DNA of 63,885 nucleotides, the filler included, from Collodictyon triciliatum (taxonomy: Eukaryota): NCBI GenBank assembly GCA_043381765.1. It is 46 parts of 46 records of this genome, joined end to end, with 100 filler letters (N's around TTAATTAATTAA, not from the genome) between each part and the next. Parts side by side here need not be neighbours in the genome. Positions count along the whole stretch, not along the records: positions 43,189 to 44,476 come from JBHJMP010011536.1; 45 more parts are not named here. One strand, given 5' to 3'. The first letter of the stretch is position 1. Each line of letters starts with the position of its first letter. The notes under the pieces are model-generated. The model worked only from the letters and a program-made list of their open reading frames with translations. It was not told where the DNA came from and ran no database searches. The position numbers were made by a program, and so were the translations under genes. Positions 1-63,885 of this stretch are shown here, one piece after another.

Positions 1-53
1 TTGTTCCAATAATTTTAGGGTGTTCTTTCTTTAAGGTAAGGTATAATTTTATA

Positions 54-1295
54 CTTTTTCATGCGAATATACACGTCTCCAAATCGATCGTGTGACTGGG
101 CAACATTCACATCATCCGAACCAAACAGTTTCTTTCGAACATCCAGGCTTTTTCCATAGCTTTCATAAGCATCTTGAACTCTATCGGTATAAATTCCTTA
201 CTATAAGGTCTACGCAAAATTTTGGTTTAAATTTTATGTGCTGGAAGGTATAATCGATACTGAAATGTGCTAACTAATAAGCGAGACCTATTGTCCTTCA
301 AAAAAACATTTCCAATTTCGTCCTGTAGAGATGCAATATCCTCGTCGTCTCCGTTTGAATACTTTAATTTTATCGCCAAAGATTTTTGGAGATACGACAT
401 GGCCTCTTGCCAACTATTTGATTATTTTCTGGGTGAAACGGGAACACCCATGAATGGTAAATAATAATAATATGTCGATACAAATAATGCTACTTTTCAA
501 GATTGTAATAAACTCTTCCCAGATTGATATAGTCCCCCACTCTGAGTTCTATATTCAAAAAGAATTAATAATATTTTTCGTATCAAATGGTTTCAATTAT
601 GTCGAAATTACCTTCGTTACTTCTTTTTCCAATTCTCTGCAAGAGGATAGGAATTAAAAAAGAGTTTTCAAAAGCCTCCAACATAAACCCGATAAGGTAG
701 TCTCCTACTGGCGAGAGTGACTGATTTTTCGAATGATTTGTAAATTTGAGTACGTCGAAATTTCAAAGCTTTACATATTTCCTGGGCTACTGTTCTTTAA
801 TCATGAAAACCACTATGAAATAAATTAATTACACTTGACAGGCCTCTATATACTTCTTTGTATTGAGAGAATCCTTTTTCTTCTATTTTTCTCCAACAAC
901 TAAAAAATTCGTATCGGCATCTGCCATCAAGCATCTTGATAATAACCTAAGGAATTATCAAGGTTATCCTTGAGTTACATATGTCCACAGCAATTTTTCT
1001 CCTTTCTTTGATTCATAATTTTCCAAAACAAAAATATTTGAAGTCATTTATATTTTTGATCCAAATGAAAAATAAATAACACGATTTGTTGCTTGGCTTT
1101 AAGAATGTATTCATAAGTATATTACATGCTCGTTCTTCAAGTAATCGATTAGAAGTTCGTAATAATCCCCGCGAACCAATTGATAACATATTTCTGAAAC
1201 AAGCTCCACTTCTGCTTCTTCATCTTCTCCATACTCACTGAATAACCACTTACCGTAATCCTTGTGGGTCTCGATCAGAGAGCTTTCTTGTTGGA
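54..1295 (-). CDS. NACHT-associated helical region plus TPR repeats of an NPHP3/TEP1-like STAND protein, spliced fragment (paralog 1)
   Basis: Manual splicing gives ETHKDYGKWLFSEYGEDEEAEVELVSEICYQL / VIIKMLDGRCRYEFFSCWRKI / SLSPVGDYLIGFMLEAFENSFL / WQEAMSYLQKSLAIKLKYSNGDDEDIASLQDEIGNVF / AYESYGKSLDVRKKLFGSDDVNVAQSHDRFGDVY (kinesin-light-chain-type TPRs); colinear with 6979-8223. Confidence 0.8.
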
Positions 1296-1396
1296 ANNNN
1301 NNNNNNNNNNNNNNNNNNNNNNNNNNNNNNNNNNNNNNNNTTAATTAATTAANNNNNNNNNNNNNNNNNNNNNNNNNNNNNNNNNNNNNNNNNNNN
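1296..1396. other. Artificial contig-joining spacer (N-run, TTAATTAATTAA, N-run); first of 45, recurring about every 1.39 kb
   Basis: Identical 12-mer with stops in all six frames, flanked by ~44 N on each side; contig lengths fall steadily from ~1296 to ~1285 bp. Confidence 0.98.
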
Positions 1397-1650
1397 GAAG
1401 AAGAAGAAGAAGAAGAAGAAGAAGAAGAAGAAGAAGAAGAAGAAGAAGAAGAAGAAGAAGAAGAAGAAAGGAAATAAAGGAAGGAAATAAAGGAAGGAAA
1501 GAAAAGAATGAAGGAATATACTTAGTGTGCCTTCGATGCAAGCATAAATTTAACAAGCACCCGGGGTGATATGATGATGATGTAAGCAAAAGTAAGTGTC
1601 TTTCTTTTTCTCTCCCATTTTCGCAGGGAGTGATTATTGACCAGAAGTAC

Positions 1651-2455
1651 CAAGATTTCAACTGGATAATGGTATTGATGAACCACCAAACAAAAAAAAA
1701 GGACGGGAAAACCGAGAAAGAAGAGGAAAGAAACCTACCCTATTCGAGTTCAGATATAGGTGGCAGAGGAAGGAGAGTGCGTTGACCTCAGAAGGGATGG
1801 AGAGAATGCTGTGCTGGGACAGGTCCAGATGGTTGTCGCCGTCTCGCTGTATAGCGGCCAGGGTCTTTGCCCACAGGTGCTTCGAGGTCTTGAGCATCTT
1901 CTGCAGAGGGGGCAAAAAGCAACAGGCGGAGCGTGAGCGGCATCTTCAGGGGGTTTCAAAGGAGCAAACAACTGAGGAAAAAAAGGAAAAAGGAAAAAGG
2001 AAAAAGGAAAAAGGAAAAAGGAAAAAGGAAAAAGGAAAAAGGAATAAAGAATAAAGAATAAAGAAAAAAAGAAAAAGAAAAAAAGAAAAAGAAAAAAAGA
2101 AAAAAAGAAAAAAAGAAAAAAAGAAAAAGAAAAAAAGAAAAAGAAAAAAAGAAAAAGAAAAAGAAAAAAAGAAAAAAAGAAAAAGAAAAAAAGAAAAAGA
2201 AAAAAAGAAAAAAAGAAAAAAAGAAAAAAAAAGATAAGGAAGGACGGGCAACCTTGCGCGCAGTGCCTGTGCGGCGATCGGCCAGCGAGAGACACTCTGC
2301 TGCGCTCCCCTGCGGACGCCCCAGCGACTCCTCCGCCACACTCCCCTCCGACTGGCCGCCCGTGCTGTCCGTCTCGTCCTCGTGCGCCACGCCGCCGCCT
2401 TCTCTGCCGCCCCCTCTGCTGCCTGCCGCCCGCAATCGGCGCAGGATCCGCTCCA
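1651..2455 (-). CDS. Leucine-rich repeat protein, N-terminal exons (GC-rich)
   Basis: MERILRRLRAAGSRGG...TARK, intron, KMLKTSKHLWAKTLAAIQRDGDNHLDLSQHSILSIPSEVNALSFLCHLYLNSNR, matching LxxLxLxxN. Confidence 0.6.
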
Positions 2456-2867
2456 TCGCACAGACCGCTGCAGCGGCCCACGTGAGTTTCTTTCTCTTCT
2501 CTTCTCCTGCAGGCACACAAGGACAAGAACAAAGACAAAGACAAAGACAAAGACAAAGACAAAGACAAAGACAAAGACAAAGACAAAGACAAAGACAAAG
2601 ACAAAGACAAAGACAAAGACAAAGACAAAGACAAAGACACAGAGAAAACATCCCTCCTTCCTCCCTGTCTCTACTCTGATCACCAAAGGATTNNNNNNNN
2701 NNNNNNNNNNNNNNNNNNNNNNNNNNNNNNNNNNNNTTAATTAATTAANNNNNNNNNNNNNNNNNNNNNNNNNNNNNNNNNNNNNNNNNNNNTTTGTTTT
2801 TTTTTTTTTTTTTGTTTTTGTTTTTGTTTTTGTTTTTGTTTTTGTTTTTGTTTTTGTTTTTGTTTTT

Positions 2868-3240
2868 TTAACAATCATTTAGTTGATGGTTAGAATGGTA
2901 ACTGACAGTCGAGGCCATAAAGTTATGGTTATATATTGCTTTAAAATATAAGTGTGTCCAAAATACTATGAAATATTGCAAACCCCTTTGAATCGAATAA
3001 AGGGAGGGGTAATGAAATATGGTGAACCTGCAATAACTTTATGGTCTCGTTTGCCGGAGTTTGCTCTATGCTCCAATCGTCATAACGACCTTCCAGTCCA
3101 AATATCCCTTGTCTGGCATAATTAAGAGCCACTGCGATTCCTAAGCCCTGCGGAGATGTTTGTGCATCCTTTAAATAAAATTACCCACAGTAGTTCGATA
3201 TTCGGACGAGAATAATGAGATAAAACGATGCACTTTTTAC

Positions 3241-3301
<61 letters not shown>

Positions 3302-3812
3302 AAGAAAAAAGGATAAGAAAAAAACTTTGTCATCCTAGTGATAGTCAAACCTCGGTCAGAATTTGAAGTACGACCTGACTGATGTAAACCTCGTATTTGG
3401 GTTGTGGTTTCGATTCTGCTACGCTTCCTTCCAAACTTTCAAAATCGATTCCACTCATCTAATTTGGATTTTATAATGAATCAGAGACTCTCTTCCTTGT
3501 AAAATAATAATGAGGTTAGAGACTTTAGTATAGTTTGGAGTCTTACCCAAGAGAAAAAAATACTTTGACACATTCTAACATGGGTCTGATTATATCATTT
3601 CTTTGTTCTTTCTTTTTTTGGGGGGAGTTTTTTTAAGAAAGTAATAACACTCCAAAAAAATGAGGAAAAAAAGGAATGGGTATAAAATCATCAAGAAACC
3701 TTCAATAGATACTTTCGGTACGAGAAAGATGTGGTGAAGTAGATGAATGCATAATGAAGGAACAGGATCAAACTCAGCGGTATGACGACCGACAATGCCG
3801 CGCGAGCACTCA
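2868..3812 (-). CDS. Hypothetical protein with N-terminal signal anchor, multi-exon
   Basis: GT-AG-bounded exons MSARAALSVVIPLSLILFLHYAFIYFTTSFSYRKYLLK / MSGIDFESLEGSVAESKPQPKYEVYISQ / DAQTSPQGLGIAVALNYARQGIFGLEGRYDDWSIEQTPANETIKLLQ; family not recognised. Confidence 0.45.
2986..3011 (+). mobile_element. Micro-retroposon copy 1 (degenerate, intronic)
   Basis: CTTTGAATCGAATAAAGGG; degenerate flanking direct repeat ATGAAATATTGCAAACC (2968-2984) / ATGAAATATGGTGAACC (3012-3028). Confidence 0.6.
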
Positions 3813-4008
3813 TAATACTATTTCGGACGATGTAATCCAGATAATGTATCCTACTAGACTAAAAATAAAGAGTCCAAGAAAACATGGCTGAGATAGAATA
3901 GAGATAAAAAAATAATAAAAAAAATGCTAGGATTGAGTTCAAAATAATATGATGTATTTGAAGAAACGTGCAATAAAGACTTGCTGCTTAATTAGAGGAC
4001 AGGTGCGT

Positions 4009-4088
<80 letters not shown>

Positions 4089-4256
4089 NNNNNNNNNNNN
4101 NNNNNNNNNNNNNNNNNNNNNNNNNNNNNNNNTTAATTAATTAANNNNNNNNNNNNNNNNNNNNNNNNNNNNNNNNNNNNNNNNNNNNGGTTTTTTTGGT
4201 TTTTTTGGTTTTTTTTTTTTTGGGTGAAAAAAGCAGAAACGAATCAGCAGCAAACC

Positions 4257-5147
4257 CGTATTCTACTGCACCGTGAGTGTAAATCCAGCATTTTGTTGTG
4301 TCTAATTCTCGGGTAGTAATGAATAGAAAATCGGGGAAAGTTTCTGCTATGCGATGGAACAGTCTAGGATAATCAGAAACATCAAGATGAATCTTTGCAG
4401 GAACCTAGGTCAATTTTGAGAGGAAAAATAGAGAATCCTTTTAAAAATAATATAAAAGTAAATCGAATCGTCCTTACGGCCACCATCACACAAACGTCAC
4501 AAATTAGTGTCCAAGTTTTCATACGTAGAATGAGTTATTATTTTGAGCATCGAATTGTTAAGTCCAAGCCCTTGATAATATATACCTCAAAACGTCGGAA
4601 CTCTGCCTCTGCGCCGTATTCATGGTTCGCTTTGACAACATGGACCTGAGACGGATTTCTGATCAAGAGATACAACACCATCGTCCATACTTCCAGGCCA
4701 AAGTACCCTTAAGTCCATGAAAAATTGGAGGAGGAGAAAAAGCGAATGGAACATTTAAGTATGAGATATGAGTGGTAAAAAAATTAATAATATGATATCA
4801 ATATATGCAATATTAAGTATATATTGATATCATAATAAAAATAAAAATAATTCATTCTTGTTTATTCCATGCCAGTATATTAAATTAAATTTTGATTTTG
4901 CAAATAAAGGTCACCATAAATTATAGAATAAAATAAAAAATCATTACTTTCACAGACCCTTACCTCTATCTGCGAAATCCCCAGTAAATATGATATAGAC
5001 ATCGTCTGTGAGGAGCTTCCAATCATCAGAAAGGAGATTAATCTCTCTCAGGCGGAGGACCAGGTTACAAACAACACCAGCACTTCCGTGTAGATCTCCG
5101 ACATTAATAAACTCTACTTTTCTTCCTTCAGGCAATTCTATGTGCAA
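4257..5147 (-). CDS. PPP-family (calcineurin-like) metallophosphoesterase / Ser-Thr phosphatase, spliced fragment
   Basis: Motifs GDLHG, GDFADRGYFGLEV (across intron 4963-4708), KANHE in place of RGNHE, and a downstream THG, over three exons. Confidence 0.85.
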
Positions 5148-5388
5148 CTATTCAAATATGTCAACACCCATTCAAACTCAAAGATTGAACTATTATTGAT
5201 GTAATAACAGATAATTAACATACCACTTACATACTATGTCTTAAGAATATAATCATAATGACATAGCGCATACGAACAGGAAAATTGTAAAGACATCGAT
5301 TATAAATAATGAGAACACAGTTTAATATGGGTACAAAGACCATGCAAATCCAGGAACATTAAAAGGAGAATGTGTCAACAATCGTAAT

Positions 5389-5483
<95 letters not shown>

Positions 5484-5583
5484 NNNNNNNNNNNNNNNNN
5501 NNNNNNNNNNNNNNNNNNNNNNNNNNNTTAATTAATTAANNNNNNNNNNNNNNNNNNNNNNNNNNNNNNNNNNNNNNNNNNNN

Positions 5584-6781
5584 TGAAAGATATTTCCAAA
5601 GAGGATGTATCAATGTTCTTGTAATACTCAGCTTCTGCGCTGTATCAAAAGCCCTTGCAAATGCGTTGGGTGTATTGAGGGAATCAATGTTGTGTCCAAA
5701 CAGAACGTCACCAACGCTATCCATGGTGAATCTAGTTTATAGAGAATGGACGCGCAAAATTTCACACATGGTAGAAAAGAGTGATAGTGAGTTATTCTTA
5801 ATATACATAATTCAATATCAGAGAGATGTTTATGATTGCAATGTTTACAATTGTAACCTGAAAAAAATGTCCTGAACGTCAATCACGTCTCCATCAGATG
5901 AAGACGATTCCAAATAGTGTAGTAGGTGGTTTGCATGCTTAATAAATGTAGGGACCATAGTTCCCAACTCAACCTATGTATGGTAGTGTTAGTGTAAAAT
6001 TAATATTTTCTTGTGCATATGTACATATGGATACGCCAATCATGATGTAATAATATCGTTTACAAGAATTACCGATACCTTCTGAAAATGAGGGCGAGCA
6101 GTTTGGCGATGAAATCTCCACTCTTCTCTGTGTATTTTTTGTGGCAAAGTTAGTGTCCTTAAGATCGCTCAAAACGAGAATATACATAAAGGTACAAAGC
6201 AAATTATGTGTCACATACCCATTTACATTGAAGATACCGCGTCCTAGGAGAGGATAAAAGGACTCACTATTGAACACAGATTATTCGTGATATCGAACTT
6301 CAATCCCTTCGAGATAATAAGTTTTAAACGCGTTCACAAGTTAAACTAAAAATAGTTAGAAATAATAAGCTTTCATTCATACATAAAAAAGGGTCCTTTC
6401 TCGTAATTTTCCCAGTTTTTAGCCAGGAAGTGTTGCACGGAAGATGGGTCGAAAACAGTAACTCGTGAGCGACCGAGGAGATCGTATCTGTATGTGTTTC
6501 CATAAGTCTGCCTCAATCTTTCAAATTTTCCGTAGGGTTGGCCAGCTCGTCTAACAGGTGTATAAAAGGAAATTGAGTCACACGAGAAAATCGAAGTGCC
6601 TGTAGACAAGTCCTTTTATTTATTTACTTATTTATTTCTTTTCAAAAGAGAAGAAAAGGGGAAGATATTATATATGTGAATAATTGAGTTTAAATTACAT
6701 AAATAATGTCACAAAAATGCTGTCAAGTCCGTATGGCAAGTAGGTAAAGACTTCTGGTGGAAGCTTCTTGCCATGATACCT
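5584..6781 (-). CDS. Cytochrome P450 (CYP52/CYP86/CYP704-like), N-terminal half, spliced
   Basis: VTVFDPSSVQHFLAKNWENYEKG, FYPLLGRGIFNVNG, EEWKSHRQTARPHF (WxxxR), VIDVQDIFFRFTMDSVGDVLFG. Confidence 0.9.
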
Positions 6782-6813
6782 GAGTTATGAAATATTTAAA
6801 TACATAAAGAGCT

Positions 6814-6855
<42 letters not shown>

Positions 6856-6978
6856 CTTCTATTTTTTTTTTTCCATGTNNNNNNNNNNNNNNNNNNNNNN
6901 NNNNNNNNNNNNNNNNNNNNNNTTAATTAATTAANNNNNNNNNNNNNNNNNNNNNNNNNNNNNNNNNNNNNNNNNNNN

Positions 6979-8223
6979 ATGCTTTCCAAGACGCACATTC
7001 AGAACAGACAACAAGAACGAATTCTCAAAAGACTCCAAGAAAAATCCAACCAGCAGGTCTCCCACATTATCCAAAGACTTAAAATTAATAAAAAAAAAAA
7101 TTAATAGATAAATCATGATTGATAATTAAATTTGTGAGTAGTAACATTCAAAAAAATTAAAATTAAATAATAAAATACCTTAGCCAAGCTTCCATAAGCA
7201 TCTTTGTAGTTCGCCGCTCCGCTTGCGTTGATTGCTCTCCAGCATGTAAAGAACTCGTAGCGATAGCGACCACGGAGCATGATGCTGATAACCTATGAAA
7301 ATTTTCAAAATTAATCAGTGAAAATCATTTCATTATGTATAGAATACTCGAATAAAAATATAAAATAAGAAATTACATGTTTTTGCTTCATGTATTCCAC
7401 AAGCAAGTCAAAAGAACTGCCCTTCAGAAGCTGGTAGCAAATCTCAGCAGCAAGCTCCTCATCTGCGTCAGCATCCTCAAAATACTGGCCAAACAGCCAT
7501 TTTCCGTATTTTTCGTGGGTTTTTTCCATCTCTTTCATTTCAGAGAAGTAGACCTTTTTAGTGGTCTCTAGTAGCAGCTGATGGAAGTACATGTATCTAT
7601 GATATACAATAATTAGGTTTATATCCAAATAAAATTGTACCGAAAGCACCGATTAACGACCGAAAAATTAGGGAAATAACACCAACCTTCCATTGCGGAC
7701 AAAGAGCGACTCAATGAGGGTAAAGAAAAAGGATTTCCTATTTGGATGTATAAAGGATAAGTTAAAAACAAGAAAAGAAAAGAGAAAGGGTTAAACCTAT
7801 TCATTCTATTAAAATTCAATAGTAAGTAAACCATTCAGCAAGCTCGAATCCTGTGCCAATCGCATCTTTCATGTACTTGTCCAGGTCACCTTCACTCAGG
7901 CCAATGCGAGAGACAAAGAGAACCTTCATCGAGAGGGAGACATACTCGACCTTCATTGCCTCTTTTCCATCAGACGTGGCGACTGTACAATTGAGATAAG
8001 TATTCAACAAAAATTTCGATTATAATTTGCATTTTTTTTGTGAAATATGAAACCAATACTCACTTTTCCTGTTAAACTTCAGTTGCCAGCGTTTGATAAT
8101 GAGAGTGTAAAGGTCAATGACACCGTTGGTTGAAAGCAAAACAAACAGTTCATCATCAAGCTTCTCATAGACTCCAAAGACCCTGACCTCATCCAGAATA
8201 ATGCGGAGATAGAGCGGATGGCC
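6979..8223 (-). CDS. NPHP3/TEP1-like NACHT-TPR protein, winged-helix/helical region, spliced (paralog 2)
   Basis: GHPLYLRIILDEVRVFGVYEKLDDEL, SLSMKVLFVSRIGLSEGDL, MYFHQLLLET, YGKWLFGQY; closely similar to 37633-38918. Confidence 0.85.
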
Positions 8224-8442
8224 TATAGAATATTAGATAATGAATAACTAATCAATCCTTATATGATTTAATANNNNNNNNNNNNNNNNNNNNNNNNNNN
8301 NNNNNNNNNNNNNNNNNTTAATTAATTAANNNNNNNNNNNNNNNNNNNNNNNNNNNNNNNNNNNNNNNNNNNNTGACAAGGTAATTAATATTTTAATTAA
8401 AAATAAATAAAATATAAAATACATTCCGTTTTGTGAAATATA

Positions 8443-9668
8443 ATGTCCATTTCAAACCAGATGAAGCTTGCTCGTGAAGACCTGAAGGAGAGGCAATACA
8501 AGAAGTGGAATCCGGCTCCACAAAGATACGTGACACCGACACCATTGCCGCTCATTGTCTTTGACGAGCGTGTCATCCGTGTTTTCCTTTCCTCGACCTT
8601 CCGTGACATGCAGAATGAAAGAGACGAATTTTTCAAGAATGGAGCCCCTGAGTAAGTATAATCCATTATGTAATAATGAATCCATGATAAGGAATGATAA
8701 TTTGATGTTTTTATTTTCCTAACGCCATTATCTTTATATAAGGTTGAAAAGACTTGCGAAATCATTGGGAGTGGACCTTGTCTTTATCGACTTGCGCTGG
8801 GGACTGACTTCTGTGGACAGTAGTGAGGGATGGGTAATCAAAATATTTTAAACATTATTTTTTGAAAATTTCATTATACTGCAATTTTATAAAATAATAA
8901 CCTTCAATTTTCTCTTCTTGCTTTGTTTTCAAAGGTTGTGATTCGCTGTTTGGACTCCATCGGAAAATGTCCATACTTTGTGTGTTCTCTCGGTGCGCGT
9001 TACGGCTGGATTCCTGACCAAAACAAAACGGAGCTGAACAAACCAGCCCGCCTTGAGGAGTTGCTGAATACCAAGCCTGATGCCACTATGAAGGATGTCT
9101 GGGTGGAATGGCGCAGTGAAACCAATAGCCGCTTCCCATTCATCGATGCAATGCCTGGGTTGAGTGTGACTGAATACGAGGTGAAGTGAATGTCTACATT
9201 TTATTCTTTATCTTTATATTAATTACAATTGAAAATTTAACCAATCATTCTCTAAATTATATATTCATATTTAGATTCAGTACGCCTGTCTGATTGACAA
9301 ACCAGCATGCAGCCGCGCCTTTTTTTACCTCCGCGATGAGCACTATGCTGTCCAACATGCCAAGAGCGAGGAAGAAAGAAAGCTATTCCAAGCTGAAAGC
9401 GAAGAGGCGGTAAAATTGATTTAAACTGATATTTTCGTTTTCAAGTTATTATGTTATGATTATTTGATTTTTTGATTTTTTGATTTTTTGATTTTTTGAT
9501 TTTTTGATTTTTTGATTTTTTGATTTTTTGACATATATAATAATGTATTTTTCTAGCGTAAGAGGCAGGAGGAGCTCAAAGGGAAAGTCAAGGCCAAGTT
9601 CGGGCATGTTGTCTACAAAGGAGCGAAGGAGTATTCGGACTTTGTGACTTACCATCTCTCGTACGCCA
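8443..9668 (+). CDS. DUF4062-domain N-terminus of an NPHP3/TEP1/TTC41-like STAND protein, spliced
   Basis: VIRVFLSSTFRDMQNERDEF, VFIDLRWGLT, CLDSIGKCPYFVCSLGARYGWIP, SVTEYE, AFFYLRD. Confidence 0.9.
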
Positions 9669-9795
9669 NNNNNNNNNNNNNNNNNNNNNNNNNNNNNNNN
9701 NNNNNNNNNNNNTTAATTAATTAANNNNNNNNNNNNNNNNNNNNNNNNNNNNNNNNNNNNNNNNNNNNTTTTTTTGTTTTTTGTCTTGTTTTTGT

Positions 9796-9848
<53 letters not shown>

Positions 9849-10163
9849 GTTTTTGGCTCGGCTGTCAATATTCTTTTTTGACAGGGCCACGTCGACCTGG
9901 TGATTTTTGTTCTCTTTTCTTTTGGGAAAGGGTGGAAAAGAACTCACTTCAGCGCGCGAATGAAGATAAACTTTAAGTGGAGAAAAGCATATATGGCAAA
10001 AAAGTAAACAAAATAAATACAAACAAAAGTATAAAGGAAGACAAGAAGAAAGGAAGAAAGAAACGCAATAGTGGTTAATAAAGCCTCTTCCATGTTTTTT
10101 TCCACTATTTCTCATTCCTTTTCCTTTTCACGAAAACTGTATTTCTCGCCTCTTTTAAGATGT

Positions 10164-10860
10164 TTATTCATCGTCGTAATCATCCTCATCGCCATATTCA
10201 AAGTTGTCTCCTCCGAATCCATCGCCTAAGAAACGGGTGCTATTGTGCACCAGGAATGCAGAAATCACCAATCCTGCAAATATTTTGTTGTACTTGCTTC
10301 TGATCTTTAACTTCGAGTCTTCAGAATCCTGTTCGTTCTCGCTCTCTGTGCCCGCAGTCGCGTTTGGAGGAGGTTGGAATCTCACTGGAATAGGCAATCG
10401 CACACTTTGAAAAACCTCTTCGTATCTTTGCATAAGATTTTTGATGTTTGAATGCCTGTCAAGCAACTGCAGGAGGCTGAGCGCATTAATTTTAGGAGAG
10501 TATAAAGACAGGACGTAACTGTAGAAAAGAACATCAAAGCTGCTTAACCTACCGAGATTTTGAACCATAGAGGAAGAAAAAGGAAAAAGACATGAGATGA
10601 TGTATGCGAATTGTAAAGTAGAAATGGAAGAAAATATATAATGTTATCAGCTCACAAATTAAGCTTGCTTAGGTAGTTAAAAGAGAGTGAAATATTGTGG
10701 TTTAGGTTTCGTAGGTTTTTTTTCCAAAGATAATAATCACTTTTCATTAAATCATATATGGACACTATGATCTTGTTTTCAACCTTTCTCCAAAGAAAAA
10801 CTGAGATTCTCCAAGGCTTTGGGATATCTGCGAAAAGTACCGACTAGCTCTTTCTATCAT
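10164..10860 (-). CDS. Metaxin (Sam37/MTX1-like) C-terminal exons
   Basis: Spliced MIERASRYFSQISQSLGESQFFFGER-LSSFDVLFYSYVLSLY (GST-C-like metaxin motif), then a hydrophobic segment IFAGLVISAFLV and an acidic tail to the stop. Confidence 0.75.
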
Positions 10861-10986
10861 CTATTAGTGATACAAGTTTATAACCATTCATATGTAATAT
10901 GCGCTATATACTTAAATTGAAAAGAATGATAGATAGATAGATAAGTAAATAAATACATAAAAGAATGTGCGCAATAAACTGGTACT

Positions 10987-11063
<77 letters not shown>

Positions 11064-11163
11064 NNNNNNNNNNNNNNNNNNNNNNNNNNNNNNNNNNNNN
11101 NNNNNNNTTAATTAATTAANNNNNNNNNNNNNNNNNNNNNNNNNNNNNNNNNNNNNNNNNNNN

Positions 11164-11760
11164 TGACTCGGTGGAGGGCTGGATGCTGTCTCGGAGGAGG
11201 CCTGGATGCTGACTCGGTGGAGGCCTGGATGCTGTCTCGGTGGAGGGCTGGATGCTGACTCGGTGGAGGGCTGGATGCTGTCTCGGAGGAGGCCTGGATG
11301 CTGACTCGGTGGAGGGCTGGATGCTGTCTCGGAGGAGGCCTGGATGCTGTCTCGGTGGAGGCCTGGATGCTGTCTCGGAGGAGGCCTGGATGCTGTCTCG
11401 GTGGAGGCCTGGATGCTGACTCGGTGGAGGCCTGGATGCTGTCTCGGAGGAGGGCTGGATGCTGACTCGGTGGAGGCCTGGATGCTGACTCGGTGGAGGC
11501 CTGGATGCTGTCTCGGAGGAGGCCTGGATGCTGTCCCGGAGGAGAGCTGGATGCTGTCCCGGAGGAGGGCTGGACGCTGTCCCGGAGGAGGGGCGGATGT
11601 TGTCCCGAAGGGTGGCGGATGCTGTTATGGTGGGTGGGCTGGATGCTGTCCCGGAGGAGGGCTGGACGCTGTCTTGGTGGGTGGGTTGGATGCTGTTATG
11701 GTGGAGGGCTGGGCGCTGTCTCGGTGGAGGGCGTGGACGCTGTCTTGGAGGAGGGCTGGG
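11164..11760. repeat. GC-rich 23-bp minisatellite CTCGG(A/T)GGAGG(C/G)CTGGATGCTG(A/T), about 25 units
   Basis: Direct reading; homogeneous at the left contig break, degenerating (22-24 bp units) to the right. Confidence 0.95.
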
Positions 11761-11859
11761 CGGGGCTTCTTCGCTGAGTGGCTTATAATAGGCCTTGCTT
11801 GTGCTTTTAACATTCCTGAAAGCGCAGAACATGAGTTAATTAACTCTGTGTTTTTTTTT

Positions 11860-11885
11860 CTTTGAATCGAATAAAGGGAAAAAAA
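11860..11885 (+). mobile_element. Micro-retroposon copy 2
   Basis: CTTTGAATCGAATAAAGGG + A7; degenerate flanks CTGTGTTTTT / CTGTCTTTTT. Confidence 0.65.
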
Positions 11886-12595
11886 CTGTCTTTTTCTGAA
11901 GACGACCGAGAGGGGTAGGAGGAGGGATGTGCCCTTTTTTCTTTCTATTTTTCCCATCAAAGCCCTTGAATATTTTCACCCAAGAGTTAGAGCAACACCG
12001 CCAACGAAAAAAGTAACAACTACTTGCAGGAGCATGAGAGTTGTATTTCGCTCCGCAGTCTATTTTTTTCCCCACTCGTATGCGTCGGTGGTGTACGTTT
12101 CATTTGTTTGATACTACGGCAACAATGAGGAAGTCTAGTACCAACTCCTTTGTCTGATAAATAACTCAATTCTGATTAAATGAAGCTGAGTCGCAGAGTT
12201 TTTATAGTGCTTCGGTTGGCCGTATCAAAGGTATCCCGCTTGGCGATTCTTTTTTTTTTTGGGCAAATATAGTAAAACCAGAAAGGAACCGATAAGAGCG
12301 GGCTCGAAGGAAGAAAAATGTAAGGTGTGGTCTATACCCAGATTTGGAAGAATAGAATGCCATCTTATTCCAAAATAGAACGCCATCTCATCTCACAGCT
12401 TAGAGCTATTAGATAAAGTTGCGGCGTGCTACATTCCATCATTATGCATACATAGTGTNNNNNNNNNNNNNNNNNNNNNNNNNNNNNNNNNNNNNNNNNN
12501 NNTTAATTAATTAANNNNNNNNNNNNNNNNNNNNNNNNNNNNNNNNNNNNNNNNNNNNCTTATGTCGAATTATAAGTATTTGGTATAATGATTAC

Positions 12596-13493
12596 CATGC
12601 ATACTACACATCAGCATGGGACTGCTTCTATCCTCATGCTCGATGACCTCTTTTTCGACATACTATTTTTATTTTGGTTGTAAATTCGATTCATCACCAT
12701 TATTTTTATTTTCATGATATTATGATTTAAACGATATTATGATTAAAACATGATTTATGATATTATATTACGATATAGTTTGATAAATATAATGTAACTT
12801 TATGTTTTATAGCAAACTTAAGCATTATTCAACCATACCATGTACTCGGAATGATCAACAGCAGAAGAAACCAACAGATCATCTGAATAAAAGATTCATT
12901 ATACTTGAAATCAAAAAATGAATTGTATGAGTGCAAATGTAAGACTACCTTGGTCGTGGTTAGGATTCGGATTATAGTAGAGAAACTGGGTTTGGATTCC
13001 GCTCTTTTTGACCACCGTGGCATCCTTATTGTTTTATTTAAATAAACATTTTTTATTTATGTCATATGAAACATATGTCCTAGAATAAAAAAAACATATA
13101 AAATCAGAAAAACCTTTCATAAGTTGTAAACAAAGAGGCAATCAAAATACATACATTCTTTGAAGTGCTGGACTGGGAATGCAGCTCTTGAGTGCTTTTC
13201 TTTTCATTCGGTGTTTTCTGTTTTACAAAGTATTATTTATAATTACTGGGCTCTTTGGAAAAGTGTATTGTTATATATGTACCTCAGTGCGTGAGTCCAT
13301 CGCTGTGGAAGAGTTGGTGACTTGACAGTCGCCACGTTTTTCTTGTTAAGAGTTTTAAAAATAAGACATATGTTGAGAGCTTAAAGACAAGCACGAGAAA
13401 TAATTGATACCTTGCGTTGACACGTTGGTGTTTACTCTTTCTTCCATCGGTTGATCAACTTGATCAACTTGCGTTTCGGGCTTGGATTTTTCC
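12596..13493 (-). CDS. Hypothetical low-complexity protein, about 6 small exons
   Basis: Short GC-richer blocks bounded by AG/GT, e.g. EKSKPETQVDQVDQPMEERVNTNVSTQ, KTPNEKKSTQELHSQSSTSKN. Confidence 0.4.
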
Positions 13494-13953
13494 TGTTTTT
13501 TTTTTGTTTATGTTCAATTATTATTGATTTGAAAATGAAAGCGACATATTCTTCTAAATAATAAAGTGTATATGTTACCGCTTCTATTTGTTCCATTGTT
13601 TTGATCGCTTTCGTGTAATATATAGATAAAATGAGTTATAAAACAAGTATTTTTTCTTTTTTGTTTGTTTTATTTCTTTTGCTTTTTTTGTTTTGCTTTG
13701 CTTTGTTTTGTTTTGGTTTGGTTTGGTTTGGTTTGTTTTGTTTTGTTTTGTTTTGTTTTGTTTTGTTTTGTTTTGTTTTGTTTTGTTTTGTTTTGTTTTG
13801 TTTTGTTTTGTTTTGTTTTGTTTTGTTTTGTTTTGTTTTGTTTTGTTTTGTTTNNNNNNNNNNNNNNNNNNNNNNNNNNNNNNNNNNNNNNNNNNNNTTA
13901 ATTAATTAANNNNNNNNNNNNNNNNNNNNNNNNNNNNNNNNNNNNNNNNNNNN

Positions 13954-14008
<55 letters not shown>

Positions 14009-14023
14009 GTCTGCTCTCCTCCA

Positions 14024-15063
14024 GTCTCTTTCCGATGCTCCCACGCTCGTGTGGCTCCGACGAGACCAGATCTTCCCCGAAGGCTCACCCAATGGAGCTG
14101 CAAACGAGATTGTCTTGCTCGGACTCCTGGGCGACGTGCCGCATTACGCAGTGGATGTCTCCAAAGTATGTTCCCGTCTACTCTCACTCTTTCTTTCATC
14201 CACCTTCTCGCTTACCCAAAAAAAAAAAAAAAGATCACATATTTCTTGAAAAGACTCTTACTTTTTCGCTTTATGTATCCAAAGAGCCCCGTCTCGGACT
14301 TCCAGGAATTCGGAGTGTTTGAAGAGGCCCGCGCTCTTTCCATGCGCCTCGAGAACCCCTCGGATACGGCCATCGTTGCGCATGTAGGTCCTTGTTTTTC
14401 GGCCTGGCATACCTCGTGCAAACGCTGCATCATCCCCAATCTTGTTCCTTGTAAGTATCCCCCTCCATCAAACTACTTTGACAGGGACGCACTATCCTCG
14501 ACTGGCACAGCACGCACCAGTTCTGCCCTCAGTGTGGAAACAGAACAGCCAACCACGAGGGCGGCGCCAAGCGGGTCTGCATGAACCCATCCTGTGCCAA
14601 GGAGCACTATCCGAGAATAAGTATCCGCTTATAAACTCTACATATTTATATCTCATTCCCTTTCCTTTCTCTATCATGTCTTCTATTATTCATATATTAC
14701 CTTTTTGGTTTTATTGACTAAACGTTTTTCTTTATCAAGACCCCGTAGCCATCGTCCTTGTTGTGAAAGGAGACAAATGCCTTCTCGGGCGCCAGCCTCG
14801 ATTTCCTGCTGGTATGCTTGAAGGATTCGACTCTCATTCCCCACGCTATATTAGCCTTTCAAGATCTTTGTAGGCAAAGGGTACAACTCTTGCGCTTCTC
14901 ACAATAGGGCTCTACTCTTGCGTTGCGGGGTTCATGGAGGTGGCCGAGAGCCTGGAAGAATGTGTTCGCCGAGAGGTGAAGGAAGAAACTGGTGTGACTG
15001 TGGGGCGTGTGCGATACCACTCGTCCCAACCGTGGCCATTCCCCTCCCAGCTGATGCTCGGGT
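14024..15063 (+). CDS. NUDT12: NADH pyrophosphatase (NudC/NUDT12-NUDT13 family), spliced
   Basis: [14 protein letters not shown]...RVC...C...HYPRI zinc ribbon, [40 protein letters not shown] Nudix box, [13 protein letters not shown]. Confidence 0.92.
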
Positions 15064-16743
15064 GGTGAGATACTTATTTTTTCTTTCGTCTTTTGAAGAT
15101 CTCATGTTAATTTTGACATTAAATGAGATAATTTCAAACAGAAAACTATTATTGTTATTATTATTGTTATTATTATTGTTATTATTATTGTTATTATTAT
15201 TGTTATTATTATTGTTATTATTATTGTTATTATTATTATTGTTATTATNNNNNNNNNNNNNNNNNNNNNNNNNNNNNNNNNNNNNNNNNNNNTTAATTAA
15301 TTAANNNNNNNNNNNNNNNNNNNNNNNNNNNNNNNNNNNNNNNNNNNNAACAAAAAGGAACAAAAAGGAACAAAAAGGAACAAAAAGGAACAAAAAGGAA
15401 CAAAAAGGAACAAAAAGGAACAAAAAGGAACAAAAAGGAACAAAAAGGAAAAAAAACGAACTAAAAGGAACAAAAAGGAAAAAAAGGAAAAAAAGGAAAA
15501 AAAGGAACAAAAAGGAATCAAAAAGAACAAAAGGAATCAAAAAGAACAAAAGGAATCAAAAAGAAACAAAAAGGACTCAAAAGGACTCAAAAGGAATAAA
15601 ATATTCGAGGAAGCTGAATGGGACATGCCACGTGTTCTGAGCATTAATAATCTGAATATCGTCCTTCCTTTTGAACAAAATACCCCACACAGATGATTCG
15701 TCCTATCGTGACATGGTTTCTCGCATTCTCCTTCTTTACCAGCGCTATGGTAGTATTACATTCAATCCAGGTTTATTTTTCGAACCATTTGATTTGCTAA
15801 AATGTGTATCTCATATATTTATATCGATGAATGCGTTACTTTGCATTAGATAAGTTTGTCTATACCTTTAAATCGCACATCATCTTCAAACAAAACAGCA
15901 CACCTTTTTAAACCAGAGAAATACAGCATATGTTCATGGCGGTACGATTTAATTTCTTTGATTCCACCCCCGAACACAAATTATTATCTTTCATGGCTGA
16001 CTGATATACCACTTAAAGCAGAATATTTGATTCAACAGTGAAATAAAAGGATATTTATTTTCGTCCAAGAAGCCCCTACGGAAAAGTGAATGAAACTGCA
16101 TGACTAGCTTTTATCATCTTTAATATATAATAAATCAAACATTGCAGATTCCGAAGATTCCTTTACAAACAATCACCAACGCAAAGTCCATACTGAGGTA
16201 ATTATTCCAAAAATTATCAACCATCAGTAGTGTCTACCAATTGACTCAAATAGATTGCATCAGGACAATAGCCATATGGCCAACACTCCCAGACGACTCT
16301 TACCTCGGGGAATACCCACATTAGATAAAATATATTTGCTCAAATTCGACGAAATGAATCAGCAATCTACTCTGGAACATCCATATAATTCAAATACAAA
16401 CCCAACCGACATAGCCACCGAAACATTTGCAAAAAGTTATTCTAAAACTTCAGACTCTCTTACTGCGGAGCAATCCGAACAAATTTCCGATAATCACACA
16501 TATACCCCTTCCGAAGGGCAGGCAAATCAATCTCAATCTCAATCTCAATCTCAATCTCAATCTCAATCTCAATCTCAATCTCAATCTCAATCTCAATCTC
16601 AATCTACAATACAATCCCAATCCCAATCCCAATCCCAATCTCANNNNNNNNNNNNNNNNNNNNNNNNNNNNNNNNNNNNNNNNNNNNTTAATTAATTAAN
16701 NNNNNNNNNNNNNNNNNNNNNNNNNNNNNNNNNNNNNNNNNNN

Positions 16744-17207
16744 CGCAACTCCTTCGTGAGGAGCTGAAGCCGTTCAGACCGACCCACGTGGACATCAAAA
16801 AGGACATAGGCTTCTTTACAGACAAGGCCGTGGTAAAGCTTCTTTGCCACAAGAACCAGCTCCCTTCAAAGTTTACGTTCATGGGCAAAAAGTATCCAAA
16901 GTGCATCCTCAAAGAGCGTCCGCCAGCCTCGAACAACGAACAACAAGTAAAAGCTCCGCAAAAGAATACACCCGCCAAGCAGACAAGCAGCAACGGGGTC
17001 AAGGAAGCCAAGGCCAGGCAACAACAGAGCCCGCAAGACTCACAGCTGATACGCGCATACAGCGACAGCGACGATTGCATGGAAGGAAATCGGTTCCTCT
17101 TCAGAACCCTCGCACTCGAGCCCTCCACCGCCAACACCGGACAAGCCCGCACATCGCAAGACCCAAGAGCAGCATATCTCCAAACCATGAAAGAAATCTC
17201 CCCATAA
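16744..17207 (+). mobile_element. ORF1-like fragment of a LINE-derived element
   Basis: GC-richer intronless frame (QLLREELKPFRPTHVDIKKDIGFFTDKAVVKLLC...) directly upstream of the multicopy segment 17376-17890. Confidence 0.5.
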
Positions 17208-17375
17208 ACTACTCATTCAGACTGACCTGAATATGGTTAACATAGTAGGGCTCAAGGCAGTCTTCGTTACTTATCCAAAAGGATAGTCCAAAGCGAAGGC
17301 AACACAAGAGCCAGCGCCCACCAAATGATACATCGTTGTTTGTCTGGAATTGTCGGAAGCGCCCACCAAATGATA

Positions 17376-17890
17376 GTCTGTTTATCCTTTCCAGTCTGTC
17401 GCACCGAGAACCAAGGAGCAAGAACAAGCATCACAAGTCGAATCCAAGCTTAGAGCTTCACACACCAAAGACAGTCCGAGCAAGCAGGAGCGTATGTTTC
17501 TAAAATCACAAACGTATCCAAACTCCGGTTAAGCAAAGTCCACTGCCGGCTACGCATGGTCCCGATGCCAGGTGACGGTCAAGTGCCACTTCCGTTAATT
17601 CCAGACAAATAACGATGTATCGCTTTTTATCAGAGTCGCCCAGCAAGAAACGCAAGGAAAGTGACCCGTTGTCTCCTCAAAAGACTCATCCAGTGGAATG
17701 AAATAGGATGTAAACCCTGTCTGAGATAAACGGTTAAAAGGATTCGTCGGAATGGATTTTCGAAGTAACAGCCATGTGCGTACTTTCATAGACCCGACAA
17801 CTTTATCCGCTCTTCTGCCAGTCCCGAATACAACCTGGAATCGCGTTAGAGCTGATTTACCTCGGGTAGGATAGTTCGCATGTGAGACCT
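17376..17890 (+). mobile_element. Interspersed repeat family A, copy 1 (probable non-autonomous LINE 3' part)
   Basis: Colinear high identity with 25870-26401 (reverse strand) and weaker with 19625-19865; followed by a pyrimidine tract. Confidence 0.8.
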
Positions 17891-18138
17891 CTTTTTCTTT
17901 TTTCTTTTTCTTTTTTCTTTTTTCTTTTCTCTTTTTTCTTTTTCTTTTTTCTTTTTTCTTTTTCTTTTTTCTTTTTTCTTTTTTCTTTTTCTTTTTTCTT
18001 TTTTCTTTTTTCTTTTTTCTTTTTTCTTTTTTCTTTTTNNNNNNNNNNNNNNNNNNNNNNNNNNNNNNNNNNNNNNNNNNNNTTAATTAATTAANNNNNN
18101 NNNNNNNNNNNNNNNNNNNNNNNNNNNNNNNNNNNNNN

Positions 18139-19432
18139 GCGCTAGTAGCGGCTCGGGCGTGTTTGGTGGTGGTGATGGGATTCTGCTCTCACAGAGCTGT
18201 GCCTTGAAGTTCGGGCATATGCGATGGATAAGATGCCACATTCCACGCTGCCAAAATCCTTTCGGATGGGTAAGCATATCTGTCCACCATCTCATCGTGA
18301 GTGATGTCCATGCAATGCCAGGCGTTATGAGTCCCAGTCCTCCCTCCGTGGGTGGCTTAGAGAGCGTCTTGATTTTATATTTTTGATTATTCGTAGTGAT
18401 GAAGTTGCGGCAGATGTCTTCCAGCTCCTTCAGCCTTTGGGGATTCAGCAAAGTGCCTTTCATGTTGTAGATAAGGGTCGACAGCATCACTTGGTTCCAC
18501 AACCTTACTTTCCCCACGTCCGAGAGATGAAAGTTGCTCCACACTGATATTTTCGACTTGATGTCCTCAACCAGGCTTGTCCATTTGTTATCTGATTGTG
18601 GACCGAATATGATACCAAGATACTTGAGTGGATGTGATGGTGGCTTCCACACAATTTTTCCTGGAAACACAAGTCCGTCCTGAAACCCGAAAAGAATCCC
18701 ATCTGTCTTGTCGTAGTTGATTTTCCCGCCGACAGCTCGTGTGTATTCTTGCACGCATTTGTTGGCGAGTGTGGCGCCTTCGGGAGACCGCAAGATGAAT
18801 GCTATGTTGTCTGCATATTGAAGTATCAGGTTGTTGCGACTTTTTTTCGTTTCGGAAATGGTTTGTAAGGCAGTCAGCGACAAAGTAGAAGAGCAGTGGT
18901 GCAAATGGGCAGCCTTGATACATCCCGCTCTGTCTTTGAATTGCATCCGTAGGTCCGTGTGCCGTGAGTACCCTCGCTGTTGCATTGTCGTGCAATTTCT
19001 TGATAAGGCTGGTGAATACAGTACAGAAGCCTCTTTTGTGTAGGATGGTTTCCAGTGCTTCGTGGTTCACATAGTCGTATGCTTTCTCCAGGTCGTAGAA
19101 AATCATAGCGCGGGGCGTCCCGCTTACTTGATATTCCATGTACTCTTTGTTGACAAGCCAGATGTTTGTGTCGATGTTCCTTCCGTTCATGAAACCAATC
19201 TGCTCTTTGGATATGAGTTTGTCAGCGAAGGGTGATATGCGATTTCTGAGTAGCGTCGTAAATATCTTATAGTCGTTATTCAACAGTGATATTGGCCGCC
19301 AGTCTGCAAGGTTGCTCGAGTTTCCTTTCTTTGGTATCAGCCGCACCGTGGCCTCTGTAAATCCTTGCGGTAGGTCGCCACCAGACATGATTCCATTCAG
19401 AAAAGCCACTAAGGATGCCTTGACCTCATTAA
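18139..19432 (-). mobile_element. L1/Tx1-clade non-LTR retrotransposon reverse transcriptase, frameshifted
   Basis: LIPKKG..WRPISLLNNDYKIF, QIGFMNGRNI, DLEKAYD, QGCPFAPLLF, then after a frameshift near 18850 QYADN, INYDKT, KYLGI, GGLGL. Confidence 0.95.
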
Positions 19433-19624
19433 NNNNNNNNNNNNNNNNNNNNNNNNNNNNNNNNNNNNNNNNNNNNTTAATTAATTAANNNNNNNNNNNN
19501 NNNNNNNNNNNNNNNNNNNNNNNNNNNNNNNNTGGATTTTTTTATAAAAATAAAAGATAGATAGAAAGAGATGAATAGGAATGTAAGAAAAGATAAACTG
19601 GGTGGTGAAATAGAAAGATAGCAA

Positions 19625-19865
19625 AGTGTTTTTACACACAGACTTTTCTTCCTGAAGTGTGTTAAATCAAACATGGAAAAAAGATTGTTGGCACGGGCTC
19701 TAATATCTTATTCTGTCGTGAATAAAAAAAAACTCCAATGCGGGTTATATTGTGTTCGAGACTGACAGAAGGGCGGATAAAATTGTCGGGTTGATAAAAG
19801 TACTCACAAATCAGTTACCTTAAAAACGATTTCAAGGAGTTTTATTACCTATATATGTCAGACAG
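19625..19865 (-). mobile_element. Interspersed repeat family A, old degenerate copy
   Basis: TTCGAGACTGACAGAAGGGCGGATAAAATTGTCGGGT matches 25938-25975; interrupted by an insertion near 19660-19730. Confidence 0.7.
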
Positions 19866-20339
19866 TTATTATATTCTTCAACGCGAGTGTCATTTAAGTA
19901 AATACTATGATATCTAACAACAATAAGTGGTGCGGTTGAGCAAGGGGATTGAAAGGCAAATCAAAAACACAGAGATTTTTCTTTATACGTGGTTATGTTG
20001 TGGTTGGTACAATCTTACAATTATTCGCAATTATACCAGAAAAATATTCTGGAAGTTTAAGAAGTAATTTGTTTATGGTTATTTGTCGTGTGCAAGGTAT
20101 TTCATTAGCGATGATGTTTTGGTGGATTCCCCATTTTTTTTATTTGTTTTGTTTACAGTTGTTATTTGTTTGGATAACTATATCTAAAGTTTTATTATTC
20201 CATTTTTATGTACACGCTTGTACTTTATGAGATGGGTTTCATATGCTTTTGATTTCTTCGTTTTATATGTAAGATTAGCCTCCCAAGAAATATCATATGG
20301 GAGTAGGGCATCTCTCTTGGGTTTTATCTCGACTTGGTC

Positions 20340-20827
20340 TCTGGCATAAAGACAAAAAGGAGAATCACGACACATCAGGTACTACGAGCAAATCGACCGA
20401 TGGTTCTTCGGACTCGGCAAAGAAAAAGAAATGACGCTCTACCCTCCACCGCCAGAGTCAGACGAGAATGAACCGCTGCCACCTGAAGAGATTGGCAAAA
20501 CTAACATCCAAAACTTCTACGCCGATGTGTGGAAGAAACGAGACTTTGACCGTGCAACCCTCGAGCTGGTAACAAATAATTTCTCTATGGCGAACGAAAG
20601 GGAGGCAGAATCTATGGTCAAAGACATTGATGACAGCGAATTGTGGAGCGCTATCAAGTCCATGCTGAAGCGCAAAGCACCAGGCCCTGACCGCCTACCT
20701 AGCGAAGCGTACGCCACCTTCTTCCAAGTCATCAAGACATCCCTCCTGGGACTCCTAAACAGCCTGATTGCAGATGCAGACAACATCCCGGATGGCTTTA
20801 CAGAAGCAATGGTGCGTCTAATCCCAA
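20340..20827 (+). mobile_element. L1/Tx1 ORF2 fragment (pre-RT region)
   Basis: IQNFYADVW, ELWSAIKSMLKRKAPGPDRLPSEAY, GFTEAMVRLIP; the last motif also starts the RT at 19409. Confidence 0.9.
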
Positions 20828-21111
20828 NNNNNNNNNNNNNNNNNNNNNNNNNNNNNNNNNNNNNNNNNNNNTTAATTAATTAANNNNNNNNNNNNNNNNN
20901 NNNNNNNNNNNNNNNNNNNNNNNNNNNTTTCTGTCTCTGTCTCTGTCTCTGTCTCTGTCTCTGTCTCTGTCTCTGTCTCTGTCTCTGTCTCTGTCTCTGT
21001 CTCTGTCTCTGTTTCTGTCTCTGTCTCTGTCTCTGTCTCTGTCTCTGTCTCTGTCTCTGTCTCTGATTGCCCTTGGCACACAGCGAGTTCGCTAACAATC
21101 CTTCGCTCCAG

Positions 21112-21315
21112 ATACACCTGCTTCCGTCTCGACAGGCAGAGGACATCAGCACAAGCTACACCTGCCCCGTCTACAAGACACTCACCCGTGCAGGCACGCT
21201 GTCCACCACTGGCCATTCCACAAACTATGTGATGAGCATCCACGTCCCATCACGCCAACCGGCCCAGCACTGGATTAAGCGCGGTGTGGCTTTGATTTGT
21301 AGCTTGAATTACTAA
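21112..21315 (+). CDS. Axonemal inner-arm dynein heavy chain, last exon (DNAH1-like)
   Basis: [25 protein letters not shown]...[15 protein letters not shown]-stop after a CAG acceptor. Confidence 0.92.
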
Positions 21316-22323
21316 CCTATTCCCCTATCGAAAGCAAAGGTGATGAAGAAGAAAATATTAAATGCAATTAAGCCCTGTTCGAACCGGCTGTAACGGAATG
21401 ACAGAGGATGCGTCCGTATTTGCCGCCTTTGTGTGTGAGGTCTTTTACATCATAGTTGGGTGGATATGCGGCCCATGTCCTCCTCCTTTATTCTCTTTCG
21501 TAGCGGCCATTCGTATGTGTGTTTGTGTGTGTGTATGTGTGTGTCTGTGGGAGTGCCTGTTGTTGATTTGTCAGTGTTCGTGTAGAAAAGGCTAATGATA
21601 CCACGCGAGCGCAGTCTCCAACATCATTCCCAGAGGAAAAAAAAAAAGACTAGGAGGAAAAAACAACGAAGGCTGCTCAACAGAAGAGAGCGGTCTGAAT
21701 AACATCGTTAGCAAAGACTTTGGACGATATAAGAATACACAGGAAAAGATTGTGCAGCGAGCGAAGCAGCTAAGTTTGAGATCTTTGCAGGATCGACTCG
21801 TTGGTTTTTTTCGCGATGTCGACCACAAACACTTCACAAAGCGGTCCGAAAAAGAAAGGTAAGAAACGATCCCTTTGTCCTCTGTTTCTCGCACTGCAGT
21901 CTCTTTTCCCTATCAAGGTTCGCTCCAAACAGCCTGCCATAACCCCCCGCGTAGTTGTGGTGATCTCCAAGTCTTCTCTTTGCATTTTCTGGCACATGAC
22001 TGCAAAGACACTTTATTCAGCTCTTTTAGTTCTTTTAGTTCTTTTAGTTCTTTTAGTCCTTTTAGTCCTTTTAGTTCTTTTAGTTCTTTTAGTCCTTTTA
22101 GTTCTTTTAGTTTTTTTAGTTTTTTTAGTTCTTTTAGTTCTTTTAGTTCTTTTAGTTCTTTTAGTTCTTTTAGTTCTTTTAGTTCTTTTAGTTCTTTTAG
22201 TTCTTTTAGTTCTTTTAGTTCNNNNNNNNNNNNNNNNNNNNNNNNNNNNNNNNNNNNNNNNNNNNTTAATTAATTAANNNNNNNNNNNNNNNNNNNNNNN
22301 NNNNNNNNNNNNNNNNNNNNNAC

Positions 22324-22438
<115 letters not shown>

Positions 22439-22659
22439 TACAGAAATAAGAGCATGATTCTTGAAGGTCAAAATTTTTTTGTGTGCTATCTGTTACTATA
22501 AAATACCTGTCCGTCGTTCAAAGCCACAATCGATATAAAATCACTAATTTTAAAAAACTGATTAACCAAGGGTACGGAATCCAGATTCTCGTCTGCGTCT
22601 GTAACTGTAACTGTTGTGCTAAAAGGAAACGAAATTCAATAATAGAAGTAAATTATGCT

Positions 22660-23480
22660 AATATTTGTTTCGAAAAAGCCCTTCTTTTTTTCTTTCTTCA
22701 AAAACCAGCACAACTGCATTCTTTGGCATATATCATCAAACCTTTCCGCCACGAAAGCATCTGGAATACTTTGTTTTTCGTTTCCCCCGTCATCCTCAGC
22801 ATCGCTAACCTCTTCATTCTGATCCATCACAACCTCGTCGTTCTTATTACGCTTAATCTCTTCTTTCGTGACAGAAACAGTGCTGTTCAAAGTATCTGGC
22901 TCATTGCATTCTGGCACATCCTCCATTCGGCTCTGCTTCTCAACTATCTCAACAATGTCTTCCGATGACCATGGTGTGCTTTGACACAGAGCATTTTCAA
23001 CAATACTTTCGGGTTCATTGAGTCCCTCGACTGATGCATCTTTTTCGTTTGATTCTGGAGGTATGGAAAGAAGAATGGTTGGGTTTGGCTCTACGACAAC
23101 ATCGTTCTTGTCAACAGGATTTGCTTTCGGCAGAAAAAGCTCGTCGGGAAGTGAGGTGGACAGCAGTGAAAATGACTCGTCAAGGATGTCTTTTCTTACG
23201 CCACAACCTGGTTCATCAAAGTCCAAATGGTGTTCGTTTTCGCTTTGGTGGCTGAGAAAATCGAGGCTTTTGCTGCTGCTGTCGAGGACGTCCACAGAAA
23301 GTGATGAAGAGTCGCACAGTGACAGGGCAGAGTTGAATGATATGTTGCGTTTGCTTCTTGAGCGTCGTGTGCGGCGGCTCCGCTGTGCGATGAGTTTCAT
23401 TAAACGAAGGCGACGAATGAAGGGACTCACGACTGTTGTCTTCATTCTGGATGCCAATGGCAATATCCTGCTTGCGTATT
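22660..23480 (-). CDS. Hypothetical Ser/acidic-rich, probably disordered protein, large exon
   Basis: 275-codon open frame with coding-like composition; no recognised domain. Confidence 0.55.
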
Positions 23481-23559
23481 ATTTGTGAGTGCAACAAAAA
23501 TCGGAGACTTGAACCGTGTTGACGGGGATAGTGTGAGGTTTTTTTTTTTGTTCTTTTTT

Positions 23560-23615
<56 letters not shown>

Positions 23616-23715
23616 NNNNNNNNNNNNNNNNNNNNNNNNNNNNNNNNNNNNNNNNNNNNTTAATTAATTAANNNNNNNNNNNNNNNNNNNNNNNNNNNNN
23701 NNNNNNNNNNNNNNN

Positions 23716-24174
23716 AGGCGACAATACAAATACCTGCGCATTGCCTCGGGAGACAACGTAGATGTTTCCTGTGATTGGGTGCACAGCAAGTCCCCAAGGA
23801 CGGTTAAGTCCGATTTGTTGCCCAGGAAAATCTTTCACCACTTTGATTGGTGTGTTAATATCTGTGACGTTGCGATACAGTGGATGTAATCCCGAGTAAA
23901 CAGCTCTTGTCATGGTGTACTCTAGACTGAAATCGACCAGACTAATCGGTTGATAATACAAATTCGAAGGGTGAATCTTGTCTTTTAAAGCTGCTATGAC
24001 GGCTTCAATGCGAGATATTTGTGTTATTCTTGAAACCAGCCCACTTGATTTTTGGACCAATTTCAAGGTCATATCAGTAGCAGTGCGACATAATAGAACA
24101 CGTGATTCAAAGGCGTGGAGTGGTTTGTTAATTTTGGACGCTGTTGTTCTTAACTTCAGGGTTAAAAGATGCAT
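23716..24174 (-). CDS. NHL-repeat protein fragment
   Basis: IGLNRPWGLAVHPITGNIYVVSRGNAQVFVLSP matches an NHL blade. Confidence 0.7.
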
Positions 24175-25685
24175 ATTTAGCGAGGGAGTTGGTTAATCCG
24201 TGGAAAATATACAATAATATTTTATTGCTCTTTTGTTTCTGTAAATATTATAGATATGTTATGTCCTTTGTTTTTTAAACTCTTATTATTAACAAGGAAA
24301 TGTTGTGTTCGTAACCTGATTAATGAATATGTCTAGAATTCCTTGGAGTTGTTCGTTCCTTTGGAAAAGGTGGGACACAATCACTTTGTCGAACTCCTCT
24401 GCAATATCGCTGGCCTGGACATAGTGTATGATGAGAAAAATGAAGAATGAAGAATGAAAAACGAAGAATAATGAAAAGAATGAAGAATAATGAAAAGAAT
24501 GAAGAATAATGAAAAGAATGAAGAATAATGAAAAAAATGAAGAATGAAGAATGAAGAATGAAGAATAATGAATAATGAATAATGAAAAGAATGAAGAAAG
24601 AAGAATGACGAATGAAAAATGACGAATGAAAAATGACGAATGAAAAAGGAAAAAAGAAAAAGGAAAAAGGAAAAAGGAAAAAGGAAAAAGGAAAAAGGAA
24701 AAATGAAAAATAGAAAAGAAAAAAGAAAAGGTAAAAGAAAAAAGATGATGAAAAACGAAAAAGGGAAAAGGGAAAAGGGAAAAGAAAAGGGGAAAAGGGA
24801 AAAGGGAAAAGAAAAGGGGAAGAAAAGGGCCTCTCTATAATGTTTTAATGACAAGCTTTAAATAATTATTGTATAATGAGGTTTTTATATCTCAGCCCAT
24901 TTTTCTTCACTTTTTCATTTCATAAATCGAGTTGTCCTTGAAAGCGAAATGAAAGCGGATCGAGCGTCATACAAAGAAGCCGTCGTCGCTGATGTACTTA
25001 GTAAAAGTNNNNNNNNNNNNNNNNNNNNNNNNNNNNNNNNNNNNNNNNNNNNTTAATTAATTAANNNNNNNNNNNNNNNNNNNNNNNNNNNNNNNNNNNN
25101 NNNNNNNNTGGCTTTGTTGGGGGATTTATGAAGCGCAAGAATTTGGGTCAGTAGATACAGATGTTAATCATGATAATTTAAAGGCTTACAGAGGGTTTGT
25201 GCCCCGTCCGCAGGTTGCTTGTGCATTGTGTTGTAGTTCATTCGTCGGTCGTCTCGGCAGGGTTGGAGTGATTGTGATAATCATCAAATCCATCCACAGA
25301 CACGCACGAGGCTCTCATCTGCCAACCGAAGACGACAGAACCTCATATATGCTTGAATCTTGGGCTGCAACATCCTTCGTAATAGAAACATGCCCCTTCT
25401 CGATTTATAAAAATTCAAAATTTTGAATTTGAAGGACATAACATCTTGATTCCATCACTTCCACAAGTGTCGAAGAAATATCGATATGGAAGGGAAAATT
25501 GATGAAAGTACAGGGTAGTAGATAAAAATATATTACAGGTTTTTTTAATCATCATGATTTTGATATCACACTCAATTCAGCATTACAAGAAAAAATACAA
25601 ATCATAATTCCTTTTTTTTCTTCGTTTCTTTCTATTTTTTTTGAATTTTTTCATACAAATATTCGATAATATTCTTTGGAAATAT

Positions 25686-26401
25686 TTTTTTTGGATTCTT
25701 TTAAACAGTTTATTGAGAGAAAACAAAGCCGAGGAAACCGCCTTCGCCTCCAAGACAAAAGTGAGCTGTGGACAAGACAGTGGAAAACCCGGATTGTGTG
25801 GTTGGAGTTTTTGTGTTTTGGGAAGAAGAGAAAAGAAAAAAGATAAAGAAAATAGAAAAATAGAAAGGAGAGAAGTGTTCTCACACGCAGACTATTCTAC
25901 CCGAGGTGAATCAGCTCCAACGCGGTTTCTGGTTGTATTCGAGACTGACAGAAGAGCGGATAAAGTTGTGGGGTCGATGAAAGTACGCACATGACAGTTA
26001 CTTCTCAAATCGATTCCGGCGAGTCCTTTCAACCGTCTATCTCAGACAGGGTTTACATCCTATTTCACTCCGCAGGATGAGTCTTTTGAGGGGACAACGG
26101 GTCACTTTCCTTGCGTTTCTTGCTGCACGACTCTGACAAAAAGCGATACATCGTTGTTTGTCTGCTATTATCAGAAGTAGCGCTTGACCGTCCCCTGGTT
26201 TCGGAACCATGCGTAGCCGGCAGTGGACTTTACCTAACCGGAGTATGGATACGCGTTTGTGGTTTTAGAAACATACGCTCCTGCTTGCTCGGACTGTCTT
26301 GAGTGTGTGAAGTTCCAAGCTTGGATTCGACTTGTGGTGTTTGCTCTTGCTCCTTGGTTCTCGGTGCGACGGGCTGGGGCAGGGGAAACGGACTATCTTT
26401 G
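25686..26401 (-). mobile_element. Interspersed repeat family A, copy 2, with pyrimidine-rich 3' UTR, AATAAA and A-tail
   Basis: Matches 17376-17890; on the minus strand it ends ...CAATAAACTGTTTAAAAGAATCCAAAAAAAA. Confidence 0.8.
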
Positions 26402-26567
26402 NNNNNNNNNNNNNNNNNNNNNNNNNNNNNNNNNNNNNNNNNNNNTTAATTAATTAANNNNNNNNNNNNNNNNNNNNNNNNNNNNNNNNNNNNNNNNNNN
26501 NCATACATACATACATACATACATACATACATACATACATACATACATACATACATACATACATACA

Positions 26568-26599
<32 letters not shown>

Positions 26600-26656
26600 G
26601 ATTATAAAAGAATAGGGAATCATAAATTGGATAATCTGAGTCTATGTGAATAATAC

Positions 26657-27457
26657 TTGGGAGAGCTGTTCAGGCAATGGCCAATCTGGGTAGTCGGATG
26701 AAGGGAAGCGATTTAATATCTCTGGCGTAATCTTAGAAGAGACTTGCTTCTTTTCTGTATATGACGCAGCAATATTTGTTATTTGAATGGAATATGTACA
26801 TTCCTCTAACATGTTCCAATAATGTTTACAAACTATCAATATACAACCGAATGATATCATTTCGAGAACCCCGAGCAAAAGGGGGGAAATACAAATAAAA
26901 TAGAATCAGCAGGAATACACAAGGATTACAGACAGAAATGCTTAAAGCAAGACAATCAAAAAAAAAAAAACGATAAATTATCAAGGATCAGAAAAGAGAC
27001 CACACGGCAAGAAAAGCAGATAGAAAGCACAAAATCGAAATATGCATAAGCCCAGGGAGCCAATAGGCCGGATAGCGCTACCTTGTAGCTGCATGATTTT
27101 CTCCGCCCCCACACCGATGACGACGATGTACTCAAAGAGCCGATCAACTGAGTTGTCAGTCCACGAATGGTTGAGCTCCGGCGGCTTTGTCGGTGTGACC
27201 TGCGGCCCAAAACTGCGGGTGAAGGCCGCTTCGCCGGAGTCACCTGCCAACGCTAAAAGCGTTGCATGATCGGTCGAGTTTCGCTTCGGGATAGAAACGC
27301 GATCGGTTGGCGATGGAACTGGGATCGACTTTGTCCGAGTGTGGCGCTTTGCGACTGGCGAGTGGACTCCGAGAGGCGGGGACGCAGACGCACAGGCGAA
27401 TGTGGAGGCCGAGGCCGGGTGGTGTGTTGTGGGTGTCTTTGGGGAGGCCGGATTCAT
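26657..27457 (-). CDS. DENN-domain Rab GEF, N-terminal exons (uDENN)
   Basis: DRLFEYIVVIG and PEILNRFPSSDYPDWPLPEQLSQ. Confidence 0.8.
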
Positions 27458-27894
27458 CGATCGCTGCGGCCTTGGGCTTCCTGTGGGGCTGCGACTTGGC
27501 TGTGGTTGCTGGGTAAGCGGCTATGTGGCGAAAGCAGGGCGAGACAAGAACGAAGGAAGGAGGGAAGAAAGGAAAGAAAAGGATCATTTTCTTGGGGTAT
27601 CAAGCCAGCGCGTCGCTAGTTGGTTGGTTGGTTGGTTGGTTGTTTGTTTGTTTGTTTGTTTGTTTGTTTTGTTTTTTTGTTATTGTTATTGTTATTGTTA
27701 TTGTTTTCTTGTTTTTTGTTTTTTTGTTTTTTTGTTTTTTTGTTTTTTTGTTTTTTTGTTTTTTTGTTTTTTTGTTTTTTTGTTTTTTTGTTTTNNNNNN
27801 NNNNNNNNNNNNNNNNNNNNNNNNNNNNNNNNNNNNNNTTAATTAATTAANNNNNNNNNNNNNNNNNNNNNNNNNNNNNNNNNNNNNNNNNNNN

Positions 27895-28690
27895 AGGAGT
27901 TACAGAAACACTCCAAACAACTGCTGTGTGTCCAATCAATGTGCGAATAAAAGCTCCATCAGAAAGATTCCAGATTTTGATTGTACTATCGTAACTCCCA
28001 GATACAACTTTTGTACCATCGGGAGAGACAGCAACACTTACAACAGCATTAGAATGACCTGTTAATGTGCGAATCAAAGCCCCGTCTGAAAGATTCCATA
28101 TTTTAACAGTATGATCGTGGCTTCCAGAAATTATTTTTGTATCATCAGGAGTGGCAGCAACAGTTTCAACCCAATTTGTATGTCCAATTAATGTGTGTAT
28201 CAAAGCTCCATCAGAAAGATTCCAGACTCTTATAGAACTCATTAATCCAGTGACTATTTTTGATCCATCGGGCATGAGAACTATGCTAGTAGCTCCACTT
28301 TCTAGCCCACCGATAGTGAGAATCAAAGCTCCATCAGAAAGATTCCAGATTTTGATTGTATTATCCCAACTCCCAGATACTATTTTTAACCCATCAGGAG
28401 TGACAGTAACACATCTGACAATATTTGTATGACCAAACAATGTGCGAATCAAAGCTCCATCAGAAATGCTCCAAATTTTAATTGTGCTATCATGACTCCC
28501 AGAAACTATTTTTGAACTATCAGGGGGTACAGCAACATTATTAACCCAATCAGTATGACCAGTCAATGTGCGGATAAGATACTCCTGCCCTTGAACTTGA
28601 AAAATATGGCTGTGGGATGCTAACCCTAAAACGGGTTTTGTCAGTGTGTTTCGTATTGTAAATTTCGGCCATTTTGTGTGAATATTATTC
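27895..28690 (-). CDS. WD40-repeat protein with highly similar 42-aa repeats, single long exon
   Basis: At least 5.5 repeats of GALIRTLxGHxxxVxxVxVxPDGxKIVSGSxDxTIKIWNLSD. Confidence 0.93.
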
Positions 28691-29287
28691 TAAACAATCT
28701 TTTATACGTCAAATACGATATCATACCCATCAGGTATAAAGCTGCTATCCAGAGGCTGGTTGCCTTTATCATTCAATAGCAAGAAGATATGAAAACTAAT
28801 GCATTTCGATGTTATTTAATCAGTAACTATCTTTCACTTTTAAACTGAAATTGATTTACTCTCTTTTTATATCACTCTAGGCCCCAAAAATATTGCGTAG
28901 TAGATTAATAAGAACCAAAATGAGTAAAATTAACATGATAAATATATTTCATCTTCATTTGATTGAATGACCTAAGACATTTTGAATAGCTATGATAGAG
29001 TTGATTTTTGAATCATTTTATTGTGACTAATAGAGATAGCAACACTGTGACGTTTTCGTCACGTTTTCTAATCATCTCATTTAACTACTTAACAAATATA
29101 TCAATAAGAATATATTCTTGGAAGAAACATTTGAACTTTCTCTGGAAGCGTCATTTTGAGAAAAAAATGGCATCCAATATTAGTGAANNNNNNNNNNNNN
29201 NNNNNNNNNNNNNNNNNNNNNNNNNNNNNNNTTAATTAATTAANNNNNNNNNNNNNNNNNNNNNNNNNNNNNNNNNNNNNNNNNNNN

Positions 29288-29324
<37 letters not shown>

Positions 29325-29328
<4 letters not shown>

Positions 29329-29872
29329 GAGTCTTCCAAGGGTCTTGCAGCTTGTTCCTGATTGTCCAGTCGACGAAAGGTTTGTCATTGCGTGTCGAAG
29401 AACCCAGACCACTCAGTGCTGGCATCAAGAAGAGCGTTGAAGTCTCCACAGATGATGACATGTTTCGCAGACTCCATCTCCTTAGAGGGAAGCTCATACT
29501 CGTGTATTCTAGTATTTGAAACTGCTGTTTGGAGCGACATGTATGTCGTCATTATGCGAGTGTCAGCCCCATCGATTTGGATATCGAGACTTATGCAGCA
29601 CCCAGGAATCATCTCTCTGAAGCGAGGATTGATTTTGGCTATCCATTTCTTGCATAAAATCCCTACACCTGCGTGTCTGTGATGATTATCGTCACGGGAC
29701 CACATTTGTGAATCTTTCCATACTTCATTGTTTGTTAGATTGTCAGGGCTGGGCCATGTTTCTTGGAGGCAGATGATATCTGCGTGAGAGAAAAGAGCAG
29801 TGTTTAGGGCCTCTTTTCTTTTTGTGGGGTCGTTAATCCCCTAATGTTCCACGACAGAACGTTAAAATGCAT
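29325..29872 (-). mobile_element. L1/Tx1 ORF2 APE endonuclease, frameshifted
   Basis: VLSWNIRG, DIICLQETW, AGVGIL, VIICGDFNALL, LQDPWKTLNP in shifting frames; ends in (GA)n. Confidence 0.9.
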
Positions 29873-29879
29873 GAGTAGT

Positions 29880-30465
29880 CTATTGGATTTTGGAGGCAGT
29901 AGCCTTCGGTGGTTGGCCCTCTCCACTGGAGCTGGGTTGCTCAGAGTGGGATGGTTTACTCGGGGTGTCCTTCATTTGTCCGGTGTTATAATTGCTCGTG
30001 GTTCAGCCATAAACAGTACTTGAGGAGTATTTTATCGTTACCGAGGCTTCAAGGTGCTCGCTGTTTTATTCAGCAGAATCTTCTATGATGACGACGGGTT
30101 GGATGGGCGGTTGTTCTTGCAATCCAGAGTCTGGGACGTTGCTTCTTATGGATTGCACAGTATTTGCTGAAGAAAGAGTCTCTTGGGTGGTTCCGGGAGC
30201 CATGACCTCTAAGGTGGCCGGTGGGTGTGGTTTGTTGGGTGCCATGACGCTGTTTCCCGATTTTGTTACCAAGTTGGCATGGGCTTTCCTATCCTCGGCA
30301 TACACACCACGATTTGAAAGTGATTTTGGTGAGATATCATCGGTTTGAGGAGGTTGGTAATATTGGAGGCATGCGATGTTTCTTCCACTTCCTTGTAGCC
30401 ATTCCATTACTTCTACCGCCTCCTTTGTGTCCAATATCCTTGAAAATGCACAATGTATATTTCTA
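29880..30465 (-). mobile_element. Decayed ORF1-like region upstream of the endonuclease
   Basis: Intronless Pro/Thr-rich frame immediately 5' of ORF2 in the same orientation. Confidence 0.5.
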
Positions 30466-30474
30466 CTATAGAAG

Positions 30475-30579
30475 CCCCTTGGTTTTGCACAAAAACCACA
30501 CGTATGGCAACCAAGCCGAGCTCAGGTGCGGTGAGCGCAAGCGAAACGCACAAGAGCGAGGTGCCTCAACTTGACGACG
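30475..30579 (+). mobile_element. 5' end of repeat family B (ORF starting MATKP)
   Basis: Shares TTGGTTTTGCACAAAAACCACACG(T/A)ATGGCAACCAAGCC..CAACTTGACGACG with 58932-58991 (minus strand). Confidence 0.75.
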
Positions 30580-30680
30580 NNNNNNNNNNNNNNNNNNNNN
30601 NNNNNNNNNNNNNNNNNNNNNNNTTAATTAATTAANNNNNNNNNNNNNNNNNNNNNNNNNNNNNNNNNNNNNNNNNNNNA

Positions 30681-31184
30681 AAGGATGCTGGCTGGGAGAC
30701 TTCAAAAGCAAAGGATGCTGGCTGGGAGACATCAAAAGCAAAGGATGCTGGCTGGGAGACTTCAAAACCAAGAAATGCTGGCTGGGAAACATCAAAAGCA
30801 AAGGATGCTGGCTGGGAGACTTCAAAACCAAGAAATGCTGGCTGGGAGACATCAAAAGCAAAGGATGCTGGCTGGGAGACTTCAAAAGCAAAAGATGCCG
30901 GCTGGGAAACTTCAAAAGCAAAGGATGCTGGCTGGGAGACTTCAAGGCCAAGAAATGCTGGCTGGGAAACTTCAAAACCAAAGGATGCTGGCTGGGAGAC
31001 ATCAAAAGCAAAGGATGCTGGCTGGGAGACTTCAAAAGCAAAGGATGCTGGCTGGGAAACTTCAAAAGCAAAGGATGCTGGCTGGGAGACATCAAAAGCA
31101 AAGGATGCTGGCTGGGAGACTTCGAAACCAAAGGATGCTGGCTGGGAGACATCAAAACCAAGAGATGCTGGCTGGGGTGCATAA
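30681..31184 (+). CDS. C-terminus of a GW-repeat protein, 17 x (K/R)(D/N)AGWETSK(A/P), ending RDAGWGA-stop
   Basis: 30-bp tandem repeat; in this frame ACT/ACA, GAG/GAA, GCT/GCC, AAG/AAA and TCA/TCG variants are synonymous and TAA (31182-31184) follows the last unit. Confidence 0.8.
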   Translation, partial: KDAGWETSKAKDAGWETSKAKDAGWETSKPRNAGWETSKAKDAGWETSKPRNAGWETSKAKDAGWETSKAKDAGWETSKAKDAGWETSRPRNAGWETSKPKDAGWETSKAKDAGWETSKAKDAGWETSKAKDAGWETSKAKDAGWETSKPKDAGWETSKPRDAGWGA

Positions 31185-31667
31185 ATCTATTGAGATTATG
31201 AACACAGAATATACCAAAATGGGCACGGTATGCAGAGGTGGCAACCAAATCGACATGATTTGGGGGGATTTCAAACATATAATTCCAATCGAGGCAACGA
31301 CACACCCAAATAAAGTGTGCCATGATCAGCAAATGTGGAAAATAGATAAACCGCTATTTTCAGTCATTCATATATCTTTTTGAACATATCTACATATAAT
31401 TTTTGATTTTAGAGTTGTATATCAAACCATAAAGTCGCCCTAAACTGACACCTATGCGGTGGCATCAATCCAACCAAAAGCAGAAGCAAACACAAACCAA
31501 GCATAAGAATAAGCATCACAAAAGACCAAAAACCCTTTCTGACCGATTCTTTTGAGCTTGTTGCGCGGCTTCATCGATCGCATCTGCCCATTTTTGTCCA
31601 CGCCAGCCTCACAGACGAGCTGCACTCAACTCAACTCAACTCAACTTAACAACGAGAGTTCCTTGCC

Positions 31668-31808
31668 ATGGCCGATGCCGCTGCTTTGGGTCCGGACGTC
31701 TCCGCCTGGGATGAAACGCGATTGCGGCTGCTTGACCAAGATGTGTGTTCCGATCTACTACGAGACGCAGACGACGGTCTTCTGCTCCGTGTCGATCAGG
31801 ACGAAAAG
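31668..31808 (+). CDS. First exon of a hypothetical protein
   Basis: GCCATGG start, GC-rich codons MADAAALGPDVSAWDETRLRLLDQ...DEK, then donor GTACC. Confidence 0.5.
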
Positions 31809-32339
31809 GTACCGATTCGTGCACAGCCTCCAAGCCTCTGGCTTTACCTTTTTTAGTTTTAGTTTTAGTTTTAGTTTTAGTTTTAGTTTTAGTTTTAGTT
31901 TTAGTTTTAGTTTTAGTTTTAGTTTTAGTTTTAGTTTTAGTTTTAGTTTTAGTTTTAGTTTTAGTTTTAGTNNNNNNNNNNNNNNNNNNNNNNNNNNNNN
32001 NNNNNNNNNNNNNNNTTAATTAATTAANNNNNNNNNNNNNNNNNNNNNNNNNNNNNNNNNNNNNNNNNNNNGAATATGCCTTACCTTTGTCGCTTTTATA
32101 TTTAGATATACTTTCGAATATGTGATATGTCACGTTCCCCTTTTTTTGTTCTTTTTTTTTCTCCTCACCACCTGGTGCATTCACTTGAAAGCAAAACCAC
32201 GATGAATTCGTTGATGGTATTTTCCGACTCATCTGTCGAAACCCTCCTCGCCTTGGAATCCAACCCCGTCACGTCGGGAATGGATTGATTTGTACTGTCA
32301 CACCGCAATAAAATGATTGTGCTGATGAACGTTACTTAT

Positions 32340-32855
32340 CTCTCATTCCCCTTCGTGATAGGCACGTGTGCGGCAAAAGCCGGAAAAAGTCTCTCAACAA
32401 TACACACTGCTTTGCAGCAACGGTGATGAATCCATTGGGCACACATTTGTGCAATGTCCCTTCGCTCAAAACCTGCGCAAAACAGCCAGCGAGATTCTTC
32501 GGCTGACACTCAAGGCGGCTGCGGCTGTTGGCCCAATCCATGCGATATTTGGGCGTCTGTAACAGCTGCGTCCAGATGCGAAAAAACATTCAGGGCAGTG
32601 ACGCGAGGCCATTTGCTACGGACTATGTGGATATCACGCATATACTCACTAAAAGTTGGATGATTAAAAAAAACATCTTATCGATCTCTTCGATCTCGGG
32701 TGGTTTAATCCAACCACCAATGACCCCAGTGAGACCAGAAGTATTTCTGCGCCAGTCAGCCTCGTGTAGGGTCGAGCTTGCATCGGGAAACAGAACCTCC
32801 CAATCGATCTTTGGGGCTGACATACCACGATCAAAAAGTGCGATTGAGAGCGGAC
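32340..32855 (+). mobile_element. Decayed LINE ORF2 C-terminal zinc-knuckle region
   Basis: LCSNGDESIGHTFVQCPFAQNL and WISR remnants, with stops and frameshifts. Confidence 0.75.
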
Positions 32856-33362
32856 TTTTTTTTTTATTCCAAAAACCTTAGCTGGTGAGCCCGTCTCAAC
32901 AATCTTTAATTCAACCATCAGGCAAGTAGTTCCAAAGTAGGTGGGGATGTGTGGGAGATAGAAAAAGGAAAAACAGGGATAAAAATAAAGAAAAAAGGGA
33001 AAAGGGAGGTCCTTGAGGCTTGATAAGAGACGCATGGATTTCTTTTGGGGACGCGTGATAGTGTCCCACGAGTATGAGAAAAAAAGAAAAAAAAGGGACG
33101 GGTGATATTGATTGGATGGAGGAGGGGGAATACTGCATCGATGGCGCAAGGTGTCGATAAGGGTGGTGAAAAGAGAAGTGAGGTTCGTTTGATAAGCACT
33201 AGGTCGAGTGCAAAGAGGACTTCTCTGCATGATTGACTCACCTCCTTCCAGACCGTATTTGTGTCTTTTCAGTAGGGGTTGTCGAAGGGATTTCTCCCTC
33301 TTGCTTGCAAAAGAAACCTATGGCTATAAGCTTCCACTCCCTGGTGTCTCTCTCAACCAAGG
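32856..33362 (-). mobile_element. LINE 3' end with pyrimidine-rich UTR and AATAAA-poly(A), abutting the previous fragment
   Basis: Minus strand ends ...GGTTTTTGGAATAAAAAAAAAA; same 3' architecture as family A. Confidence 0.55.
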
Positions 33363-33629
33363 NNNNNNNNNNNNNNNNNNNNNNNNNNNNNNNNNNNNNN
33401 NNNNNNTTAATTAATTAANNNNNNNNNNNNNNNNNNNNNNNNNNNNNNNNNNNNNNNNNNNNACGTCACCAGAAGAGTGCTTCCATGAGAGAGGAATGAG
33501 ATACCATATCTACGCCGAGCTTCGACCCCACAAAAAGACACCCCAACAGAATAGTACCCCCCCCCCCCCCCCCCCCCTATTCCAGTCTGCCCTTCTTGGA
33601 AAATCCCCCATGCCCCCCACATACCCCTT

Positions 33630-33790
33630 TGTAAAACCCAAGCCACAGGCCAAACCGCAGGATGCAATTCCTGATTACCGACTGCTTCTCCGCCACCAGG
33701 CCATCAAGTAGCGTTAGTGCGAAAGAAGGCTGGCACCTTGGAGACAGGAACTCCATCCCCACACGCAAAGAAAAGTAAACAAAATAAATA
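33630..33790 (+). mobile_element. Repeat family C, 3' end, copy 1
   Basis: CCAAACCGCAGGATGCAATTCCTGATTACCGACTGCTTCTCCGCCACC matches 45047-45095; A-rich end. Confidence 0.7.
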
Positions 33791-34876
33791 TAGCAAAGAA
33801 TGGCCCAGTAAGATGGGTTTATTAGCAAAGTAAATTGGCTTTGACTTTGGCTTCGTGGGAAAAAACAAATTAATCGAATCGAACGCGATGGATTCTTTGA
33901 ACGATGCAATTAAACAAACCTTTGCAACAAATAATGTGAATGAGGTTACTCAAGAAATAGGTCGTAGTGAGTCAGCACAGTTCAGTTATATATATATATT
34001 TATCACGGGCAAAAGGCATTCGATCAAACAACAATACAAAAAATCAAATACAATATTATATCCAAACTGAATATTCTTTTTTTTTTTTTTAGAATAGGAT
34101 TAGCGACGTTTACATGTTGCGTCTACTGGTTACGCATTTATTGTCTGATTTAAATTAGTCGCATCGCTTCGTCTTTGCCGGAAGTTAGGCCTCGTATTGA
34201 ATCCAACTCAGGCCTATTGGTAGTTACAGCTTTAAAGGGTTGTATGTAGCTCGACCCACAATAGATGTATTTATATGAGTCATGAATTTTATTTCTGTAC
34301 ACCGACCTGCATACGAATCCAAAACGCGTTCGTACTTTCAACCAAGGTGCAACAACTAGGGTGGGCTGTAGAATAATAATATAACCCTTACTTAATATAA
34401 ATATAAAAGGAAAAATATCAATGTGCCACGTTGACCTCAATGAGTGTGTGAGATCAGTAACTTACAAAAAAAGAGATTTTTTTAACAGTATTCTAATAAG
34501 TAATTTTTTTTTTTACAGAATATCCAATAATATCATATATTCCTTTTGAAAAGTAAAAAAAATTAGTAAGATTAAAGCATAAACTTTTACTCCGTGTCAG
34601 GTTTTGTAAGCCATTATAATGGGTTAATAAAGATACTCGAAAGGTGGTGCGCGTCACTTAAGCCCGCATCAAATATCAGCCTTTTCAAAAAAAAAAAAAA
34701 ACATAGATTAAAAACAAAAAAAAAAAAAATTTGGAGATGTGTTTGATAAATAANNNNNNNNNNNNNNNNNNNNNNNNNNNNNNNNNNNNNNNNNNNNTTA
34801 ATTAATTAANNNNNNNNNNNNNNNNNNNNNNNNNNNNNNNNNNNNNNNNNNNNAAAAAAAAAAAAAAAAAAAAAAA

Positions 34877-34921
<45 letters not shown>

Positions 34922-36092
34922 CCAGCGAACGTACTCGGACTTAAAAGTGTCTTTGGTGTATAATCGGTATAATTTATTTCAATTTTGTTATTAGGATCTT
35001 TTCTTTTCATTATTTCTTATTTTATGGTCATTAATTTGTTGTGTCTTTTTTATTTTTTTAATCCCACCTTTAATTGCATGTGCCTTTTATAAGTCGAAAA
35101 ACGATAAAAAGAGGAAACCATATTTTGCATGATAAGAATATCAAAATATATACAGAAATAAAAAAAATAGAAGAAAAAAAAAGAAGAAAGAACGTTCACA
35201 GTAAAGTGCATACCAAGGGGCTTTGATACGATAACAGGGTGTGTTGAGAATAAATGATCACCTGTGCATAGGCAAGGATGCTCTCTGAATACCCGCGACC
35301 AGACATCTGTTCATGGATAGAAAGGATAAAGAAAAAAAAAAGAAAGAAGAGGAAAAGCAGGAGATTTTACCAGGAGCCAATCATTGATTACTTATTATTT
35401 TTTTTTTAAAAAAAAAAAGGAACAAATAAACCCGTCCTTAAATAAAAAAAAAAACGAGTAAAGGAAGCGATAAAGACGAGTGTGAGTGCATCTCTCCAGC
35501 AGCAGGTCTACAGGAATGCTTGATTAAACAAGCGTACGTGTGCCTTCCGGCTCTTCTTGAAAAGCCCGCTACATGACTGCAACTTTGCCAAAACAACGCT
35601 TCACGCTTTTGACGTTTGTGCGCACCCACCTATTCTCGAATCTTCCGATCTTGTGTGTCCGTGCAACTAAGTGTCAGATTGAGTTGCTCAAATGGCAGTG
35701 GATTGAAGCCTGCGAAGGAAATCAGTTTCTAAAAATATTAATGACATTATGATGTTTTTATGATGACGAAATCGAAATGGAGAATATTAATATATGATAA
35801 TTACATTTGCATCATAATTTCCACAAGTATATGTAATAGTACGGTTACAATGATATTGTATATTTTTAGAATTGATCAGGCCACCCGAATAAACTTGCAG
35901 ATTGTTCGATCGCCACAAAACACACAATCACAAACGAAAGGAAAAAGAGAAAAGGAAGAGGGAAAGAAAAAAGAAAAGAAGGTAACTGACCCAAATTCTG
36001 TAAATATAATACCCCGCGTGTAGAGCAGATACTGAGAAACTTAGAAATGTAAAAACACTCGATGTTGGCCTTGACGGTTTTGCTAACCTTAT

Positions 36093-36143
<51 letters not shown>

Positions 36144-36767
36144 NNNNNNNNNNNNNNNNNNNNNNNNNNNNNNNNNNNNNNNNNNNNTTAATTAATTAAN
36201 NNNNNNNNNNNNNNNNNNNNNNNNNNNNNNNNNNNNNNNNNNNAAAAAAAAAAAGAAAAAAAAAAAAAAAAAAAAAAAAAAAGACAAAAGACAAAAAAAA
36301 CAGAAAAAACAGAAAAAAAACGCACGATAAAAAAAAACACAAGATAAAAAACCAAAACAAGGGAATGGCTGTAAAAAAAAAAAGATTATGTAGAGTATTT
36401 CGAGCCAGGCGATTGAGTCTGAAAAAAAGTGCACAGATGTATGGAAAAGACACATATTCTTGGGGCAGGATAGCAACAATCAATCAACTGCACACCTATG
36501 AATGTTTAAAAAAAACATCAACAAAAAAAATAGAAAAAACCAAAGAACCTAAAAAAAAAGGAAGTTTATTGTAACTTTAGCAAAAAGGTTAATCACTATG
36601 ACGAAAACTTATAGCACTTAAAGAAAAGTGAAATAAAAATAAGTTGGCTGAATTAAAACGAACGAGTGATGAGTTAGAAATTTACTTTTTCAAAAAATAT
36701 GCGGGACAATATGAATACTTAAATAGTTTTGGATAGCGTTATGGTTGAATCTAAATTACGGGGTAGG

Positions 36768-36791
36768 CTTTGAATCGAATAAAGGAAAAAA
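36768..36791 (+). mobile_element. Micro-retroposon copy 3 with perfect 15-bp TSD
   Basis: AAATTACGGGGTAGG (36753-36767) - CTTTGAATCGAATAAAGGAAAAAA - AAATTACGGGGTAGG (36792-36806). Confidence 0.9.
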
Positions 36792-37632
36792 AAATTACGG
36801 GGTAGGAGGGGATCATAAGGAGACATGACAATCTTTTCTTAAAAAAGCACTCCTCAACGAGGATACCGAAGCCAGTTTTGCTTACGCAATCTCTAACACA
36901 TTTCAATTAAAAATATGTTTATGAGTTAAATATACTTTCGGAGTTCAAGTCCAAGAGTTTGTTTTATGTGGGATGAAATATAATTCAATTAGTAATTTCT
37001 TACAAGCAGAAAAGGTTCCATCGTAATACTAACAGCTGATACGTTATGGAAATCAGATATTGCACAGTTGGTTGCGAAAGAAAACCTGTTTTCAAAAGCG
37101 AAGAAAAACTCGGAGTCGATAAATCTCTTCAAAAATCAGCATATGTCACAAAATAGTAAAATCAGATGATACAGAGTATTGTATCAATGAAATTTTTATA
37201 CATAATGTATTTATATAAAAGAAAATGTAAAAAGAGAAACTATAAAATGTAACAAAAGGACAGAAATGTTACATTTCCAGGATTTGTTGAGAAGTTTTCC
37301 TAGAATCAAACTTTTTCACTATTTCTTGGAATAATTCAGGGGTGAATGTGGGATTGCTCTGCATAGCCTCTCGAATTCGTACCTGTGACCAGTTAAGAAT
37401 TGAGCTTAAGGGAAAATCCACTATTTAATCTAGAAAATTAAAAATTAAAAATTAAAAATTAAAAATTAAAAATTAAAAATTAAAAATTAAAAATTAAAAA
37501 TTAAAAATTAAAAATTAAAAATTAAAAATTAANNNNNNNNNNNNNNNNNNNNNNNNNNNNNNNNNNNNNNNNNNNNTTAATTAATTAANNNNNNNNNNNN
37601 NNNNNNNNNNNNNNNNNNNNNNNNNNNNNNNN

Positions 37633-38918
37633 AAACGAACTGCCCTTCAGAAGCTGGTAGCACATCTCAGCAGCAAGCTCCTCATCCACTTCAGCAGCCT
37701 CAGAATACTGGCCAAACAGCCATTTTCCGTATTTTTCGTGGGTTTTTTCCATCTCTTTCTTTTCGGAAAAGTAAAACTTTTCGGTGGTCTCCAACAGCAG
37801 CTGGTGGAAGTACATGTATCTATGATAAACAATATTAGTTTTTATACCAAAATAAAACTATACCCAAAAAGCACCGATTAACGAACGAAAGGATTTAAAA
37901 AAAGACTAACCTTCCATTGCGGACGAAAAGCGACTCGATGAGGGTAAAGAAGAAGGACTTCCTATTTGAATGAATAAAAAGATTAGATAAATAAAAGAAT
38001 AAAAGAAAAAAGGCAAACCTATTAATTCTATTAAAATTTAGGAGTAAGCAAACCATCCAGCAAGCTCGAATCCTGTGCCAATCGCATCTTTCATGTACTT
38101 GTCCAGGTCACCTTCACTCAGGCCAATGCGAGAGACAAATAGAACCTTCATCGAGAGAGAGACATACTCGACCTTCATTGTCTCCTTTCCATCAGATGAG
38201 GAAACTGTTATAAAATCAATCAAAAAAATGGCAATTATAATTCTTTTTTTTTTTTTGAAAAATATGAAACCAATACTCACCTTCTCTGTCAAACTTCAGT
38301 TGCCAGCGCTTAATAATATGAGTGTAAAGCTCAATAACACCATCCGTAGAAAGGAGAGTATTCAGTTCTTCATCGAGCTTCTCATAGACACCAAAGACCC
38401 TGACCTCATCCAGAATTATGCGGAGATAGAGCGGATGGCCTAGAATAAAAAATATCAGATAAGAAAACTGAATCATTCCATGAAAATATTAATCTAATAT
38501 ATACATTTTAATAATGTCTCACCAGTATCTTCAAAGTCATCCAGAATCATTCCAACTTGCTTTTCGTTCAGGGTCTTGTCATAACGAATGAGGAATGTTT
38601 CGACACCATCCTTAATTTCGCCCTTGGTCAACTTGGCGACGGGAATCGGCTCCAGTCCACTTTGCTTGGCAGACTTGTAACAAATACATTTAGTAGAGTT
38701 CACTCAAATCATTTTATGCAGAATACAAGAATATCCCATAATATAAATAAATATTGAATACCGTGCAAGATTCATGGGTATGAATGGTCGACACAACCAT
38801 CGCAACATTAGGCGGTGTTTCCTTGGGCAACCAGGTCAGCAGATGCGGAGCTGGCGTTCCTTGCGACGGGTGGATTTGGTTGATGGCATCGATGAGGAAG
38901 ACAAACTTCTCGTCCCTA
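37633..38918 (-). CDS. NPHP3/TEP1-like NACHT-TPR protein, Walker B to helical region, spliced (paralog 3)
   Basis: FVFLIDAINQI..PHLLTWLPKETPPNVAMVVST, FLIRYDKTLNEKQV, GHPLYLRIILDEVRVFG. Confidence 0.88.
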
Positions 38919-39021
38919 TAANNNNNNNNNNNNNNNNNNNNNNNNNNNNNNNNNNNNNNNNNNNNTTAATTAATTAANNNNNNNNNNNNNNNNNNNNNNN
39001 NNNNNNNNNNNNNNNNNNNNN

Positions 39022-39095
<74 letters not shown>

Positions 39096-39189
39096 TTTTT
39101 TTGTCTTTTGTTTACGAAATGTATATGTTGACACGTGGTTGCTTTTGTTTATCACAGCGATCGATGCCAAAGGGTCGGCAGATCCATTT

Positions 39190-40118
39190 TACCTGTCTTC
39201 GGCTGCGCCTTCCAGTTATGGATCGAGTTCTGCAATTATGGCCGGTTCGCTTGAAAAGTTCTGCTTGGCCGACGACACTGTTTTCTTTTTCTTTTTATCC
39301 TTGCATTTCGCTAAAAATCTCAAAGTGCTCAATTTGCCTTACTAATTTTTATACTGGTTCGTTTTTCTTTTTTTTTTTTTCCCTCTTTATCTCTCTCTTT
39401 CCACTGATGGAACACATTGACAGGGAATGTGTATCGCTCGATTGAGAAACGTTTGGCTATGAGATGAGCGGCTTTCAAGCCCAAAGAGCCCAAAGAGCCC
39501 AGATACGTACGATTCTGGCCATACGAACATGCGAGGTGTTTATAGAAAAATCTTGCTAAGAACCAGAATCTCTGCGGTTGCCAGACGCAGAGGACGGACG
39601 AATGCGACTCGAGGACGCGCTGCCTGGCCGTGAAGAAGTCCGAGGAACGGTGTTGCCAGGCGAGGCCAAGGCCGAGCGTTGAGCTTGTGAGTTAGGTGGC
39701 GGAAGCACTTTAAGTTGCTGCGAAACCTGCCTCAGATTTTTGGAAAAGGTATTGTTATTTTATGTAAAAGAAAGCAGAGAAAAAAAAGGGCAATACGTCA
39801 ATAATATTGCCTTGAAATATTTATAATAGTACACAGCGTAAGTACCTCCTCTGGTGGAGTATATGCATCTTCTCTTCCCTTGACCATAAGTAAAGGGAAA
39901 ATTCGTATGTAGGTTTCATGAGTTTTTTTTTCTCAAAAGACTCATCATTTTTCACAAAATTTCAATAGCATCCAAATAATATCAACTACGTTATGGTCAT
40001 AAGGTCAATATTCGACAAGGATGTGATACCTTGTATACTTTACCATCAACGCCAAGAATGCTGAATTGCTTCGATTGTTGCGAAGACGAATGATTTAAAG
40101 ATGAGTATGGCTGGGTTC
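39190..40118 (-). CDS. Hypothetical Ser/Pro/Arg-rich protein, several small exons
   Basis: AG/GT-bounded blocks GREDAYTPPEE and QRSALASPGNTVPRTSSRPGSASSSRIRPSSASG; exon phases not fully resolved. Confidence 0.35.
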
Positions 40119-40250
40119 TATAATAGAGAGTAATATCATCAAATAACATTAAAAAAAAAAAAACAAGTCAATATATAATTCAACCAGGAGGCAAAATAGC
40201 ATTCTTTTCTTTGGATGAACGCTTAACGACATGAATTTCTTATCTCTCCT

Positions 40251-40282
<32 letters not shown>

Positions 40283-41023
40283 ATTTGTAGGGTTCCTTTT
40301 TTTTTTTTTTNNNNNNNNNNNNNNNNNNNNNNNNNNNNNNNNNNNNNNNNNNNNTTAATTAATTAANNNNNNNNNNNNNNNNNNNNNNNNNNNNNNNNNN
40401 NNNNNNNNNNGCCGCAACATTCCTGTTTATTTGTTTGACTCACAAGAACACAATACAGATTATCGACATCCTTGGCGACATTAAATCTCGACTGCCTCCC
40501 GCACCCTTATCTTAAACGCATTTCAAACGCGTTATAAACCCAAATAAGAAAATTATAGAATCGTTTTATTCATATCATTGACTAATTTTGGATTCCAATT
40601 ATGGAAAATATCTCTTCGTCTGCTTCAAGTGTTTTTCCTTCCGGCTTTTAGAAAAAGAACAGAGAAAGAAAGTTACTGTTGGCCTGTGCAGATCGCGCGT
40701 CCATCAGTCTCGGGGACTTTTCTTTTGTTCAGCGCGGTCTGGTTCGCGCGTGCCGGAGACTTTGATTGCCAGAAAGAATCAGCTGAAGAAACCATTCTTT
40801 TCTTTNNNNNNNNNNNNNNNNNNNNNNNNNNNNNNNNNNNNNNNNNNNNNNNNNNNNNNNNNNNNNNNNNNNNNNNNNNNNNNNNNNNNNNNNNNNNNNN
40901 NNNNNNNNNNNCATGATAACATCCATAATTTTGATTTTTGTAATGCTATATAATCGGATTTTTCTTATGAATTCAACCATTTTAAATCGTATGCATTCAT
41001 TTTAAATTATATATAAAAATCAG

Positions 41024-41480
41024 CCTCCTTTCTACGATGAAAACAGGAGAGTTATGTACGAAAAAATTCTATATGGTCATATCAACTATCCGGCTAAAAT
41101 TCCCCGGGACGCGCGCATAATAATTGAGGGGGTTTGTGCATACAAATCGAGTAATTCTTAAAAATAAGTTACTCGTATCGCATAGGCTATTCGTTGGTTC
41201 CATTTAAATATCATTATATGCATATGCTATTCGCCAAACCTTCATATTCAAGTTTATTGAAAAATATTTCACCATGTCAAAATGTAGTTTATCAGCTATA
41301 TATTGATAATTGTTGGTATATGAAAAACAGTTTTTAAACCGGAATCCTATTGAACGCCTCCAACACAAACCTGAATGTCCTGATGGCCTTTATGAAATCA
41401 AAAAATCAAGCTTCTTCTCTCGAGTTGATTGGGTCCGTTTGGAAATTAAAGATCTCGATCCGCCATACGTACCAAAGCTC
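41024..41480 (+). CDS. AGC-family protein kinase (Akt/SGK/Ypk-like), two C-lobe exons
   Basis: PPFYDENRRVMYEKILYG...FLNRNPIERL...EIKKSSFFSRVDWVRLEIKDLDPPYVPKL. Confidence 0.88.
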
Positions 41481-42676
41481 GTATGTATTATGCTGGTGCC
41501 ACCGGTTATTATTTTTGTGTCTATCCATGTAATTTTCTTTCTATTTTTTTGTTTCCTGTCTATTAATTGGCTTTTTTTTATCTATCTTTTTTATCTATCT
41601 TTTTTATCTCTCTTTTTTTATCTCTCTTTTTTTATCTCTCTTTTTTTATCTCTCTTTTTTTATCTCTCTTTTTTTATCTCTCTTTTTTTATCTCTCTTTT
41701 NNNNNNNNNNNNNNNNNNNNNNNNNNNNNNNNNNNNNNNNNNNNTTAATTAATTAANNNNNNNNNNNNNNNNNNNNNNNNNNNNNNNNNNNNNNNNNNNN
41801 AAAAAAGAGAGAAAAAAGAGAGAAAAAAGAGAGAAAAAAGAGAGAAAAAAGAGAGAAAAAAGAGAGAAAAAGAGAGAAAAAAGAGAGAAAAAAGAGAGAA
41901 AAAAGAGAGAAAAAAGAGAGAAAAAAGAGAGAAAAAAGAGAGAGAAAAGGAATTAATCGTTTGAAGACACAACCAAGTGACAATTGAAACCATCCCAGCC
42001 TTGCACCGGCATTGTAAGCGCTTCCCAATGCATGACTCGCAAAGTTTTCTTTTCGGCGGCTGTTTGACATGCAGAAGGAAGTGGCATATCGAGCAGGATT
42101 TCTTTGATCTGGTTTGATTTGTTCCAAATTGCTCGATTGCGTTCTCAACGAAGTCTTTCAAAAGCGGAATTTATACTTTTATCACTCTAGAATCACGCCA
42201 CACCGAACAATTCACAAGCACCAATTCACCATTTTGCTCATGCTCGCTGTGCTCGTCCATTACTGGACGCAAGCCTCTGCGGCACTCTTCTAGCGCATCA
42301 CAGCAACCAGAGACCTAACCAATAAACACAATTCCGCGAGAATAAACACAAGCATGTGGAATCGTGGTGCTGGCCACTTCTTGGATGGCTCTGGTAAAAA
42401 TCAGAGTTGATTCTCGGTAGAATTTATGATGTTGGTGCCAATGAGGAAAGTAATAAGGATGTGGTGATTGGGCATGCACAAGCAAGTCGGATATTGTGTC
42501 CTGTGCATCCACGAGGGGAAAGAGAGACAAGGTTAGGACGAAGAATTATGCAAATAGATGCATAATAGTGGTCCGTGCTTTGAAATTGCACCGAGGCTGA
42601 TGATTTAAATACGTATTTAAGCGTTTTATTCTGTTTTGTGAGTGGGCGGGGCGTCTAGTATTAAGGCTGGACAATC

Positions 42677-43088
42677 TTAGTTGGCCAAGCCGTAAACATA
42701 GAGGCCGGAGATGCAGGTGAACTTGTCACCATTGTTTGCAGTCACGTGGACAAGGAAGGACTCATAGGCGGTCTCCTCCTGTGTGATTAGATGAGTGAGG
42801 AATGTGTGAATAGATTGCTGTGGCATAGTTACAGAGAAAGCAGGGTGCAGTGACAGGGATATGAGAAAAGGTTAAGGGATGTGGGAAGAAGAAGAAAACC
42901 GTACATCGCTCGAAGGCAGGAAATGGTCGGGCTCAAAGGAATCCAGAGAAAGGACAGTGCGTTTCTTGCCATTAATCTGCCCTTCGATGGTCACAGACTT
43001 GGGTGTGCAGCTCTTGTGCTTCATCGCTGGGGATTGTCTGAACAAGAATCCAGCCACACGGTTCGCAGAGGACAGGCGAATGCTAAAT
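42677..43088 (-). CDS. SUN (Sad1/UNC-84)-like domain, last two exons
   Basis: SCTPKSVTIEG and VTANNGDKFTCISGLYVYG-LAN-stop resemble the SUN motifs SSAPKDF.V.G and SN.G...TC.YR.RVHG; intron 42904-42779. Confidence 0.6.
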
Positions 43089-43188
43089 NNNNNNNNNNNN
43101 NNNNNNNNNNNNNNNNNNNNNNNNNNNNNNNNTTAATTAATTAANNNNNNNNNNNNNNNNNNNNNNNNNNNNNNNNNNNNNNNNNNNN

Positions 43189-44198
43189 TTTAGCTTCTTC
43201 AGCTCTTTTAGCTTCTTCAGCTCTTTTAGCTTCTTCAGCTCTTTTAGCTTCTTCAGCTCTTTTAGCTTCTTCAGCTCTTTTAGCTTCTTCAGCTTTTTTA
43301 GCTTCTTCAGCTCTTTTAGCTTCTTCAGCTGCGGTGTCGACCTAGGGTTATGTTAGTTGTGTGCTGTGTTGTGTATGTGGGGGTTGGGGGTGGATGTGTG
43401 CTTACGGGGTCGTAGAGCTGCAGAGCGCGGATGTGTTTATTGACTGAGTATTCTGTGTTAGTCCAACAGGGGAGATTTGAGATGCCACGCGGGGCTCTCT
43501 TTATGTTTACTTTTCCACTCCCATCTACCATGTCAAGTTTCTTCAGATTTGTGAGCGCTGTGATTTGTGCTGGAAGCTCCTCCATCTGTGTGTATCGTTG
43601 TCAGTCATTATCTTTTAAACATAAATAATAATATAATATATGAATAAAAACATACCGGATTGTTGAATACATAAAGTTCTGTGAGACCAGTCAAACACGA
43701 TATTTGTGCAGGTAGTGATGACAGCTGATTGACACTAACACCCAATACTTTCAGACGAGTCAAACACGATATTTGTGCAGGTAATGATGACAGCTGATTG
43801 TCATTAACATAAAGTTCTATGAGACCAGTCAAACACGATATTTGTGCAGGTAGTGATGACAGCTGATTGCCAGCAACAGAAAGATATGTGAGACCAGTCA
43901 AACACGATATTTGTGCAGGTAGCGATGACAGCTTATTGTTATAAACACCAAGTATACTGAGACCAGTCAAACACGATATTTGTGCAGGTAGTGATGACAG
44001 CTTATTGTTCCAAAGACGCAATTCTTTCAGACCAGTCAACAAAAAAACACCAGGCGGCACAGATGACAGATTCTTGTCATAGAGACTCAGATATGTGGAG
44101 CTTTTCAGAGTGGCAATATTAGCAATTGACCAATTAGAGAGTATCAGGACTTCTACCATAAGCGCATCCACTTGGGCAGGTGTGAGACAGTCGGACAT
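43189..44198 (-). CDS. Variable LRR protein A: cap, six 23-aa LRR modules, terminal LRR/cap exon, (AEEAKR)n stalk
   Basis: Exons 44198-43656, 43585-43406, 43341-43189; constant LSSLPAQISCLTGL with variable xxLxVxxN. Confidence 0.92.
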
Positions 44199-44576
44199 CT
44201 GGACAGATTCCGACTGTATATATGGGTAGACTGGCTGGGTGTCAATAAAATACACATCATTTATTTGTTTTATGAGTGAACTTAACAATCACACAGGACA
44301 GAACTACTCGAGTCAGGACGGTAGAGTTGTGCACTTGGAGATCAGAAAGTACTTTGAATAAGAAAAAAAAGTAAGGATTTCGACAAGACGAGGTTAAATA
44401 TCCCGCAAAGGCCGGCGGATTTTTCCGAGAAGACGACTTGTGCAGAACTTGTGTGCTTGTGCTTCCTTGGAAATTTNNNNNNNNNNNNNNNNNNNNNNNN
44501 NNNNNNNNNNNNNNNNNNNNTTAATTAATTAANNNNNNNNNNNNNNNNNNNNNNNNNNNNNNNNNNNNNNNNNNNN

Positions 44577-44850
44577 GGACTCTTCCCAAAGTTTGTTCGC
44601 TTTCAAGAAGGAGGCGAGCGCATCTGTTAGCCTGCGGGCCTTGTTCTTGTTGTAAACGACTTGCTCGACCCCGTGCAAAAATACTGTTCGCTCAGACAGA
44701 CTTGCAGGCGGCTTCCTTGCGCGGGTCTTCCTAGACTTACGTGCCACTCGGGGTTTTCCGCACCAGCGTTGGAACCAAGAACTGGCTGCAACTTGCAAGG
44801 CTTTCGACGGGTGGAGTTTTCCATCAGGCGCGGGAAGCTTGATTGAAAAT
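44577..44850 (-). mobile_element. ORF1-like fragment of a LINE
   Basis: GC-richer intronless basic frame ...ERTVFLHGVEQVVYNKNKARRLTDALASFLKANKLW. Confidence 0.4.
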
Positions 44851-44864
44851 CAAGCGCGGGCTAG

Positions 44865-45190
44865 CCACTCATTCCTGATAATAGGCTGGATGACATCATA
44901 AAAATCTCTTTCCTCAACAGCTTCCTTCGCCACCTGCACGTTCTCCACTACTCAGACCCTGTGAAAAGAGACATGCGGAAAGAGGCCAAGATAGATATTC
45001 AACCTCGCTTTGTCTCTCCCATGCAAGCACAAGACCCAGACTACAGACCAAACCGCAGGATTCAATTGCTCATTACCGACTACTTCTCCGCCACCCGGCC
45101 ACCTAGTAGCGTCCATGCAAACGACGGCTAGCAAATCAAGACCAAAACTTCCACCATCCTGCACAAAATTGAACGGAAGAATAAAATAGA
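44865..45190 (+). mobile_element. Repeat family C, 3' end, copy 2, with open C-terminal frame
   Basis: Open frame PLIPDNRLDDIIKISFLNSFLRHL...RPNRRIQLLITDYFSATRPP...DG-stop, then AATAAA; matches 33630-33790. Confidence 0.65.
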
Positions 45191-45964
45191 ATGTTTAGTA
45201 CCAACTTGCTGAGACTGGGGAAGCAGAAACACGATAGAGCAAGCAAGTTGATTACCTTTATTTTCGTATTTGAATTTTTAGATTATATGAATACTATTGT
45301 GAATGCAGTATATCATCATATGGACAAAAATGTGCTGGCAATATCTGGGGTTAGGGTTAGGAATTTGAAGAATAATACTTTTTATGCTCATTTTTACTCT
45401 CGGTGGTTGTGAATTTGAAACCCTAGTAACTTTGGAAGCTTGCGTGGAACAGAATGAATACTATTATTCTATCAAATAACCTTGATGCCGATAGCGATAA
45501 TAATAATCACGATTACGAAGGATGCATATAGCAACTGAAAAGACAAATCAACGACGATAAAACAATTTCGAAAAAAAAAACACGAGCTTTGATCTCCCAA
45601 AGTACGTGATATGTTAGGGTTGGTGTTGAATAATATAATACAGGAATGGTGTTTTTTTATCATCGTAATTATCATTAGTATTATTATCATTAGTATTATT
45701 ATCATTAGTATTATTATCATTAGTATTATTATCATTAGTATTATTATCATTAGTATTATTATCATTAGTATTATTATCATTAGCATTATTATCATGAAAA
45801 TTTTATTATTGACATGGAGTTTTTTATATCTATTTTCTACGAGCTTTTATATGTCAAATGCGAANNNNNNNNNNNNNNNNNNNNNNNNNNNNNNNNNNNN
45901 NNNNNNNNTTAATTAATTAANNNNNNNNNNNNNNNNNNNNNNNNNNNNNNNNNNNNNNNNNNNN

Positions 45965-47252
45965 ATATGATTCCGACCACAATCAAACATAGCACACAAA
46001 GGATGAACTTGTCTGTGGCCATACGCCGCATGAATGAACGGAGCTGCTTGGAGGCTTCTTCCAAATTGTCTTGAAGCTTCATGGTTAATTATATCATCAT
46101 TAGTTCGACAAGTTATCTTCTAATTCTTCTTCTCTTATCTATCCTTAATGTTAGTAAAGCATATTGATGTGATTTTTTTTTAAAAAAAAATAAAAAAAAA
46201 TAATTAAGTGAAGTGAAATGGAATGTGGTGGAAAAAGGGGGGAAAAGAATAAAGAAAAAAAGCAATGCAGAAACGGGCATTTATATAAGATGTATAGGAT
46301 TTTGGGAGGGTTATTGTATGGCATTCCATTCTTCTATTGAAATGATAAGCAATGATAATATTTATAGTGGCGAGTATTTACCAGTTCAACATCCTGGCTG
46401 ATAGATTTGAGTTGTTCTGTTTGTTGTTTCAAGGCGACATTGGTTGCTATGCCAATCTAAAATGTTATTCGTGATAGATAAGCAGCATATTATTAAGATT
46501 AGATGCATTCATAGGCGATTATGTATGCTAGTTTCGTGACCAATAGCTTTTTAGTTTCAAGATATGTGCAATATCTCCAACGGTTTCGGTTAAAAAAATT
46601 CTAGTCGAAGTACAGCACGAAGTATATGACAGCTTTGATGATGCAAAGCAAGTTCATGTAAATGTATAAGGAAACCGCACATCTTTCGTTTGCTCGATAA
46701 CTTTTTTAGAACGCTGCAAAGAGCTTATAGAGTCATCCTGAACAGCGAGAGTCTGGTAATAGACATCCTGCGGCTTTTCTGTGAAAACGATATTGATATG
46801 TTAAATGGTGTATGCACCTATACATGAAGATATTTGAACCGAAAAAAACACTGGCTAAGTAGAATGAGATTGTATAAAATAGCTTTCTTTTTTTTTTAAT
46901 ATATAACTAAAAAAAATAACGGTAAAGCAAATCATATTGTAGTCATTTGCATAAGTAATATATGCATCTGAAACCTCGCACTCCAGTTGGCTCGCGGCAT
47001 TTTAAGTTTGTTATTCTCAGTTGAATTGTACTTATCTCCGAATTGTGTTGTGCCAGTTTCTTTGCATTCATATTATAAAATTGGTATATAGTGAGTGACA
47101 TCTCAGCCATAATTCGGCTTTTATGAGAATAACGAATAAAAAAAATATGTATAAATATGTTGATTCATAGAATGCCATCATGCAAATCGATTTAGGATTC
47201 ATACACTTTCGTATATTCTTTGACTTGAACTTGGAATGTCCTTAATCTCGAT
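45965..47252 (-). CDS. Qb-SNARE of the NPSN (novel plant SNARE) type, spliced
   Basis: QDDSISSLQRSKKVIEQTKD-IGIATNVALKQQTEQLKSISQDVEL-LQDNLEEASKQLRSFMRRMATDKFILCVLCLIVVGII. Confidence 0.85.
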
Positions 47253-47551
47253 NNNNNNNNNNNNNNNNNNNNNNNNNNNNNNNNNNNNNNNNNNNNTTAA
47301 TTAATTAANNNNNNNNNNNNNNNNNNNNNNNNNNNNNNNNNNNNNNNNNNNNATACATACATACATACATACATACATACATACATACATACATACATAC
47401 ATACATACATACATACATACATACATACATACATACATACATACATACTTACAAAGAGCAAAAAACCCAACAGATACTTAATTTTTGTTGAATATAAACT
47501 GGCTCCTAACATAAATTGAAATTCATATACACCATGTTCATTATTTTTTTC

Positions 47552-47594
<43 letters not shown>

Positions 47595-47762
47595 TTGTAG
47601 CCAAAGACTTATTGATTTACTTATATGATACATACATTTGGGTAGGCTTTTGGCCATAAGCAAGCATCGATTCTTGAAGGAGGACTTGGAAAATGGAAAT
47701 TTGAGAAAAGGACAATCGAAGCAGGACCTTTTCATGCTCCTAGGTCTCGTTGTCATTACCAG

Positions 47763-48504
47763 TCCAATTTTCAGCGAGGTATTGTTCGTAGCATCGACGA
47801 AGTGAAGCAAAATATCATTACAAAATCAGAACAGGTAATTTCAGCTGCACTGGAATCATCTCTTCAGAACTCGTTCTTTTTTTTTTCATTCTTGAGAAAA
47901 CAATCATCATTCAAGTTATGACTATTTGATTCGAAAGTGCGTTACCGGTGCTATTTTGCTACCGTCCCGGGGTACTAAGAAGCTACAATATGGGAAAGGT
48001 AATTGACGCTCGCTCTCGCGGTCGGTTTGTTGGAACTGAGCCGGAGCCTCGCCCAGGGCTGAGAGGCGGACATATTCCGGGATCCTTAAACCTTCCATTC
48101 GACGAAATACTTGAGACAAAAGCCGACGGAGCATTCAAAACCTATATCTCTGACGAGCAGCTTGCTAAAAAATTCAAGGATGCGGGGCTGAATATCGAGC
48201 AAGTAGGAACTTATTCATTCTGCGATATAAATTTAACCCTCTTGTATTATACGACGAGGAGAAAATAGTAATGAAAGCACATGGCGAGAAAACATATGTG
48301 TCGAAAATTTATTTTGAAATGAGTTATGAAGCCATTTTCTGCAATCAACACTACTATTGATACCTATCTATTTTGTAAAGCCCGTTGCGACAACATGTGG
48401 CTCTGGGGTGACAGCATCCGTCCTGTTTTTTGCACTTCACAGACTCAATCCGAGCCTTAAGCTTTCTCTGTACGATGGGTCTTGGTCTGAATGGGGTGCC
48501 CAGG
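47763..48504 (+). CDS. MPST: 3-mercaptopyruvate sulfurtransferase / rhodanese, C-terminal domain exons
   Basis: VIDARSRGRFVGTEPEPRPGLRGGHIPGSLNLPF, active loop CGSGVT, LYDGSWSEWG. Confidence 0.93.
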
Positions 48505-48912
48505 TATGAGCCTGATATCGATCTGGAGCTAGCCTGTCATCTTCTTTTTCTCTGTGTGCATGTGACGGACTGGTTGATTCACGTCCTCTTTTTTTTTTTT
48601 TTTTTTTGGTTTTTTATTTTTTTTTTTTTTTTTTTTTTTNNNNNNNNNNNNNNNNNNNNNNNNNNNNNNNNNNNNNNNNNNNNTTAATTAATTAANNNNN
48701 NNNNNNNNNNNNNNNNNNNNNNNNNNNNNNNNNNNNNNNAGAAAGAGAAAGAGAAAGAGAAAGAGAAAGAGAAAGAGAAAGAGAAAGAGAAAGAGAAAGA
48801 GAAAGAGAAAGAGAAAGAGAAAGAGAAAGAGAAAGAGAAAGAGAAAGAGAAAGAGAAAGAGAAAGAGAAAGAGAAAGAGAAAGAAAGAGAGATAGTGATG
48901 ATTAAGGCGTAC

Positions 48913-49745
48913 CCCATCGGGTGTAGACCATTCCTTTCCAGTGCTTCCAACATAAAGAAGCCCGTCTTTGACTGTGGCCCACTCGCACTTGAATCCCTTG
49001 GATGTTCCGCCGCTTCCGTCCATCAGAATGACACGTGGAATGGCAACTTCATCCAATATTTCGAACACTGCCCATACAAAAGAAAAAAAAGGATATGTTA
49101 TCTTCATGGAAAATATTAGTAAAAAATGAATAAAAAAAGACAACAAACCATCACAAGAAATATACCAATTTTGAATATAGTTATTATGGAGAGGAGGTAC
49201 AAATAAAAATATATGCAAATTTGAACAAAAGTAATGGTATATGAGCAAAAAAATAATAATGAATAACTATATTATTCAGATGCTAAAGGAATCCTTTAAA
49301 CAAAAGAATATAAATTACTAATTCCAGTCCTGTCATCAAAAGTGTAAAGCTTGTCGTTGAACTTAACCAGCTCAGAGAGCTCCAAACCGCGCCCGCCTTC
49401 GTTGATGCCCGTGTTGAGAGAAATCTATGTCCCACAAAACAAATGTTGCAAAGAAAAACAGAAAGAAGGATGTACATAAGTCAAAATTAAAAAAAAAATA
49501 GGGGACATATCATAACGAACAAAATAGCTTTTTTGTGATAATAACCTCATCCTCCCAGACGATCGAATATTTCCCGTCTGCAGTTCGACTCAACACACCA
49601 GTTCGAAGCAGGCTGTACCACAATCCGGCAGCTTTTGAGGCTTTATCCATATCAGCAATAATCGAAAAGCGAAAAGAGTCCTTTGGAAGAGGATTTGCTC
49701 GTCTGTTAGGGATTTGTTTACGATCTTAATACATTTATATCCAGC
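48913..49745 (-). CDS. CANT1: Calcium-activated nucleotidase (apyrase), spliced
   Basis: FSIIADMDKAS, GGRGLELSELVKFNDKLYTFDDRTG, GFKCEWATVKDGLLYVGSTGKEW. Confidence 0.93.
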
Positions 49746-50126
49746 TCGGAAAAATAGCAACTCCAGCACCAAATAAATTAAAACAAAATAAAACAAAATA
49801 AAACAGAATAAAACAGAATAAAACAGAATAAAACAGAATAAAACAGAATAAAACAGAATAAAACAGAATAAAACAGAATAAAACAGAATAAAACAGAATA
49901 AAACACAATAAAGCAAAAGTTACCAAAGCAGCTAACAGGTAAGGAATTTATTTCTTATAAAAATGAAATGTAAATTGGAAAAATGTTGGCTTTTTTCAAG
50001 AAAAAGATATATAAGTATGTACAGAANNNNNNNNNNNNNNNNNNNNNNNNNNNNNNNNNNNNNNNNNNNNTTAATTAATTAANNNNNNNNNNNNNNNNNN
50101 NNNNNNNNNNNNNNNNNNNNNNNNNN

Positions 50127-62822: not shown

Positions 62823-62969
62823 CTCCTCGTGGACGAGACGTAGAGAGTCGCGTATGTGCTTCGGCATAGACGAAAAAAGGGAGCAGGCGTTCGTCTTTAG
62901 ATCACCAGATTTCGAGAGAACTTTGCCGTAATAATCCTTGACAGAGTCACGCACGGTGTTTTCGGCCAT
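62823..62969 (-). CDS. AS3MT: Arsenite methyltransferase, first exon
   Basis: MAENTVRDSVKDYYGKVLSKSGDLKTNAC...HIRDSLRLVHEE. Confidence 0.88.
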
Positions 62970-63368
62970 CGTCTTGGATGATTCGCCTTTATGCCGGGCT
63001 GTAGGGGTTATGTGCCGCCAGCTTAGCAATTTGTGGTGGGCTTTGGTATGCCATCGCGACGAAAAAGTCCAGAATTTGCTTCTGTATCGTATGGTTCAAG
63101 TTTGTTGCCAGCATGCTCCCCCCTTTTTGTAACCGAACATAATGCTAATACCATATATTTTTTTTGGGAATAATTTGGTCCAGTTCTAGAAGGTTGGGAA
63201 CAGAAATAGAAGATTCGAGAAGGCCTTGAGAAGGTGCTGGAAAATGTTTTTCATCTATTACTTTGGCTAAAATAAAGCGATTTCCTTCTATGTGTGATTT
63301 CTTTGCTTCGTCTGTTGATGATGTACGTTCTATTTGTAATTTTGATTTGGATGGCACGGATAAAAGAT

Positions 63369-63394
63369 TTTTTTTCCCTTTATTCGATTCAAAG
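63369..63394 (-). mobile_element. Micro-retroposon copy 7 with 16-bp TSD (1 mismatch)
   Basis: GGCACGGATAAAAGAT (63353-63368) - TTTTTTTCCCTTTATTCGATTCAAAG - GGCACCGATAAAAGAT (63395-63410). Confidence 0.9.
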
Positions 63395-63422
63395 GGCACC
63401 GATAAAAGATGAAAGAAGAAAG

Positions 63423-63885
63423 GCTTCTGCATCATCAAACAGGTTCACGAAGGCCACTATCAGAGAAATCTCACTCAAAGAAGACGGCTCGTACATCACA
63501 ACGCCAGGCTCCACTGTATTCCGCACACAAGATGCACAGCCAACCACAGCTGTCCTGAACAACAAAGGAAAATGGCGCTCACGCAGACCAATCTCATACA
63601 ACATCCCGTCGCCATTTTTTTTCCGACTCAAGAACGAACGCTCATCTAACGGTGCGCAGTCTACTCAGTTCTCGATGGCTATGGCCTACTCCAAATTCTC
63701 TCGATACAAAATATCGCCGCCGACACCCTACAAAAAGTCAAAACATCAACGATGGGGAGAAACATTGGGCATCACCCACGCCCCGCTCACCGCAAGCTGG
63801 AGACAAGCACGAACCCCGCAAGTCCTTCCAAATCACCGCTCTCTAATGCTTAATATCACCAATAGGGAGCTATGGATAGGCACAC
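63423..63885 (+). mobile_element. LINE ORF2 C-terminal (pre-zinc-knuckle) fragment, open frame
   Basis: 154 stop-free codons including FSMAMAYSKF..RWGETLGI...W...LPNHRSLMLNITNRELWIG, resembling the zf-RVT lead-in; absent from the ORF track. Confidence 0.65.

Follow-up and report, generated by a model that had tools for sequence, protein, structure and literature searches.

The sequence at 36753-36806 raises the question of how an insertion of so few nucleotides could arise repeatedly with the same beginning. It is laid out as AAATTACGGGGTAGG, CTTTGAATCGAATAAAGG, A-run, AAATTACGGGGTAGG; that is, a core of 18 nt and a short tail of A are enclosed by two copies of a 15-nt direct repeat. We refer to the core with its tail as the stub, and ask from which kind of element it derives, which machinery inserted it, and what sets its 5′ end.

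The DNA analyzed (the window) is a stretch of 63,885 bases, 59,279 of which are called. It comprises 46 unrelated contigs of ~1285-1296 bp each (one broken by 106 N), ordered by falling length and joined by spacers of the form N44-TTAATTAATTAA-N44, the first of which is found at 1297-1396 and the others at each ~1390 bases. Features that cross a spacer carry no meaning. A 59-kb sample of small contigs such as this one is probably enriched in repeats. Hallmarks of eukaryotic DNA in the window include pieces of LINEs, WD40 and LRR genes, and a duplicated gene with introns of ~90 nt.

Several of these neighboring features deserve a brief description. The duplicated gene is present as two paralogous copies on the minus strand (7410-8273 and 37633-38500), which are 85% identical over 863 nt; its introns of ~90 nt are AT-rich, and its exons are much more conserved than its introns. 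The peptides encoded by these exons (e.g. GHPLYLRIILDEVRVFG) have an appearance that we take to be NACHT/NTPase-like. On the minus strand at 27895-28689, an open frame of 265 aa encodes near-identical WD40 repeats; its best match is at 48%, and the named matches are mostly cyanobacterial. Judging by these match levels, the host lineage seems to be poorly sampled. An LRR-encoding repeat or gene family is found in inverted orientation at 43189-44476 and 57059-58344, with 86-89% identity over ~530 nt in two blocks. Many contigs start or end in very long runs of A or T or in A-rich microsatellites, among them (AAAAAG)n, (AAAAC)n, and (GAGGATAAAAAAAA)n (e.g. 3242-3296, 36244-36330, 61216-61350, 39022-39110, and 23549-23615); this pattern suggests breakage of the assembly at retroposon tails and an abundance of microsatellites derived from A-tails.

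Copies of the stub and their target-site duplications

Seven copies of the core, CTTTGAATCGAATAAAGG(G) followed by an A-rich tail, and a degenerate eighth were found in the called bases, which corresponds to a density of about one copy per 8.5 kb. A search with TTGAATCGAATARAG, allowing up to two mismatches, gave eight matches against 0.70 expected, a number reached in none of 100 shuffles; these figures rule out chance as the source of the motif. Seven of the matches are exact (2988+, 11862+, 36770+, 51274-, 61388+, 61726+, and 63378-) and one has two mismatches (56564+). In agreement with a preliminary description of this DNA, the seven copies occupy both strands and are spread over six contigs, one of which (c46) carries two. 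AATAAA is present in the core, as had also been reported. Six of the seven copies start with CTTTG, the exception being the copy at 61724, which starts with CCTTG (CCTTG...AAAGA). The tail is A-rich and 7-13 nt long in six of the seven, the tail of the copy at 2986 being G-rich instead. Variants with GG and with GGG both occur among young copies with clean target-site duplications (TSDs).

TSDs were scored as ungapped direct repeats that end no more than 3 nt from the first base of the core and restart past the tail. Significant TSDs of 15-17 bp, with scores of 9.5-17.5, flank four of the seven copies (36768, 51290, 63394, and 2986). Scores of at least 9 were obtained at 0 of 1809 non-repetitive random sites and at 9.5% of all 4000 random sites, the latter because of tandem repeats. 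In the first copy (36753..36806, plus strand), a TSD at 36753-36767 precedes the core CTTTGAATCGAATAAAGG at 36768-36785 and the A-run at 36786-36794, the last three A of which are common to the downstream TSD at 36792-36806; the order of the parts is the one originally described, and the two repeats agree at 15/15 positions (score 15). The second copy (51246..51307, minus strand) has its TSDs at 51291-51307 and 51246-51262, agreeing at 17/17 positions (19/20 when extended), with the core at 51273-51290 and the tail AAAAGAAAAAAA between them. In the third (63353..63410, minus strand), TSDs at 63395-63410 and 63353-63368 (15/16) enclose a core with GGG (63376-63394) and a tail of A8. These three are the copies for which clean TSDs had been claimed (36768, 51263-51290, and 63369-63394), and a separate, stricter TSD test recovered the identical three.

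The third copy is situated directly upstream of a LINE ORF2 fragment in the same contig (c47), in the opposite orientation. Together with one TSD it amounts to 42 nt (14 codons) and is in frame with an open frame at 63276-63884 that runs into the ORF2 fragment. This copy may be nested inside the older LINE copy of c47.

Decayed repeats had been ascribed to three more copies, which is clear for one of them. This older copy (2968..3028, plus strand) consists of a TSD at 2968-2984, an extra C, a core with GGG at 2986-3004, the tail AGGGGTA, and a TSD at 3012-3028 (14/17, score 9.5). The copy at 11846..11897 (plus strand), with a core including GGG at 11860-11878 and a tail of A7, is borderline, as the score of 7 for its possible decayed TSD (CTGTGTTTTTTT / CTGTCTTTTTCT, 10/12) is met by 2.3% of the non-repetitive and 14.6% of all null sites. 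The copy at 61709..61763 (plus strand; CCTTGAATCGAATAAAG at 61724-61740, tail AAAGAAAAACAAAA) is ambiguous, since its sole direct repeat is the 9-nt ACAAAATAT at 61709-61717 and 61755-61763. The upstream ACAAAATAT ends 6 nt before the core as placed here, or 7 nt before TTGAATCG, and the TCACAC ahead of the core (61718-61723) may mean that the copy is a little longer or that a 16-bp TSD has decayed. Direct-repeat scoring detected no TSD for the copy at 61386..61415 (plus strand), which has a core with one substitution (AATAGAGGG) and the tail AAAAATAAAAA, so that two or three of the seven are devoid of TSDs. The degenerate eighth match (56562..56582, plus strand) reads CTTTAAATTGAATAAAGG followed by AAA, with two transitions relative to the motif, and is not flanked by a TSD; it may be a decayed copy or a chance match, of which ~0.7 are expected at up to two mismatches.

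The G-rich tail of the copy at 2986 (GGAGGGGTA / GGGAGGGGTA at 3004-3011) stands next to an intact core. An A-to-G change, through editing or mixed tailing, or else fast decay of the tail, is a possible cause.

The junctions between TSD and core define where the unit begins. In three copies (36768, 51290, and 63394), the TSD ends immediately before the C of CTTTG, and these exact junctions in the clean copies indicate a discrete 5′ end of the unit. A single extra C separates TSD and core in the copy at 2986, and overall the 5′ end deviates by 1-2 nt in two copies. The claim that all copies start at one base thus holds for the CTTTG of six copies, with the CCTTG of the copy at 61724 as the exception, and, as far as the end is set by TSDs, it holds exactly in three copies and to within 1-2 nt in two. 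The first base of all four significant TSDs is an A preceded by T or C, as had been noticed next to the tail in the clean copies, which fits priming of the A-tail on a T-rich nicked strand. With TSDs of variable length (15-17 bp) and short A-run tails, the copies bear the signature of target-primed reverse transcription (TPRT) by a LINE of the APE type that primes on poly(A); TPRT had been attributed to them at the outset.

When all copies were compared, their flanks had nothing in common beyond chance-level 9- to 12-mers. Pairwise BLAST of the copy-bearing contigs matched the 20-30-nt unit only, low-complexity A/T-rich repeats aside, and none of the seven motif-bearing copies in the window had upstream sequence in common with another. 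A similarity of ~12-15 nt upstream of the copies at 2986 and 61724 was put down to A-rich TSD starts. The sequence GGGGTAGGAGG occurs at 11912-11922 and 36799-36809 and nowhere else in the window (expectation with one mismatch allowed, 0.16), and both sites are located within ~50 nt downstream of a stub (11860 and 36768) in the same orientation. As a candidate target or neighboring motif, it was judged to be near chance; by our estimate, ~3.2 kb of flanks would yield about one shared 11-mer. ATTTGAATGAATAAAAAG, seen in c6 and c28, was dismissed as a chance similarity in an intron of the duplicated gene.

A probable origin of the core at a LINE 3′ end

Public metagenome, genome, and viral contigs were scanned with TTGAATCGAATAAAGGRAAAA, which contains the core and the start of the tail. 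The metagenome contigs gave four matches (L001-L004), of which L002 alone is relevant; L001, L003, and L004 are without the CT prefix and the tail and look like chance. Three bacterial matches among the genome contigs were also judged to be chance. The scan of the viral contigs gave no match, and a search of the same contigs for relatives of the L002 and c47 ORFs found none.

L002 is a metagenome contig of 1157 bp from another data set and carries the full CTTTGAATCGAATAAAGG followed by A10. Its minus strand contains an open frame of 202 aa with a zf-RVT domain (PF13966, E 1.5e-7), followed by a frameshift and a 133-aa frame up to a stop, and then a 93-nt 3′UTR whose terminal 18 nt are identical to the core. 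After the core and the A10 comes the flank, where GC drops from 0.56 to 0.28 (AT-rich). The LINE ORF2 C-terminal fragment of c47 (63477..63884, plus strand), which runs off the contig end, matches L002 at 62% on the amino acid level over 136 aa and at 72% on the nucleotide level over 355 nt. As judged from its sequence, L002 carries the 3′ end of a LINE copy that has decayed, and the terminal 18 nt of that LINE would be the stub. An adapter or assembly artefact, another potential source of a recurrent motif, would neither have TSDs nor recur at the end of a LINE in a separate data set.

A second LINE 3′ end is found in the window itself (c34; 44883..45187, plus strand), with an ORF2 C-terminus at 44883-45127, a stop at 45128-45130, and a 3′UTR end, TTGAACGGAAGAATAAAAT, at 45169-45187. 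The ORF2 ends of c34 and L002 share 36% identity over the last 75 aa (E 3e-12). A relaxed version of the motif (TTGAA-N0-2-CG-N0-6-AATAAA) had seven matches in the window, six of which are stubs, and the one at 45169 is the only match outside a stub (0.075 expected; maximum of 2 in 200 shuffles). This site is in sense orientation, 38 nt past the ORF2 stop. Since the motif at 45169 stands behind an ORF2 homologous to that of L002, this genome contains a diverged sister LINE whose 3′ terminus, TTGAACGGAAGAATAAAAT, is related to the core. The preliminary description had proposed looking for longer elements that end in the motif, and two came to light: the LINE of L002, whose 3′UTR ends in the core, and the LINE of c34, which ends in its relative.

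The link to a LINE consists of L002, which was retrieved by the core search, and of one diverged LINE end in the window. The core of L002 could conceivably be a stub that was inserted by chance behind a LINE; L002 has no TSD and no A-run ahead of the core. Among the 59 kb of called sequence in the window, no LINE was seen to end in exactly this core.

LINE remnants had been reported in the window, and the domain searches bear this out: matches to RVT_1 (18588-19484, minus strand) and Exo_endo_phos (29385-29840, minus strand) add to the two ORF2 C-termini (63477-63884+ and 44883-45127+). Near-length relatives of the RT are metagenome proteins with 63-76% identity, and full-length relatives of the window RT, at 31-38% identity, carry PF03372+PF00078+PF13966 (Exo_endo_phos + RVT_1 + zf-RVT). 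The traits of an L1-superfamily partner are thus found, with Exo_endo_phos, RVT_1, and zf-RVT (in L002) on separate fragments, alongside the A-tail and the variable TSDs. A search of the Atlas gave generic RVT_1 clusters only. By its domain layout, the partner LINE would belong to the L1 superfamily, be it to L1, Tx1, or another clade.

Taking the copies and the LINE ends together, we consider it probable that the repeat represents the last 18-19 nt of the 3′UTR of an L1-superfamily LINE plus its A-tail, inserted by the machinery of that LINE via TPRT. A different origin, which had been put forward as a discrete small RNA of the SINE type, would be a separate gene giving rise to an RNA of ~18-20 nt that is tailed and retroposed, its sequence being merely common to, or donated to, the LINE tail. 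The fixed 5′ end and the finding that 7/7 exact-motif copies in the window are stubs would suit such a gene, and so would a 3′ tail in common with a LINE, this being how SINE/LINE partners behave; Kajikawa and Okada are said to have described the sharing of a 3′ tail by such partners in 2002. However, 18 nt are too short for an internal Pol III promoter, and the window contains neither a tRNA-like head (no gene found by ARAGORN) nor an Rfam match at gathering score. Moreover, no copy has shared upstream sequence that would mark it as a source locus, and the sole longer context found is a LINE 3′UTR. The GG and GGG variants, both found in young copies with clean TSDs, likewise argue against this origin and are more easily reconciled with a LINE source of several copies than with one master gene. 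An independent gene for the stub is, in our assessment, improbable.

Compared with the traits that characterize SINEs, the stub has the 3′ end common to a partner LINE, the tail, and the TSDs (the core equals the end of the L002 UTR, and TSDs are present in 4/7 copies). A small-RNA head (tRNA, 7SL, or 5S) with an internal Pol III promoter is absent, the TSD-bounded unit being 18-19 nt plus the tail. The name “micro-SINE” is fair for the behavior of the stub, not for its family membership.

Matching of public sequencing runs to 36244-37532 gave 24 runs, each with just 0.04 of the words, and there was no RNA run among the matches listed. Four of the 24 were aligned, and their cover is nearly confined to A-rich low-complexity stretches; these runs yielded neither an empty site nor a sign of expression. 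One Logan contig, from run X5, overlies the stub and its tail (36760-36795) and continues into more A and then into unrelated sequence; it may represent a stub copy in another data set.

Possible causes of the fixed 5′ end

The steps of insertion can be read directly from the anatomy of the copies. A bottom-strand nick made by the endonuclease at a T|A-type site would expose a T-rich 3′ end, which would prime on the A-tail of the template; RT would then copy 18-19 nt, and joining of the cDNA at another nick, 15-17 bp from the first, would create the TSD. What appears unusual is that nearly all insertions with this tail stop at one base, so that the stub would act as a discrete, non-autonomous element that lacks its own promoter.

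Short copies may also result from routine 5′ truncation, which is generally known to be the rule for L1-type elements, and the sister LINE in c34, at ~300 bp, looks like an ordinary truncated copy. The scattered truncation points that characterize such copies are not what was found for the stub: three independent insertions end at one base and two more within 1-2 nt, while one is maybe 6-7 nt longer. In addition, none of the seven motif-bearing copies (0/7) reaches into UTR-like sequence. We give very little credence to routine truncation, or to a chance or artefact motif, as the explanation of the stub.

A programmed early stop would account for the constancy differently. Here, a full-length or long LINE RNA would be the template, and RT would always pause once it is 18-19 nt into the 3′UTR and jump to the upstream target end, implying that most TPRT events of this subfamily abort at one base. 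The anatomy predicted is the same as that of the explanation we rank highest. Short tails (7-13 nt, and A10 in L002) suggest that RT is positioned at the boundary between UTR and A-tail, and pausing at a specific position would work without RNA processing. Yet no roadblock is predicted. The preliminary description had drawn the core as a stem-loop, CTTTG-AATCGAA-TAAAG, and had considered a LINE 3′ stem-loop at whose base RT stops. The assignment to a LINE 3′ end is supported by L002 and c34, whereas the stem-loop and the structural stop are not: the 5-bp hairpin can be drawn and was rejected on energy, ViennaRNA giving an MFE of 0 kcal/mol for 3/3 copies with tails and all 200 shuffles folding at least as well. 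The 3′UTR of L002 folds no better than its shuffles (z = 0.57), and a search of L002 against Rfam for ribozymes or other structures gave four matches with E values of 0.12-7.9, all far below gathering scores. As there is no stable structure or ribozyme upstream in L002, a structural roadblock is not evident, and a stop at the base of a structure is further disfavored because RT would meet the 3′ side of the hairpin first. The three exact junctions also show no microhomology, their TSDs ending in G, T, and C versus the LINE base A that precedes the core. Finally, a LINE that aborts nearly always after 18 nt would hardly propagate. Overall, a sequence-specific early stop or template jump at that position seems less likely than not, yet nearly as likely as the explanation that we rank highest.

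The explanation we prefer, tentatively and at somewhat less than even confidence, is that the template reaches the target already as a 3′-terminal RNA fragment with a defined 5′ end. Such a fragment could be made by a cut at ...ACA|CUUUG, or by 5′-to-3′ trimming that stops at the margin of a LINE protein on the tag and A-tail, and RT would simply run off the end of the fragment. We favor a pre-formed fragment because the junctions are exact and have neither an extra G nor microhomology, because no RT-blocking structure is predicted, and because a LINE could scarcely survive if its RT nearly always aborted after 18 nt. That none of the three exact 5′ junctions has an extra G also argues against a capped primary transcript as the template.

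A further variant, which we consider unlikely, is that the stub is a self-sustaining micro-retroposon that needs no promoter. A host transcript bearing a stub would be polyadenylated at the AAUAAA and A-run of the stub and bound there by the LINE protein, and 5′-to-3′ trimming to the protein footprint would remake an RNP of 18-19 nt plus tail, ready for reinsertion. If this were true, 18 nt would be the minimal RNA tag needed by an L1-type RT.

Significance and comparison with known retroposons

If the pattern holds genome-wide, the stub would be the shortest discrete retroposon unit known to us, approximately five times shorter than the shortest SINEs in the literature searched, and L1-type machinery would be able to mass-produce insertions of its terminal tag alone. 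Such a unit would provide a natural handle on the minimal RNA that an L1-superfamily RT recognizes beyond the A-tail, as well as on what sets LINE 5′ ends, namely RNA processing or protection versus RT pausing or template jumping. Insertions of 25-30 bp escape standard repeat maskers, and at the density seen here they would contribute a considerable number of unannotated AATAAA signals and A-runs within genes.

The core motif was found in no paper of the literature searched. Titles and abstracts yielded no “micro-”, “mini-”, or “nano-SINE” of this kind, and nothing comparable under truncation hotspots or tail-only LINE copies. What appears to be new here is the identification of the core with the 3′ end of a LINE, hence a stub that would be moved by L1-type TPRT and not as an independent small-RNA SINE.

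Known systems resemble the stub in different respects. For L1-type elements, 5′ truncation is the rule, and the truncation points are scattered over kilobases. The resulting “dead on arrival” copies of the L1 superfamily are collinear with the LINE 3′ end, as the stub is with that of L002, and, like the stub, are non-coding and have an A-tail, a T|A-type nick site, and a variable TSD (15-17 bp in the stub). Whereas their truncation points are scattered, the stub begins at one base in three copies and within 1-2 nt of it in two more; it is also just 18-19 nt long and is the only form in which this tail occurs in the window (7/7).

SINEs that share the tail of a partner LINE (tRNA-, 7SL-, or 5S-derived) are, like the stub, non-autonomous elements of high copy number with a 3′ end identical to that of a LINE, the RT of which mobilizes them in trans or in cis. 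The eel pair UnaSINE1/UnaL2 is reportedly a case of a SINE with the 3′ tail of its partner LINE. The stub differs from such SINEs in that a small-RNA head, an internal promoter, and a body are all missing.

Trypanosomatid NARTc and SIDER are internally deleted, non-autonomous LINE derivatives. Similarly, R2 SIDEs are presented in PMC3414825 as non-autonomous derivatives of a LINE in which the 3′ sequence required for TPRT is retained. Derivatives of this kind share with the stub their LINE origin and the retention of 3′ sequence for TPRT; they keep both ends and measure hundreds of base pairs, whereas the stub has 18-19 nt of the 3′ end only.

A precise 5′ end of the template that is set at the RNA level, as a preformed fragment would require, has precedents in the R2 5′ ribozyme and in twister variants of Schistosoma non-LTR elements, according to PMC3414825 and PMC8501958. 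In these ribozyme-processed elements, it is the 5′ end of the whole element that is defined, whereas in the stub it would be that of the terminal tag only, and no ribozyme was detected at its boundary. In size, the nearest point of reference is Platy-1, which at ~100 bp is given as the shortest known primate SINE in PMC4864456, and the stub is approximately five times shorter.

Follow-up and report, generated by a model that had tools for sequence, protein, structure and literature searches.

How does a gene come to carry leucine-rich repeat (LRR) modules that are nearly identical over most of their length and sharply different in one short patch, and is such a gene part of a recognition repertoire? 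This question is raised by gene A, which lies on positions 43189-44476 of a 63,885-nt stretch of Collodictyon triciliatum DNA (hereafter the window). The window consists of 46 contigs of 1285-1296 nt with 45 linkers between them, and these coordinates correspond to exactly one contig. A related gene, B, is found on a second contig. The two contigs are separate and unplaced, and their order in the window says nothing about the genomic distance between the genes; no further copies of the family besides A and B were present within the window.

Layout of genes A and B

Both genes are intact and share the same three-exon architecture, i.e. an N-terminal cap (N-cap) followed by LRR modules, an LRR-like C-cap exon, and an (AEEAKR)n repeat (Table 1). 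The frames are open, and the introns, GT..AG in gene A, have equal lengths and phases in A and B. In gene A, the repeat of the third exon has a unit of 18 nt (Tandem Repeats Finder: 7.9 copies with 98% matches), and both contigs stop in or just past this stalk exon. In gene B, a short exon 4 may lie inside the putative intron 3, before the contig end (acceptor ...CTACACAG, donor GTAAGC). The end of exon 3 of gene B and its donor recur as a loose end in the public sequencing runs X1 and X3, and contigs of runs X1, X2, and X3 extend past 44475 with the letters that open the contig of gene B.

Table 1. Positions of the annotated features in the window.
Feature	Position	Strand	Basis or comparison
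Artificial linker, N44-TTAATTAATTAA-N44, 100 nt	43089-43188		Identical copy at 44477-44576; gene B flanked by 56959-57058 and 58345-58444
Gene A, upstream region (putative promoter and 5'UTR)	44199-44476	-	90% identical to B 57082-57360
Gene A, exon 1, whole, 181 codons	44198-43656	-	Translation
Gene A, N-cap, codons 1-43	44070-44198	-	Translation; two variable patches vs B
Gene A, LRR module 0, scaffold LSSVPPGVFLLTGL, cassette KELRLWNNK	44001-44069	-	vs B module 0: scaffold 41/42 nt, cassette 18/27
Gene A, five canonical 69-nt LRR modules	43656-44000	-	Each a 42-nt constant block and a 27-nt cassette
Gene A, module A1	44000-43932	-	
Gene A, module A2	43931-43863	-	
Gene A, module A3	43862-43794	-	
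Gene A, module A4	43793-43725	-	
Gene A, module A5	43724-43656	-	
Gene A, intron 1, 70 nt, GT..AG, phase 0	43586-43655	-	X1 contig joins 43585 to 43656
Gene A, exon 2, 60 codons, irregular last LRRs forming the C-cap, ELPAQITAL...IKRAPRGISNLPCW...LQLYD	43406-43585	-	Translation; cap matches
Gene A, intron 2, 64 nt, GT..AG	43342-43405	-	61/64 identical to B intron 2
Gene A, exon 3, (AEEAKR)n charged repeat, cut by contig end	43189-43341	-	18-nt unit
Gene B, upstream region	57059-57360	+	Sequence comparison with A
Gene B, exon 1 (N-cap and two modules)	57361-57627	+	
Gene B, module 0	57490-57558	+	
Gene B, one canonical module	57559-57627	+	
Gene B, intron 1, 70 nt	57628-57697	+	64/70 identical to A intron 1
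Gene B, exon 2, C-cap, 59 codons	57698-57874	+	
Gene B, intron 2, 64 nt	57875-57938	+	
Gene B, exon 3, degenerate AE(E)AK/R repeat ending KQKLLLERQ, then GTAAAT donor	57939-58070	+	
Gene B, putative intron 3	58071-58344	+	From sequence alone

The two genes are more alike outside their coding parts than within them: introns and upstream DNA were 90-95% identical, exons 84-87%. The similarity of about 280 bp upstream that had been noted earlier amounts to 252 identical positions among 281 aligned columns (90%), and the 6 differences in the 70 nt of intron 1 were found again. The cap patches also differ between A and B as first described.

The reading of the modules as LRRs was borne out by Pfam profiles (LRR_8, E = 2.3e-27; LRR_4, E = 1.5e-18) and by a period of 69 nt (23 aa), for which Tandem Repeats Finder reported 5.2 copies with 83% matches in gene A. 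The solved sequences closest to exon 1 were SHOC2 (8e-61) and LRRD1 (1.7e-60), and a profile of nine exon-2 peptides matched the LRRs of RSU1 (E = 2.5e-11). By their sequence, the modules are of the 23-residue SHOC2/RSU1/ROCO-type LRR class. Exon 2 of gene A had no Pfam match; in the ESM Atlas, the cap exon matched LRR fragments of plant NLRs with recognition below threshold, i.e. LRR-like at most. A single-sequence AF2 model of low confidence (mean pLDDT 59.5) placed strands at residues 59-63, 82-86, 105-109, 128-131, 151-155, and 174-178, which are the cassettes. A model of the Diphylleia rotans mini-protein P0187, intended for the cap fold, was uninformative (pLDDT 35).

Constant scaffold and variable cassettes

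Gene A has six modules and gene B two, all with the cassette peptides first read, and the near-invariant scaffold with hypervariable cassettes at exposed x positions was recovered. Across the six canonical modules (five from A, one from B), 4 of the 42 scaffold columns varied as against 19 of the 27 cassette columns. Pairs of canonical modules were identical at 38-42 of 42 nt in the constant block and at 14-20 of 27 nt in the cassette, and the cassettes of any two modules differed at 7-16 of 27 nt. The 24-nt core of the constant block was matched six times (five in A, one in B) compared with 0.00 by chance; module 0 has a different scaffold in both genes. The variable residues are x2, x3, x5, x7, x8, and x10 of LxxLxLxxNxL, and the x positions of LxxLxLxxN form the concave face of an LRR.

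Scaffold and cassette differed strongly in dN (0.011 vs 0.60) and also in dS (0.084 vs 0.40); third codon positions varied at 6 of 9 sites in the cassette but at 2 of 14 in the scaffold. The earlier impression that changes concentrate at codon positions 1-2 did not hold, as varying columns were spread uniformly over positions 1, 2, and 3 (8/7/8 overall; 6/7/6 of 9 each in the cassette). The excess of third positions expected under purifying selection is absent from the variable columns. The half-cassettes TYLSV.. and SILGV.. recur with other second halves, in terminal instead of internal position. These mosaic cassettes, together with the low dS of the constant block compared with the cassette, indirectly support the proposed homogenisation of that block.

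Differences between A and B were clustered (0 of 5000 permutations reached the observed value), and dN between the genes (0.16) exceeded non-coding divergence (0.07-0.10; Fisher p = 0.009). Values of dN/dS were 1.5 for the cassettes, 1.58 for the N-cap, and 0.46 for exon 2. With a combined value of 0.78 (p = 0.40) in tests of little power (8 modules and 2 genes), there was no significant excess over 1 that would support positive selection.

A dN/dS that does not differ significantly from 1 would also suit an ordinary adaptor or scaffold LRR family of SHOC2/RSU1 type, produced by recent tandem and segmental duplication, with cassettes drifting under relaxed constraint and no repertoire. The nearest solved sequences are indeed SHOC2, LRRD1, and RSU1, and recent duplication fits the similar introns and upstream DNA. 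Neutral drift, however, predicts an even spread of changes, which is at odds with the contrast of 19/27 vs 4/42 varying columns, with that of the third positions, and with the clustering between A and B. Moreover, the divergence of the cassettes is several-fold above that of the introns (0.07), and it is precisely the ligand-face positions that vary. We regard this origin as unlikely. SHOC2, RSU1, and LRRD1 are conserved adaptors encoded by single-copy genes, and their repeats have diverged. They share with the modules of A and B the 23-residue LxxLxLxxNxLxxLPxxIxxLxx class and give the best matches among solved structures, but lack the hypervariable cassettes, the multi-copy family, the RAPxGIxxLPCW cap, and the AEEAKR stalk seen in the A/B family.

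The repeats that define the family also bear on how far the assembled arrays can be trusted. The longest exact repeat inside A is 50 nt and A and B share an exact stretch of 54 nt, both genes sit on contigs of about 1.29 kb in a very fragmented assembly with contigs that end in repeats, and Logan contigs of family members are fragmented to about 100 nt. Possibly, the short-read graph of the repeated family collapsed, and the assembled A and B are chimeras or short cuts through it, in which case the difference of six vs two modules and the order of the cassettes would be unreal and the family nevertheless real. As far as the available text of PMC12222747 goes, short-read assemblies of highly conserved repeat domains were unreliable for Podospora NLRs. 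On the other hand, the open frame, the intron phases, and the xxLxVxxN pattern are intact through every junction, every cassette of A is unique, such that reads or k-mers above 50 nt would resolve the array, and the contrast between hypervariable and constant positions is independent of module order. We consider such an artefact a possibility to be taken seriously, although not a probable one. Of the variable module number claimed at first, the count of six vs two stands for the contigs, but it depends on two short-read contigs with 50-nt internal repeats.

Further copies and relatives

Short contigs of public runs aligned on the 1288-nt contig of gene A at 88-100% identity (211 in run X1 and 161 in run X3). 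One joint in X1 removes intron 1 exactly (70 nt) and has CT..AC ends on the plus strand. Six joints decode in-frame to ...xxLxVxxN(P/L) joined to MEEL, and their terminal cassettes differ from those of both genes. One unspliced variant was present as well. Run X1 alone contained at least five different terminal cassettes. Among the 40 of 128 rows listed for differing letters of the run contigs, 18 lay inside the LRR array, 15 of these in cassettes. The family is very probably transcribed, judging from these joints, although the RNA nature of runs X1 and X3 is a guess and forms without the intron might instead be retrocopies in DNA. A loose end at an A-tract was observed at 43664 in run X1.

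Skips of 231-358 nt were considered as members with fewer modules; this was rejected because contigs of about 100-170 nt may align to any copy of the constant block, which leaves skip length uninformative on module number. Summed run depths are not usable as copy numbers, and runs X5-X20 contributed small shares and are uninformative on habitat or expression. The constant block had 0 exact matches in JGI metagenome contigs (241 million records), and none of 49 matches to a degenerate exon-2 pattern in JGI metagenome records was confirmed. In a word-indexed protein collection (99-2000 aa), the family was not found, and the matches, where there were any, were generic LRR proteins with identities up to 57%. 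The searches, which compared P0001 with longer and similar-length proteins and P0003 with longer ones, are uninformative on family size.

The first-pass annotation had made its reading depend on more than two or three copies. Public runs yielded at least seven further terminal cassettes and NCBI contigs seven diverged exon-2 ORFs, in clusters of less than 50% identity. Taken across these sources, the family, whose DNA was studied in two members, is multi-copy. The run labels of the variants name two other organisms or freshwater metagenomes, so that some variants may be alleles or orthologues and they are no measure of the copy number in this genome. Mixed populations or related species could thus account for most of them, with one or few polymorphic loci, e.g. 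of an allorecognition or mating-type-like kind; the window holds two copies only, and the available part of PMC1805685 describes the same pattern at allorecognition loci. Yet A and B, present together in one assembly, are four modules apart and have no cassette in common while their non-coding DNA is 90-95% identical, and neither the number of terminal cassettes in the single run X1 nor the divergence of the exon-2 clusters fits a few polymorphic loci. We judge this interpretation to be quite improbable.

In both A and B, the last regular LRR is followed by the C-cap motif ..ELPxxITxLxxL..I/VxRAPxGI(S/T)xLPCW... An exhaustive search gave 71 matches, 28 of which were cap-bearing proteins, namely 21 D. 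rotans transcripts and the seven exon-2-like ORFs on small NCBI contigs. All 21 named cap-bearing relatives are thus from D. rotans, which agrees with the likely protist origin proposed before. An alignment of the N-cap with the N-termini of 10 D. rotans cap proteins reached 97.2% probability (hhalign, E = 3.7e-11), over 52 columns in which the first LRR contributes to the score; phmmer with the 43-aa N-cap alone found no match among all fetched proteins.

The cap-bearing proteins of D. rotans include LRR-Roc-COR(-DUF4062/AAA_16), LRR-kinase, and LRR-RING proteins. Its capped-LRR multidomain proteins (EukProt EP00002; for instance P0126, P0134, P0147, P0157, P0144, P0146) have the same unit of N-cap, SHOC2-type LRRs, and C-cap with ..ELPxxITxL..IxRAPxGIxxLPCW.., located at the extreme N-terminus as in A and B. 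The caps, however, are only 40-49% identical to those of A and B, the LRRs vary at every position without an invariant block (by eye), and the AEEAKR stalk is lacking. Their effector domains are Roc-COR, kinase, and RING, whereas the contigs of A and B end before any effector. A role of A and B as the sensor part of a signalling protein would be an extrapolation from these relatives, which share only the caps. Full-text searches for papers that connect LRRs to Diphylleia, Collodictyon, or Diphyllatea found none.

The N-termini of A and B (MSDCLTPAQVDAL...) are without a hydrophobic leader, and residues 14-24 of B are charged. The absence of a signal-peptide-like N-terminus and the N-terminal position of the capped unit in Roc-COR, kinase, and RING proteins of D. 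rotans both agree with the earlier suggestion that the family is probably cytosolic. Both features, together with the cytosolic SHOC2/RSU1/ROCO type of the LRRs, speak against a family of variant antigens, secreted or displayed at the surface, of the kind that parasites have in their LRR surface proteins, as does the absence of Cys-rich extracellular caps (one Cys each in N-cap and C-cap). A large variable family in which an LRR domain precedes a repetitive stalk would suit variant antigens, and a tail anchor may be present in the C-terminal part beyond the contigs; still, we hold this to be very improbable.

A putative germline repertoire and its analogues

The explanation that we favour, with some reserve, is that A and B are members of a multi-copy intracellular LRR family with a scaffold homogenised by recombination and a germline repertoire of binding specificities. 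Its source would be a freshwater protist related to Diphylleia (Diphyllatea, CRuMs). The protein would start with a lineage-specific capped LRR unit, composed of the N-cap, 23-residue SHOC2/RSU1-type LRRs in variable number, and the irregular C-cap with RAPxGIxxLPCW; the charged Ala/Glu/Lys/Arg repeat would follow, probably as a helical spacer, with the remainder beyond the contigs. The family would evolve in a mode of high internal conservation, in which recombination via the identical blocks of 42-50 nt, either gene conversion or unequal crossover, holds scaffold, introns, and upstream DNA similar across modules and paralogues, while the residues of the concave beta-face and two patches per cap are kept different. 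The outcome would be a binding repertoire encoded in the germline and feeding an effector domain, likely a recognition or sensor family similar to fungal NLR repeats and Ectocarpus LRR-ROCOs.

In evolutionary mode, the closest analogue is found among fungal NLRs, in their repeat domain of high internal conservation. According to the available parts of PMC1805685 and PMC12222747, the WD40 repeats of Podospora het-d, het-e, and NWD genes have near-identical nucleotides through concerted evolution within and between members, and short-read assembly of such arrays is known to go wrong (PMC12222747). As far as these sources go, the likeness to A and B comprises near-identical tandem repeats with few hypervariable surface positions, variable repeat number, an intracellular location, and arrays whose short-read assembly is untrustworthy. 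The repeats of fungal NLRs are, however, WD40, ANK, or TPR and C-terminal, whereas those of A and B are LRRs and N-terminal. The former proteins are fungal and carry a NACHT or NB-ARC NTPase next to an N-terminal effector domain; the latter belong to a Diphylleia-like protist and their contigs end before the C-terminal part. Positive selection is a further mark of the fungal NLRs, on which A and B give a mixed picture, with dN/dS of about 1.5 in the cassettes, 1.58 in the N-cap, and 0.46 in exon 2, a non-significant combined value, and dN above non-coding divergence.

For Ectocarpus LRR-ROCO genes, the available text of PMC3341825 reports that each LRR is its own exon, with exon shuffling and proposed diversifying selection. 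To that extent, they resemble A and B as a cytosolic LRR family of a protist lineage with LRRs that vary in number and sequence and with shuffled repeat units, and the cap-sharing LRR-Roc-COR proteins of D. rotans add to this likeness. In contrast to the one LRR per exon of Ectocarpus, all modules of A (six) and B (two) are located in one uninterrupted exon. A block of 42 nt with invariant nucleotides also sets A and B apart from Ectocarpus LRR-ROCO genes, and the Roc GTPase and COR domain, which in ROCO proteins lie C-terminal to the LRRs, are not seen on the contigs, which end in or just past the stalk exon.

Lamprey VLRs have a signal peptide, Cys-rich LRRNT and LRRCT caps, 24-residue modules, and a Thr/Pro-rich, GPI-anchored stalk, and their germline gene is incomplete and completed somatically from flanking cassettes. 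The resemblance suggested by the first-pass annotation is retained as an analogy in layout (cap, variable LRR modules in varying number, cap, and stalk, with variability at the concave face); it does not extend to the defining features accessible on the contigs, as the signal peptide and the Cys-rich caps are absent. The modules of A and B have 23 rather than 24 residues, the stalk is a charged AEEAKR repeat, and the frame is complete through exon 3 in the assembly.

Mosaic cassettes and the many terminal cassettes in one run would also be compatible with programmed diversification, in which cassettes are swapped between donor copies and expressed genes via the 42-nt block, somatically or frequently in clonal growth. 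If true, cells would differ in their LRR repertoires, which would amount to VLR-like anticipatory recognition outside animals; such recognition was reportedly once hypothesised for brown algae. We consider programmed diversification highly unlikely.

As a practical lesson, short-read contigs are no reliable basis for such arrays. An invariant scaffold combined with hypervariable contacts is a recurring solution to non-self recognition, found in plant and fungal NLRs, lamprey VLRs, and brown-algal ROCOs. A germline repertoire of the kind favoured here, in which LRRs under a lineage-specific cap follow the same mode, would extend this pattern to CRuMs, a deep and little-studied branch of eukaryotes, and it would be a concrete candidate for how a phagotrophic flagellate tells apart prey, parasites, viruses, or kin.

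Gene models and the contigs that carry them

Both LRR genes (A and B) follow one plan: an N-cap, 69-nt LRR modules, a C-cap in exon 2 and an (AEEAKR)n stalk exon. All introns are in phase 0, and a GTAAAT donor stands directly after gene B exon 3. Each module combines a 42-nt constant block (scaffold) with a 27-nt variable cassette. Cutting exon 1 in register gave six modules in gene A and two in gene B, the numbers reported by the first-pass annotation, and its cassette peptides were recovered identically. The scaffold of module 0, the first module, differs from the canonical modules in both genes (LSSVPPGVFLLTGL). Tandem Repeats Finder returned the 69-nt unit (5.2 copies, 83% matches) and an 18-nt stalk unit (7.9 copies, 98% matches); a 24-nt core of the constant block matched five times in gene A and once in gene B (expected 0.00). 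Additional copies beyond A and B were not found in the window. A stalk-like stretch on another contig is probably a chance simple-repeat likeness in a CTT/GTT-type low-complexity region. Downstream of gene B exon 3, a candidate short exon with an acceptor context like that of intron 1 (...AACGATAACTACACAG) and a following GTAAGC donor would code for a basic Ser/Arg-rich stretch.

Coordinates of the gene models and of other features in the window
Feature	Position	Strand	Remarks
Gene A contig	43189-44476		exactly one segment
Gene A exon 1	44198-43656	minus	181 codons
Gene A intron 1	between exons 1 and 2	minus	70 nt, GT..AG
Gene A exon 2	43585-43406	minus	60 codons
Gene A intron 2	between exons 2 and 3	minus	64 nt
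Gene A exon 3	43341 to contig end	minus	stalk
Gene B contig	57059-58344		another segment
Gene B exons	57361-57627, 57698-57874, 57939-58070	plus	plan as gene A
Candidate short exon	58248-58344	plus	
Stalk-like stretch	22013-22142		70-75% identity to gene A stalk repeat over 116-131 nt
Example linkers	1297-1396, 43089-43188, 44477-44576		
Internal gap, contig 40411-41700	40806-40911		106 N
Repeat-rich stretches, examples	56900-56958, 1750-2740, 24289-24857, 30628-31383		(ATT)n in the first
WD40 frame	27895-28689	minus	open into contig end
Retrotransposon-like frame	18083-19484	minus	
Retrotransposon-like frame	20350-20883	plus	
Retrotransposon-like frame	29385-29840	minus	

In the window, 46 segments (1285-1296 nt each) follow one another from longest to shortest, joined by 45 identical linkers of 100 nt (44 N, TTAATTAATTAA, 44 N); any finding that rests on neighbourhood across linkers is therefore void. 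Since A and B each sit in their own segment, they lie on separate, unplaced and very short contigs, the assembly being fragmented. The gene A contig terminates within the stalk repeat. Microsatellites or short tandem repeats stand at the ends of many contigs, or fill most of them, so that the assembly probably breaks there; stop-to-stop 'ORFs' spanning such stretches are not genes. One contig has an additional internal gap.

Another frame in the window contains at least five WD40 repeats of 41-42 aa, four of which share 64-69% identity with each other at the protein and 71-79% at the DNA level. Variable positions following GH(T/S) take turns with a conserved IKIWNLSDGALIRTL core. The same genome may encode here a second repeat sensor whose repeats are conserved internally. 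Three long frames were judged by eye to be non-LTR retrotransposon-like, with reverse-transcriptase and apurinic-endonuclease parts.

Divergence of scaffold and cassettes

Alignment of the six canonical modules showed variation in 4 scaffold columns out of 42 and in 19 cassette columns out of 27. From module to module, constant blocks were identical at 38-42 of 42 nt and cassettes at 14-20 of 27. Pairwise dN and dS were 0.011 and 0.084 for the scaffold and 0.60 and 0.40 for the cassette; the five-fold lower scaffold dS indicates homogenisation at the DNA level, beyond mere protein conservation. The variable codons are x2, x3, x5, x7, x8 and x10 of LxxLxLxxNxL, with L, V/L and N invariant, and these x positions presumably line the concave beta-sheet, as in established LRR structures. 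An AF2 model of low confidence (pLDDT 59.5) placed a strand on every cassette. Changes had been described as concentrated at codon positions 1-2, which was not borne out: variable columns are spread 8/7/8 over positions 1/2/3, and the point that matters is the absence of a third-position excess.

Between A and B, the close similarity noted earlier was confirmed for upstream DNA (90% identity) and intron 1 (91%, 6 of 70 nt different). Intron 2 showed 95% identity, the N-cap with module 0 87%, and exon 2 84%; non-coding DNA is thus better conserved (90-95%) than coding DNA (84-87%). At ~0.16, dN lay above the divergence of non-coding DNA (0.07-0.10; Fisher p 0.009). Values of dN/dS were 1.58 in the N-cap, 0.46 in exon 2 and 0.78 when combined, none significantly above 1. 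A and B differed at 108 of 869 aligned columns, and these differences were strongly clustered, with a variance and maximum matched in none of 5000 permutations. The pattern is one of wholesale patch replacement inside a homogenised frame. Uniform drift explains this less well than exchange among diverged copies or intense selection acting locally.

Relatives and variants of the family

Exon 2 had no match in Pfam. Searched exhaustively with phmmer, 1.84 billion representative proteins gave 71 matches, of which 28 carry the cap motif ..ELPxxITxL..IxRAPxGIxxLPCW.. and the remaining 43 are generic LRR proteins. Diphylleia rotans, a flagellate of fresh water that belongs to the Diphyllatea (CRuMs), accounts for most cap-bearing matches (21 of 28, all EukProt transcripts). 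The other seven are exon-2-like ORFs (68-121 aa) on NCBI contigs of 523-734 bp; they share 45-67% identity with A, vary in the same two patches and run through into the same intron position. In the D. rotans proteins the capped unit is N-terminal and is followed by effector domains: (i) Roc-COR with DUF4062 or AAA_16 (P0126 and P0134); (ii) Roc alone (P0147); (iii) a protein kinase (P0157, P0144 and P0145); or (iv) a RING finger (P0146). Alignment of residues 1-66 of A and B with the N-terminal ends of ten D. rotans cap proteins had a probability of 97.2%. Nearest by sequence are SHOC2 and LRRD1 for the regular modules and RSU1 for the cap exon. These likenesses make a Diphylleia-like protist the most likely source. 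The capped LRR domain most likely forms the N-terminal sensor region of a protein, presumably cytosolic, whose effector would lie beyond the contig ends. The AEEAKR stalk is probably helical.

A search of public sequencing runs returned 23 runs, 20 with part of the stretch and none reaching half of the sampled words. Four were aligned to the gene A contig, contig by contig: X1 (organism A; 211 contigs, 55 at ≥99% identity) and X3 (organism B; 161 and 36), whose RNA status is a guess, and the freshwater metagenomes X2 (26 and 7) and X4 (28 and 1). Skip lengths in these contigs are no measure of module number, nor are run depths one of copy number. In one X1 contig, 43656 follows directly on 43585, so that intron 1 is excised exactly (CT..AC ends, plus strand). 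At six more joints, 10-25 other letters stand between exon 2 and a constant block. All decode in frame as ...xxLxVxxN(P/L) followed by MEEL, with terminal cassettes unlike those of A or B (TYLSVESNP, TRLDVDVNP, SILGVHVNP, SILGVCANP, TRLDIFLNP and SSLYVFDNL); in a seventh variant, TYLSVYVNP, the intron that follows is left unspliced. Half-cassettes reappear in other pairings and at other places (TYLSV, internal in A, is terminal elsewhere, and SILGV/SILD likewise), so that cassettes are mosaic. Within the LRR array, 15 of 18 rows of differing letters fell in cassettes (among 40 of 128 rows). In loose contig ends, the gene A upstream region extends as that of gene B does, and the gene B exon-3 end is common to other members. 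One X1 contig departs from the gene at 43664 into 23 A (plus strand; T on the gene strand). Since the runs bear other organism labels, allelic or orthologous forms may be among the variants. The further terminal cassettes, at least seven, speak for more than two or three copies.

Mode of evolution and known parallels

We consider it reasonably likely that A and B belong to an expressed, multi-copy LRR family, encoded in the germline, that evolves in a 'high internal conservation' mode. Recombination via identical 42-50-nt blocks would even out scaffold, introns and flanks and reshuffle modules, and diversity would be maintained at ligand-face residues and cap patches. Lamprey VLRs, to which the family had been likened, are recognised by a signal peptide and Cys-rich caps; neither was found in A or B, and the likeness is only an analogy. 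The nearest LRR-based parallel is the Ectocarpus LRR-ROCOs, although there each LRR forms its own exon (PMC3341825), whereas A and B modules lie within one exon. The mode itself is documented for Podospora NLR genes of the het-d/het-e/NWD family, whose WD40 repeats evolve in concert both within and between loci, vary in number and show positive selection on four surface positions (PMC1805685). According to a further study, such arrays are recovered by long reads but not by Illumina assemblies (PMC12222747), a warning that bears directly on the six-versus-two module difference, because gene A contains 50-nt exact repeats. Among the matches listed in a literature search on Diphylleia rotans, Diphyllatea and Collodictyon with leucine-rich repeats, the family was not described. 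The evolutionary mode is already known; what is new is its LRR version with this cap and in this lineage.
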